Origin: an uncultured virus (IMG/VR IMGVR_UViG_3300005077_000019)
Taxonomy: Duplodnaviria > Heunggongvirae > Uroviricota > Caudoviricetes
IMG/VR virus record: IMGVR_UViG_3300005077_000019
Reading direction: 5' to 3' (one strand)
Length of the DNA: 64,000 bases
Positions 1 to 64,000 of this stretch are shown here, in pieces. How positions within the stretch are numbered: the first letter of the stretch is position 1; each line of letters begins with the position of its first letter. The notes under the pieces are model-generated. The model did no database searches. It saw only the letters and a list, made by a program, of their open reading frames with translations, and was not told the origin of the DNA. The translations under genes and the position numbers were made by a program.

Positions 1-127
1 CTGCCCCACTTTGAATCCCGGTTTCTTGGCCATAGCTACATCCTTTCCAATGGTTAGTACACTTATACCCGGAGGTTGACTTTTGTTCTTCTGGGTGTCG
101 CCCTCTCCTTGATCAAAAGGGTGAGGG

Positions 128-152
128 CAAAAGAGAGCCCCAGGGGCTCTCT
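128..152 (-). terminator. Intrinsic terminator closing the RAMP/array operon
   Basis: Hairpin agagagccc/gggctctct followed by TTTT on the minus strand. Confidence 0.7.
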
Positions 153-174
153 AGTGTGGCCGCGCTACTTCACG

Positions 175-422
175 CCTGTACCCTGCGTGCCGGTCTCGTT
201 CGATACATCACTTGACGAACCAGCTCAGGTCTCTCCATACCTGCCGCTCCGATGTCGTACTTCCCGGTTGACGTCGCTGCTGTACTTGGCGTGCCTGTCC
301 TGCGCTTCCATTCCCGTCCGGGCGGTGTCTGATCTCTACACTTCAGGCGCTGCCATACCTGCCCGTCCGTTCCTGTTCCTTCCGTGTCTTGCGCGTCCTA
401 GGTGCTCCTATCCACTACCGCC
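175..422 (-). repeat. Array C: about 4 units of 5-nt-periodic GGN-NN repeats
   Basis: Plus-strand delimiters cctgcg/cctgcc/accgcc at 182, 240, 299, 358, 417 (spacing 58, 59, 59, 59). Confidence 0.75.
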
Positions 423-890
423 TTACGCAGCCTGTTGCTGTTGGATAGCGATGAGTTGTTCAAGCACCGTCTCCAGTGCATTCCGCATCCCCAAGATATC
501 GGAGACGCCGCGTGCGCGCTCCACAGCCGCAATCGCCCTCCTGATCTCGTCGTTGAAGACCTCCCGAGACTGCTCCTGATGCTGCGCTACTCGATCCAGC
601 GCTCTGTAACCGGAGCTGGGCGGGGCGGTGGTCACCGAGACGTAGTGGGGGACATCATTCAGCTCGTGCCTGGTGGTCTGCTCCACGTAGCGGACACGCC
701 GGATCATGGCACGCGCCTGCTCCCTCCACCTCTCCCAGGCAGCCTTCTCCACGTCCCAGGTGAAGCAGGGGTGCATCGGGTCGTTGGGGTTGTCCCTCGC
801 CGTCCTGATGACGAGGTCGACATCGAGGTAGCCGGTCTCGTCTTCCAACTCTTTGAGTCTATTTCTGATCGCTCGTTCTCTTGCTGTCAT
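423..890 (-). CDS. Small accessory protein co-transcribed with the RAMP-like gene
   Basis: 155-aa ORF with RBS (GGAG), lying between arrays B and C; motif HPCFTWDVEKAA..R..QARAMIR. Confidence 0.75.
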   Translation of the reverse strand: MTARERAIRNRLKELEDETGYLDVDLVIRTARDNPNDPMHPCFTWDVEKAAWERWREQARAMIRRVRYVEQTTRHELNDVPHYVSVTTAPPSSGYRALDRVAQHQEQSREVFNDEIRRAIAAVERARGVSDILGMRNALETVLEQLIAIQQQQAA

Positions 891-897
891 TTGATCT

Positions 898-1325
898 CCT
901 TCCTGTCCCGGCCTGGCCTGCCTCGCCGGTTCATGTGAAGCCTTTCCATGCCCGCCCCGACCCAGCCATCGCGCTTCTGGTCTCTCCTGCCAGTCCTCAC
1001 CACGTATTGCCCGTCCTCACCCGGCCGATTCAGTCCCGGGCATTCCGTTCCTGCCGATACGTTCCAAGCTCCTTCTTGTGCCTCCGTCGCACTACAAAGC
1101 GCGTCCAGCCTCACCTGCCTCTCCAATGGAAGCCCATCCTTGGCTCTCCAGATTCCGCCCGTCCTTACCCGCCGGTGCGCTCCCGTCCGTTCCTGTACTG
1201 TCCGATACGCACCCGGCCTTACCAGTGCTCGACTCACCTGCCTACTCTTGCCGTGCCTCGGTTTTCCGGGACGGGTACATCCGGGCCTCTCCTGCCCATC
1301 AAGCCGTTCCCATCCTGGTCACCAG
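898..1325 (-). repeat. Array B: 6 full units plus partial ends of 5-nt-periodic GGN-NN repeats
   Basis: cctgcc/cccgcc delimiters at 917, 986, 1050, 1114, 1168, 1237, 1291; spacings 69, 64, 64, 54, 69, 54, all 5n+4. Confidence 0.85.
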
Positions 1326-1356
1326 ATGTGGGGAGCCCGAAGGTCCCTTTGTACTG

Positions 1357-2244
1357 CTACGCCTGCGCCTGAGCCCGGGCGCTCTTGCGCTTGGTGGCCT
1401 TCTTGGCGCCGTTGCCCTTGTTCTCAGCAGCCGCCTCGATCTCCTTCTTGTCGAAGCCCCGCCGGACGAACTCCTCCTTCCACCAGTGGAAGAGCTCCTC
1501 GGACTCATCATCGTAGAAGTCCGGCGCTTCCATCGCCGTGATCTGCTCCGCGCGGCCGCAGTTGTTGACGATGCCCAGAAAGCGCGGGTCGTCGGGCGAG
1601 ACCACCTCGAAGCAGCCGAAGGTGCCGCTGCCCTTCTCCGCGCGCCAGTCACCGATGCCGCGCATGAAGCCGGCCGCGGAGAGCAAGCGGAGGACGACCT
1701 CCTGGCGCAGCACGGGCTTCACGTAGGTGAGGCGGACTTTGGTGGCCCACTGCGGGACCACAGCCCTGGTGCGGACGTCAGGCGTGCGGTTCATGTCCGC
1801 CATGCGGACGATTGTCATGCCCAGCCTGGGGATCCCCCACAGCGGCACGCGATCTTGGGGCGCGAAGAGAAGCCTGGAGAGCTGCGCCTTCGACGTGCCG
1901 GTGTCCGGGAGATCGAGGGGGAGACTGGCCATCGCCAGCTTGACCCCGGCTGCCACGATCTCCAGCAAGGTCTCGGACTTGGGGTCCTTGTTCGTGTACG
2001 GCGACTGCCGGTACTCCTCGTGGGGGATGTGCTTCAGGTTCGCCTGCTTCTGAGCCGACGTCTTCCTCCCCTGGGGAAATAGCAGCTCGCGCTGCGCCTT
2101 TTGGCTCATGCGGTTGAGCCAGATCGGAGTGGTACCCAGCAGGCACGCCTCGAACTCCCCGCGCTCGACGATTCCGATCTCCACCACTTTCTGTTCCTTC
2201 TTCTTCTCTGGCATTTCTGTCTCTCTTTCTTCTGGTGTATTCAA
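1357..2244 (-). CDS. Cas7/RAMP-like (RRM-fold) protein, VIPR-like effector candidate; alternative start at 2214
   Basis: N-terminal LLGTTPIWLNR strand and C-terminal glycine-rich loop AGFMRGIGDWRAEKGSGTFGCFEV, typical of RAMPs. Confidence 0.7.
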   Translation of the reverse strand: MNTPEERETEMPEKKKEQKVVEIGIVERGEFEACLLGTTPIWLNRMSQKAQRELLFPQGRKTSAQKQANLKHIPHEEYRQSPYTNKDPKSETLLEIVAAGVKLAMASLPLDLPDTGTSKAQLSRLLFAPQDRVPLWGIPRLGMTIVRMADMNRTPDVRTRAVVPQWATKVRLTYVKPVLRQEVVLRLLSAAGFMRGIGDWRAEKGSGTFGCFEVVSPDDPRFLGIVNNCGRAEQITAMEAPDFYDDESEELFHWWKEEFVRRGFDKKEIEAAAENKGNGAKKATKRKSARAQAQA

Positions 2245-2259
2245 TGTTCATTGTGGGTG

Positions 2260-2711
2260 TGCAATCGACCCACGATCAAATAACCACGCCAAGTCCCTCC
2301 CCGCTTCTGCTTGACCTTCCCGGCGAAGTCACGCTCCTCCGGTCCTGCCCGTCCATACCTCTTCGCGGCCCTCCTTGTGCCACCTGTCCACTTCGGGGCA
2401 ATCCTTTCTCTGCCTGCCTCTCCCGTCCTGTCCATACCCGGCCCAGTCCGGCCCTTCCCCGTCGCGCCTTGTAGATCCGCACCTGCCTCTCCACTCCGAT
2501 TACTCGCCCATCCGATTCTTTCACCACCGCGCCTCGCCTTGCCGCACCTGCCTCGTCACACCAGCCCCAGGCTAACCATGTCGTTTCTTGTGCGGTCTTC
2601 TCACTCCCGTCCAGACCTGCCTTGCCAGTTCTTGCGATGCCATGCCTCGTCTCAGCAAGTTTTGGCCATCCCTCACCTGCCGTGATCAGTAATAATCGTG
2701 GGTCGATTGCA
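2260..2711. repeat. Perfect 17-bp inverted repeat flanking array A
   Basis: tgcaatcgacccacgat at 2260-2276 and atcgtgggtcgattgca at 2695-2711. Confidence 0.9.
2285..2681 (-). repeat. Array A: 6 units of 5-nt-periodic GGN-NN repeats
   Basis: Delimiters at 2285 (cacgcc variant), 2344, 2413, 2482, 2547, 2616, 2676 (spacing 59, 69, 69, 65, 69, 60). Confidence 0.85.
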
Positions 2712-2716
2712 TATTT

Positions 2717-2750
2717 CTTATACCCTTGACAGACGCTTTTTGATTGATCA
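2717..2750 (-). promoter_or_regulatory. Putative phage promoter (GGGTATAAG) for the array/RAMP operon
   Basis: Same ATAAG box recurs upstream of many genes in the window. Confidence 0.55.
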
Positions 2751-3342
2751 CCATGCCCTTTGTGGAGGTGCTCAATGTATGTGACCGTCCTTGATGTGCG
2801 TGGCACACACGTGAACAACCCCGACTGCCCCATGCACCTGGCTCCCTTGCCCAACGACCGAGGATGGTACTGCGTGGACTGCGGCTGCGAGATCTTGCAC
2901 AAGAGGCTCGAGGTGGAGAGTCGTCACCTCGACTTCGATGACCTGGCCGGCCGGATGGGAGGTGCGGTGACGACTGTCCATGGCCGCCCGCCCATCACGC
3001 CCGAATGCACGTGCAATGACCCCGATGCCTATCGGGGTTGCCCTACACACGGTCACGTCCCGGATGGGACGGAAGGCAATCGGGGATGATCCTCTACGCC
3101 AAGCCGGGCACGCACTCAGCCCGGTACATGAGGGTCAAGTACAAGCGCAAGCTCCCACAGCTCAACGACTGCTTCCAGGCCCGAGACGCATCCGCCGGCC
3201 GGCACGAGCGGTGGTCCAGGTTCTGCGTGTGCGAGATCAAGGTTGTGGGTGGGCAGATGCTCTACTTTCTGGAGAGGATGTGAGCGGGATTGGGTTCATG
3301 TCATCCCCGGCACTCGAAGTATGATTGTTTCGGAGGTGACGC

Positions 3343-3666
3343 ATGAAAAGGGTAAGCATCGAAGTAGACCTGGAACTTCTGAGAGCTGTGTCCAAGAAGG
3401 CGAAGCAGCTCGAGCACGAGATCCTCGGACGACGAGCAGCACACGAAGCCCTGCTCGCTGAGGTCCATGAGCTGCGGCAAACTCTGCATAGCATCGCCCG
3501 CCAACATGGCTTTGCACTGCAGTTTGACCCGGATGACCTCACACCCGTGGACCCTAGGCCACGTAGCGATGCAACAGTTAACCGCTTGGTGGCGAGCTTG
3601 GAGGAGATAGACGAGAAAGAAAAAGACCTGGAGCGGCTACTCATAGCCGCTACCAAATCTAGGTAG
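3343..3666 (+). CDS. Hypothetical coiled-coil protein
   Basis: ORF with GGAGG RBS. Confidence 0.65.
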   Translation: MKRVSIEVDLELLRAVSKKAKQLEHEILGRRAAHEALLAEVHELRQTLHSIARQHGFALQFDPDDLTPVDPRPRSDATVNRLVASLEEIDEKEKDLERLLIAATKSR

Positions 3667-3871
3667 CACCCTGGAGGAGATCTCATGACCAAGAAGCTCC
3701 TGCGCTACATGCGCTCCATCCTCTACCGCCTCATCGGCCGGCACCTGGTGCCCAGATGAAACAGTTCCTCGTGTCCGCATTCATCATCACAGCCATCGCC
3801 ATCATCCTCTACCTCATCTCCCCCTTCCTGCTCTTCCACTGAGGGCTAAGGACGGCCGAAGCCGTCCCCCT

Positions 3872-4249
3872 CTACGTGTGACACTTGCTGCAGCGATTCA
3901 CCAACTTGTAAGTGGTGCCCTCGATCTTCTTCTTGCCATAGTACATGAAGTTTCTGCGCACCCCTCGGAGTCGTTCGGCCGGGATGAGCTCTTTGCAACC
4001 AGTACACCAGTAGGTCTCGTGAGCGTTGCATAGCCCATTCTTCTTCGTGGGTAGGATGCGCTCCTCACATCCCTCGTGCGCGCATCGGACTAGCTTGCCC
4101 CTCTTGCGCTCCGCTGCCCTGTCCTCGATGAGGTCTTTCCTGAACTCCTGCAATGAGTCAGCAAACTCATCCCGGTGTGTCCGCCGTAGAAGGACCTCGA
4201 TCAGCCTCAACATTGCGAATATCCCTTCGTACTCTTCTTTGTGGGCCAT
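3872..4249 (-). CDS. Hypothetical Cys-rich protein
   Basis: ORF with RBS and several CxxC motifs. Confidence 0.65.
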   Translation of the reverse strand: MAHKEEYEGIFAMLRLIEVLLRRTHRDEFADSLQEFRKDLIEDRAAERKRGKLVRCAHEGCEERILPTKKNGLCNAHETYWCTGCKELIPAERLRGVRRNFMYYGKKKIEGTTYKLVNRCSKCHT

Positions 4250-4278
4250 CTCTCACCTCCTTTCGTTTCCTGTTGGGC

Positions 4279-4713
4279 CTATCGAGTGGGCATGAAGTGT
4301 TTCAGGCACTCGCGCAGCTCTTTCAGGGAGGTCTTCCCCATCCCTGGTATCGCTCTCAACTCTTGGTCAGTCATGGCGACCAATCTGCCGATCATCCCGT
4401 CCCGGTCTTCTGGGTAGGCCTTGGCCAGAATAGACTCGAGTCGCTTCGACAGAGGCAGTGCCAGGATGTCCCCCCGGCATAGATGCTCATAGTCCAATTC
4501 GACAGCAGCCAGCTTCTTCCTGGCGTACTCCTCATTCCTGCGCGTCTTTCTCAACTCCTTTCGTAGACGTGCCTCGCTCTCCTCCTCGTCTTTCCTACCC
4601 CCAAAAGCCCGCAAATAGGCCAAGGTCCCTTGGCAATGCCGCAAAACGTGCTGCGTCGCTTCCAGTCGTTTCAGTGTGGCGTCAAGGTGCGTAACAAGAG
4701 TTTTTGTCTTCAT
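4279..4713 (-). CDS. Protein with RNA polymerase alpha-CTD-like domain
   Basis: DILALPLSKRLESIL...IGRLVAMTDQELRAIPGMGKTSLKELRECL matches the alpha-CTD HhH pattern. Confidence 0.75.
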   Translation of the reverse strand: MKTKTLVTHLDATLKRLEATQHVLRHCQGTLAYLRAFGGRKDEEESEARLRKELRKTRRNEEYARKKLAAVELDYEHLCRGDILALPLSKRLESILAKAYPEDRDGMIGRLVAMTDQELRAIPGMGKTSLKELRECLKHFMPTR

Positions 4714-5983
4714 CTACAGCTTCTCCTTTCTGTGCTTCTCTTATACCCACACCCACCACCATCTTCCCCGACCCGGCCGGAAACCCGACAGGGTAGCAGT
4801 ACACCCAGCCCTCCCCCCCAGTACCAGGAGTAGAGCGCTAGACACCGCAGCCGCTCTACCCCCCTACAACACGTAAGTGTAGTTTGCCTTGGAGCACGCG
4901 GATCAAGTTTTGGCTTGATTGTGTAGTAGTGTCGAGGGGTTACAGGTGGCGATCAAGCCCAAATCGATAACCACGCTTGACTTCTGAGGAATCCACGTCA
5001 TTGTGAAGGGAACATGGGTTCGTCGATCCAACATGCCGGCTGCTATACCGGCCACACCCTGGGCAGTAATAGACCAAGGTCCCTGGGCAATAGACCAAGT
5101 TCCCTTACCACTACTACCACTACCCTGGGTGGGGTGAATGAAGCCGCTCTACTATGTCGGCCAAGAACGACTGAGATGAACCTGAGAAGAACCATGGAAC
5201 GGTGTCCGAGCTGCAACGATGTGCTGGAGATTGCCCGGCCGCAGATTGGCGACCAAGAGGCTGTCTGCCGGTGCGTCCACTGCGGGACGCTCATCATCAT
5301 GGACTCCCATCCGGCCGCACCGGCTAAATGGCCGGCTGAGTCGATGTGGGCCCATGCGCCGGTGTTCGGCCAAGTCGGCATCTGGCTCAACTGAGCCCAC
5401 AACCGTTCTGCGGCTGAAATAGCTCCTCCCCTCCTGGCCGGAAATGACCGGCAAACCATCCATGGGCTCGAGCTCTCAGTATGATCATCATCGTCAGCTC
5501 AGTTAGCTATATCCCCAGCAAAAGTGTCGACTGAACGACCCAGGGTCCCATGTGTACCGGGTACAGGAGTTCTTGTGATCAACTATTGATCAGTCGGTGG
5601 GGGTATCACGGGCGTACCCGGGGTGACCCCCAAACGGGGCGCTGGGAATTTTGGGGGTGGGCCTATGTCGAGGGGTCTTACCGGTGGGTCTGTCCGGCCG
5701 GGTCAGGGGGAGCGGACCTTCTTGGCGTAGATGAGGTAGATGGCCGCCCCGCGGGAGCAAGCCGACCGGAGAGTCCAGCCTTGATCGGCCCGGCGTTGAA
5801 CCTTCTCCTGAAGCTTGAACTGCACGTACTCGGAAGACTCGTGAACCCCCGCCTCGTGATGCAACACCTCGACTTCGATCTTCACCTGGCCCATGCAAGC
5901 CATCCTATCCCCAGTAACCCGCCTGTCAAGAGGTAGCCACTCTACCTACAGGAACAGGAGTACCCCCAGATGACCACTACACC

Positions 5984-6478
5984 TTGGTCAAAGAGGTTGA
6001 CAAAAGTACCGAGGGAGGTACCATCCTGATCATGAACAAGCCCAACTGGACACCGAGGCACCCGGAGGACGTGGCTGACCTGCTTGAGCGTTACCAGCGA
6101 GGGGAGGAGGGGCTTGGCCTGATTCGGCTGAGGGAGCTGGTGGAGGCGAGCAAGCTCAAGCAGGAGGTGAAGGACCTCTTTCTCCGGCAGTGCGCGACCG
6201 GGCAGCTCTACCCGGAGGACTTCCGGCCGAAGCAGGTATGGTCGAACGAGTGCCGGCTGGTCATCCATCGAGAGGGGGATGAGGGCAAGCCTGGGACGGT
6301 CTCTTCCCGGCGGGGTGAGATGGGGCTGGACCACTTCGTGGAGGGACGCCGCTCAGCCCTCTCCTTCAGGGTCACCATCGAGAGCATAGACCCGACCGGG
6401 GAGCACGAGCTCTTCAGCAAGCTGGAGGGTGTACCGGTGCGGGTGGTAGTCTACCGGGTCCCAGGGGGCCACAGCTAG
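5984..6478 (+). CDS. Hypothetical protein
   Basis: ORF with phage-like codon usage; start uncertain. Confidence 0.6.
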   Translation: MVKEVDKSTEGGTILIMNKPNWTPRHPEDVADLLERYQRGEEGLGLIRLRELVEASKLKQEVKDLFLRQCATGQLYPEDFRPKQVWSNECRLVIHREGDEGKPGTVSSRRGEMGLDHFVEGRRSALSFRVTIESIDPTGEHELFSKLEGVPVRVVVYRVPGGHS

Positions 6479-6487
6479 GAGGGTACG

Positions 6488-6964
6488 ATGATCAAGGCCA
6501 GGTACGTGATGCACAAGGTGTCCGGGGGATCGACCGGTCGACCGGGCATGGAGCCACAGATCCACTTCTCCGGCTTCAAGGTGGATGAGGGGGAGGGGTA
6601 CTGGGTGATGCCGAAGAAGCTGGTTGCTCTGCTCGAGGGGCTGGGGTTCGAGCAGCAGAGCGATCAGATCTGGACCGGCCCGATGGACGTGGACGGCTTC
6701 AACATGGACGAGGCGCTTCAGTGCGTGGCCGACTACGTCGACGTGACGCTTGTGGGCCGGCGCAAGAAGCTGAAGAAGGGCTACAAGACCTACTTCGAGG
6801 CGTCGATCGACACGGACTGCCACGCCAGCATGGTGGGCACCCTGTCCGAGGCCGCCAGTGCTTCCGAGGCACTGGACAGGGCCTACCTGAAGTGGAACCG
6901 TCTGGGCCGGCCGGTCAAGGGCGTGACGGCGTTGCAGGCGGTGCTCAAGGAGCTGAAGCAGTGA
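6488..6964 (+). CDS. Hypothetical protein
   Basis: ORF with GGAGG RBS. Confidence 0.7.
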   Translation: MIKARYVMHKVSGGSTGRPGMEPQIHFSGFKVDEGEGYWVMPKKLVALLEGLGFEQQSDQIWTGPMDVDGFNMDEALQCVADYVDVTLVGRRKKLKKGYKTYFEASIDTDCHASMVGTLSEAASASEALDRAYLKWNRLGRPVKGVTALQAVLKELKQ

Positions 6965-7299
6965 CGCGGGTGGAGAGGGAGACGCTTCAAGCGCTGGCCA
7001 AGCTGGGTCGGAAGACGGGTCACACGGTGCGAGAGGTGACCAACGTCCGCCTCAAGATCCGGCACACGGGCTCCAAGCGCTGGGACGAGACACCCTGGGG
7101 ACAGCACCCCGGCATGACCGCCCAGGAGCTCGGTCAGTACTACGCGGTCACGCGCAAGTGGCTGATGGCGTTCGTTCACCGCGGGCTAGCCGAGGCGGAG
7201 CACGATCGGGTCAAGGCGGGGAGGAGTCTCCAGTTCTTCGTGGGCCCCTTCTTCAAGATCTCCAAGCAGGGCCAGAAGGAGATCAAGTCTGCGGGCTAA
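6961..7299 (+). CDS. Hypothetical protein (GTG start overlapping upstream stop)
   Basis: GTGA coupling. Confidence 0.55.
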   Translation: MTRVERETLQALAKLGRKTGHTVREVTNVRLKIRHTGSKRWDETPWGQHPGMTAQELGQYYAVTRKWLMAFVHRGLAEAEHDRVKAGRSLQFFVGPFFKISKQGQKEIKSAG

Positions 7300-7519
7300 G
7301 GAAGACTCACCCGGAGAACCCGGGGAGCCTACTTGCGGCTGGTGAGCGCCTTCACGACCGCCTCCACCTCGATGGCGACGGTCATCGCGAACCCCAGCGC
7401 GAAGCCGATTTCGGTCTCCTCCTCACGGCGGGAGATCGCCGGCGGGCCGTGGACGTAGCATACCTTCTCCGGGTTGACCCAGAGAGCCGTCCCATCCTCC
7501 TGCGTGAGCTTGACGAGCC

Positions 7520-8137
7520 TCATGACCGCTTCTCGCAGAGGCAACCATCGGCGTAGGGGATCCCGCACGTCGGGCAGCTCGGCCGGCGGGCCGTGGCCAG
7601 GATGACGTCCACAACCTCGACCGCCCTGTAGCACGCCGGCGTCTCCCCCGTCTTCGGACGGTCCCCCTCCAGCCCCTTCTCCGCCCGCATCTGCAGGCAG
7701 GTTGGGTGGTGGGACGTTCCGAGGCAGCCGCTGCACGGCGCCTCAACCGAGGGCCGCGGCACCCGCTTCTTGCCGTCGCAGATCCAGCAGTAGGCCCAGG
7801 TGGACCCGAAGGCGTCCCAGGCGTAGGGACCGGTCAGGATACCCGCACCCCGGCACCTCGGGCAGATCAGCACCCTCTCCGGCTCCGCCTGAGCCCGTCG
7901 CCACGCCTCCCTGCGCGCTTCGAGCTCCTCCGCGCGAGCCTTCCCGGCACGCTTGGCGGCGCCGGCGGTCTCGAACCCGCCCGGCCCCTTCTCCACCAGC
8001 TCCCACGTGGTGTGGGAGGTCTGACCGAGCTTGCGCTCGACCAGCGCGTCCTCCTGCCCATCCGGGCAGGAGAACACCATCATGCCCGGCCCGTTCTTGT
8101 ACGGGGGCGGGTACCCGAACAGCACGAAATTGGCCAT
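7520..8137 (-). CDS. Zn-finger-rich hypothetical protein
   Basis: CxxCxGxG motifs; RBS and promoter motif upstream. Confidence 0.65.
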   Translation of the reverse strand: MANFVLFGYPPPYKNGPGMMVFSCPDGQEDALVERKLGQTSHTTWELVEKGPGGFETAGAAKRAGKARAEELEARREAWRRAQAEPERVLICPRCRGAGILTGPYAWDAFGSTWAYCWICDGKKRVPRPSVEAPCSGCLGTSHHPTCLQMRAEKGLEGDRPKTGETPACYRAVEVVDVILATARRPSCPTCGIPYADGCLCEKRS

Positions 8138-8238
8138 CTAGCACTCTCCTTTCCTATGGGACTTATGCCACGATCTGATCGACTTTTCAGGGCTAGAGAA
8201 TGCCGCAGAACTTCGCGGCAGAGGAGGTATGGAGACGC

Positions 8239-8640
8239 CTACCACCCGCTCCCGTCGCAGGTGTAGACTGACGAGAATCCCAGCCGGCGTAGAGCCGGCC
8301 CGGTGAGGTAGACCTGACCGCGGTCCTCACCTTGCGTGGGGCGAATGCTGAGCGACAGCAGGGACCGGCTCGTGCCGGTCCCGATGTCTCGCACCGCGCA
8401 GAGCGCGGTGATCTTGATGCACCCCTCGGTCCAGACCTGAACACGGACCATGTAGCCGCACGATCCGGGCTGGAGCTTGCTGACCTGGTATGCGACGGGA
8501 GTGAGGCTCGCCAGCCCTGTGGTCCAGTTGGTGCCCAGGGCCAGGCCGAGCCTGGACTCTGCACCCCCCGCGTTCCGGACGAGAAGGGAACAAGCCTTCA
8601 CAACACTACGAACGGCGGCGGGGATACGGCTCGTCTTCAT
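8239..8640 (-). CDS. Hypothetical protein
   Basis: ORF with AGGAG RBS. Confidence 0.55.
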   Translation of the reverse strand: MKTSRIPAAVRSVVKACSLLVRNAGGAESRLGLALGTNWTTGLASLTPVAYQVSKLQPGSCGYMVRVQVWTEGCIKITALCAVRDIGTGTSRSLLSLSIRPTQGEDRGQVYLTGPALRRLGFSSVYTCDGSGW

Positions 8641-9058
8641 GGCAACTCTCCTTGCGGCGTGCTAGCCGCTGAAGTGGGCTTTCGCCCCGATGAAATCCGC
8701 ACCATGTCAGGTGCAGACCGATCGAAAATAGTTCTTCCTTACCTACTGGGCTTATCTCTGTTTATTGATCGATTTTGCAGGTAAGGAAGAACGCACCCGA
8801 GAACCGGGGCGTCCTAGAAGGGGAACAGAAAGGGATTGTTCCTTCGGAGGGAGAACTCATGCACGTCCCCTCCGTTCCGCTTGAGCACGTCGCGGATGGC
8901 CAACGTGGCCATCCGGGGATCCGCGTACGATTGGGCCGGCTCCTCGGTGGGGATGAGGTGGTGGACGCCATCCACCATCTGGTAGGCCAGGATGTTCGCC
9001 CCACCGATGGAGAAGATCGTGTAGCCCTTCTCCGTGATGGTGACCTCGATGCGTTCCA

Positions 9059-9613
9059 TCAGTCGGCCACCACGCTGTGGGTCGACCAGTACGCGGACGA
9101 CTCCCTAGCCAGCTTCTTGATCTCCTCCACGGTCACGATGTCGTAGTCGTGGTTGCCCCCAGCGAGGTTGTGGACCAGGCGCCCCGGCTGCACCGGCCCC
9201 GAATCCCCGGCGAGGACGGCGACCAGGACGTGGGTGGCGTCCCCGAGGTCCTTCTCCCCCTCCTCGACCTGGCTGTCGGCCAAGAAGGCCTCCCGCGTGT
9301 AGACCACGCAGGCGAGGAAGGTGATCGGCGTCGCCTTCTCCCGGCGAAGGAAGGCCTGCACCTCGCCTCTCCACTCCCGGAGCACGTAGTCGTCCGGGTT
9401 GCTGGAGGAGAGCCCCACGCCGCTCGCCACCAGCTCGAACATCGAGCTGGGGCACACCACGAAGTGCTGCCCCGGCGTCCTGTCCTTCGAGGAGTCGTGG
9501 TGCTCGAGGGCATCCAGCAGCGCGGCGATGAACGCCTCCGGGTGGATGACCTTGCTTCCGACCGTGATGGACGAGAAGGCGGTGAGCTTGCTCCACAGTG
9601 CGATCTTGATCAT
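9059..9613 (-). CDS. Hypothetical protein, possibly DUF3228-like
   Basis: RBS; VVYTREA and PVQPGRLVHNLAGG motifs loosely recalled from that family. Confidence 0.6.
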   Translation of the reverse strand: MIKIALWSKLTAFSSITVGSKVIHPEAFIAALLDALEHHDSSKDRTPGQHFVVCPSSMFELVASGVGLSSSNPDDYVLREWRGEVQAFLRREKATPITFLACVVYTREAFLADSQVEEGEKDLGDATHVLVAVLAGDSGPVQPGRLVHNLAGGNHDYDIVTVEEIKKLARESSAYWSTHSVVAD

Positions 9614-9664
9614 GTCACTCTCCTTGTTGTTGAGGGGAACAGTATGTTCTCCTTTCCTACTCGC

Positions 9665-9701
9665 CTTATCTCACCTAACTGATCTATTTTGCAGGTATAA
9701 G
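9665..9701. promoter_or_regulatory. Divergent promoter pair CTTAT-N11-GATC-N12-ATAAG
   Basis: Lies between divergent genes 9613(-) and 9732(+). Confidence 0.6.
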
Positions 9702-9731
9702 TGAGCTGTGATCAACCACTTAGGAGGAACC

Positions 9732-10052
9732 ATGAAGACACGATTCTTTGCGTTCATCGATGGCAAGTTCGAGCTGTCGAAAGAGACCGTGCCCACGAAG
9801 GAGGGCGACGACATCGACGAGGTCTGGGAGAAGGCCGGCTATCAGCGCTTCATCAGCTACGGTGGGCGTGATCTCCCCGTGCTGGAGGTCTGGCGGCTCA
9901 AGGACGAGGAGACCTCCGCGCTGCCGCTCTTCCTCGCCACGTTGTCGATCGACGACTACTTCCACGAGATCAGGATCAACACGCTGCCCGACCTCATGAT
10001 GTTCTGCCAGGAAGTGCAGCCCTATGTCTCCCTGGTGGCGTCTCAGGGCTAG
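9732..10052 (+). CDS. Hypothetical protein
   Basis: AGGAGG RBS. Confidence 0.7.
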   Translation: MKTRFFAFIDGKFELSKETVPTKEGDDIDEVWEKAGYQRFISYGGRDLPVLEVWRLKDEETSALPLFLATLSIDDYFHEIRINTLPDLMMFCQEVQPYVSLVASQG

Positions 10053-12679
10053 GGAATGACGGGGGGCGCGGCCGCGCCCCCCGTTTCTTTAGGACAGCAC
10101 CGCCACGGTGCGGGAGGCGATTGCCTCTACCGCGGCCTCGGCCTCTTTGCTCGTCATCCCGGCCGCCTCGAGGTCGGACTGGAGCCCGGCCTTGACGCTC
10201 TTCTGTCGCCGCTCCAGCTCCGCCCGCACGGCGGGCATGAACCGTGCGAGGGTGAAATCGCTCCAGCCCTCGTCCTTCAGGCTGAGCTCGACGTCCTCAA
10301 CCGTGAGGCCGTGCTTCTCGGCGATGTCGCAGACCTCACGCACGATCTGCTTCTTCTTCCGGTTGCTCCAGAGGCACGCCCCGGAGATGATCGCGGCGAG
10401 CCCGACGATGGAGCCGACGATGATCAACCAGTTCTTCATATCGCTTCCTCCATCTCCCCCCTCGGGGTGTAGGCCGCGCAGTCGTCGCACGCGGCTTTGG
10501 TGGCGGCCTCCTCGGCCTTCCACCGCGCCTCCTCGGCTTGCGCCTTCGCCACCTGGGCGGCGAGCCTGGCCAGCTCCTCCGCCGAGCGGTTCTGCTCCCG
10601 CTGGCGAAGTTGCTTCGCCTGTCCCGCCGCCGTCACGATGTCCGTGATGACGGCGCCTACCGTCACCACGGTGACCATCCCGCAGATGGTCACCCAGATG
10701 ACACGTCCTGTTGTCCACCAAGAGTTCATGAGGTCTCCTTTCCTTGGTTTCCTATAGGACTTATCCCCAGAAACTGATCGAGTTTGCGGGCAAAAGATCG
10801 GGCCCCCGAAGGGGCCACGATCCACTGTTGGGGTGCGGGGCTGCTAGGCGGCCTTCTTCGCCGCCTTCAGCTCCTTGATGCGGGCCTTCAGGATGGCGGG
10901 GTCCTCCCCCGCCATCCTGATCCCGGCGTTCTTGCCGAGATAGTAGCTGACGCCCACCGTGGCCAAGAATCCGACCACGGAACCTCCGATGATCAGTGCG
11001 AGTTTCACAACTTCCTCCTTTCCAGAGGGCAAGAACGGGAGCCTATTCTCCTCATTCAAATGCCTTATCCCTGCTTTTCAGTCGGTTTTTCACTCTGATC
11101 GACATATCTGGGCTTGCGAGGGTATAAGGGGATCAGAGTAGGCCAAAACTAGCTCAGAGGAGGCACCATGTCCGAGCGGAAGCCCGGCAGCATCAACTGC
11201 GACCCTCGTGGTTGGTGGTTCAACGAGGGCCGCATAGCCAATCAGTGGTCTGGGCCATTCGACACCCCAGAGGAGGCGGAGAAGATGGCCCGCATGCTGG
11301 CGCCCGACAGCGTGGAGGTCATCAAGCTGTTGCAGGTGCAGGCCTGGGAGAAGCGTGAGGTACGGATCAAGGGGCCGAATCAAGGGAAGTGCCCCCACTG
11401 CAAGAACGGCTTCGTGTCCGGGCAATGCTGCCTCAAGTGCGAGGGCACCGGGAGGGCCAAGAAATGAGCTATGATCGAAGCAGGGTTGAGGCCTTCGTAG
11501 AGAAGGTGCTCGACGCGCACAAGAGGAACCCCGACTATCACGTTCTGCTGCGATTCGTCACCCTGATCGCACGGGACATGGGATCGATGGAGGCGCCGCT
11601 GGATCAACTCATCACCGAATACGGGGCGCTCAGCAACTGGGAGCGTGGGAACGTGCTGTACGCCCTGTCTCCCTTGGCCGCCAGGGAGGTCACGAAGCAG
11701 GCTTCCTACTACTGGGGAGTCGCGCGCATGGAGGAGCACCTTGAACTACTGGGAGAAGCAGACGGATAAGGAGCTCCAGAGGGAGCTGAAGAGGAACGAG
11801 GGGCGCCTGCGCTGCATCGACCCCAAAGAGCGAGCCATCGCCCGCAACAACATCGACGCTATCTTGGCCGAGCTGGCCAAGAGGCATGAAAGGAGATACG
11901 GTCTCCGATGAGGGATAGCCATGATCAGTCGTAGTGTCAGCATCCAGTTCCGGGAAGGTGCCACGAAGGAGGACATCGCTCGATTCATGCACAAGCTGAA
12001 CGCCGCGCTCGCCAACATCGTCCACGGCAAGATCTTGTCCTACGATCCGCCGCGCACCACCAACCGTCTGATCCTCGAGTGCCCGATCGAAGCTGAGGAG
12101 CTGGCCGAGGCGGTAGATCTGGTCCCCTCCGACGTGCGGCAGTCGGTGGAGAGGATCGACATCTTCGAGGAGCTGCTGGAGGAGAACCGTGAAGAGCGAA
12201 GAGCTACTGGAAGCTGACGTCCAGCCCACCGAGATTCCCTTTCCAGAGGGGTTGCGCAACATCCTGATCCACTACCCGGCCCCCCGTATCCGGCGGGCAC
12301 TCATCTTCCTGGATGAGTGCCTGCTGGCAGTCCCCGATCGGGACTACACGATCACCTGGCAGGGCCTCACCATCCCCCACCCGATCAAGACCTTGTCCGT
12401 CGTCACCGTGATGTTCCCCATCATGGATGAGCGTTGGTACTACAGCCACGCCGACGGCTGGGGTCGCCTCTGATTAGCCGAGCCTGTCTCGGCTTCCTTA
12501 GCCTCCAATCATTGATCATTCGTCGGTATAAGAGCTTCACTATCGACCCCCAAAGTTGCCCAGGAGTCAGGATGGGTAGTAGGAGAACCATGCGCAGAGA
12601 GCGGGCCCGGAGAAGGCGGGGAATCCGAAGTGGGATCCCTCTGGGTCTAGATGACGTCCCCGCGTACGTGGAGATCAGC

Positions 12680-13357
12680 ATGAAGCTGAAGTGTCGTGTG
12701 TGCAAGAGGGAGCTCGATGCTGAGAAGGACTTCTATCCTAGAAAGGGATCGAAGACCGGATACCAGTACGAGTGTAAGCAGTGCAGAAAGGAGATCAACT
12801 CTGCTGCCAAACAGAGGAAGAAGGAGAGAAAGGAAGAACAGAAGGAGCAGACCAAGAGGAGTGCGTGGAACCACCGGGAGGTCCACCGGAAGAAGCTGCT
12901 GACGACCTCAGGGGAGAGGATCATCGCGGGGGAGGTGATAGCCGAGACGCCACGCAGTCTGTCCTTCAACCTGTCGTTGATCATTGAACAGCAGCTCAAG
13001 CTGTTCTATGGTAGACAGATCAGATCGGCCACAGCCAGTCTCAGGATGCACAAGATCGTCGAGGACGCTCTCTTCGAGGTCAAGCAGGCGTTCAGCCGTG
13101 TCGGCGTTCGCATGAAGCCGGTGATCGACTCGGAGAAGGTTACCATCGATCTGGACGTGTCTCTGCAGTCTCTTGGGGCCAAGGCGGCTGCATGCAGGTT
13201 GCTGGGTGTGGAGCCCAACGCCACCCCAGACGAGATCAAGAAGGCGTACAGGGAGAAGGCGAAGGAAGCGCACCCAGATCACAATGGCACAACGGAGGAG
13301 ATGCAAAAGATCAACGAGGCATACGCCTTGCTAGTGGAGGACGTCAATGGCCGGTAA
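12680..13357 (+). CDS. N-terminal Zn-finger plus C-terminal DnaJ (J) domain protein
   Basis: CRVC...CKQC; LLGVEPNATPDEIKKAYREKAKEAHPD. Confidence 0.85.
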   Translation: MKLKCRVCKRELDAEKDFYPRKGSKTGYQYECKQCRKEINSAAKQRKKERKEEQKEQTKRSAWNHREVHRKKLLTTSGERIIAGEVIAETPRSLSFNLSLIIEQQLKLFYGRQIRSATASLRMHKIVEDALFEVKQAFSRVGVRMKPVIDSEKVTIDLDVSLQSLGAKAAACRLLGVEPNATPDEIKKAYREKAKEAHPDHNGTTEEMQKINEAYALLVEDVNGR

Positions 13358-13952
13358 CAAGAAGACGCACTTCGAACTGATGAGGGCAAAACTGCTGCGC
13401 GAAAGGAGGCACAAGCTACAGCTCAGCAAGTACGAGCCCAAGGAGAAGAGCATCCGCGGCCGTGTCGCGGAGTTCCTGAACATGTGCGCGGAGACCTATC
13501 CGCACTGCACCATCACCTACGAGGAGATCACGCAGGCGATCTTCACGCTGGGAAAGATCCCAGACGCGCGGGCCAAGCACGTCAAGAGTGTCCGCGGTCA
13601 GATGTCGAGCGCCGGCAAGCTGCTCCTCGAGAAGTACAACCGCACGCTCATCACCTGCACGGGTGTTGGGGCCAGAGCGTCCGTGGACAACACGGACAAG
13701 GTGAAGGAGTCCATGACCAAGGCGGCGGAGAACCACCGTCGCACGGCGGAGAAGCTGGTCAGGATCGCCGACAGCATCGACCCCGACCAGTTGGATGTGG
13801 AGCTGAAGGAGCTGGGCGGCGACCCGCAGGTCAAGAGGGACCTCCTGGAGGTGGCGGCCTGGCACAAGGACTTGCTGATGAAGTACGTCCGATCTCTCAA
13901 GAAGCCGCAGGCCACTGCTGCGCTTCTTCCCCCTCCCCCGACTGCGTCGTAG
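13347..13952 (+). CDS. Hypothetical protein
   Basis: GGAGG RBS; followed by hairpin at 13963-13990. Confidence 0.7.
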   Translation: MAGNKKTHFELMRAKLLRERRHKLQLSKYEPKEKSIRGRVAEFLNMCAETYPHCTITYEEITQAIFTLGKIPDARAKHVKSVRGQMSSAGKLLLEKYNRTLITCTGVGARASVDNTDKVKESMTKAAENHRRTAEKLVRIADSIDPDQLDVELKELGGDPQVKRDLLEVAAWHKDLLMKYVRSLKKPQATAALLPPPPTAS

Positions 13953-14574
13953 ACTGGAACTTGGGGAGGACACCTTCGGGTGTCCTCCCCTTGGAGGCGG
14001 GAATGATCCGACTGACCGGGCCGAAGGCCGAGGTGCTCACAGCACTTGCTCTTCTTAGCCAAGGAGAGCAGAACTGGTTCCAGACCGAGTTGATCCTTCA
14101 GAAGCGTATGGAGGGAAAGGAGTTCAACCACAAGACGTATCGAAAGGCGACTGAGGCCATGCTGGAGAAGTGCCACGTTCACGTGCCCAAGCTGGTAGAG
14201 CGTCGGCTGAGCGCTTCGGGGTACTCGTGGGCGCTGACGCCAGCCGGGCAGGCCGTAGCTGAGACGCAACTAGGAGTGAAGCGATGAGATTGTACTGTGG
14301 ACTGGAGATCGCACTCTTCGCCGCGCTGGCGGCGTTGGTGCGGTGGCTGGTCAAGCTGTGGAGGACACATGGCAGGACCAAGACAACTGTGGAAGACCGA
14401 GATTGTCATCTGGACGGACTACGACCCGCAGAAGGTGCCGCTGTCGCGTCTCGTTGCCGAGGGCGAGGGAGGCACGGCGTACATCTCGAAGGGCCATTCC
14501 GAGCTGGTGGCTAGCCCCTACCAGCAGGATGACGGGCCTCCGGAGGACTTCTTCGGTCTGCCGGAGGACAACTG

Positions 14575-15072
14575 ATGCGGTATCAAGACCGAATCGCGGT
14601 TCGGCATGACACCGTCCGCGACGCTCGCAGGCGCGTCTATGACAGTCTGGAAGATGGGATCATCTGCCCGTGCTGCGATCAGACGTGCAAGGAGTACCCC
14701 CGCAAACTGAATCACAACATGGCCGCGTCCCTGATCTGGCTGGTGCGCGAGTACCGGCACCGTCCTCGCTGGATCCACATCACGGCTGAGGCTCCGCGTT
14801 TCGTACTCAAGACCAAGGAGTACGCAACACCAAGGCACTGGGGGCTCATGGAGGCGCGAGAGAACGACGATCCCACAAAGAAGACGTCCGGATTGTGGAG
14901 ACCGACTCAGGATGGCATCGACTTCGTGGGTGGTCGAATCCGTGTCGCCTCGCACGCATTCCTGTACAACAACACATGCCGTGGGTTATCTAAAGAGACG
15001 ACCACGATCGAAGAAGCCCTCGGAGAGTTCTTCGACTACCAGGAGTTGATGAATGGACGCTTTCCAAGATAG
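14575..15072 (+). CDS. Hypothetical phage protein
   Basis: ORF coupled to neighbours; CPCC motif. Confidence 0.65.
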   Translation: MRYQDRIAVRHDTVRDARRRVYDSLEDGIICPCCDQTCKEYPRKLNHNMAASLIWLVREYRHRPRWIHITAEAPRFVLKTKEYATPRHWGLMEARENDDPTKKTSGLWRPTQDGIDFVGGRIRVASHAFLYNNTCRGLSKETTTIEEALGEFFDYQELMNGRFPR

Positions 15073-15451
15073 ACCCAAGATGCTGGCGATAGATCTGGAT
15101 GGGACTGTGCTCGAGCAGCGCCCCTTTCCGGACCTGGGTCCGCCAGTGCCCGGTATCCAGGAGGAGCTGGAAGCACTCCGGCAAGCTGGGTGGAAGATCG
15201 CGATCTGGACCTGCAGGGACGAGCAGTTCTATGATCTGATCCGCCAGTTCCTCACGGACAACGGCGTGCCGTTCGACTACATCAACGAGAACCCCTACGA
15301 GGTGCCCTCGACCTCGCCCAAGATCTACGCCGACGTCTACGTGGACGACCGCGGCATGCAGTTCGAGGGCGAGGCGCGGGGGCTCGCTTCGAGGGTGCTG
15401 GCCCACAAGCCCTGGCACAAGCGGGGGCCGTGGGGCAATGAGGAGGACTGA
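15053..15451 (+). CDS. HAD-superfamily phosphatase-like protein
   Basis: AIDLDGT, IWTCR and KIYADVYVDDR motifs. Confidence 0.85.
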   Translation: MDAFQDRPKMLAIDLDGTVLEQRPFPDLGPPVPGIQEELEALRQAGWKIAIWTCRDEQFYDLIRQFLTDNGVPFDYINENPYEVPSTSPKIYADVYVDDRGMQFEGEARGLASRVLAHKPWHKRGPWGNEED

Positions 15452-16033
15452 TGTCTGAGGAGAGAATAGCAGAACAGCAGCTCAGCCGGCTCGCGGAGCT
15501 GCTGTTGGGGGACGAGGGCATCGAAGCGTTCAAGGCCATCATGGGAGTGGTGGCCGAGAGTGCTGAGCTGCGTAGAAAGATGGCCATGATCATTCGAGAC
15601 CACTGCGCGCAGACCATGCGTCCCGAGATCAGACGGTTCGCCGGCCTGATGGAGATGAAGCTCCGCAAGCATGACCCGGCCCGGGGGCAGCGGTGGAAGA
15701 CCGGTGACGCGGAGCACCACCTGGAGAGGATCTCCTACATCCTGGAGGAGCTCGAGCAGGCTGTATCGGCACGCAAGCGCGTCGGATTGAAGGCTGCAGA
15801 TCTGGCCAACCATGCTATGATGCTGGCCGATCAAGCCGGAGAACTGCAGGATGTCTAGCCAAACCAAGCTGGCCACGCTCTGGTGTCCAGCGTGCAAGAA
15901 GATGACCATCCACCGAGTCACCTCGTACAGCGAGCCACGCTGCCTGGTGTGCGAAGATCAAGAGGTGTCGCTGCCTCCTCTCCCTCCGCCGGAGGAGAGG
16001 AAGTGCCAGTACCCACTGTCGTAGGAGAGGGCC

Positions 16034-16633
16034 ATGGAGGAAGAGAACGGCAAGGAGAAGCGGAAGCCGCTGACCTTCTCGGAGAAGGCACGGAACATCC
16101 TCATCGGGCTTGGGGCCGCCTCCGGCCTCATCCTGGGGCTGGTGTCCAACTGCAAGGGTGAGCCGGTAGCGGAGAAGACCTGGACTACCCTGCGCGCCCA
16201 GGTCAATGAGATCTCGGTGGCAGTCAACAAGCTCTCGCGCCGGGTTGTCTTCCTCCAGGCCCATGAAGCCGGCAGGACAGCCGCAACCGTCCAGTTGAAG
16301 CTGGAGGCCCTTCAGAAGGAGAACGACGTGCTCAGGGCGTCCTTGGAGGCCAGGAAGGCACCTCCCAAGGGAGGTGCGGCCATTGCGGAGCCCTGCGCGG
16401 AGGGCCACATCCGCATGGGGACCCAATGTCAGCGGGTCCCCGCAGCGGTAGCCAAGAGGGTGAAGGACAACGAGGCGGAGTTCAGGAAGCGCCTCGAGGA
16501 AGAGAAGCTGAAACGGCTCGAGCTAGAGAGGAGGAAGCAACAGCTCATGCAGCAACTACAACACCCACCTGCCCCGAAGCCACCCGAAGATCTGAAGAAG
16601 CTGCCTCTCAAGCTGGACGAGGCTGCCAAATGA
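16034..16633 (+). CDS. Membrane-anchored coiled-coil protein
   Basis: One hydrophobic segment followed by coiled coil. Confidence 0.6.
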   Translation: MEEENGKEKRKPLTFSEKARNILIGLGAASGLILGLVSNCKGEPVAEKTWTTLRAQVNEISVAVNKLSRRVVFLQAHEAGRTAATVQLKLEALQKENDVLRASLEARKAPPKGGAAIAEPCAEGHIRMGTQCQRVPAAVAKRVKDNEAEFRKRLEEEKLKRLELERRKQQLMQQLQHPPAPKPPEDLKKLPLKLDEAAK

Positions 16634-17289
16634 TCGGCGGGAACGTCCCCATCATCTGGGTCGAAGGGATCATCGCATCCGGCAAGACGACCCTCGCCAA
16701 AGAGATCGCCAAGAGGCTCGAGTTCAAGTTGCTCGAGGAACCAGTCGAGGCCAATCCGTACCTGGCCGCGTTCTACAAGGACCCCAAGAAGTACGCCTTC
16801 GGGTTCCAGATCTACATGCTCCACCACCGCTACGCCATGAAGCAGGAGGCCGCCTTCGCAGCCGCCCGCGGCGCGGCCAAGGGCATCGTGCTGGATCGAA
16901 GCATCGCCGGCGACCGCGTCTTCGCGGCCCATCACGCCTTCGAGGCGGGCAACATCGATCGGCTCGACTTCGAGTGCTACGAGTACTGCTACCAGATGAT
17001 GGCGCGGTCGATCCTCCCACCGACCGTGCTGATCTACCTCAACGTCCGGGCCGAGACCGCCTACGCGCGCATGCAGAAGCGCGGCCGCCCCGAGGAGTCT
17101 GGGGTGACCCTCCAGTACCTCCAAGATCTCAAGCGAGGCTACGAGAAGCTCCTGTCCGAGATCCGCAAGGGCCTGGTGCCCTGGAGTCACAGCGTCTACG
17201 TCCACGAGTTCCTCGGGGATGTGGACGTCACCTCCGAAGAGGAGTGGGAGCACATCACCGCAACTGTCAAGGACATCTGCAAACGGTAG
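16630..17289 (+). CDS. Deoxynucleoside kinase
   Basis: P-loop EGIIASGKTT, LDRS, KRGRPEE lid. Confidence 0.9.
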   Translation: MIGGNVPIIWVEGIIASGKTTLAKEIAKRLEFKLLEEPVEANPYLAAFYKDPKKYAFGFQIYMLHHRYAMKQEAAFAAARGAAKGIVLDRSIAGDRVFAAHHAFEAGNIDRLDFECYEYCYQMMARSILPPTVLIYLNVRAETAYARMQKRGRPEESGVTLQYLQDLKRGYEKLLSEIRKGLVPWSHSVYVHEFLGDVDVTSEEEWEHITATVKDICKR

Positions 17290-17850
17290 TAGGGCTAGAG
17301 AAACGACCGGAGGGGCGCCTTGCCCCTCCGGTCAGTCCCTCCGCAGCAGCCGCCGCATCACCACCAGCGCGGCCACTTCGTCGATCAGCTTCCTCCTTTT
17401 CCTTCCTTTGGCGGATGCCAGCAGCGCAGTCCGCCGGGTGAGTGCCTCTTCCGCGAGCTCGAGGTAGTGCGCTCGTGCCGCCTCGTCGAGCTCGACCCGG
17501 ATGTCTCCGGATGGTTCGGGGGCACAGATGGCGTAGTCATCCGCCCCCGACTGGGTGAAGAAGAGGCTGAAGTCCGCTCCGTTGCTCGTCTCGACATCCA
17601 GGGCCGAGCAGAACGAGCCTAGGATGTCTCGGTCGATCAACAGCAGCATGATCCACCTCCTATTGAAGAAAACGAGAGCAATCGGGAGGGCTGCTCTCAT
17701 GCCCAGGAAAGGAGGAATCTCCGTTTTGCGTTCCGCGCGCCCACCCGATTTGAGCGCAGGGGTACAACGCTTCCCTTGACTACTTCTCTTATGCCACATT
17801 CAACTACTGGTTTTCTTGACCTTCTGTCTCCGATGGGTACAATTGCTCCC

Positions 17851-18117
17851 ATGGCTCTGACGCAAGACGAACGCCACAAGCTCTACTTCGCCTACGTGGA
17901 GATCGTGAAGGATTGTCGTGAGGCGATCGGCTTCTCCCAGGCGCGACTTGCTGATGAAGCCGGGCTCAGCAACAAGTACATCACGTTGGTGGAGGGCGGG
18001 AAGCGCACGCCCACGTTGGAGAGCCTCCTGGCCCTGATGGCCGCGGCCGAGGTAAAGAGAGAAACTGCCGAGGACCTGGTGCAGGAGGTCCTCGGCAGCT
18101 TCGAGTGGAAGGCCTAG
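17851..18117 (+). CDS. XRE-family HTH regulator
   Basis: FSQARLADEAGLSNKYITLVEGGKRTPTLESL. Confidence 0.85.
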   Translation: MALTQDERHKLYFAYVEIVKDCREAIGFSQARLADEAGLSNKYITLVEGGKRTPTLESLLALMAAAEVKRETAEDLVQEVLGSFEWKA

Positions 18118-19046
18118 TGGCCGTTGCGCTTCTTCACGCGATCCTTCTCGCGTTCCGCGCGCCGCTTAGCCATCTCCTCACGCCGGACGATCCGGCGCTC
18201 GAGATCTCGGCGGCAGGCCTCGATCCGTAGGCGGGGATCCCCGCGCAGTTGCCTCTCGTAGTGCGCGAAGATCATGACCTGGGTGGAGAGCAGCCGGTTG
18301 TACTCCACCAGCGTCACCTCCACCCACCCGCCCACCTTGTACTCCAAGATCCTCACCCGGCCAGAGCGACCAACGATGATCACTCTCTGGCCGGGTTCGA
18401 TGTCGTTCTTCTTGCACCAGGCATGTAGACGCTCTGCGTTCGTGGAGAAGTAGTTGAGCGTCACCGCGGGGAAGTCGTGCAGGTCGATGGATTCGGCTAA
18501 GGTGATCACAGCTCAACCTTCAGACGCGGCGGAGGCGCGGCCTGCACCTCCATCTCGTACTTGCCCGTCTCGGGGTTGAGCGTGAACGTCACCTCCTCGA
18601 GCCGGCCCTTCTCCATGACCGGCACGAGGTGCTTGGCGGCACGCTCCAGCTCGCGGCTGACCTTCTCATCCGCCATGGCGTTGGCCTTAGCCATGGTGAC
18701 CGCGTTGCTGGTGCTGGTGTTGTTGTCCCCAGCGTAGCCGAGCTCCTCCATCACCTGGAGTTTGGCTTTGGAGTACTGTGGGTGGGGAAGCGACTCTCGG
18801 AGCTTGTACTCCGAGAGGAACTCCTCTCGGTTGGGGGGTCGCCCAACCGTCGCCATCCACTCCGGGATAATCTCGCGCAGCTTCCTGCGCACTCTTTCGA
18901 TCTTTGGCACTGCCATGTCTCCTCCTTTCAAGGGTGATCGATTTCTCCTACAAGGTACTTATGCCTCTGATCCCTCTCCCTTTTCGGGGGCGTTGACCCG
19001 CATCTTGGGCTGGTGTACCGTTGTTCAACAGATCAAGGAGCAGACC

Positions 19047-19379
19047 ATGGGATACACTCCGGATAGCCCAAACACCGCACCGATCCCCGCGCCGCCGGTG
19101 GAGCAGGGCCTGAACAAGCTGCACATCCTCCGACTGGACATCCAGCTCATACCGGGCTCCGACGCCGGGACCGTGGTGGAGGTCACCTGGGCGGAGGGCT
19201 ACATGGACGGTGCGACGTTCAAGCCAGTCCGCACCAAGACGGAGAAGCTCACCGGTGCCGCGCTGGACGCCAAGATGGCGGAGCTCACCACCGGTGGCTC
19301 CATCTACGGCGAGGTGAAGACGGCGATCTGGGAGCTTCTCGTGGGCGCCGGGCACGTCGGCGCTGGCACGATCAGCTAG
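19047..19379 (+). CDS. Hypothetical protein
   Basis: AAGGAG RBS. Confidence 0.65.
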   Translation: MGYTPDSPNTAPIPAPPVEQGLNKLHILRLDIQLIPGSDAGTVVEVTWAEGYMDGATFKPVRTKTEKLTGAALDAKMAELTTGGSIYGEVKTAIWELLVGAGHVGAGTIS

Positions 19380-19408
19380 AAACGCAACCAACCTTCAGGA
19401 GAGAGACC

Positions 19409-19933
19409 ATGAAGAGACTCGCACTCTGTCTGGTGCTGGCCCTGCTTGCGTGGGGCTGCCCCGATCCGCAGACCGGCAAGATCGATCCGTACCTCACAGC
19501 GCACACCGTCATCAACCAGACCAGCTTGGCTCTGCCCATCGCCCAGGGCATCTTCAACCAGTGGCTCTACGCGCAGACCGACGCGGAGAAGATCAAGTCG
19601 GCGCAGCAGCTCTTCGCCAAGATCTACACGGCGGTCTCGAACGGCTTCAAGCTCGCCCACGATGGTGTGGACATCGCCAAGCAAGCCAAGGAGGAACCAG
19701 ATGTCGCGAAGCTCCTGGCTCAGGCGGACACGGCTTGGAAGGATCTGTACAAGTTCCTGGACGATCTACTGGCTAAGGGAGATCCTGGTGTCGTCGTGGC
19801 TCTCGGCACAGGAACTGAGCAAGGAGGTGCCGCGGCTTCTCAGCCGAGCACATCGGGTGTGGGAGTCAAGAAGTCGGCGATCACCGTCAAACCGTCTCCC
19901 ATGATGGCCCTGCCGAAGTCACTGATCCCATGA
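19409..19933 (+). CDS. Putative lipoprotein
   Basis: Signal peptide with lipobox LAWGC. Confidence 0.7.
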   Translation: MKRLALCLVLALLAWGCPDPQTGKIDPYLTAHTVINQTSLALPIAQGIFNQWLYAQTDAEKIKSAQQLFAKIYTAVSNGFKLAHDGVDIAKQAKEEPDVAKLLAQADTAWKDLYKFLDDLLAKGDPGVVVALGTGTEQGGAAASQPSTSGVGVKKSAITVKPSPMMALPKSLIP

Positions 19934-20562
19934 CCGAGATCAAGCAGCGCACATGGGTCTTCTCCCCACTGGACCTGTTGGCCCCGTGGGGAGTCGGCCT
20001 TGGTGCGGTCGCCCTGTGTATCTGGGCGATCGTGTCCGGCAAGCCGATGGAAGACGGGAACCCGCTGGTACCGAAGATCATCGCGGGAGTCGTTGGCGCC
20101 CTCTTCCTCGCATCCATCCCCCTCTGGTACTTCATCCGATCGCGTCTCCGGCGCTATCATTTCAAGACCCGGGACGGCATCTACGTGCGCGTGGGTGAGC
20201 GCAACAAGCCCCTGCAGGCCGCTGTGGAGTTGTGGACGAACGAGGTCGCCAAGCACTGGCAGATCTCTTCCTTCGCAAGCTCCCGGGGTCAGAGGAGACT
20301 CACGAAGGAAGAGATCACCAGCGCTCTTCGGGGCATCACCATCTTCTACAGGGACGAGGAGAAGCTGTCCGTCCTGGGCCGCTTCGTTCGGGGCTACTCA
20401 TGGGGTAAGGACATCGTGGTAGGCTACAAGGTCGGAGCTCCGAAGTACGTCCAGTCCCTGACGCGACACGAACTCTCACACCCGATCCTCGGGTACAACG
20501 GTGAAGGATGGAACGAGGAACAACACCACAAGATCTTCGAGGAGACGAAGCTGGGAGCCTGA
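19930..20562 (+). CDS. Membrane protein with HExxH zincin motif
   Basis: Two TM segments; RHELSH. Confidence 0.6.
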   Translation: MTEIKQRTWVFSPLDLLAPWGVGLGAVALCIWAIVSGKPMEDGNPLVPKIIAGVVGALFLASIPLWYFIRSRLRRYHFKTRDGIYVRVGERNKPLQAAVELWTNEVAKHWQISSFASSRGQRRLTKEEITSALRGITIFYRDEEKLSVLGRFVRGYSWGKDIVVGYKVGAPKYVQSLTRHELSHPILGYNGEGWNEEQHHKIFEETKLGA

Positions 20563-20802
20563 TGTCGGAGTGGCTCTCCGGTCAAGGTCTCTGGCGGGTA
20601 GGCTTCACGATCGAAGCCTTGCCCCTCATCAATCTCCTGTCCGGGCTCGTGGAGATCCACGAGACGTTCTGGGATGAGGGCCAGAAGGTCCTCGTCTTCA
20701 TCGTGAGCAACCTCGACTGCACGGGGATGTTGTTCAAGCAGGGCGTGCTGCGCGCCAATCCCATCCTGAAGTACCGGAAGATCCACCAGCCGGTGCTTGC
20801 CC

Positions 20803-21750
20803 CTACTTCGTCAGAAACGTGAGGAGCTCCTCGAGGGCCTTGATGCACCCCGTGGCGCCGGCCGGGTTTACAGCCTCCAGAGCCTCGTAGTCCAGCTCCT
20901 TGCTGTCCATGAAGGCCATCACCTCCTCGACCTTGTCGGAGACTGCGCCGGCGTCGGCGTAGATCTGCTTCAGCATGCGCTCGGCCACCGCGGTGTCTCC
21001 CTGAGCAGTCGAGATCTTCTCCCTCTGGTGCCGCTCTTGCGTGTCCCGCTGCGACTCTTGAAGCACCTTGGCCAGCTCTCGGTTCTGCTCCTTCTCGGGG
21101 AGCTTGGCCAGGATGTTCGCCTGCACGCCCGTGATCTTCTTCTGGTCCAGGGCGCGCTGTGACAACGCCGTCAGACCCTTCCCGCGACTCAACGCCCGCC
21201 GCACGTTGCGCACGCTGGTCTTGGCCTTCTCAGCCACCTTCCTCGTGGTCTCCGCCTCCGCGCTCTTGGGACGACCACTTTTGGGACATGATGTCCCAAA
21301 ATTGCCCGACTTACCTCCGCGTTTTTCCTCGGCTTTCTGGATCGACTTCTCCCGCTGCTGGCGCAGATTCTCTTCAACCCTGGGCTTGTAGAGATCGTGG
21401 AGACGCTGCATGGCAGCATCGCGCTCCCGCGTGGGGAGCTCCGTCTGCATGAGGTTCTCTTCGAGGCTGGCGATCTCAGCGTCCTCATCACTGAGACTGA
21501 TCACAGCACAGCGTACGGTACGAGCCCCTGTGGCCGTGACCGCCATGAGGCGCTTCTTGCCGGCAATCAGCTCGAAGGTCTGCTTCGACTTGCCATGCGG
21601 GCGGACCAAGATCTGGCTGTACTGTCCCCTCTCGGTGATGCTGTCAGCCAGCTCCTTGATCCCCTCGACCGAGTGATCCCGTTCCCAGTGCTTCGGGGAG
21701 ATCTTGATGCAACTGATGGGGATGTCCTTGTTGATGATTCGCTTCGCCAT
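20803..21750 (-). CDS. ParB/Srx N-terminal domain protein
   Basis: IKELADSITERGQYSQILVRP...ELIAGKKRLMAV...SLEENL. Confidence 0.85.
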   Translation of the reverse strand: MAKRIINKDIPISCIKISPKHWERDHSVEGIKELADSITERGQYSQILVRPHGKSKQTFELIAGKKRLMAVTATGARTVRCAVISLSDEDAEIASLEENLMQTELPTRERDAAMQRLHDLYKPRVEENLRQQREKSIQKAEEKRGGKSGNFGTSCPKSGRPKSAEAETTRKVAEKAKTSVRNVRRALSRGKGLTALSQRALDQKKITGVQANILAKLPEKEQNRELAKVLQESQRDTQERHQREKISTAQGDTAVAERMLKQIYADAGAVSDKVEEVMAFMDSKELDYEALEAVNPAGATGCIKALEELLTFLTK

Positions 21751-22220
21751 GGGTCCTCCTGTGGGCTAGTAGTGGTCTCAGCCCCTACCTTATACCCCCA
21801 CTACTAGGGGTACGATCAAGGAATTTGTGCTTGTGGAATACGATCGGTTTGGTCAATATGGGTAGTGCCCGTCTGCCCGATCTGGTGGCATCTTCGTGAG
21901 GGCTTCTGGGCCGATCGAAGGAACGGTTCAACTCCGTCCAGGCGGGCACTACTTTCAGGGTTGACAAGAGTGACCACTGTCGTCACTCTGAAGGGGTTGA
22001 AGTTGGAGCCCGGCCAGAATCCGGGAAGGACAGCATGAGCAGATCAACCGCCAGGACAACGATGACCTCGACCAGCAGCAAGCGCTGGGCGGGGATTCGT
22101 GCGTTCGGCGTGGCCCCGTCTTGCTTGCTGCCCGAGCGCAATCCAGATCATGGTTATGCACTCGAGCAGCGGAAAGAAAGGCCACCAGGCGGCTAGCTGC
22201 TCGAGAGAGAGGAAGTTGGA

Positions 22221-22256
22221 GAGGCCGCCTGGGAAACCCGGCGGCCTTTTCATTTT
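22221..22256 (+). terminator. Terminator/attenuator-like hairpin in the leader of the tRNA array
   Basis: aggccgcc-loop-ggcggcct followed by T-rich run. Confidence 0.6.
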
Positions 22257-22343
22257 GGGCGGTGCCAATAAGGTCGGCTGGGCCGACGCCGCGCTGTAAA
22301 CGCGGTCCCGAACGGGCAGGAGGTTCGATTCCTTCACCGCCCA
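22257..22343 (+). tRNA. tRNA-Tyr(GTA)
   Basis: ccgcg-ctGTAaa-cgcgg; T-loop; atypical D arm. Confidence 0.8.
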
Positions 22344-22432
22344 CTGGAGAGGAGGTGGACCATGCAATCACATCTGCACAAACAGAAGCCTGGATCAGTC
22401 CTGCCCTCGTCACCCAACTGGCAGGGAACCGG

Positions 22433-22508
22433 GCCGCCATAATTCAATCGGTAGAAAGCCGGCCTTTTAAGCCGGAAGTTGGGGGTTCGACTCCCTCTGG
22501 CGGCACCA
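22433..22508 (+). tRNA. tRNA-Lys(TTT)
   Basis: Cloverleaf with CCA. Confidence 0.9.
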
Positions 22509-22553
22509 AGGAGGTCGTGGTAGAGTAGTGCAGCTTTAACCCCTGGAGCTGCC

Positions 22554-22991
22554 ATGCCACGGAAGATGACTCGGAGGGAGTACAACGAACACATGCGGGT
22601 CTACATGCTGACCCGGATTCGACGGAGGCGAAAAGAGGCCAAGAAGTACCTGGGAGGGAAATGCGCGAAGTGCGGCTCGAAGAAGAAATTGGAGTTCGAT
22701 CATCGGGACCGGAAGGACAAGTCCCAGCGGATCGCAAAGATGTGGTCCTGGTCGGAGGAGAGATTCTGGGTGGAGATAGAGAAGTGCCAGTTGCTGTGTT
22801 TCGAGTGCCACAATGAGAAGTCTCTCAAGGAGCGTGGCTTCAAGAAGTCGAAGGGAGTCCATGGGACGGCTGGGAACTACAGGTACGGATGCCGCTGCGA
22901 TCTGTGCCGAAGAGCGAAGAGTGAGGAGCAGAAAGCGTACGTGCAGCGCAGACGGGGCCGAAGCATAGGCGGAGATGCACTGGGCTCTTAA
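22554..22991 (+). CDS. HNH homing endonuclease overlapping tRNA-Lys(CTT)
   Basis: GGKCAKCG..LEFDH..KCQLLCFECH. Confidence 0.85.
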   Translation: MPRKMTRREYNEHMRVYMLTRIRRRRKEAKKYLGGKCAKCGSKKKLEFDHRDRKDKSQRIAKMWSWSEERFWVEIEKCQLLCFECHNEKSLKERGFKKSKGVHGTAGNYRYGCRCDLCRRAKSEEQKAYVQRRRGRSIGGDALGS

Positions 22992-23028
22992 CCCAGAGAA
23001 CACGGTTCGAATCCGTGCGGCCTCACCA
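22954..23028 (+). tRNA. tRNA-Lys(CTT)
   Basis: ctggg-ctCTTaa-cccag; CCA. Confidence 0.85.
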
Positions 23029-23035
23029 GAGTTGT

Positions 23036-23109
23036 TCCGGGATCGTCCAATGGCAGGACACCAGGCTCTGACCCTGTGAATGGGGGTTCGACTCCCTCTC
23101 CCGGATCCA
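23036..23109 (+). tRNA. tRNA-Gln(CTG)
   Basis: Cloverleaf with CCA. Confidence 0.9.
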
Positions 23110-23205
23110 AGGAAGCGCTCGGCATGACGTCCGGGCGGGAGCTGGGGCCGCACCCTCAGCGCTTCGCTTGGCTTTGGCAACCGAATAGTAGGTCGTGGTC
23201 ACGGT

Positions 23206-23278
23206 GGACCTGTAGCGCAATGGCAAGCGCCACCGGCTCATAACCGGTTCGTTCCCGGTTCGAGTCCGGGCGGGTCCA
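23206..23278 (+). tRNA. tRNA with CAT anticodon (Ile2 or Met)
   Basis: ccgg-ctCATaa-ccgg. Confidence 0.85.
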
Positions 23279-23282
23279 CTCT

Positions 23283-23355
23283 GGAGAGGTAGCTCAACTG
23301 GTAGAGCGCCAGACTGAAGATCTGGTAGCGGGGGTTCGACTCCCTCCCTCTCCAC
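23283..23355 (+). tRNA. tRNA-Phe(GAA)
   Basis: Cloverleaf. Confidence 0.9.
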
Positions 23356-23359
23356 TCCT

Positions 23360-23432
23360 TCGGGTGTAGCTCAGCGGTAGAGCGCAGGGCTTTGACCCCT
23401 GGCCAGCGTGGGTTCGATCCCCACCACCCGAT
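23360..23432 (+). tRNA. tRNA-Gln(TTG)
   Basis: Cloverleaf. Confidence 0.85.
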
Positions 23433-23463
23433 CTGGGGCTAAGGGGAAACTTCCCCCTCCCTG

Positions 23464-23793
23464 CTAGTTCAGGACCGGCTTGTCCTTCCCCTCGAAGTGC
23501 TCTCGGTGATCGCGCAGAGTGTTGATCCGCGCGGCCGAGACCACGTTGTCGGCCAGGGCAGCCAGCTCTTTCCAGTTCTCCACGTACAACTCGATCGTGG
23601 AGAACTGGCACATCTTGCTGAGGTTGTCGATCATCATGTTGACGTGCTCCGCCACCTCCTGGATACGGACGGCGATGATCGCCACGTCGGAGATCAACGC
23701 TCCCTTCTCCTGGATGGCCAGGAGCTGCACCTCAAGGGCGTGCAGTTCCCACTTCAGCGTCCCCTCGGGGACCTTGTCCCAGTTGATGGGCAT
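23464..23793 (-). CDS. Hypothetical protein antisense within the tRNA array
   Basis: AGGAG RBS; promoter motif at 23819-23840. Confidence 0.7.
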   Translation of the reverse strand: MPINWDKVPEGTLKWELHALEVQLLAIQEKGALISDVAIIAVRIQEVAEHVNMMIDNLSKMCQFSTIELYVENWKELAALADNVVSAARINTLRDHREHFEGKDKPVLN

Positions 23794-23845
23794 GTGTAGA
23801 TTCTCCTTTCCTATGTTCCTTATCGCAAGATCTGAAGATCATTTT

Positions 23846-23918
23846 CGGGACGTGGCGGAGCTGGTACCGCGTCTGCTTTGGGAGCAGAAGATCGCAGGTT
23901 CGAATCCTGTCGTCCCGA
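23846..23918 (+). tRNA. tRNA-Pro(TGG)
   Basis: Cloverleaf. Confidence 0.9.
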
Positions 23919-23922
23919 TCAT

Positions 23923-23998
23923 GTACCTGTAGCTCAGAGGCTAGAGCAGCGGGCCGTTAACCCGCGTGTCGGGGGTTCGAGTCCCTCCAGGTACGCCA
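23923..23998 (+). tRNA. tRNA-Asn(GTT)
   Basis: gcggg-ccGTTaa-cccgc; CCA. Confidence 0.9.
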
Positions 23999-23999
23999 T

Positions 24000-24071
24000 C
24001 CACCAGAGGCTCAGAGGCAGAGCGCCCGCCCGATAAGCGGGAGGCCGTGAGTTCGAATCTCACCTGGTGGA
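24000..24071 (+). tRNA. tRNA-Ile(GAT)
   Basis: cccgc-ccGATaa-gcggg. Confidence 0.85.
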
Positions 24072-24076
24072 CTTGT

Positions 24077-24150
24077 GGTGGCTGTCGCCAAGTGGTCAAG
24101 GCGCGAGGTTGTGGCCCTCGTATCGTGGGTTCGATTCCCACCAGTCACCC
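24077..24150 (+). tRNA. tRNA-His(GTG)
   Basis: Cloverleaf with G-1. Confidence 0.9.
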
Positions 24151-24154
24151 TCAT

Positions 24155-24227
24155 GGGCCTGTGGCTCAGATGGGAGAGCACCCGGTTCGCATCCGGGAGG
24201 TCGCCGGTTCGATCCCGGCCAGGTCCA
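24155..24227 (+). tRNA. tRNA-Ala(CGC)
   Basis: Cloverleaf, G3:U70. Confidence 0.9.
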
Positions 24228-24296
24228 CCTCGATGGTCTAGCCACCTGCACGGTGGTGAAGGTAAGTGCAGCGGAGCTGCCGCCATTGGGAATCAT

Positions 24297-24369
24297 GGGA
24301 TCATAGCTCAGTTGGGAGAGCGCCTGCTCGGCATGCAGGAGGTCGGGGGTTCGACTCCCCCTGGTTCCA
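24297..24369 (+). tRNA. tRNA-Ala(GGC)
   Basis: Cloverleaf. Confidence 0.9.
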
Positions 24370-24391
24370 CTATTTTGATACCACTTTAGTT

Positions 24392-24476
24392 GGAGGGTAC
24401 TGCTCAAGGTGGGCAACGTGGCCCGAACCCACGGGCGGTCGCAAGGCCGGGCGTTCGATTCGTCTACCCTCCGCCA
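24392..24476 (+). tRNA. tRNA-Ser(CGA)
   Basis: Long variable arm, GCCA end. Confidence 0.8.
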
Positions 24477-24614
24477 GGAGATCAACATGGAAGAGGAAAG
24501 GAAGAGGCTCGAGGAGGTCATGGCAGCCCTGCCACTGATCTTCCTCGGCAAGGATAGCAAGAAGTACCACGAGGAAGTGACCAAGAGGTTGAAGGAGATC
24601 GAGCAGAAGAACTA

Positions 24615-24689
24615 GCCTCCGCGGACCAGCCAGGAGTGGTCGTCTCCCTGTCACGGAGAAGATCGTGGGTTCGAATCCCATCGGAGGCG
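24615..24689 (+). tRNA. tRNA-Asp(GTC)
   Basis: Cloverleaf. Confidence 0.9.
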
Positions 24690-24694
24690 CTGAT

Positions 24695-24767
24695 GCGACA
24701 GGAGCTCGGTTGGATGAGCGCCGGCTTCCCAAGCCGGAGGTTGCGGGTTCGACCCCCGTCTGTCGCT
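24695..24767 (+). tRNA. tRNA-Gly(CCC)
   Basis: Cloverleaf. Confidence 0.9.
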
Positions 24768-24769
24768 CT

Positions 24770-24853
24770 GGAAGGAACGGGAGAAGGCGTCCCAAGCACC
24801 CTGCTAAGGTGTCCGGTGTAACAGCCGCGTGGGTTCGAGTCCCACTCCTTCCG
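24770..24853 (+). tRNA. tRNA-Ser(GCT)
   Basis: Long variable arm. Confidence 0.8.
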
Positions 24854-24974
24854 CTGATCGGCCACTGCGCCAGGTGACAAGTGCCTCGGTGTCCTGCGGA
24901 CCATCTAGCTCATCGCGTAGTCGTTGCGCTGGACCCGTAAGGTCGTGGGTAAGAAGCCGAGGTCGCCGATCAAT

Positions 24975-25058
24975 GGAGAGCGAGAAGCAAGGTGCGCAAC
25001 CGCGTTGGAAGCGCGGGAGGGGATCACTCCCCGCTGGGTTCGATTCCCAGGCTCTCCG
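24975..25058 (+). tRNA. tRNA-Ser(GGA)
   Basis: Long variable arm. Confidence 0.8.
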
Positions 25059-25062
25059 CTAC

Positions 25063-25134
25063 GCACCCAAGGTGTTTGTGGCTGCACGCGGCGTTGCCAA
25101 CGCTGAGGAGAGGGTTCAACTCCCTCTGGGTGCT
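25063..25134 (+). tRNA. tRNA-Gly(GCC)
   Basis: Cloverleaf. Confidence 0.85.
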
Positions 25135-25138
25135 TCCT

Positions 25139-25213
25139 GCGAGAGTAGCCTAGCGGTCAGGCGTCAGCCTTCCAAGCTGATCGACGAGGGTTCGACTCCC
25201 TTCTCTCGCTCCA
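25139..25213 (+). tRNA. tRNA-Gly(TCC)
   Basis: Cloverleaf with CCA. Confidence 0.9.
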
Positions 25214-25214
25214 T

Positions 25215-25287
25215 CGAGGAGTAGGGCATTGGATGACCCGCTCGGTTCGGGACCGAGATCAAGCTGGTTCGATTCCAGTCTCCTCGA
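25215..25287 (+). tRNA. tRNA-Pro(CGG)
   Basis: Cloverleaf. Confidence 0.85.
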
Positions 25288-25290
25288 CTT

Positions 25291-25379
25291 GGCCTTGTGG
25301 CGGAATTGGTAGACGCACCGGATTCAGGGTCCGGCGGGGCGCAAGCCCCGTGCTGGTTCGACTCCAGTCAAGGCCACCA
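25291..25379 (+). tRNA. tRNA-Leu(CAG)
   Basis: Long variable arm, CCA. Confidence 0.9.
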
Positions 25380-25380
25380 T

Positions 25381-25452
25381 GCCCTGGAAGCAGATGTGGA
25401 GCTGCACCCGGTTCGTACCCGGGAGATCGGAGTTCGACTCTCCGCCAGGGCT
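25381..25452 (+). tRNA. tRNA-Thr(CGT)
   Basis: Cloverleaf. Confidence 0.85.
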
Positions 25453-25456
25453 CCGT

Positions 25457-25528
25457 GCCCCTGAAGCATTGCGGTGATGCACCCGGCCTGTACCCGGGAG
25501 ATGCGGGTTCGACTCCTGTCAGGGGCTC
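25457..25528 (+). tRNA. tRNA-Thr(TGT)
   Basis: Cloverleaf. Confidence 0.85.
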
Positions 25529-25601
25529 CGTGAAAAACACGCTGAAGACGTGGCATAAGAGAAATATTGTGCCCAAGGATGTAGCTTGGTCACTTTTGTT
25601 C

Positions 25602-25629
25602 TTGACAACGATCAGTGGATAGCTACACT
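25602..25629 (+). promoter_or_regulatory. Sigma70-like promoter upstream of the tRNA-like RNA cluster
   Basis: TTGACA-N16-TACACT. Confidence 0.6.
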
Positions 25630-25643
25630 GGTCGATCAGATAC

Positions 25644-25769
25644 GCCGGAGACGACCAACGGCAGGTCACTTGGCCTTTAACCAAGACAAACCCCGCTTGG
25701 CGCCTCGACCTCTTCGGAGGTCACTTTGCTAGGCCTACAAGAAACTGGGTTCGACTCCCAGCTCCGGCG
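25644..25769 (+). ncRNA. tRNA-like RNA 1 with about 60-nt conserved insert in the variable region
   Basis: Acceptor, D, anticodon and T arms plus GCTTGGC..UUCG hairpin..GCCTACAAG. Confidence 0.75.
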
Positions 25770-25773
25770 CCTT

Positions 25774-25908
25774 GGCCCGCTAGCCGAAATGGAAAAGGCA
25801 CCTTGTCTGTAAACGAGGAACAACTCATCCAGCTTGGCTACTCGGATCATTCGTGATCCATACTGCAGAGCCTACAAGAGACTCCAGGTTCGAGTCCTGG
25901 GCGGGCCT
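25774..25908 (+). ncRNA. tRNA-like RNA 2 with the same insert
   Basis: ggcccgc/gcgggcc acceptor; GCTTGGC at 25832, GCCTACAAG at 25870. Confidence 0.75.
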
Positions 25909-25929
25909 CTAGAGGTAGGGATGTGATGG

Positions 25930-26055
25930 GGGGAGCTGCGCCGGACGGTACCGGCACTTGCCATGGGAGCAAGCAAGCCAGCTTGGCGACTCGATCTCTT
26001 CGGAGATCACAGCGACAAGCCTACAAGACACCGGGTTCGACTCCCGGGCTCCCCC
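25930..26055 (+). ncRNA. tRNA-like RNA 3 with the same insert
   Basis: GCTTGGC at 25981, GCCTACAAG at 26019, T arm. Confidence 0.75.
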
Positions 26056-26079
26056 CATGACATCCCTACTGATCGAACT

Positions 26080-26223
26080 GAAACCGAGCGAGCAATCAGA
26101 CAAGCCTACAAGACACGTAGCTCAACAGGTAGAGCATCTGATCGAAACTCAGAGAGTAGCGGGTTCAAGTCCCGTCATGTCAAACCACTCCGCTTGACTA
26201 CTCGCTCGCTCGGTTTCTTTTTT
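26080..26223 (+). ncRNA. Y-RNA-like RNA: tRNA-like domain enclosed by the same motif in permuted order, with U tail
   Basis: 14-bp closing stem gaaaccgagcgagc/gctcgctcggtttc; GCCTACAAG at 26104, GCTTGACTA at 26192. Confidence 0.75.
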
Positions 26224-26288
26224 GCCTGATCCATCCATTCCTTTCACTCGATCTGCCTAGCAGATCATCCAACGACAAGGAGGCCGAT

Positions 26289-27437
26289 ATGGATGCGCAG
26301 CAGCGCGTGGAGGCGCTTGGTCCCGCTGAGCGGATCATCAACGCCATCACCCAGTACACGGACCACATGGTCCACAACCGTCCTGGTCTGGTGATCCAGG
26401 ACAACCGCTTCAAGGGTGGGTTGCGGTGGCAGCAGGCCACCTGGAAGAAGGAGGGGGACAGCAAGGTTGTCTACCTGACCCAGAAGGTGGGCAAGAGGAC
26501 GCAGAAGACGCGCGTCGGCGTGGGCGTTCCCGGAACGAGTGAGGTTCGGGAGAACGGCCGACTGGTGGGCCAGTTCCGCAACCCGGGGCTCTTCCCCGAG
26601 GTTGTGGCGCACCTCTACGAGCAGATCGCGGAGGTGTGGAAGATGGACAACGAGTTCGCCGCTCGGTGGGCGAGCTGGGCCTTCGCCAACGAGCAGAACC
26701 GGGATCTGAAGGTGCTGTTGGCGGCGTTCCTCCTGGTGCAGAACCGCTTCGGGGAGCAGATCAAGGAGGAGGGTGAGTCCTTCCTGGACGAGGACTACCG
26801 GGCGGTCGGGGAGGCGATGTGCCTCCTGCGCAGCAAGACGAAGGGCTACACCTTCAACCCGAAGATCCTGCTCCGGATCGGGGACGTCCTCTCCCTGCCC
26901 CAGGTCTGCGAGATCAACCGGAAGCTCGGCTTCGGTCGGACGGATCGGAACGCCATCGTGGGGCGGTACACCAAGGTGGTCGAGAAGTGGCTGCGCCAGA
27001 TGGAGCTGAACCAGCCGCTCTTCGAGAAGCTCGTCAACAAGGAGGGCTTCCGCCGGCAGATCATGGCGCTGGCCCGGAGGATCGGCTACAAGCCGACGAC
27101 CGAGAAGTTCTTCGATGTCCTGCGGTGGAAGCAGGTGCAGGGCAAGAGCGGTCACCGGACGATGGCGGTGGGCAAGGCCGTGAAGAAGGCGGAGACCTGG
27201 GAGGAGCTGAGCGAGGGTCAGATCTGCGAGAAGATCATCCTCGAGAAGCCGAGCTACAAGGTCATCGCTGGGCGGCTCCCCAGCTCGGTGGGGTTGACGC
27301 CGGCCATCATGGCGGCGCTACCAGCAGAGGAGCAGGTGACGCATGCGGGAACAGATGGTGGCCTTCCTCAACAGCCACAAGGGTCAGTTCTTCACCGCAT
27401 CGAAGCTTGCCGCAGAGCTCGGGTGGTGGCGGCGTAG
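26289..27437 (+). CDS. Large helical protein, putative divergent Ro60/TROVE-like; appears C-terminally truncated near 27317
   Basis: Strong RBS; directly follows the Y-like RNAs; last 40 codons overlap another ORF out of frame. Confidence 0.5.
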   Translation: MDAQQRVEALGPAERIINAITQYTDHMVHNRPGLVIQDNRFKGGLRWQQATWKKEGDSKVVYLTQKVGKRTQKTRVGVGVPGTSEVRENGRLVGQFRNPGLFPEVVAHLYEQIAEVWKMDNEFAARWASWAFANEQNRDLKVLLAAFLLVQNRFGEQIKEEGESFLDEDYRAVGEAMCLLRSKTKGYTFNPKILLRIGDVLSLPQVCEINRKLGFGRTDRNAIVGRYTKVVEKWLRQMELNQPLFEKLVNKEGFRRQIMALARRIGYKPTTEKFFDVLRWKQVQGKSGHRTMAVGKAVKKAETWEELSEGQICEKIILEKPSYKVIAGRLPSSVGLTPAIMAALPAEEQVTHAGTDGGLPQQPQGSVLHRIEACRRARVVAA

Positions 27438-27554
27438 TGGCGAGAAGAAGTGGCCGAAGGCCAGGGCCGCGGTGAAGTTCGCCAAGAAGTGCGGCGCGCG
27501 TGTGACGCGCCACAAGTCCGCAAACGAGCGCGGCTACTCTATCGAGGTGCCACG

Positions 27555-28136
27555 ATGAAGACGGTGGTGATCGTGGGCATGGGAGCGCTCGGCTCTCACC
27601 TCCTCCTCTTCGGCCGCAACTGGGAGGTACGTCTGCGGATGATCGACTTCGACAGGGTGGAGATGAAGAACACCCTGTCGCAGTTCCATACCCGTTATGG
27701 CCAGGGGAAGAACAAGGCCATGGCGCTGCAGCAACTGATGCTGGGGATGTGGGGCCTGAAGGTGGACGCGCACTCGGTGAAGATCGGCACGACGAACAGG
27801 GAAGTGATGTTCAAGCACGCCGACCTGATCATCGACTGCACGGACAACCTGGAGGCCCGGATCAACGTCATCGACTGGGTGACACGCAACCCGCAGATCG
27901 CGTGCCTGCATACCTGCCTGTCGGCAGATGGCAGCCTGGCCCGTATCGTCTGGACCGAGCACTTCACGCCCGACAAGGAGGATATGGTGGGTGAGGCGAC
28001 GTGCGAGGACGGACAGAACCTGCCGTTTCACGCACTGGCGGCTGCGAAGGCGGCGCACATCGTGCAGCGGTACCTCGAGAAGGGAGAGAAGCAGAGCTGG
28101 CAGCTCACACCTACCAGCATGATCCGTTTGACCTGA
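27555..28136 (+). CDS. ThiF/MoeB/E1-like adenylyltransferase
   Basis: VIVGMGALGS, IDFDRVEMKN, LIIDCTDN. Confidence 0.85.
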   Translation: MKTVVIVGMGALGSHLLLFGRNWEVRLRMIDFDRVEMKNTLSQFHTRYGQGKNKAMALQQLMLGMWGLKVDAHSVKIGTTNREVMFKHADLIIDCTDNLEARINVIDWVTRNPQIACLHTCLSADGSLARIVWTEHFTPDKEDMVGEATCEDGQNLPFHALAAAKAAHIVQRYLEKGEKQSWQLTPTSMIRLT

Positions 28137-28197
28137 ATCCCAGCCAGGGCCGGAAGGCAGCAACTGGGGGTGAACGCCCACCTGTGAGTAGGCGTGA
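28105..28197 (+). ncRNA. ffs: SRP (4.5S)-like RNA
   Basis: Domain IV motif CAGG-gcc-GGAA-ggc-AGCA on a long imperfect hairpin. Confidence 0.65.
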
Positions 28198-28219
28198 CAG
28201 TCGGGAGAGACCGGCGTTT

Positions 28220-28291
28220 GGCCCCGTAGTCTAGTGGTCAGGACGCTGGCCTCTCACGCCGGAATCCCGGGTTCAAATCCCGGCGGGGTCA
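28220..28291 (+). tRNA. tRNA-Glu(CTC)
   Basis: Cloverleaf. Confidence 0.9.
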
Positions 28292-28295
28292 TCAT

Positions 28296-28371
28296 GGCGC
28301 CATCGTCTAGTTGGGCAGGACACCGGCCTTTCACGTCGGCAGCACGGGTTCAAGTCCCGTTGGCGTCACCA
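28296..28371 (+). tRNA. tRNA-Glu(TTC)
   Basis: Cloverleaf with CCA. Confidence 0.9.
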
Positions 28372-28666
28372 GGGTATAGGAGATAGGAATGAACGAGGTA
28401 GACAAGGAAGCGTTGCGACTCTTTCATGAGGGGACCTCTTCGGCAGTGAGGGGTGCAATGGGGCATCTGCTTAGGAATGCTCTCTGTCCGCTCTCGACCC
28501 AGATCTCCACGTTGGAGATCTGTCCGGATAGCCTCCAGGAGATCTGTCCGGAGATGAAGGTGACCATGAGGAAGATCGTCAAGTTGCTTGATGCGATGAC
28601 CGACTAGATCGCGTAGCTCAGCAGGAAGAGCTTGATTTGTAGTCTAGGTTGGGCTACGCTCTTTTC

Positions 28667-29188
28667 ATGCCCGTATGCGAAAAGTGTGGTGATCGGTTTC
28701 CGAATCGCATGGAGATCGGCGGCATTGTTCGGATGCTGAAGAATCGGAAGTACTGTCTGAGGTGCTCGCCGTTCAAGAAGCACAACACCAAGCAGTTGCA
28801 TGTGGATCGATCGGTCGACTGTGTATGCGTGCAGTGTGACCGGGAGTATCTCTACAGCAAGGATGCCGGACACACCAGATCGCTGTGCAACAGTTGTCGA
28901 TTGAAGCGATGGCGCAGGAAGATGAAGGCTAGGGCGGTGGAGTACAAGGGGGGTAGTTGTCGCCATTGTGGGTATGATCGGTGTCTGGAGGCGTTGGACT
29001 TTCATCATCCAGAGTCAGAGAGTAAAGAGGCCGGGGTGTCAGCTTTGTACAACCGATCGTGGGAAGTGATCCGTAAGGAGTTGGATAAGTGCGAGCTGGT
29101 GTGTTGTCGATGTCACGCGGAGATTCACAGTGAGACGATGATCGGTCCCGTTAGCTCAGAGGAAGAGCAACCGCTTGACGTGCGGTAG
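28667..29188 (+). CDS. HNH homing endonuclease overlapping tRNA-Val(GAC)
   Basis: YKGGSCRHCGY..ALDFHH..ELDKCELVCCRCHAEIH. Confidence 0.85.
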   Translation: MPVCEKCGDRFPNRMEIGGIVRMLKNRKYCLRCSPFKKHNTKQLHVDRSVDCVCVQCDREYLYSKDAGHTRSLCNSCRLKRWRRKMKARAVEYKGGSCRHCGYDRCLEALDFHHPESESKEAGVSALYNRSWEVIRKELDKCELVCCRCHAEIHSETMIGPVSSEEEQPLDVR

Positions 29189-29216
29189 GCCGGAAGTTCG
29201 ATCCTTCCACGGGGCA
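29145..29216 (+). tRNA. tRNA-Val(GAC)
   Basis: accgc-ttGACgt-gcggt. Confidence 0.8.
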
Positions 29217-29473
29217 CCGGAGGACGACATGAACGCAAGAGTCACTGTTGAGTTCGCTGGTCAGAAGGTGGTGATGGAACTCGAGGAGTTCTCTATGCAG
29301 GAGACTCGAGACCTCATCAATGACTACGACAGCGATGGTACGCGGATCAACATTCGGGAAAATCCAGCGAATCCAGGTGTGATGGTCAAGATCGTGGGAC
29401 GACGGTTGAAGAAGGCAGAAAGGGTGTCTGTCTGAGCGCTGGAGGTCGCAGGTTCGAAGCCTGCCGCGGTCAC

Positions 29474-29545
29474 GGGCTGGTAGCTCAATGGGAGAGCGCC
29501 CGGCTTGCACCCGGGAGGTTGTGGGTTCGATCCCCATCCGGTCCA
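29474..29545 (+). tRNA. tRNA-Ala(TGC)
   Basis: Cloverleaf. Confidence 0.9.
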
Positions 29546-29592
29546 CTGGGCCCCCGCCGAGAAACCGATCGGCGTTTTTGGTATAAGGCTGA

Positions 29593-29665
29593 TGAGAACG
29601 GAGGTAGCCCTCCGCCCCTGTCCCCCCCTCAGTGGTGGAGGCACTTCCGTTCTCGTTTTTTTTTT
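29593..29665 (+). ncRNA. Small stem-loop RNA with C-rich loop and U10 tail
   Basis: gagaacggaggt/acttccgttctc stem right after promoter motif 29567-29587. Confidence 0.5.
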
Positions 29666-29738
29666 GCCCCGGAAGTCCATCTGGTGAGGACGCCTGCTTG
29701 GTACGCAGGAGGTGGCGGTTCGATTCCGCCTCGGGGCT
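29666..29738 (+). tRNA. tRNA-Thr(GGT)
   Basis: Cloverleaf. Confidence 0.9.
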
Positions 29739-29742
29739 CCGT

Positions 29743-29811
29743 GGGGTCAAGGCCATGGTGGCCAAACGGTCTCCAAAACCGTAGGAGAGGGTTCGATTCC
29801 TTCTGGCCCCG
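29743..29811 (+). tRNA. tRNA-Trp(CCA)
   Basis: acggt-ctCCAaa-accgt. Confidence 0.85.
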
Positions 29812-29816
29812 CTGAT

Positions 29817-29890
29817 GAGTCCGTCGCCAAGAGGCAAGGCACCAGGCTGCAACCCTGGCAACGTCGGTTCGACTCCGACCGGACTCTCCA
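29817..29890 (+). tRNA. tRNA-Cys(GCA)
   Basis: Cloverleaf, U73, CCA. Confidence 0.85.
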
Positions 29891-29891
29891 C

Positions 29892-29964
29892 GCACCCGTA
29901 GCTCAATGGACAGAGCAGCCGGCTTCTACCCGGCTGGTTGGGGGTTCGAGTCCCTCCGGGTGTA
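29892..29964 (+). tRNA. tRNA-Arg(TCT)
   Basis: Cloverleaf. Confidence 0.9.
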
Positions 29965-29965
29965 C

Positions 29966-30040
29966 GCCCCGATCGTCTAAGGGAGAGGGCACTGGCCTCC
30001 TAAGCCGGGAATGCAGGTTCGAGTCCTGCTCGGGGTACCA
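29966..30040 (+). tRNA. tRNA-Arg(CCT)
   Basis: Cloverleaf with CCA. Confidence 0.9.
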
Positions 30041-30041
30041 C

Positions 30042-38428: not shown

Positions 38429-39103
38429 ATGCTGGTAGAGCCCGAGGCTCAGGAAGAGGTCCAGGACGTTCCCCCGCCACCGCGTCGAGGTCTGGATGAG
38501 AAGGAGCAGGCACGCAAGAAGGAGCTCCAGACCAAGAAGGCCAAGGCGTACGACAAGCTCCCCAAGAAGGAAGAGGAGGAGCTGGTCGAGCTGCTGGCAG
38601 TCGAGAAGGCCGAGCACGACCGCCAGGCGGCGATCCATCGACTGACAGAGGGCGCCGACAAGTACGGCCGGAAGACCATCGGCCAGGTCCAGCGGGAGGT
38701 GACCGATCGGGTCAAGTCCTTCAACGAGGACGAGAAGACGGAGATCGCCGGCGTCATGGCGATCTACACCAAGGGCCGCAAGGACGTGGAGAAGGAGACG
38801 AAGGCGGCCATGCAGCGGATCCAGGAGCAGCACAACGAGACCATGGCCGCGCTCCAGAAGAACTACGAGAGGGACACCGAGGAGGTTCGCTCTCGGTACC
38901 GCACGCAGTACCTCGAGGCGGAGAACGAGCTGACCACTCGCGTCGAGCAGATCGCCAACCAGGTCGGCGCATTCTCGGAGGAGATCAAGAACCTCGATCT
39001 CCCGCAGCTCGAGACCCTGCTGAAGGACGGCATCCTGCCGCACAGCCCCGACCCCAACACGGAGGACTTCCTGGTGGTCCCGGGCTCGGGCAAGGAGGGA
39101 TAG
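38429..39103 (+). CDS. Coiled-coil hypothetical protein
   Basis: RBS; charged helical sequence. Confidence 0.7.
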   Translation: MLVEPEAQEEVQDVPPPPRRGLDEKEQARKKELQTKKAKAYDKLPKKEEEELVELLAVEKAEHDRQAAIHRLTEGADKYGRKTIGQVQREVTDRVKSFNEDEKTEIAGVMAIYTKGRKDVEKETKAAMQRIQEQHNETMAALQKNYERDTEEVRSRYRTQYLEAENELTTRVEQIANQVGAFSEEIKNLDLPQLETLLKDGILPHSPDPNTEDFLVVPGSGKEG

Positions 39104-39129
39104 CGCAACCAGACCAGGAAGGAGATGAG

Positions 39130-39687
39130 ATGCACTACCTACTAGCAGCGATCTTGTTCCTCGCCCCACACATCGGGCGACCCACGGCGAAGAAGTACAC
39201 TCGCATCATCAGGACCGAGGCTACCCGCGGGGACGTAGATCCGCTGCTGGTGGTGAGCTTCATCCACGTCGAGACGGTCAAGAGATGGGATCCCAGAACC
39301 AAGAGCGTGACCAACGACTATGGCCTCTGCCAGGTACATGTGGCTGCGAGAGGATCGGATCGCTTCCTTGGGCGTGAGGAGGAGCTGTACAAGCCCAAGG
39401 TCAACGTCCGGGAGTGGGTCCGTCTGGCCAACATGTGGCGCAACTACCACCGTAAGAACTGCGAGGTCTGGCATCAGATCTGTTACTCCGGTCCAGAGGG
39501 GCCATGGGGTTGTAGCAATGAGCGCATCGCCGAGTCGAGCCATCCCTGGTGGGCCCACTTGAAGTGGGGGTACAAGGTGAAGAACACCAAGCATGCGGAC
39601 AAGGTGGGCGCCCTCTACAAGTCGTTGGTCAAGCGCTTCAGATCGAATGAGACAAAGGAGGTTGCGTGTTCAGTGCCTCAGAGCTAG
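39130..39687 (+). CDS. SLT-like lytic transglycosylase
   Basis: VDPLLVVSFIHVET...DYGLCQV. Confidence 0.65.
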   Translation: MHYLLAAILFLAPHIGRPTAKKYTRIIRTEATRGDVDPLLVVSFIHVETVKRWDPRTKSVTNDYGLCQVHVAARGSDRFLGREEELYKPKVNVREWVRLANMWRNYHRKNCEVWHQICYSGPEGPWGCSNERIAESSHPWWAHLKWGYKVKNTKHADKVGALYKSLVKRFRSNETKEVACSVPQS

Positions 39688-40073
39688 GTGAGCTGAACAG
39701 GAGGGTCTCCCTCGCCGTCACCAAGATGATGGAGAAGTGGACGGAGACCTACCGCAAGAAGAACGCCAACTACGGCAACTCGTGGCTTCTCACGGGGCAG
39801 ACGTTGGCGTTGTGGTTCCCGAACGGGATCACGCTCAACACGCCGAGGAAGTTCATCGCGCTGGGGTTGGTGGTGCGCATGTTGGACAAGATCTTGCGCT
39901 ACGCCAACCTGGAGCTGACGGCGGAGACGGACAAGGTGGGTGAGAAGCCCAGTGAGTCCGCCTTCGATCTGGGGGTCTACGGATTCATGGCCGGCACCGC
40001 CAGCCTGGACGAGCAGACGATCAACACGGAAGTCTTCACCAAGGAGAGCCCGCCCAGAGAGGGTGTGGGCTAA
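39666..40073 (+). CDS. Nucleotide-modification-associated (DUF1599/MazG-like) protein
   Basis: KKNANYGNSW..RMLDKILR..DLGVY. Confidence 0.65.
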   Translation: MFSASELGELNRRVSLAVTKMMEKWTETYRKKNANYGNSWLLTGQTLALWFPNGITLNTPRKFIALGLVVRMLDKILRYANLELTAETDKVGEKPSESAFDLGVYGFMAGTASLDEQTINTEVFTKESPPREGVG

Positions 40074-40553
40074 AGACGAGGGGGAGGGCCGAGCGGCCCT
40101 CCCCCCTTCACCGTCTACGTGGTCTCGTCTCGCAGCTCGCAGCGCCTCAACACGCTCCCCTTAGCCCGGGACGTCACATGCTCGATGAACTCGCGCTCCG
40201 CGTTGAAGGGGTGTTCGGTCACGAGGTGGTTGTAGACCTCGAGACGCATGTCCTCCGTGGGCTCCTGGTTCTCGTCCAGGAGCTTCTCGCTGGACCTGCA
40301 CGGGACGGTGTAGGTCTTCTTGTCGTCCACCTGGATGGTGACGAAGGCCCCCACCTTGGGTTGCTTGATGATGGTGATACCGCCTCCGCGGCTGCTGGTC
40401 TGCCTGGGCAGGTACTTGACGGTGTGACCGATGATGCGCCCCGAGAGCAGGCTCTGCTTGTTTCCCATGTTGTTCTCCTTGTGTTAACGCCGTTTTGGGG
40501 GTCTAGGTACGATTCTTATAACTGAGCATCTTGATCTTTTTCGGAGGGCTCGA

Positions 40554-41147
40554 ATGCTGTGGATAGGGATCGATGAGGCTGGGATGGGGACCCTGGCCGG
40601 GCCGATGACGGCGGCCGTGGTTGTCATCGACAGCGAGAAGGTCCCGCCAGGCGTGCGGGACTCCAAGGCTCTCGGTGACGAGAGTCGAGAAGAGTTGGCG
40701 GCCAAGATCATGGACGTCGCGGACTACTACAAGGTGGTCACGAGGACTGCCGACAAGATCGACGAGGTGGGGATCTCCAAATGCTGGTTGGAGTCCATCA
40801 GAGAACTGGCATTTGCTGCGCGTCTGATGTGCCTCCCGGAGAAGCCGATCATGATTCTGGATGGGAATCGGCTGGTGGGTCTCTCCTACGTCAAGCCCGT
40901 GGTCAAGGCGGACGCCACCCACCTCTCTGTGGGTGCAGCGTCGATCTTGGCGAAGTACACCCAGTGCTGCTGGATGGATGACTACCACTTGGAGTACCCT
41001 AGCTATGGGTTCAACCGACACCGGGGATACCCGACTCCTGAACACGCTGCCGCTATTAGGGCGCACGGCGCTGTACGTGGATTACATCGCGTGAAGCACG
41101 TCCGTACAGTGGCTCGTAATCGTGCCTTCTCTCTTCTTTGGCGTTGA
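40554..41147 (+). CDS. rnhB: Ribonuclease HII
   Basis: GIDEAG, RDSK, KADA, AASILAK. Confidence 0.9.
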   Translation: MLWIGIDEAGMGTLAGPMTAAVVVIDSEKVPPGVRDSKALGDESREELAAKIMDVADYYKVVTRTADKIDEVGISKCWLESIRELAFAARLMCLPEKPIMILDGNRLVGLSYVKPVVKADATHLSVGAASILAKYTQCCWMDDYHLEYPSYGFNRHRGYPTPEHAAAIRAHGAVRGLHRVKHVRTVARNRAFSLLWR

Positions 41148-41179
41148 TTGCGGTATTCGTGGTATGGTACGTCTGCGTA

Positions 41180-41872
41180 ATGAGCAAATGCCGCCTTCTG
41201 TCACACACAGAAGCCGCCTACATGGCTGGATTGATCGATGGGGAGGGGTGCATAACCTCGATCATTAAGCCGAGAAGCAACAGTTCCTGTCGAACGTTGT
41301 ATCCAATTCTCACCATAGCGAATACTTGCCGTGCTGTGCTCGATTGGTCTCTGGAGATCACTGAAGTCGGTGGAATCCACGCGTCCAGCATGACAGGACG
41401 GAAGAAGAAATGCTGGAGACATGTGGTTGAGGATCAAGAAGCGTTGGAGAGCCTCTTGACACAGGTCAAACCCTACATGATCATTAAGCAGACGCAGGCG
41501 ATTCTGGCTCTCGAATTTCTGCATTCGCGACTAAATCGGGCTAATAGAGCCGCTTTCAGTGAGAGGGAAATCGAGATCCTATTTGATCTTAGGGTAGCCA
41601 ACGCGCACAATAGCAAATCGAGAGTATTTGTGTACAACAAGCGCCCCTACACTCTGGTGCAGTTCAAGAAGCTGGTATTAAGCAGTCGTCAGAACCCCAA
41701 CTACTGGGTTGTTGAGTGGACGCCAGAAATGGACGGTCTGCTTGGGACGGATTCCGATCGGGCCATCGCCGAAAGATTGGGGCTTAAACTCGCGGCCGTC
41801 CAAAGGCGTCGCTTCTCCTTGCGCATTAGGCCTTGCAAGGCTACCAGAATGAAAGAAGCACGATACTGTTAG
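41180..41872 (+). CDS. LAGLIDADG homing endonuclease
   Basis: [11 protein letters not shown]; lower GC than flanks. Confidence 0.85.
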
Positions 41873-41873
41873 A

Positions 41874-41972
41874 TATGGAACGGCCGATCACCTGCGGGCA
41901 CTGAAGGAGCTGGGACCATGCCCAATTCACCGAAGAAGCTACAAGCCGGTCAAGAGAGCACTCCGCTCGTGA
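41874..41972 (+). pseudogene. Displaced original 3' end of rnhB
   Basis: Translates [32 protein letters not shown]. Confidence 0.8.
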
Positions 41973-43442
41973 CCATGTGGTTCGAGACGACTCTGGGTGT
42001 CCGGTACGAGATGCCGGACATGATGGAGCACCACGTGGACGATGCGCACAGGAATCTCGACCAGGCCGATCTCAGCCAGTACGTTCATGTCCGAAACGTG
42101 AGCGACGCCATCTACATGATCCCCAAGCGCATCATCCAGAAGTCGGGTGTTGGGGATCGCTGCTTCTGGGAGAAGCAGTGAAGTCTCGCTATCAAACGAC
42201 ATGCACGAACTGCAATGCTCCCCTACCGAAGCAGTTCGTGTTCCAGGGCGTGGTGATCTGTGAGAAGTGCCACAAGATCGTCAGCCATCTGGTCCAACGC
42301 GCGAGGAAGGAGCTAGAGATGTTCTTCCTCACGTACACCGACATGCTGCGGGTGGCGTTGCTCAAGGGCGAGATGAACTTCCCCGTCTTGCCCAAGACCA
42401 AGCGCATGCCCGGCAACGAGATGCAGAGAGCCATCTACGAGATGTTGTCCAAGATGGGAGCAGGTGATGAAGCTGAACGATCCGCGCCCAACAGCGAGGG
42501 TGCGCTGCCCGAGCTGCAGGGCGACCAGACCCGTGCCGATGGAGAAGTACCAACTGGGGGACATCTTGCAGCCGTTCCCGGGTGGGGGGAACTACGGGAG
42601 ATGCCTGCGATGCAAGAGGAGCGGCCTCGAGGTGATCGAGATCCCGAAGGAGGAGCCGATCCCGCCTGTGGGGTGGAAGGAGATACCCGATGAGTGACCT
42701 ACCGCGCGCACTGATCACGATCTGGAATCGTGGGGAGCAAGTAGCCCACGCAGATCACTGCGGACCCATCATCCTGGGCGAGACGGGCGAGTGGCCGGGG
42801 ATCGCCAGGCTGAACTGCTACTACTTCTCCATCCTGAACTTGGAGCCGCCGGTCGTCTTCGAGCATCTGTCGGGGAGGGCGCTGACGCACTACCTGGATC
42901 GCTGCTCCCTCAAGTTCAACGAGGACGAGGTATCGGATCTCCGCTACGTTCATGGCCGGAGCGAGGCCATGAAGGGTAGGCACAAGGTGGCCGCTGTCTT
43001 GCTCGCCAAGGTGCATGCCGAGAGGGAGTTGCCAGACGTGGTCTGGCTCTCCTACCTGCCAGCCATCTACGGGGATTTCTTGACCAAGTACACGGCGGAC
43101 ACGAAAACCGCTTGACTTGGACATACAACGTATGTACTGATGGACTGGTCAACCACTGATCAGTCTTTAGCCCATGAACAGAGTCAACCAGTCAGAATCC
43201 GTACTTCCCCCGCCGAAGCAGTTCCTCACCGAAGAGCAGCTCGAGGAGATCTGGGAAGCTCGAGGTCTGAAGTACCGGATCGACGAGTTCCATGTCGCCT
43301 TGCTGTCCAGGGGTCTGGGTCCGTACATCGATCGTCCGAAGTTCCGGAAGATGATGCACGACATCCTCAGTCAGTTCTTCGTGCTTGGTGAGGCACGTCG
43401 ACAGCCGGCACACGAAGTGCGGACGCGCTTCCCAAGGGTGAG

Positions 43443-45019
43443 ATGATGCCGAAGGATACGACGCAGTTCAACAAGTCCCCCGAGGAGTTGCTACAGAACC
43501 GCGAGCTCACTCCGGAGCAGCAAGCCGCCAAGGCGCGGATGGATCGGATGAAGGCTCAGCGGGTTCCGCTCGGTGGGGCACCTCCGGTCAAGATCCCTCC
43601 CCTGGATGCCTCACCGATCGAGGGTGGGGGCTCCATGGCGCAGCAGGCGGAGATCTTGCAGGATCCCTCCAGCCCGCTCAGTCCGGCGTACAACCCGGAG
43701 CTGGCCATGATGGCCAACCAGCAGAAGCCGCTCACGCCGGACCAGATGGCGCGTCTCGCAGCGGGTCACGGTGTTCCAGGTCTGCGGATGGACCCGGATG
43801 GGCGTGTCCGTCAGGGCGTGACGGACAGCGGTGGGCCTTTCGCTGTCCTTCCCCAGGAGGCCACCAAAGATCCCCGGTTCCGTCCGGGCGTGGGTGCCAT
43901 GTACGCGGGCAACCAACCGGGGATCGCCCGTCAACCGGCGGTGCCGGCTGGGCAGCAGGATGGCTACAAGCCGGCCCTCAGCGAGGAGACCAGGCGGAGC
44001 ATGGACGCGCTGGCCAACTTCCAGGCCCAGGCTGAGGGCAAGCAGGTCGCCAGCAAGACCGATGCTGAGGCGAAGGCCAAGGAGGACATCGAGGCCGAGA
44101 CGACCATGCAGAAGGAGCTCCGGGAGTTCCTCAACAACGACTACCAGTGGAACCTGCTCAACAACCCGGAGCGGAAGAAGAAGATCGCCTCCCGGCTCAA
44201 GCCGATGAACATCACCGACATCATCCTCCACGGAGAGATCCGCCAGGACGTGCCGATCGACCCGGAGAAGCTGATCGTCACCTACCGCTCCGTGACCGGT
44301 GAGGAGGACCTCTGCGTCAAGCGGATGATGGGGTCCGAGTCTGGCCCCGATCGCTACCTGCTGGACAAGTTCACGCTCATGCAGTTGTCCCTGGCCGTTG
44401 TGGCGCTCAATGGCCAGGAGCTGCCGACGCACACCAAGGACGGCAAGTTCAACGAGGAGAAGTTCCTCGCCAAGTTCGAGAAGATGCTGAAGTTCCCCAT
44501 CCAGTTCCTCGCAGATCTGGGGATCCAGTACCTCTGGTTCGACGAGCGCGTCCGTGATCTGTTCGTCGGGAGCACGGAAGAACTAAAAAATGGCTAGAGA
44601 CTCCTCTGGGCTGGGCTCGGGCAAACCTCGTCTACGACACGTTGCCAGAGCCCCCCGCGCCGGGCACCCCGATGGAGTCTCTGATGATGATGGTCTGGCG
44701 CATGCGGCAGGATGTGGAGCTCCACAAGACGCGGGCTCTCATCCAGGCCATGATCGCAGCGGCATCGGAGGGAGAAGACGGCAACAAGAACATGCACGCG
44801 GCGTGGGCGGACTACATGGAGGAGCTGTTCCCGTTCAAGCGCGGGCTGAAGAGGCACGCTGATCAGGCGGCCATCGACTACCTCAAGCAGGAGGTCGCCC
44901 GGGGGCCGCTGAAGATCACCCCGCTCCAGCCGCTTGGTAGAGCACAAAGCCGCATGAAGAAGCGGCAAGCCGAGGTGGAGGCCATGAAGCTGAGACGGCC
45001 CAAGGGAAGAAGACGATGA
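43443..45019 (+). CDS. Putative tail assembly chaperone pair with -1 frameshift (43443-44597; extension to 45019)
   Basis: A AAA AAT at 44585-44591 before the stop; -1 frame open to 45019. Confidence 0.6.
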
Positions 45020-47511
45020 GCGCGCTCGTCATGCAGGTCTGCCCCGAGTGCGGGTCAGGCAAGCTCGAGATGGGTGCCGTGGTCTCGTCGGACATGGCCG
45101 TGAAGTGCCTGTCCTGTGGGTGGACGGGAGTCCATGGCGACCTGATGACCACGATGGCCGACGCGTCCAAGATGATGGAGAAGTCGCAAGAGGTGATCGG
45201 GTCCCCAGACCTGGCGCTGGGGATCGCTCAGGAAGTCGCCAAGGTCTACCTCTTGCTGCTCTCCAAGATGGCGGCACAGCCGATCGGGTTGGCGATGATC
45301 CAGGCGGGGATCATTGGCAAGGAGCAACCGAAGGAACTCACCCGCTTGATCCGTGCTGCCTGCCTGGCGGCTCACAAGGCGACACTGGAGGAGGTTGAGC
45401 TCATCCAGAAGGAGCTACAGGATGCCCGACGAACCAACGACAACTGAGAACCCCTTCATCGAGCGCCCGGACGAGCATGCCGTGGGAGAGGCAGATGAGT
45501 TGTACTGCTGGATGCCCGGCAACGACAACCGGGAGTGCAACGGGAGTTGCGTCGCGTTCGAGTCTGCGGCTCTGCGCACGGACAGGGCGGACACCTGCAA
45601 GGTGCTCAACGCGTTGCGCTCCATCGCGATGTCGTTCGGCGTCCAGACCAGGATCTCCAAGGCCATGCAAACCCGACAAGAGGTGAGCGAGCGGAAGAAG
45701 GCTGCGGACGCGTTGCCGAAGCCTCCGGAGGTGAGATGATGCAGATCGTCAACTTCGGCGAGATGGTCGACGTGGCCCAGCGGAGGATCACGCACCAACT
45801 GCTGATCAGGACTGCGGATGGCCAGCAGCATTCCGTGACCACGGATGAGCGAACGGTTCAGCAGCTCCTGCAGATCTTGACCGGGGGTGGTGGGGAAGAG
45901 CGGCCGGTCGGCACCGAGGTCATGGCCGATTCCCCCTATCCACTGCCGCCCTCGACCGGGGAGCTGTCCGGCGTGGAGCTGCGCAGGAACGACCCAGAGG
46001 AGGATGACCTCGCGGAGATCTTCGGCGGCGATGTCGATCCCGGAGAGCAGGCCCCGGAGCCCGTCATGGGTGTCATCGCGGAGGACCGCGTGGCCGATGT
46101 GCCGGATGAGCCTCGAGGACTCGGCGCCCGAAGAGCGCCCCCAGAGGAGAGACCGCCGGCGCCGAGACCGGTTCGTGTGGATGCCGATGGCTTCGCTCTG
46201 CCGATCCCGTCCAGGACGGTTCCGAAGGATGAGATGGGGTACCCCATCGTGACGAAGAACAAGAACGTCCCGGTGTTGCCGGATGACGGAGGGGACGACG
46301 GGACGCAGATATGAGGACCTTCGCGTGTGATAGCTGCCTCCAGATTGTGCGTGTACAGGGCGACCTGGAGCAGATCGACACGCTCATCCTCAAGCACCAG
46401 ATGTGGCAGGAGGGCTGGCCTTGTGTGCGAACTGGGTGTCCGGGTCCTCTGCGTCTGCTGAAGGGGGAGCTCCTGATGTCGGTGGCGGAGGTGGTGGAGC
46501 CTGGCCTCCTGCAGTGCATGGAGCTGACCCCGGAGGAGATGTTCCGTGCTTTGTGTGGCTACGGTACGCCGGAGGAGCTTGGTTGCGCTCCCGAGGTCGT
46601 TACCGCACTACTGAAGAGCACGTCGATCTCCAATGCAGCTACCCGGAGATCACCATCTGGCCGGACGATCCTTGATCGACTGGATCTGAACAACGGGACA
46701 TCGCTACACCTGGCCGCCAGTCCCAATGGGGCGGTCGTATTCAAGGTGACGAGGAGACACGATGAACAAGAGCTGGACCATGATCACTGTGGGCTACACC
46801 CGAATCCCGCAGGAGGTCACGTACAGGGTGAAGTTCAATGTGGACCTCGTGAAGCAGTCCGACGCCGCAGACGGGTCGTCACAGGAAGAGGGTTTGTCCC
46901 GGAAGAACAGATCGTCGGCAACGATGGAGGAGATCATCGAGGAGCTGCACAAGATGCTGCAGAGGTTCCCGGAGGCGAAGGTCACGATGATCCAGGAGCC
47001 CACGATGCCCCTGCAGTACAGCAAGAGGTCGAGGGGCCACGAGTTGGATCAGCCCACGGTGGACCTGATTCGTACGAACGCGGAGAAGGCCAAGGAGTTG
47101 TTTCAACCGATCCTGCGGACGGTGGAGGTTAGGCCGCCGAGGGTCGCCATACAGCCTGCGAAGGAGAAATGACGATGGCAACGAACCAGAGGAGCCGGCT
47201 GAACTACCAGCCCGGCATGGGCAACGAGGGCATCAAGACGGTCCACAAGGTGGTCCCGGTGGAGCTCTACCTCGCCGCCGGGCTGACGGACGGCGAGGGC
47301 AAGACGGAGAATCGTCTGATGCTCCGCTTCCCGGGGAACAAGCAGTTCTTCTTCCTCTTCCCGAAGGGCACCGAGGCTGCCATGAAGCCGGCGGCGGGGT
47401 GGCTCCAGGAGATCTTGGAGCGCGAGGTGGGCAACGCCATGCTGCGGGACGAGCCCATCCCCGAGGATCCCGTCACCGACGTTCCGGTCGGTGATCCACT
47501 GGAGGGCTGAC

Positions 47512-47859
47512 ATGAGCCGGCGGCTGAGACTGATGAACGACAGGATCTTGCTTCGGCTCGATCCCGAGAGCAACAAGGTGGCGTCCGGGTTGCTCTTCAA
47601 GCCCGACGACGCCCACGAGTCCATCCTCCGCACGGGGGAGGTCATCGATGTCGGCCCTGGCCGGTGGGCCGACAAGGGAGATCAGCGCATCCCGGTGGGG
47701 GTGGAGATCGGGGAAGGCGTCCTCTTCATCAAGTTCGTGGCCACGAGCACGAAGACGGCGGAGTCCCTGCAGGCTCATCTCGCCAAGGATGAGGCGTTGA
47801 TCACCCCCAACGACGTCCTGCTGGTCTACGACCGGAAGGATCCACCGAGGTTCGCATGA
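47512..47859 (+). CDS. groES: Co-chaperonin GroES
   Basis: LRLMNDRILL..ASGLL..GEVIDVGPG..VEIGEGVLF. Confidence 0.85.
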   Translation: MSRRLRLMNDRILLRLDPESNKVASGLLFKPDDAHESILRTGEVIDVGPGRWADKGDQRIPVGVEIGEGVLFIKFVATSTKTAESLQAHLAKDEALITPNDVLLVYDRKDPPRFA

Positions 47860-48114
47860 GAGTACTGCAAGTAGCCGATGACGGGGCCATCGAGCTCAGG
47901 TGGATGTGGCTCCCCACGTTCATCGGGCAGAACTACATGGTGCTCAAGGAGCTGGGGGAGGCCTGGAAGGAAGCCTTCCCAGCGGGCGTCAGGTCGGACG
48001 ATGCTGGACTTGACGCCTTGCACGACTTCACGATCGCGTGGCTCGGCAAGAAGTTCCCGATCCCCGGTCTGCAGTCGTACCTCGAGGCCATCAAGCACGT
48101 CCAGGAGGAGTGAG

Positions 48115-49227
48115 ATGCTATTCAGCAGGCAGACGGCCAAGGAGTTCTTCGATGCCTGGCGCCAAGCGTCAGTGGCAATCATGGACTACTACGGCCTTCC
48201 CAACGGGCCCGGGTTCAAGACCCGCCCCTGGAAGCATGGCAACGCCGTCGGAGTGACGGAGCACTTCACCGCGGGGCCGGCCTGGAAAGGGACGGTCAAG
48301 TGGCTCAATGGTCAGGACAACAAGGCGGCCTCCTGCCACGCACTCATCCTGGACCGGCGCATCGCGGAGATCGACGACATCTGGTCTCAGTACCCGATCC
48401 TCCAGCAGATCCCCGTCACCGCGTTGCTGCTGGCAGATCCCTCCAAGGGCACCTGGCACGCGGGCTGGGTCAACGCCCTGAACTTCGGCATCGAGAACCG
48501 CAACGCCGGCGTGCTCCGCGGGCAGCAGGAGGCGTGGACCTGGTGGGCGAAGGGCTGGAAGGCTCCATTCCCCCACCAGGAGCTGGGCAAGACGCCGATC
48601 AATCTCGACGGCAAGTGGTGGGAGCCCTACACCGTGGGGCAGATCACCGCCAACGTCATCGTCTGCCAGATGCTCGCCTGCCTCTACCAGGGCGCGGAGC
48701 ATCAGCTCGACTCCCGGTGGTTCCTCCCGCACTCCGCCACGGAGGGGACGAAGTGGGATACGGGTCGGGCCTTCCCTCTCGACGCTGTTCGAGAGGCAGT
48801 CTTCGAGCAGATCCCCGTGGAGGACCTGGGCTGGCTTCAGAGTTTCAAGGCCGACCCCATGTACATGGACGACTACGACGAGGAGGAGGACGAGGAGTTC
48901 CTGGCAGAGCTGGCCGCGCGTCAAGGCACTCGGGATGAGGAGGAGCCGGAGGGAGCGGACGACGCGGTGCCGGACGCGGACCTCCAGGCGCTCGTGCAGG
49001 ACGGCAACTGGAAGCTCGAGCTCCCGTCTGTTCGTCGGGCGCTGAACCTCCTGGGGTACCAGATCGGACACCAGAGTCTGCATGGTTTCGAGCTGGACCC
49101 TGACACCGCCTTGGCCGTCTACCAGTTCCAGGTCTCGATGAAGCTGAAGGCGGACAAGATCCCGGGCGAGAAGACCCAGAAGGCGCTGATGCAGCGCCTC
49201 AAGGACTTCGGGCTCCAGAGCAGGTGA
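48115..49227 (+). CDS. N-acetylmuramoyl-L-alanine amidase (Amidase_2) with C-terminal peptidoglycan-binding domain; endolysin
   Basis: HFTAG, SCH, WHAG, GIE, H..KWD; AVYQFQ..LKADKIPGEKT. Confidence 0.85.
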   Translation: MLFSRQTAKEFFDAWRQASVAIMDYYGLPNGPGFKTRPWKHGNAVGVTEHFTAGPAWKGTVKWLNGQDNKAASCHALILDRRIAEIDDIWSQYPILQQIPVTALLLADPSKGTWHAGWVNALNFGIENRNAGVLRGQQEAWTWWAKGWKAPFPHQELGKTPINLDGKWWEPYTVGQITANVIVCQMLACLYQGAEHQLDSRWFLPHSATEGTKWDTGRAFPLDAVREAVFEQIPVEDLGWLQSFKADPMYMDDYDEEEDEEFLAELAARQGTRDEEEPEGADDAVPDADLQALVQDGNWKLELPSVRRALNLLGYQIGHQSLHGFELDPDTALAVYQFQVSMKLKADKIPGEKTQKALMQRLKDFGLQSR

Positions 49228-49230
49228 CAC

Positions 49231-50151
49231 ATGGGTACGTCAGCACTTGATCGGTGGTTTGAGGAAGAGCGGAAGTTGTACGGCAAGGCCGAGTACCGCT
49301 TCAAGGAGGACCACTTCCACGAGAAGGTGATCGCCTTCTACATCCGCCCATTCAACCCGACGTACCTCTACCAGTACACCACGACGGAGTATCCCCACAC
49401 GTACTTTCCTGGGAGGAAGAAGGGCGATGAAGAGAGCATGCTCGCCACCGAGTTTCACGAGAACGTCCATAAGTGGGACCGCTGGAAGCAGGGGTTCCGC
49501 TTCACGCTCGGCTACGGGTTTCCTCAGATCGCTGCGATCCCGTTCATCCTCGCTGTTGTGGGGCTCTCTGGCCCGTGGGGCTGGGCTGGCTTTGGGCTTC
49601 TGCTTGCCCTCTTCCATGCGGGCCTGGGTATCCTCGCTGCCTCTGCTGGCAAGGGTGCTCCGGACGATGACTATCGTGGGGCAATTCCAAGTCGAGCTGC
49701 CAGGGTCGCCTTCTTCGTCCTCACGATCGCGGGAGGGCTCGCATGCCTCGCCGGAACGATCATCGGAGGCGGCCTTCTGTCGCTACTTTGGCTTGGGGCC
49801 GCTCTGTTCCTCTCTCCGTGGCCGATCAAGGCACGGTGGAGACGGGATGCCGAACTGAGGGGCTACACGGCCTCTCTCTACCGGATCTGGCTCAAGTACA
49901 AGAGCGACTGGAACGCGGAGTGGTACGAGGACACGCTGAAGGGGATGGTCAGGAACTTCACCGGGCCGGCCTACTTCTACATGGAGCGCAATGGCCAGTA
50001 CGTGATGGATGAGTTTCGGTGGCAGGTCGCCCGCTTCAAGCTCACCGAAGCGGACTTCTTGCAGAACTGGGCTTGGTCGCGCAAGCCGGGCTGGAGCAGT
50101 CAGGAGCAGGCAGAGCCCTTCCGCATGATCTCTAGCTTCGTGAAGGGATGA
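49231..50151 (+). CDS. Multi-pass membrane protein with HExxH motif
   Basis: FHENVH, ELRGY, four TM segments. Confidence 0.6.
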   Translation: MGTSALDRWFEEERKLYGKAEYRFKEDHFHEKVIAFYIRPFNPTYLYQYTTTEYPHTYFPGRKKGDEESMLATEFHENVHKWDRWKQGFRFTLGYGFPQIAAIPFILAVVGLSGPWGWAGFGLLLALFHAGLGILAASAGKGAPDDDYRGAIPSRAARVAFFVLTIAGGLACLAGTIIGGGLLSLLWLGAALFLSPWPIKARWRRDAELRGYTASLYRIWLKYKSDWNAEWYEDTLKGMVRNFTGPAYFYMERNGQYVMDEFRWQVARFKLTEADFLQNWAWSRKPGWSSQEQAEPFRMISSFVKG

Positions 50152-50342
50152 TCATGGCCAAAAGCAACGGTCTTACGGTCAAGGCGCGGTTGAACCTGAA
50201 GATCGACGAAGATCTGAAGAGGTGGGCGCTCAAGTTCGCCAAGGATCGCGGCATGACTGTGACCGATCTCATCGTCACGTACTTCCTCCACCTGCGGGAG
50301 GAGGACAGGCGAGCAGAACAAGAGATGGTGGAGCAGATCTGA
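50148..50342 (+). CDS. Ribbon-helix-helix DNA-binding protein
   Basis: RLNLKIDEDLKR..AKDRGMTVTDLI. Confidence 0.75.
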   Translation: MIMAKSNGLTVKARLNLKIDEDLKRWALKFAKDRGMTVTDLIVTYFLHLREEDRRAEQEMVEQI

Positions 50343-51722
50343 TGAGCGGAATCGGCGGAGAGACTGGGGGCAAGCTCATCACCGTCCAGGCGGAGTTGCC
50401 CCAAGACGTGGATGGCATCCTGGATGCTGTGCGGCGCATCATCCTGCTCGGGTCGGTCCAGACGATCACCCTGAAGGATGGGGAGCCCATCACCTACCAG
50501 AGGATCGTCCGCCCCGGCGAGACGCATGCACCCGATGAGACCTCGGCCAGCTTCGCTGAGCTGACTCCCTACGAGGTGGTCCGCAACATCCAGATGGAGG
50601 AGTTCGCGGAGGGGGTGCTGGCGCAGAATCTGCGGGATCTCGTCATCGAGATGTTCCTCCGGATGGCGCATGAGGGTTGGGTGGTGACACACATCTTGAT
50701 GGGGGAGCGGACCAAGTTCTGGCGGGAGCTGAAGACGTTGCCGGGGCTATCTCGCCGTCTACCCAACTTCCTGGGGGCCCGGATCGAGTACGACAAGGTT
50801 TTGCCCGATGACGTGTTCATCCTCTGTGGAGCGCGGACGAAGCACGCGACCATTGCGGAGATCAAGTTCGCTCTGAAAGGAAACGTGGATGGGAAAGGCA
50901 CTGCTCCAGAAGGCGATTGAGGCCGGCATCGTCCCGCTCCAGTCCGTGAAGCTGCTCCAGATGTGGCGCAGCCTGCCGGAGGATCTGTCTGTAGAGCAAC
51001 AGCAGGAGCGAACGCAGCAGCAGCTCCTGGAGATGGTGGAGGAGCTGGACGACCTGCTCGAGCAGGACCAGGAGATCCCCGAGATCCGGGAGACTGAGCT
51101 CGAGCTGGACGACCTGTGGGAGCAGGACGCCCGGACCGTGAACCTGGTCTACCGGATGGGGGTGCAGAACCTGACCGTTCGTCATCCGGCTGCGCGGACC
51201 AGGCAGGGAGGGTTCTTCTTCCGCCATCTGCACCCGAGCATGGAGCTGGTGCTTCGGCCGGGGACGCAGATCACAACGCAGGACAACGAGGTGTTCGAGG
51301 TTACCCAGGTCTCGCCACGCTACGTGGAGGACGTGGTGAAGTACCTGGTTTGCGATGTACAGGAGGTACCGAGCCATGCCGTTGTGCGAGGTGTGCCGGA
51401 GATCGGTCCCAAAGGGGGACCTGAAACGTAGCGGACGGCTGAATGGGCAAGTCGCCTGTCCAGCTTGCCGCGGAGAGCCGAAGGAGAAGAAGATGGCTGA
51501 GAAGACGGATCGCGCGAAGAAGCTGCTGATGTCCTTCCACATCTACGAGGTCCCCGTGGAGGAGGGTGTGGACCACGAGGTGGAGGTGGAGGGATCGTGG
51601 GGCGGCATGAACCTCAAGTACAAGACGACCTTCGACAAGGTTCGGGAGTTCTTCACCCAGCGCCGGGAGAAGACGCAGGAGGAGGGGAAGGCGCCGAGCC
51701 TGAAGTCCGTGTAGGAGGAGCC

Positions 51723-52127
51723 ATGAGCTTCTTGATCTGCGGGATCTACAATGAGCGACCAGAAATCTGCAAGCGATACCCGGAGTCAGGGTCCTACATC
51801 CCCGAGCAGTGCTCCTTCTGGTTCGACGCCGAAGGAAACCGCGAGGGGGAGTGCGATCCCCACTGCCAGGCATCCTGTTGCATGCTTCCCCGACTCGGAG
51901 GGGAGCCTGGAGGTGCTCCCCTCCCCGAGATCGCCGGAGGGATGCCCTGCAAGCACCTCATCGTCGTTGCAGAACATCCTGCGCTGTCCGGTGAGCGGTC
52001 GGCAGATCCCGAGCCTCCCGCAGATCGAGAAGGTGATCGAGAACAGCCTAGTCCTCTCGAACTGGCACTGGCCGAGATCGATCGCCGTCAGGGGGGTGGC
52101 TCTGGCACTCCACCGGTGGGCGTGTGA
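51723..52127 (+). CDS. YkgJ-like Cys-cluster protein
   Basis: CGIYNERPEICKRYP. Confidence 0.55.
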   Translation: MSFLICGIYNERPEICKRYPESGSYIPEQCSFWFDAEGNREGECDPHCQASCCMLPRLGGEPGGAPLPEIAGGMPCKHLIVVAEHPALSGERSADPEPPADREGDREQPSPLELALAEIDRRQGGGSGTPPVGV

Positions 52128-53273
52128 AGTAGGTCTGGAGCGGGCGCACCAGAGGGGGCGGATGATCCTGGAGAACCAGGAGCTGAAGTACGCCGATCTG
52201 GCCAGCCTGCCCTGGATTCCGAGGAACCAAATCGAGCCGCTCACGCCAGAGCAATTCGCGGAGCGGTTAGGAGGTATCGTGGATGAGTTCGAACGCAGAC
52301 AAGCTCAATCTGGAGCTTCAGAAGATGACGATAGGGGCGATCAACGCCTACTGCCGGGTGCTGGAGGTCCACATCAAGGCGGTGGAGCAGGGAGCCGACC
52401 CGCGTCTGAAGGGGAAGCTGGGGGAGGCGGTGGCGATGGCCTCGACGGAGCTGGGGAGGGAGCTCGAGTTGTTGCGTTTCCTACGCAGCGGCGAGACCGT
52501 CGAGGAGCCCTCGAAGGACTCTCCCGACGTCTAGTCCTCGAGGAGCTGCAAGAGAACCAGCTCGATCTCAGAGCGTTCCAGGATGCGTACTCCTGCATCA
52601 GCAGACGCGTACAGGACGTCAAGGACGAGGGCCGGATGCTGAAGCTGGTGAACTGGTCCGGGACCTCGGCGGTCATGGGCTCCCTGGAGCTGTCCGTCCA
52701 CGCCATGGAGCGCACCGTAGAGGAGCTGAAGAGCATCCTCAACAGGATCGACGCTGGAGTGATCCCGAACCTGGATGAGGATTCCGATGGCTAAGACGAT
52801 GAAGAAGGCGATCGACAAGAGGGCTCGACTGCTCAAGGAGGCCATCGAGCTTTCGGGAGTCACAGAGGTGGTGCGCTGTTCGGCGGACGACGGCTCTGTG
52901 AAGGTGCTCTACAGGGTCCACGAGAAGCGGCTCTGGCTGGGGATCTTGGAGTACATCCTCTCCAGGGCGGACGGCTGGAGCGCGCACATCTGTCAGCAGT
53001 ACTTCATGCGGAACGGCCGTCTGGTCTACGGGTGGAACTTCATCCTGCAGGGTGTGGACCTGAACACCGCCACGGAGAAGGTGGCCAAGCTACTCCAGCA
53101 GGCGGCGCAGGTTGTCCCGAAGACGGTGGGCCGTGGACCGCTGGAGAGCTACCCGCTGATGGGAGCCAGTCCGCGTAGGACGGCCAAGATCGCCTTCGAC
53201 CCTCGGTTGCCGGGTCCGGACAAGGGTGGACCCAGCCACAAGGGGGCGTTCTCCATCAGGACAGGAGAGTGAG

Positions 53274-53981
53274 ATGGGCGACTTCTACGGTCCCGAGGAC
53301 AGCAACAAGCACCTCGAAAACGGCCAGGTGATCGAGGATGGCACGGCTAGCCTCGAGCCTGCCGAGCTGAGCGACGAAGAGCAGGACGCGGTCAAGAAGA
53401 AGATCGCGGCCATCGACAAGCTACTGGGCGGCAAGGGTGTGGTCGCCCACTACAAGATCGAGGTCCAGTTCGGTAAGGGTCGCTCGACCTGGAAGCCCTT
53501 CCCGGGAGCGATCTCCCTCTACCTGAGCGGGACGAAGCTCAACGGGGGAGGAGACGAGAAGCTCTACGTCTGTCCCCGGCAGGACTGCCCAGGGATCATC
53601 CCGCCGTTCCGTCGCTTCGTCCAGCAGACCAAGGACGGCAGGGCGGTCGCCTGTGTGCCCTGTCCGAAGTGTGGCACGATGTGGCCGGAGAACGATCTGG
53701 TGGGGGAGGTCTTCTTCCGGCTGGCTCCACCTGACTGGGCCACGGTGATTCTGCGCTTCTTCACCAGGCTGGAGAACAACGCGGACATCTACGTGAAGTA
53801 CCACCCGATGGACATCCGTGCCCAGACCATGATGGAGCTGGCCAGGGCCAGGGGCGGGGAGGCGATCAACAAGGCGAGGAGCAATCGTGGGTTGCACATC
53901 TACCCGCTGAAGAACATCATCAGGGACACGGGCAATGGCGCGCAGCTCTACGATCGGATCCTGGCGTTCATCAAGGCATGA
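53274..53981 (+). CDS. Zn-binding hypothetical protein
   Basis: RBS; CxxxxC and CPKC motifs. Confidence 0.65.
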   Translation: MGDFYGPEDSNKHLENGQVIEDGTASLEPAELSDEEQDAVKKKIAAIDKLLGGKGVVAHYKIEVQFGKGRSTWKPFPGAISLYLSGTKLNGGGDEKLYVCPRQDCPGIIPPFRRFVQQTKDGRAVACVPCPKCGTMWPENDLVGEVFFRLAPPDWATVILRFFTRLENNADIYVKYHPMDIRAQTMMELARARGGEAINKARSNRGLHIYPLKNIIRDTGNGAQLYDRILAFIKA

Positions 53982-54406
53982 GGGTAAGAAAACGCAGAGC
54001 CGACCGGCACAATCTGGCGCCTGACTCCCTGCGGCCTCCGACGGCGGGGATTTCAACCCGGCATCTCCTTGGCGGGGATCCCTTAGCCTGGCGGCCTCGG
54101 CGACTTCGTTAGTCCAAGCCGGAGACAAGGAGCTTATACCAACCATGGGATCAACATTTCAGGCGGTTCTGGACAGGAGGCGGGACCTGTTGCATCGCCG
54201 CGCCATCTGGAACGAAGTGGTTGATCATCTCAGCAGATTCCTGGATACTGATGCCGCGAAGGCGAAGCATGGCATCGCGTCCGGGACGGAGGAGATGGTC
54301 GTCCCGCAGTCCGCGGTCCATGGAGTGATCGTGGAGATCAAGAACGGCTATCTGGCCGAGATAGCCGAGGAGCTAACCAAGATCGACAAGAGCGAGGTGG
54401 CTGAGC

Positions 54407-55144
54407 ATGTCGCACAACAGGACCAAGGCAGGAAGAAGGCAGGCATCAAGGGAAAAGCTGGCAAAGCGGCGCGAGCCAAAGGGTAGCCAGAAGCCGGAGA
54501 CCGATCTCGAGCGCAAGCGGGCCACCGTCGCCCAGGTGGCGCGGGTCTACTCCACGCTCGAGGGGAGGCTCTCGGCCTTCGAGAAGAAGACCACCGCGGC
54601 TGTCCAGCAGCTCTACGCCAACGAGGAGGAGCTGAAGGGCGGGATCACCTCGGCGGAGTTCAATCTCCGGACGCACCAGAAGGTGCTCAACGCCATCTGC
54701 TTGGAGCTGGAGCGCTTCCGCCTGCTCTTCCAGGCCATCCTGCCTCCGGAGCAGAGGGACACGCTGGATCAGCCCGTGGTCCAGATGGCCGAGGTCACGC
54801 TCCCGCCGGCGCAGGAGGGTGGCGATCCCGTGGTTGTGCGCCGCCCCAACTGGCCGTACTATCATGAGCAGGTCGAGAAGGATCTGAGGATCCTGGCCGA
54901 GCTGGAGGCGCAGAAGATCGCGGAGGCGAAGGCAGCCGCGGAGGCAGAGGCGAGGGAGAAGGAGGCCGTCAAGGCGGCGGAAGAGAAGGCAGCCCTCGAG
55001 GCGGAGGCGGTGATGGACGATGGGGAGGAGGGTGAGCTTCCGGAGGAGATCGCCGAGCTCGGGGAGGGGGCAAAAGAAGAGGCTCAGGGTGAGCCTCTTC
55101 CGAACAACGAGTTCCCAGAGGACGCATCGATCTTCGGAGGATGA
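54407..55144 (+). CDS. Hypothetical protein
   Basis: ORF with GAGG RBS. Confidence 0.65.
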   Translation: MSHNRTKAGRRQASREKLAKRREPKGSQKPETDLERKRATVAQVARVYSTLEGRLSAFEKKTTAAVQQLYANEEELKGGITSAEFNLRTHQKVLNAICLELERFRLLFQAILPPEQRDTLDQPVVQMAEVTLPPAQEGGDPVVVRRPNWPYYHEQVEKDLRILAELEAQKIAEAKAAAEAEAREKEAVKAAEEKAALEAEAVMDDGEEGELPEEIAELGEGAKEEAQGEPLPNNEFPEDASIFGG

Positions 55145-55335
55145 GCATGGCCGTCATCAGAGGCACGAGGCAGAACAAGAAGCGCGAAGCCATCGCGGTG
55201 GTCCGCACCGGGCATCCAGCAGCCTTCCGGAAGATGCGCTGCCCGAAGTGCTCCCTGGGCTACGCAGTGGCCGACAACGAAGACCCCTCGATCTACGAGT
55301 GCAAGCGCTGCAAGCACCGCTTCAAGTCCACCCGC

Positions 55336-56688
55336 CTATAGCGCCGGGTTGAAGCACTCCTCGACCTTCTTGTCCGTCCTCAGCCGCATGAACCGGGGGA
55401 ACTGCAGGGCGTTGCTCTTCCTGCCCTTCGAGACGTAGGACCGGTTCGTGTACTCCACCTGCGCCACCGCCGGGTAGTCGGCCGCCTTCTCCAGGTACTC
55501 CCGATCGTCGTCGGTGAAGCCGCTGCACTCGCAGATGTAGATCAGCTCCCCCGCCATGTTGTACTGGTAGAGGGAGATCGACCCCACCGAGCTGGAGTTC
55601 TTGCCGCTGCCGTAGCTCCCCCGTGGCATCTCCTTGGTGCCCTTCTCCGGCTCCCAGAAGGCCACGAAGTCGTCCTCGTAGACAGGCTTGATCTTGAAGC
55701 AGCACTTGGGCCGGTCGGGCTTGCCGTGGAAGGAGTAGCTGTACTCCCCCATGACCTCGGCCCGCTCGTAGGCTACGAAGCCTTCCCAGCCGTGCTTCTC
55801 CACGAGGGTCATGGCTTCTGGCAAGGGCACCTCCACGTTCTCCAGGGGAAACAGGAAGGGCTCGGAGTCCACGAAGTACTCCAGGAAGCGATCGGTGAAC
55901 GTGTTCTCGATGAGGTGGCACTGCTGCTCGCAGGTGTTGATCTTCTCCAGCGCCGTCCCCTTCCACAGAGGGATCCGCAGGAGGTAGAACTTGACCAGGC
56001 CGCCCTCCTCTTGCAGTTGCAGTGCTCGAGCGGGCTTGGAGCGCATGACGGACTGGACCGCCTCGAACTCGTCCGCGGTGTTGCCCTCCCCCATGAACGC
56101 TTCCCAGAGCAGGATGCTCTCCGGCGGGAAGCGCATCCCCGATGGCCCCAGGGCGAGGGTCATGTGGGGGAAGAGCTCGGTGACGTCATCCAGGCGCCGG
56201 CTGTAGAGGTGTGCCTCCCCTTCGTGGTCAATGTGGGAGATCACCATCATGCCGTTGACCTTCCGGGTCAGCAGCAGTTGTCCGGCCCGCTCGAGCTTCT
56301 CGGCGTAGCCGGCGGACACGCTGTTGCGGGGCTTGGAGAAGCAGAGGTTCTTGGGCAGGGGCTGGTCGTGTCGGATCTCATCCGCGGTGCCTCCCAGCAG
56401 GGGTCGGCCATCGAGACCCACCTCGGCGTAGCCCTCCTCCATCTTCTTGCGGATGAGGCGGTCGGCATTGAAGCAAGCGTTCGCCTCTGCCGTCACGTAC
56501 GCCTTGGTGCCCGGCTTCCCCTTCGGCCCGGGTCGGTCCTTGGTGTCGCCGTGCTTCTTCCTCTTGCCCTTGATGATGGCACCCCATTCAGTTGTGATCG
56601 TCTCGACCGGCGCTCCTGGAGCGGCCTCGAAGCCGATCATCCAGTAGCGTTCGCCCGATCGACCGTGTTGTTGTCGAAACTCACGCAT
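55336..56688 (-). CDS. ATP-dependent DNA ligase with N-terminal WGR-like domain
   Basis: Motif I RKVNG, EGFV, FKIKP, LQFPRFMRLRTDK. Confidence 0.85.
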   Translation of the reverse strand: MREFRQQHGRSGERYWMIGFEAAPGAPVETITTEWGAIIKGKRKKHGDTKDRPGPKGKPGTKAYVTAEANACFNADRLIRKKMEEGYAEVGLDGRPLLGGTADEIRHDQPLPKNLCFSKPRNSVSAGYAEKLERAGQLLLTRKVNGMMVISHIDHEGEAHLYSRRLDDVTELFPHMTLALGPSGMRFPPESILLWEAFMGEGNTADEFEAVQSVMRSKPARALQLQEEGGLVKFYLLRIPLWKGTALEKINTCEQQCHLIENTFTDRFLEYFVDSEPFLFPLENVEVPLPEAMTLVEKHGWEGFVAYERAEVMGEYSYSFHGKPDRPKCCFKIKPVYEDDFVAFWEPEKGTKEMPRGSYGSGKNSSSVGSISLYQYNMAGELIYICECSGFTDDDREYLEKAADYPAVAQVEYTNRSYVSKGRKSNALQFPRFMRLRTDKKVEECFNPAL

Positions 56689-57436
56689 TGTTCCTCCTGT
56701 GCGGTAGATGGGGGATAACTGCCCTTCTTATAACAAGATCTTGACCAAAGGGAACAAGATGATACCATGCCCCTATGATTGCACGCACCGTTGAGATCTC
56801 ATTCGGGCTTCCGGGTGGCAAGGCACTTCAGGACTACAGCAAGGAGGAGCTAGCTGAGGGCATGGACCTCGAGCTCCGCGGCTTCGAAGCGTGGTTCAAG
56901 AAGCAGGGGAACCACGGGTTGATCGGTCCAGAGCGGGCGATCCTCAAGACCTACCTTGCCTGGAAGACGCTCTATGCAGAGGACATCGTGGATCCCCAGG
57001 CTGGAGGACGGGATCATGGGTAAATCGATCGTCATTCAGATCACGTGCGACCGATGTACCCGTGTTGAGCATCGGCCGATGTCGGACGCCCAGGCTCCAG
57101 ACGACAAGAAGAAGCCGGACTTCGTGGGGCTCTACCTGGGGCAGCGGATCGAGTTCCAGGACCTCTGCACTCCATGTCAAGAGATCGTGGCTGGGCACTG
57201 GAAGCAGATCGCCAAGAACCTCACCAAGTCTTCTCCGCAGCGTCCGAAGAAGGACGGCTAAAGATCGGATCTGCGGGGCCTTCCCCAGTCCTCACTCATC
57301 CCGGAGGATGGCACACCGGGGAGCAGATCCTTCACGGGCTGCGCATTCCCGCGCATAGGCCTTATACCCACGACTGCGATTGAGATTTCAGGGGGTGGGT
57401 GCTAGCCTAGTTCTTGCACCAGCGGGGTACGTGTAG

Positions 57437-60400
57437 ATGCCCATCACGTCACAACAAGTTGGAGGGATGATCGGCGGACAGCAGGCGATGTTCGGCAACT
57501 TCGCCAGCTACGCCCAGCAGATCAGCCCCGGCTATGGTGGACCCCCTCCCACGTATCAGAACCCGATGATGGGGCAGGGCGAGGCGTTCCAAGCCCCGCC
57601 GCCTCCCACCTGGAGCTCGCTGGACGCCCAAGCAGCTCAGGACATGGGCCCCCGGGCCATCAGCGCCATGGGCAACGTCGGCCTTCCGATGATGGGTGGG
57701 GCGATGATGCTGGGCGGCTCGATGCTGCCTGGGGCTGCTGGTCGCTTCATGGGCGGGCTCGATCCCTACACGTCGGCCTTCCGAGGCTTCCGCGGGGCGG
57801 TGGGTGGTTTCGGTGGGGCCAACCTGGGGAGGATCGCTTCTGGGGGGATCGGTAGCATCGCTCGAGCGGGTATGGCCGGCATCGGTGGAGCCGCGGCCAA
57901 CTTCCTGCCGCTGTACGCGATCGGGAAAGGGATCCAGTACAGCGTGGGGCAGATGGTGGAGGGCGCGCAGTTCCAGAACCAGGTGCAGGGCGTTCTGAAC
58001 CAGCAGTTCCGGCACGTCAACCCGGCGTCGGCCACGGGCTTCGGGTTCAGCCGCGAGGAGGGAGCAGGGATCTCCGGGATGATCCGGGAGATGGGTCACC
58101 GGGACATGATGACCACTCCCCAGGAGCTGCTGCGCGTGATGCAGCAGGGTTCTCAGATGGGGGTGTTCAAGGCCGTCCAGGACGCTCGAGAGTTCCGGAA
58201 GAAGTTCACCGACATGGTGGGCGCGCTGAAGGAGGTCTCGAAGGTCATGAACACGACGCTGGAGGGGGCAATGCCCTTCTTCCAGTCGGCGCGTCAGATG
58301 GGTTTCTGGACACCGCAGGACATCCAGCGATCGGCAGCCCAGGTCCACGGAGTAGCGGCCACCACTGGCATGAGCGTGGCCCAGGTCCACTCGATGATGG
58401 GCCAAGGCGCTCAGATGGCTCGGAGCATCGGGGCGCAGGGGATCACCGGGGCGCAGGGGATGATGCAGTCCTTGGGCTTCGTGGGTGGGGGACTTCGTGG
58501 TGGGGCGATCACTTCCCAAGAGCTGTCTGAGGCGACGGGTGGGCTGACTGGTCAGGAGGCGATCCAGTCGATGGCTGGCACGCTTCAGGCATCCACGACC
58601 AGATTCGCTGCCGGAAGGCAGGCCCGGTGGATGCTGGCTGCTCTTGGCGGCAAGGGATTCCGGGGTTTCGATGCCGGGCGCATGCAGATGATGCAGTCCG
58701 GTCTGATGGGGTTGGGGGAGATCGGTTCTCAGGCTCGGAAGAACATCGGTCGAGAGGGCGCCTTCAACTTCGTGATGAATGAGCAGGACCTCCGGGGAGA
58801 GCTGGTCAAGCAGGGCCCGGAGGCGCAGCTCGGTTTCGTCCAGGCCATCGCGGGCAAGCACCTCTACGGGGAGGGAGCGCGGAGTCAGTACATCACCCGG
58901 CGCTTGATGCAGCGCTACTTCGGGGTGAGCGGTCGGCAGGCGGACATGCTGGCGCGTCTTGCTCGAGAAGCGCCCAGGATCTTCGAGCAGAACCGGGCCC
59001 GATCTGCAGAGCTCATGGATGCGCAGGAGCGTCAGCGCGACGACGTCATGAACGACTCCTGGGAGGGCTTGAAGAGGAAGGCCTCGGAGTGGTGGGACAA
59101 CAACATCAAGGAGCCTCTCCAGCGCTTCGGCGCCGACATGTCGCGGCAGATCGGAAACTTCTGGGAGCGCACCACCGACAAGTTCTGGGGCCGTGCCCCT
59201 CGGTCCATGCGTTTCAGAGGCATGGACCGACACGCCATGCAGTCCATGCAGCAGGCGATGTTGGGCAATACCCGGTCTATGGAGGAGGCGTTCGGCAAGC
59301 CTGGTGAGGCGGAGGCTGTTCTGGGCCGGCGAGCTGGTGGAACTCTAGGCCTGGTAGGTCCGGAGAGCGGTCAGCTTGGGTGGGAGACGCGCGGCCTACG
59401 CGGCTGGGACATGATGGCCAACATCGGCCTGGCCGGGCTGGGGATGGGGGAGCAGACCAACGCCCCGATCGAGGCCATGAGGCGCCTTGGCTACGGAGAG
59501 TACGCCTACAAGTCGGAGCGCGAGAGATCGGCCGCTGTGCAACGCGGAGAGGTCGTGGCTGGCGCCACCCGTGGGGGACCTGGAGCTGGGGCCTACCGAG
59601 CCTTCGCTGCCCAAGATCTCCGTCAGGCCAGTGCAGGCCTCGCCGCAGCTATCGGTGGGACTGGGGCGTTGACGCAGGAGCAGGCCACGGTCGGGTTGGG
59701 CTTCGGGGGCAAAGACGAGGCTCAGAAGGCACTGCGCGCGGCTCAGGAGGAGATGGGCTCCACAGCCTTCATGAATGCGTCCATGCAGCTCCGAGAGTCC
59801 ATGGGTGAGCAAGGAACTGGTGCGGGTAGAGCGCAACGGCTCGTTCGGATGATCCGAGAAAAGAAGGTGGGTGGCGACTATCTCAGGCGGCTGGTGGGCA
59901 CGGAGAAGGATACACCCATGCAGGTCGCCATGATGCGCTTGGCGACCGCTGATCCCAATCGTGGCGGTCGTGCGGCTGTTGACCTTTCTGAGGAGGCCAA
60001 AGATCTGAAGGGCGTGGACATGGGGGACATCCGCTCCATCGAGAAGCGTCTCGCTGATCTGATGGAGGAGAACGCCGGGAACGTGGGTGCTGTCCTCGGT
60101 GCTGGGGCGCATGGAGTGGCAGATCCGATCAAGGCCAAGGACAACCAGCGTACGATCATGGACATGTTCGCCAAGGACAAGAGTGGCGACTACAAACGCG
60201 CGATGCGTTTGATGGCTTCCGGCGACACGCCGGAGGAGAAGAGGGCGAACCAAGTTAAGGCCCGTGCGCTGTTCATGCGAATGGCCAACGACAAGTCCTT
60301 CTCGGATGAGGAGAGCAAGCTGCTGCGTCGCATGGGTGACCCCGACGATCCCATGCGCGGCGCTCTGGATCGCACCATTGGCAGCATGGGCAAGATCTCC

Positions 60401-61234
60401 AAGGCCCAGGCTGCCTTCGGCACAGCAGAGCTGGTGAAGAGGAGGATGACGCGTCTCCAGACAGCCATGGGCGAGGACCAAGAGCGGATCTTGGACACGT
60501 TGGACAAGATCCGCATGGATAAGGGTGGTGGAGCGAAGGGTGGGCTGGGAGAGCACGTCCGCGGCATGATGCGACGTGGCTTGGCTGAGTCCACTCCCCA
60601 ACAACTGATGAAGGACGTCCAGGACATCACGCGATCGGCCATGGAGGGGGACGTGGAGGATGTCTCTCGCGCCATGGCCGAGATGAAGGACTTGCCTGGT
60701 GGTGAGTTCATCTACACGTCCCTCCAGGCTGGTATGCAGGCGCGTCAGGCGGCCAAGGGGCTCACCGGGAAGGGACGCTTCGGTGGTGGGCGCTCTGTCA
60801 CGGCAGCCAACCTCCTCATGCAGGGGTTGGGCACCGACATCTCCAAGGAGGAGCTCGCTGCACTCGGGACTGCGAAGGCAGACGAGGCCCAGGGCAAGAT
60901 CTTGGGCCGGATCAAGTCCGACGAGCAACGTGGTCAGGCAAGGACCCTGCTCGAGGGCATCCGCGAGGGCAAGCTCGACAAGATCATGTCGGCAGGCCTC
61001 GCCAGCGCCAGGGTACGTGCAATGGGCGCCATGGGAGCCTCTGAGAAGGGACTCGACCGGCAGTTGAAGGTCGCCGTCAAGCCTGGTGAGTGGGGTGGAG
61101 CCCAGGGAAGCCCGAAGGCTATGCACACCACGTTGGTGGCGATCAAGGACACGTTGGTCAAGATCTCCGAGTCGAAGGGCATCAAGGGTGAGGGCGGGAC
61201 GACCGACAATCCGAAAGAGAAGCCGAAGGACTAG
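57437..61234 (+). CDS. Tape-measure-like protein
   Basis: 1265 aa, A/G/M-rich helical, upstream of tail genes. Confidence 0.65.
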   Translation: MPITSQQVGGMIGGQQAMFGNFASYAQQISPGYGGPPPTYQNPMMGQGEAFQAPPPPTWSSLDAQAAQDMGPRAISAMGNVGLPMMGGAMMLGGSMLPGAAGRFMGGLDPYTSAFRGFRGAVGGFGGANLGRIASGGIGSIARAGMAGIGGAAANFLPLYAIGKGIQYSVGQMVEGAQFQNQVQGVLNQQFRHVNPASATGFGFSREEGAGISGMIREMGHRDMMTTPQELLRVMQQGSQMGVFKAVQDAREFRKKFTDMVGALKEVSKVMNTTLEGAMPFFQSARQMGFWTPQDIQRSAAQVHGVAATTGMSVAQVHSMMGQGAQMARSIGAQGITGAQGMMQSLGFVGGGLRGGAITSQELSEATGGLTGQEAIQSMAGTLQASTTRFAAGRQARWMLAALGGKGFRGFDAGRMQMMQSGLMGLGEIGSQARKNIGREGAFNFVMNEQDLRGELVKQGPEAQLGFVQAIAGKHLYGEGARSQYITRRLMQRYFGVSGRQADMLARLAREAPRIFEQNRARSAELMDAQERQRDDVMNDSWEGLKRKASEWWDNNIKEPLQRFGADMSRQIGNFWERTTDKFWGRAPRSMRFRGMDRHAMQSMQQAMLGNTRSMEEAFGKPGEAEAVLGRRAGGTLGLVGPESGQLGWETRGLRGWDMMANIGLAGLGMGEQTNAPIEAMRRLGYGEYAYKSERERSAAVQRGEVVAGATRGGPGAGAYRAFAAQDLRQASAGLAAAIGGTGALTQEQATVGLGFGGKDEAQKALRAAQEEMGSTAFMNASMQLRESMGEQGTGAGRAQRLVRMIREKKVGGDYLRRLVGTEKDTPMQVAMMRLATADPNRGGRAAVDLSEEAKDLKGVDMGDIRSIEKRLADLMEENAGNVGAVLGAGAHGVADPIKAKDNQRTIMDMFAKDKSGDYKRAMRLMASGDTPEEKRANQVKARALFMRMANDKSFSDEESKLLRRMGDPDDPMRGALDRTIGSMGKISKAQAAFGTAELVKRRMTRLQTAMGEDQERILDTLDKIRMDKGGGAKGGLGEHVRGMMRRGLAESTPQQLMKDVQDITRSAMEGDVEDVSRAMAEMKDLPGGEFIYTSLQAGMQARQAAKGLTGKGRFGGGRSVTAANLLMQGLGTDISKEELAALGTAKADEAQGKILGRIKSDEQRGQARTLLEGIREGKLDKIMSAGLASARVRAMGAMGASEKGLDRQLKVAVKPGEWGGAQGSPKAMHTTLVAIKDTLVKISESKGIKGEGGTTDNPKEKPKD

Positions 61235-61460
61235 CGATGGCTGATTGTCGCATCGAAGCAGAGCGGCGCTACACCCTAGCCAACGGCCGGGTGGTGACGG
61301 TGATCTTGCGCGACTCCATCGTGCCGGAAGATCCGTACCTCAACCTGGCGCGGGCCAAGATGTTGTCGATCAGGACGGGTGAGGCGTTCGACGCCAACCG
61401 GATCTCCAGGCAGATCAAGGACTACTTGATCAAGACCAACGTGTCGATCTAGGAGCAGAC

Positions 61461-64000: not shown

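Follow-up and report, generated by a model that had tools for sequence, protein, structure and literature searches.

An SRP RNA-like hairpin in the tRNA array of a phage-like genome and its counterparts in other large viral contigs

The 64,000-nucleotide stretch of viral DNA analysed here (the window; IMG/VR record IMGVR_UViG_3300005077_000019, from an uncultured member of the Caudoviricetes) contains, just past the stop codon of a ThiF-family gene and on the strand of a large tRNA array, a short hairpin that is homologous in sequence and structure to domain IV of bacterial signal recognition particle (SRP) RNA. The hairpin shares its orientation with the tRNA genes, and hairpins of the same kind recur in other viral contigs with compensatory changes. 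We suggest, with a probability of roughly 0.6, that the element is a phage-borne mini SRP RNA, one that copies the apical domain IV (helix 8) and engages the Ffh protein of the host. None of the ORFs scanned was identified as a capsid or terminase gene, and the word phage is used here on the basis of gene content and relatives.

The letters that the first-pass annotation of this DNA gave for the core and for three pairings outside it are all in place (Table 1), and its reading of the core as the domain IV signature of SRP RNA is borne out by the alignment of the core to positions 32-60 of the Rfam family of bacterial small SRP RNAs, RF00169. The hairpin at 28139-28168 is solid: it consists of the helix CCCAG/CUGGG, a symmetric 5/5 loop (C-CAGG / AGCA-A), the stem GCC/GGC and a GGAA tetraloop, and the minimum free energy fold computed with ViennaRNA is the hairpin originally proposed. 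A pair between U28138 and G28169 can lengthen the CCCAG/CUGGG helix to 6 bp; finding six contiguous pairs at this fixed register beside the symmetric loop has a p of 0.0023 in shuffled sequences and of 0.0036 against a background of real sequence. The 19-nt core occurs a single time in the window, for which 0.06 matches would be expected at up to 3 mismatches.

Table 1. Coordinates of the SRP RNA-like element, its structural parts and neighbouring genes (positions in the window unless a locus is named).
Feature	Position	Strand	Details
ThiF-family gene	27555-28136	+	193 aa from ATG 27555, GTG 27450 also open; PF00899, E 1e-17
Possible 95-nt hairpin of 4.5S length, the extended form of the first-pass annotation	28104-28198	+	R1 31.3 bits; folding z -1.52
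Outer helix, tcacacctac/gtaggcgtga in DNA: UCACACCUAC with GUAGGCGUGA	28105-28114 with 28188-28197	+	9/10 pairs, one A/C mismatch
Probable 52-nt form	28125-28176	+	Inner hairpin and second helix closing an asymmetric internal loop; folding z -0.94
Second helix (marginal), cgttt-acc/ggtgaacg in DNA: CGUUU-ACC with GGUGAACG	28125-28129 and 28131-28133 with 28169-28176	+	G28130 bulged
Internal-loop 5' strand, UGAAU(C)	28134-28138	+	Matches the GAAUC asymmetric-loop strand of bona fide SRP RNAs (R1, high posterior)
Robust mini SRP-like hairpin	28139-28168	+	RF00169 local match; helix p 0.002-0.004; architecture shared by 12 phage elements
Helix CCCAG/CUGGG (cccag/ctggg in DNA)	28139-28143 with 28164-28168	+	Abuts the symmetric loop
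Core, CAGG-GCC-GGAA-GGC-AGCA	28145-28162	+	Ffh M-domain / FtsY contact signature of SRP RNA
CAGG / AGCA strands of the symmetric internal loop	28145-28148 / 28159-28162	+	RF00169 alignment, posterior 1.00
GGAA tetraloop (GNRA) on 3-bp stem GCC/GGC	28149-28158	+	Read from the letters and the RF00169 alignment
tRNA-Glu (CTC)	28219-28293	+	First gene downstream; starts 57 nt past the core
tRNA-Glu (TTC)	28296-28371	+	
tRNA-Tyr (GUA), class II	about 22256-22344	+	Anticodon loop CUGUAAA; Rfam and relaxed ARAGORN
tRNA-Ser (CGA), class II	about 24392-24476	+	Rfam and relaxed ARAGORN
HNH homing-endonuclease genes (n=3), inside the tRNA array	28649-29188, 30338-30937, 33231-33959	+	
tmRNA genes of relatives	L054:4154-4599, L059:2218-2662, L063:4400-4778, L064:3766-4144		

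At the Rfam gathering thresholds only tRNAs are called in the window, and no SRP RNA. With permissive filters RF00169 matches 28139-28167 (+) nearly letter for letter, with a score of 29.2 bits where the gathering threshold is 40, in a local alignment that covers model positions 32-60 of 97. The E-value of this match is 2.3e-4 in a search of 301 nt and 0.049 when the whole window is compared to all 4227 families, the latter being borderline when taken alone. The score that the first-pass annotation had named as a check on its proposal is thus significant, yet it remains below the gathering threshold; the core is a near-perfect domain IV, and the locus is nevertheless not called an SRP RNA by Rfam. 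A full 4.5S RNA, a wider claim, does not stand by the same standard, with a score below 40 bits, an alignment that is local and a distal motif that faces a gap.

We also searched with a second covariance model, R1, which was built from an alignment of the 45 SRP RNAs from bacteria whose core type is closest, and whose E-values are roughly calibrated. Over the 64-kb window it gives one strong match at 28104-28198 (+), with 31.3 bits and an E-value of about 2e-6, spanning model positions 1-97 and ending within one base of the limits originally drawn for the element; the next-best match listed in the window has 10.5 bits (E 3). We considered this full-length alignment as proof of a full 4.5S RNA and rejected it, as three of the short viral hairpins described below (L036, L037 and L054) also align full length to R1, at 18-26 bits, so that the alignment is not diagnostic. 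In the R1 alignment of the window element, the letters that are conserved at the distal end of bona fide SRP RNAs stand opposite a gap, and neither the RF00169 nor the R1 alignment shows an extended helix 5 bearing this distal motif, at which the GTPase docks.

Two further helices can be drawn around the hairpin. The second helix, with 8 pairs, one bulge and SRP-like loop sizes, gave p values of 0.063 and 0.039 when its register was constrained and is marginal; this test replaces a p of 0.83 obtained with duplexfold, where the best duplex used other pairings. The 52-nt form that includes this helix is probable. Its internal loop carries on the 5' side the strand that continues into GAATCCC, a motif shared without variation by the 45 bacterial SRP RNAs but itself fixed by the search pattern, and on the 3' side no clear unpaired base. 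For the outer helix, the duplex energy has a p of 0.21 in shuffles and of 0.15 among random window segments, and shuffling the whole 3' arm gives a p of 0.22 for the pairing of the arms. The folding z-score is +0.36 with flanks included and -1.52 at 28104-28198, where the ends were chosen after the fact; the latter value is in the range of the 45 real SRP RNAs (-1.73 +/- 0.83), and we regard the 95-nt form as possible. The element had been described as overlapping the ThiF stop codon. Such an overlap arises only through the weaker outer layers, with the outer pairing at chance level, and what can be retained is that the stop codon lies in the internal loop, TGA at 28134-28136 being the first three bases of its 5' strand; the robust hairpin begins 2-3 nt past the stop codon.

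The element is located between the ThiF gene and tRNA-Glu, on the strand of the tRNAs, within a tRNA array at 22258-35000 of a window with a GC content of 61%. ARAGORN finds 45 tRNA genes at 22.4-35.0 kb, 44 of them on the + strand. Two class-II tRNAs are missed at default settings; when both are included the array has at least 47 tRNA genes, covering all 20 amino acids. The other genes of the window include a deoxynucleoside kinase, RNase HII, a ParB-like protein, a DNA ligase-like protein and a weak endolysin match; neither Ffh nor an integrase was found among the 35 ORFs scanned with Pfam.

Relatives of this locus were sought through the small ThiF protein, which ends in ...QLTPTSMIRLT, a C-terminus that is conserved in relatives, and which has 1132 homologues at E <=1e-10, mostly of about 192 aa, the closest being 88, 80 and 73% identical. 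From metagenome contigs we took 80 ThiF-relative loci with 42-62% identity, and seven of these are syntenic with the window (L053-L056, L059, L063 and L064), sharing the order ThiF, tRNA-Glu(CTC), tRNA-Glu(TTC), Val, Ala, Thr, Trp, Cys, Arg. Four of the seven carry a tmRNA gene in the same array, with scores of 92-116.5 bits; in the window neither Rfam nor ARAGORN finds a tmRNA, and the gap between tRNA-Ala and tRNA-Thr is only 120 nt. That a phage should carry stable RNAs of its own, as the first-pass annotation had supposed, fits the tRNAs for 20 amino acids in the window and the tmRNAs of these relatives. Searches elsewhere brought little: the isolated-phage collection has neither a relative of the 1265-aa protein nor a phage with the core, for which it gave six weak matches (E 1-4), five of them falling within protein genes that are annotated and one in a record that lacks annotation; locus searches with single proteins yielded no usable close relatives from viral contigs. 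The nearest named DNA match to the ThiF gene, Virus Rctr197k, was set aside, its sole RF00169 match having 13.7 bits and lying at another place.

Similar hairpins are found in other viral contigs. A pattern of 16 specified bases, which fixes the core, retrieved 45 loci from 2.9 million viral contigs, and 40 of these (all except L041-L045) were covered by an Rfam scan. The loci fall into four groups. The first consists of ordinary SRP RNAs at or above the Rfam threshold, on short contigs or at contig ends, among them the two copies L004 and L039 of a single contig taken up below. The second consists of chance matches within coding sequence that have 0-2 flanking pairs (L001, L003, L005, L012/L033, L015/L016, L024, L031 and L034). 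A third group lies near tRNAs on contigs of 101-497 kb and is at or above the threshold: L002/L011 with 57.7 bits, L021 with 42.1 and L028/L043 with 40.7, where the score of L043, outside the Rfam scan, was taken from the identical stretch of L028. The fourth group is formed by short hairpins in tRNA arrays, with 22.6-38.3 bits (L006/L007, L014, L017, L027, L035, L036, L037 and L041). Among the 45 loci, 12 have at least five tRNAs within 1.5 kb, in every case on the strand of the element and never opposite to it, and when L054 and the window are counted, every case in a tRNA array is co-oriented. The window element itself is on the tRNA strand of a phage-like tRNA array, and similar, co-oriented hairpins occupy tRNA arrays in at least nine other large viral contigs.

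When folded, the phage elements have a common layout of a stem, a 5/5 loop, a 3-bp stem and GGAA. We counted covariation in 13 rows (12 of them distinct), using only positions that the search pattern leaves free. Paired cells make up 90.6% in the phage rows vs 58.0% in shuffles, and cells that are changed on both sides number 29 vs 10.4; the covariation score is 0.773 as compared to 0.170 in shuffles, of which 0/500 reach 0.773, and to 0.051-0.163 in slid controls. In 12/12 rows the four pairs closest to the loops are formed, and each of these four occurs as 3-5 pair types. The viral hairpins may be separate captures of pieces of host ffs, in which case the covariation reflects constraints on SRP RNA rather than selection in phages; as the rows are perhaps independent captures, the count shows that the SRP structure is kept in the phage copies, and not how long they have evolved in phages.

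The mini hairpins (L014, L017, L006/7, L027, L036, L037, L041, L035 and, from the syntenic relatives, L054) resemble the window element in this layout, in RF00169 scores of 22.6-30.6 bits (38.3 for L035), in lying on the tRNA strand and in a distance to the tRNA that is often 25 nt or less. They differ from it in that the window element has a possible second and third helix, which would bring it to 4.5S size, and in that its 5' side abuts, and partly uses, the end of a protein-coding gene. The record of L014 (435.8 kb, with terminal repeats) is rated 100% complete; here, too, the hairpin comes directly behind a stop codon and is followed by a tRNA. In L035 (positions 1472-1550; 38.3 bits), on an 84-kb viral contig, a U-run directly follows the hairpin; because of this U-run, the L035 hairpin may be a small RNA that stands alone and has its own terminator, and not one processed together with a tRNA.

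The alternative that survives best, although we regard it as unlikely, is that the element is a non-functional relic, namely a piece of host ffs that was gained by recombination in the tRNA array (e.g. by way of HNH endonucleases) and has not yet decayed. Such an origin would be in line with the distribution of the element: among the 80 relatives an SRP-like element is found in L054 only, by regular expression and by R1 alike, and in the eight loci scanned with RF00169 again only L054 matches (30.6 bits, positions 33-60). The L054 element sits 25 nt past tRNA-Glu(CTC), hence after rather than before this gene, although within 100 nt of the equivalent place, and its stems are unlike those of the window element. 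The spacer between the ThiF stop codon and tRNA-Glu measures 12, 83, 1, 50, 307, 36 and 43 nt in the seven relatives and 82 nt in the window. With one of seven relatives positive, a different slot and variable spacers, we take the element to be a sporadic insert rather than a fixed part of the locus. The three HNH endonuclease genes in the array also fit the recombination scenario, and they are a plausible means of shuffling its contents, the SRP-like insert included.

The comparison with bacteria bears on a relic in both directions. A search of 185,579 species' genomes with the core type of the window gave 45 matches, and many bacterial SRP RNAs have exactly the core of the window element, as a relic not yet decayed would have it. 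The form in the window, GAAUCCC-A-GCCAGGGCCGGAAGGCAGCAAC-U-GG, differs from the bacterial 31-nt form solely by one extra A-U pair in the helix; this compensated insertion of a base pair, which by its sequence is a structure-preserving change, argues against decay. The exact form of the window is absent from all 185,579 species' genomes, and the extra pair is seen in 0/45 bacterial matches. Against a relic stand also contigs from soil and marsh metagenomes (X1 record 3, X12 record 10 and X9 record 28) that span the element at about 88-98% identity: they have no indel in 28105-28197, as opposed to three (at 28205, 28211 and 28217) in the 22-nt spacer behind it. The exact 30-mer gave 0 matches in metagenome contigs. 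Also against a relic, the same truncated layout is present in at least nine other distinct phage tRNA arrays, always co-oriented.

Grouped by record title (our own grouping), the 45 bacterial matches comprise 27 of Verrucomicrobiota type, 8 of Armatimonadota type, 5 from Rhodothermales/Bacteroidota and 5 others; the bias towards the Verrucomicrobiota type is a weak lead to the donor or host. One of the matches, L159, belongs to a metagenome-assembled genome labelled Bifidobacterium, and over the aligned stretch its SRP RNA region equals that of L168, from a Verrucomicrobiia assembly; the L159 contig is probably mis-binned.

The hairpin could also be a cis-acting processing or stability element at the junction of the ThiF mRNA and the pre-tRNA, with an incidental likeness to SRP RNA, which we consider quite improbable. 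Its position directly past the stop codon and upstream of a tRNA, as in L014, would suit such a role, as would the lack of a promoter and terminator of its own: 26000-29300 contains no promoter-like site according to a sigma-70 scan, and the five terminator-like sites found in a terminator scan all lie away from the element. A generic hairpin of this kind, however, needs no exact CAGG/AGCA loops and no GGAA, and yet these are kept while the stems vary; the syntenic relatives, in addition, do without it, with spacers anywhere from 1 to 307 nt.

A chance match in GC-rich DNA is very improbable. The whole-window E-value and the score below the gathering threshold might be taken to speak for it, and the 16-base pattern does match viral coding regions as well (the second group above); these coding-region matches have 0-2 flanking pairs, though, as compared to 6 here, and with R1 they score 9.5-13.8 bits where listed (n=6, with no match for L005 and L012 at E <=10) vs 31.3 for the window element, which furthermore lies on the tRNA strand inside a tRNA array and has a counterpart close to the equivalent place in the syntenic L054.

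An attP-type remnant of integration into host ffs is hardly credible: phages and islands do integrate into ffs, as described in the abstract of PMC12540744, and one contig discussed next may be a case in point, but the core att sequence given there is without the apical loop motifs whereas here only the apical part is kept, no integrase is found among the 35 Pfam-scanned ORFs, and the arms make a self-contained hairpin. The contig in question, of 18,403 nt and viral, has SRP RNA copies near both ends (L004, positions 1238-4255, and L039, 15590-18403; 77.8 and 33.6 bits), and these two copies suggest a prophage or island that may have integrated in ffs with duplication of the att region.

Returning to a mini SRP RNA that engages host Ffh, we infer transcription, processing, Ffh binding and an effect on the host from sequence and genomic setting. 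The element would be transcribed together with the ThiF and tRNA genes, and its 3' side would be freed by RNase P cleavage at tRNA-Glu and subsequent trimming. The M domain of host Ffh would then be bound through the symmetric loop, and probably through the GAAUC loop too, and the GGAA tetraloop would recruit FtsY, so that the particle would meet FtsY but be poorly activated. Among five near-complete phage records that carry such RNAs, none has an Ffh M domain and none has an SRP54-type GTPase domain above the cut-off, and the Ffh partner would therefore be that of the host. Isolated domain IV RNAs are known to bind Ffh tightly in vitro. The roles that we assign to the M-domain site, the tetraloop and the distal end of SRP RNA follow passages of PMC4737761 and PMC4091067, in which the Ffh M domain is described as binding SRP RNA with picomolar affinity, and the tetraloop as being bound by the FtsY NG domain in the early complex.

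The window element keeps the M-domain site and the tetraloop and has no recognisable distal site. The RNA may thus act as a decoy, or form a particle with altered kinetics, by which host SRP activity would be changed or captured; we hold this to be possible, at less than even odds. Plain topping-up or replacement of 4.5S RNA is a more doubtful option, the decoy or modulator being likelier because the distal GTPase-activation motif is not recognisable. The remaining readings are a real element with another role, or one without function. More broadly, we speculate that large phages might use truncated SRP RNAs, excised from tRNA transcripts, for host takeover, loading Ffh, recruiting FtsY and stalling or re-timing targeting without the distal end; we offer this tentatively and think it rather unlikely to hold, and if true it would be a viral seizure of the co-translational targeting pathway at the RNA level.

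Compared to bacterial small SRP RNA (4.5S RNA, ffs, RF00169), the element shares the 3-bp stem capped by GGAA, the CAGG/AGCA loop with the helix next to it, and the GAAUC strand, and its possible length of 95 nt and its folding z lie in the range of the family. Unlike the bacterial RNAs, it scores below the gathering threshold, aligns only locally to RF00169, leaves the distal motif opposite a gap in the R1 alignment, has a helix one base pair longer (a form seen in none of the 45 bacterial matches) and resides in a phage-like tRNA array without a promoter or terminator of its own. The full-length RNAs on huge viral contigs (L002/L011, L021 and L028/L043) are likewise SRP RNA homologues near tRNA genes on contigs of phage scale; in contrast to the window element they pass the Rfam threshold, and L021 and L028, judged by eye, seem to have a promoter-like upstream sequence. 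L013, with 58.7 bits, is in a record classed as a provirus, and for this reason its SRP RNA may be host DNA.

Phage tRNAs and tmRNAs are well known. The tRNA arrays and tmRNAs of huge phages (Al-Shayeb et al. 2020, PMC7162821) are similar to the present case in that large phages carry stable, translation-related RNAs of host type, and differ from it in that SRP RNA serves protein targeting and not decoding; the main text of that survey mentions tmRNA 5 times, and SRP, 4.5S and 'signal recognition' 0 times. A precedent for reduction is given by plastid SRP RNAs, which, according to passages of PMC4091067, can be strongly reduced or altered with the part that binds Ffh/cpSRP54 being kept; these are organelle genes with a resident SRP54, whereas the partner of the phage element would be that of the host. 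In the literature searched, which comprised sources outside subscription journals, we found no description of a phage-encoded SRP RNA. Text matches to 'SRP' in phage papers were discarded as they are read-archive accession numbers; the abstract of PMC12540744 treats ffs as an attachment site only, and passages of PMC6582537 mention 4.5S RNA and phage-derived tRNA clusters separately.

An SRP RNA borne by a virus would widen the reach of phage control from decoding and ribosome rescue to the targeting of membrane proteins, and the presence of such an element suggests that large phages may interfere with, or support, the membrane-targeting pathway of the host. The recurring phage versions are at the same time a natural deletion series of SRP RNA, built on the apical domain, in which the asymmetric loop and the distal end can each be present or absent. 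Since the Rfam threshold misses them, mini SRP hairpins are probably under-annotated in viral genomes. The element in the window is short and sharply defined, which makes it open to direct testing.

Some features of the tRNA array itself should be mentioned. The sole tRNA on the opposite strand, tRNA-Met (CAT) at 34927-35000 (-), lies at the end of the array. A sub-threshold match to the Y RNA-like family YrlA at 29421-29516 (+), with 34.1 bits against a gathering score of 69 (E 0.0013), starts about 50 nt upstream of tRNA-Ala and extends into it, and another such match, with 28.2 bits, is seen in a syntenic relative (L053:3547-3600); the match in the window may just mirror that half of YrlA which is tRNA-like. 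A gene at 31555-32685 (-), midway through the array, encodes a protein with an FGE-sulfatase (formylglycine-generating enzyme-like) domain.
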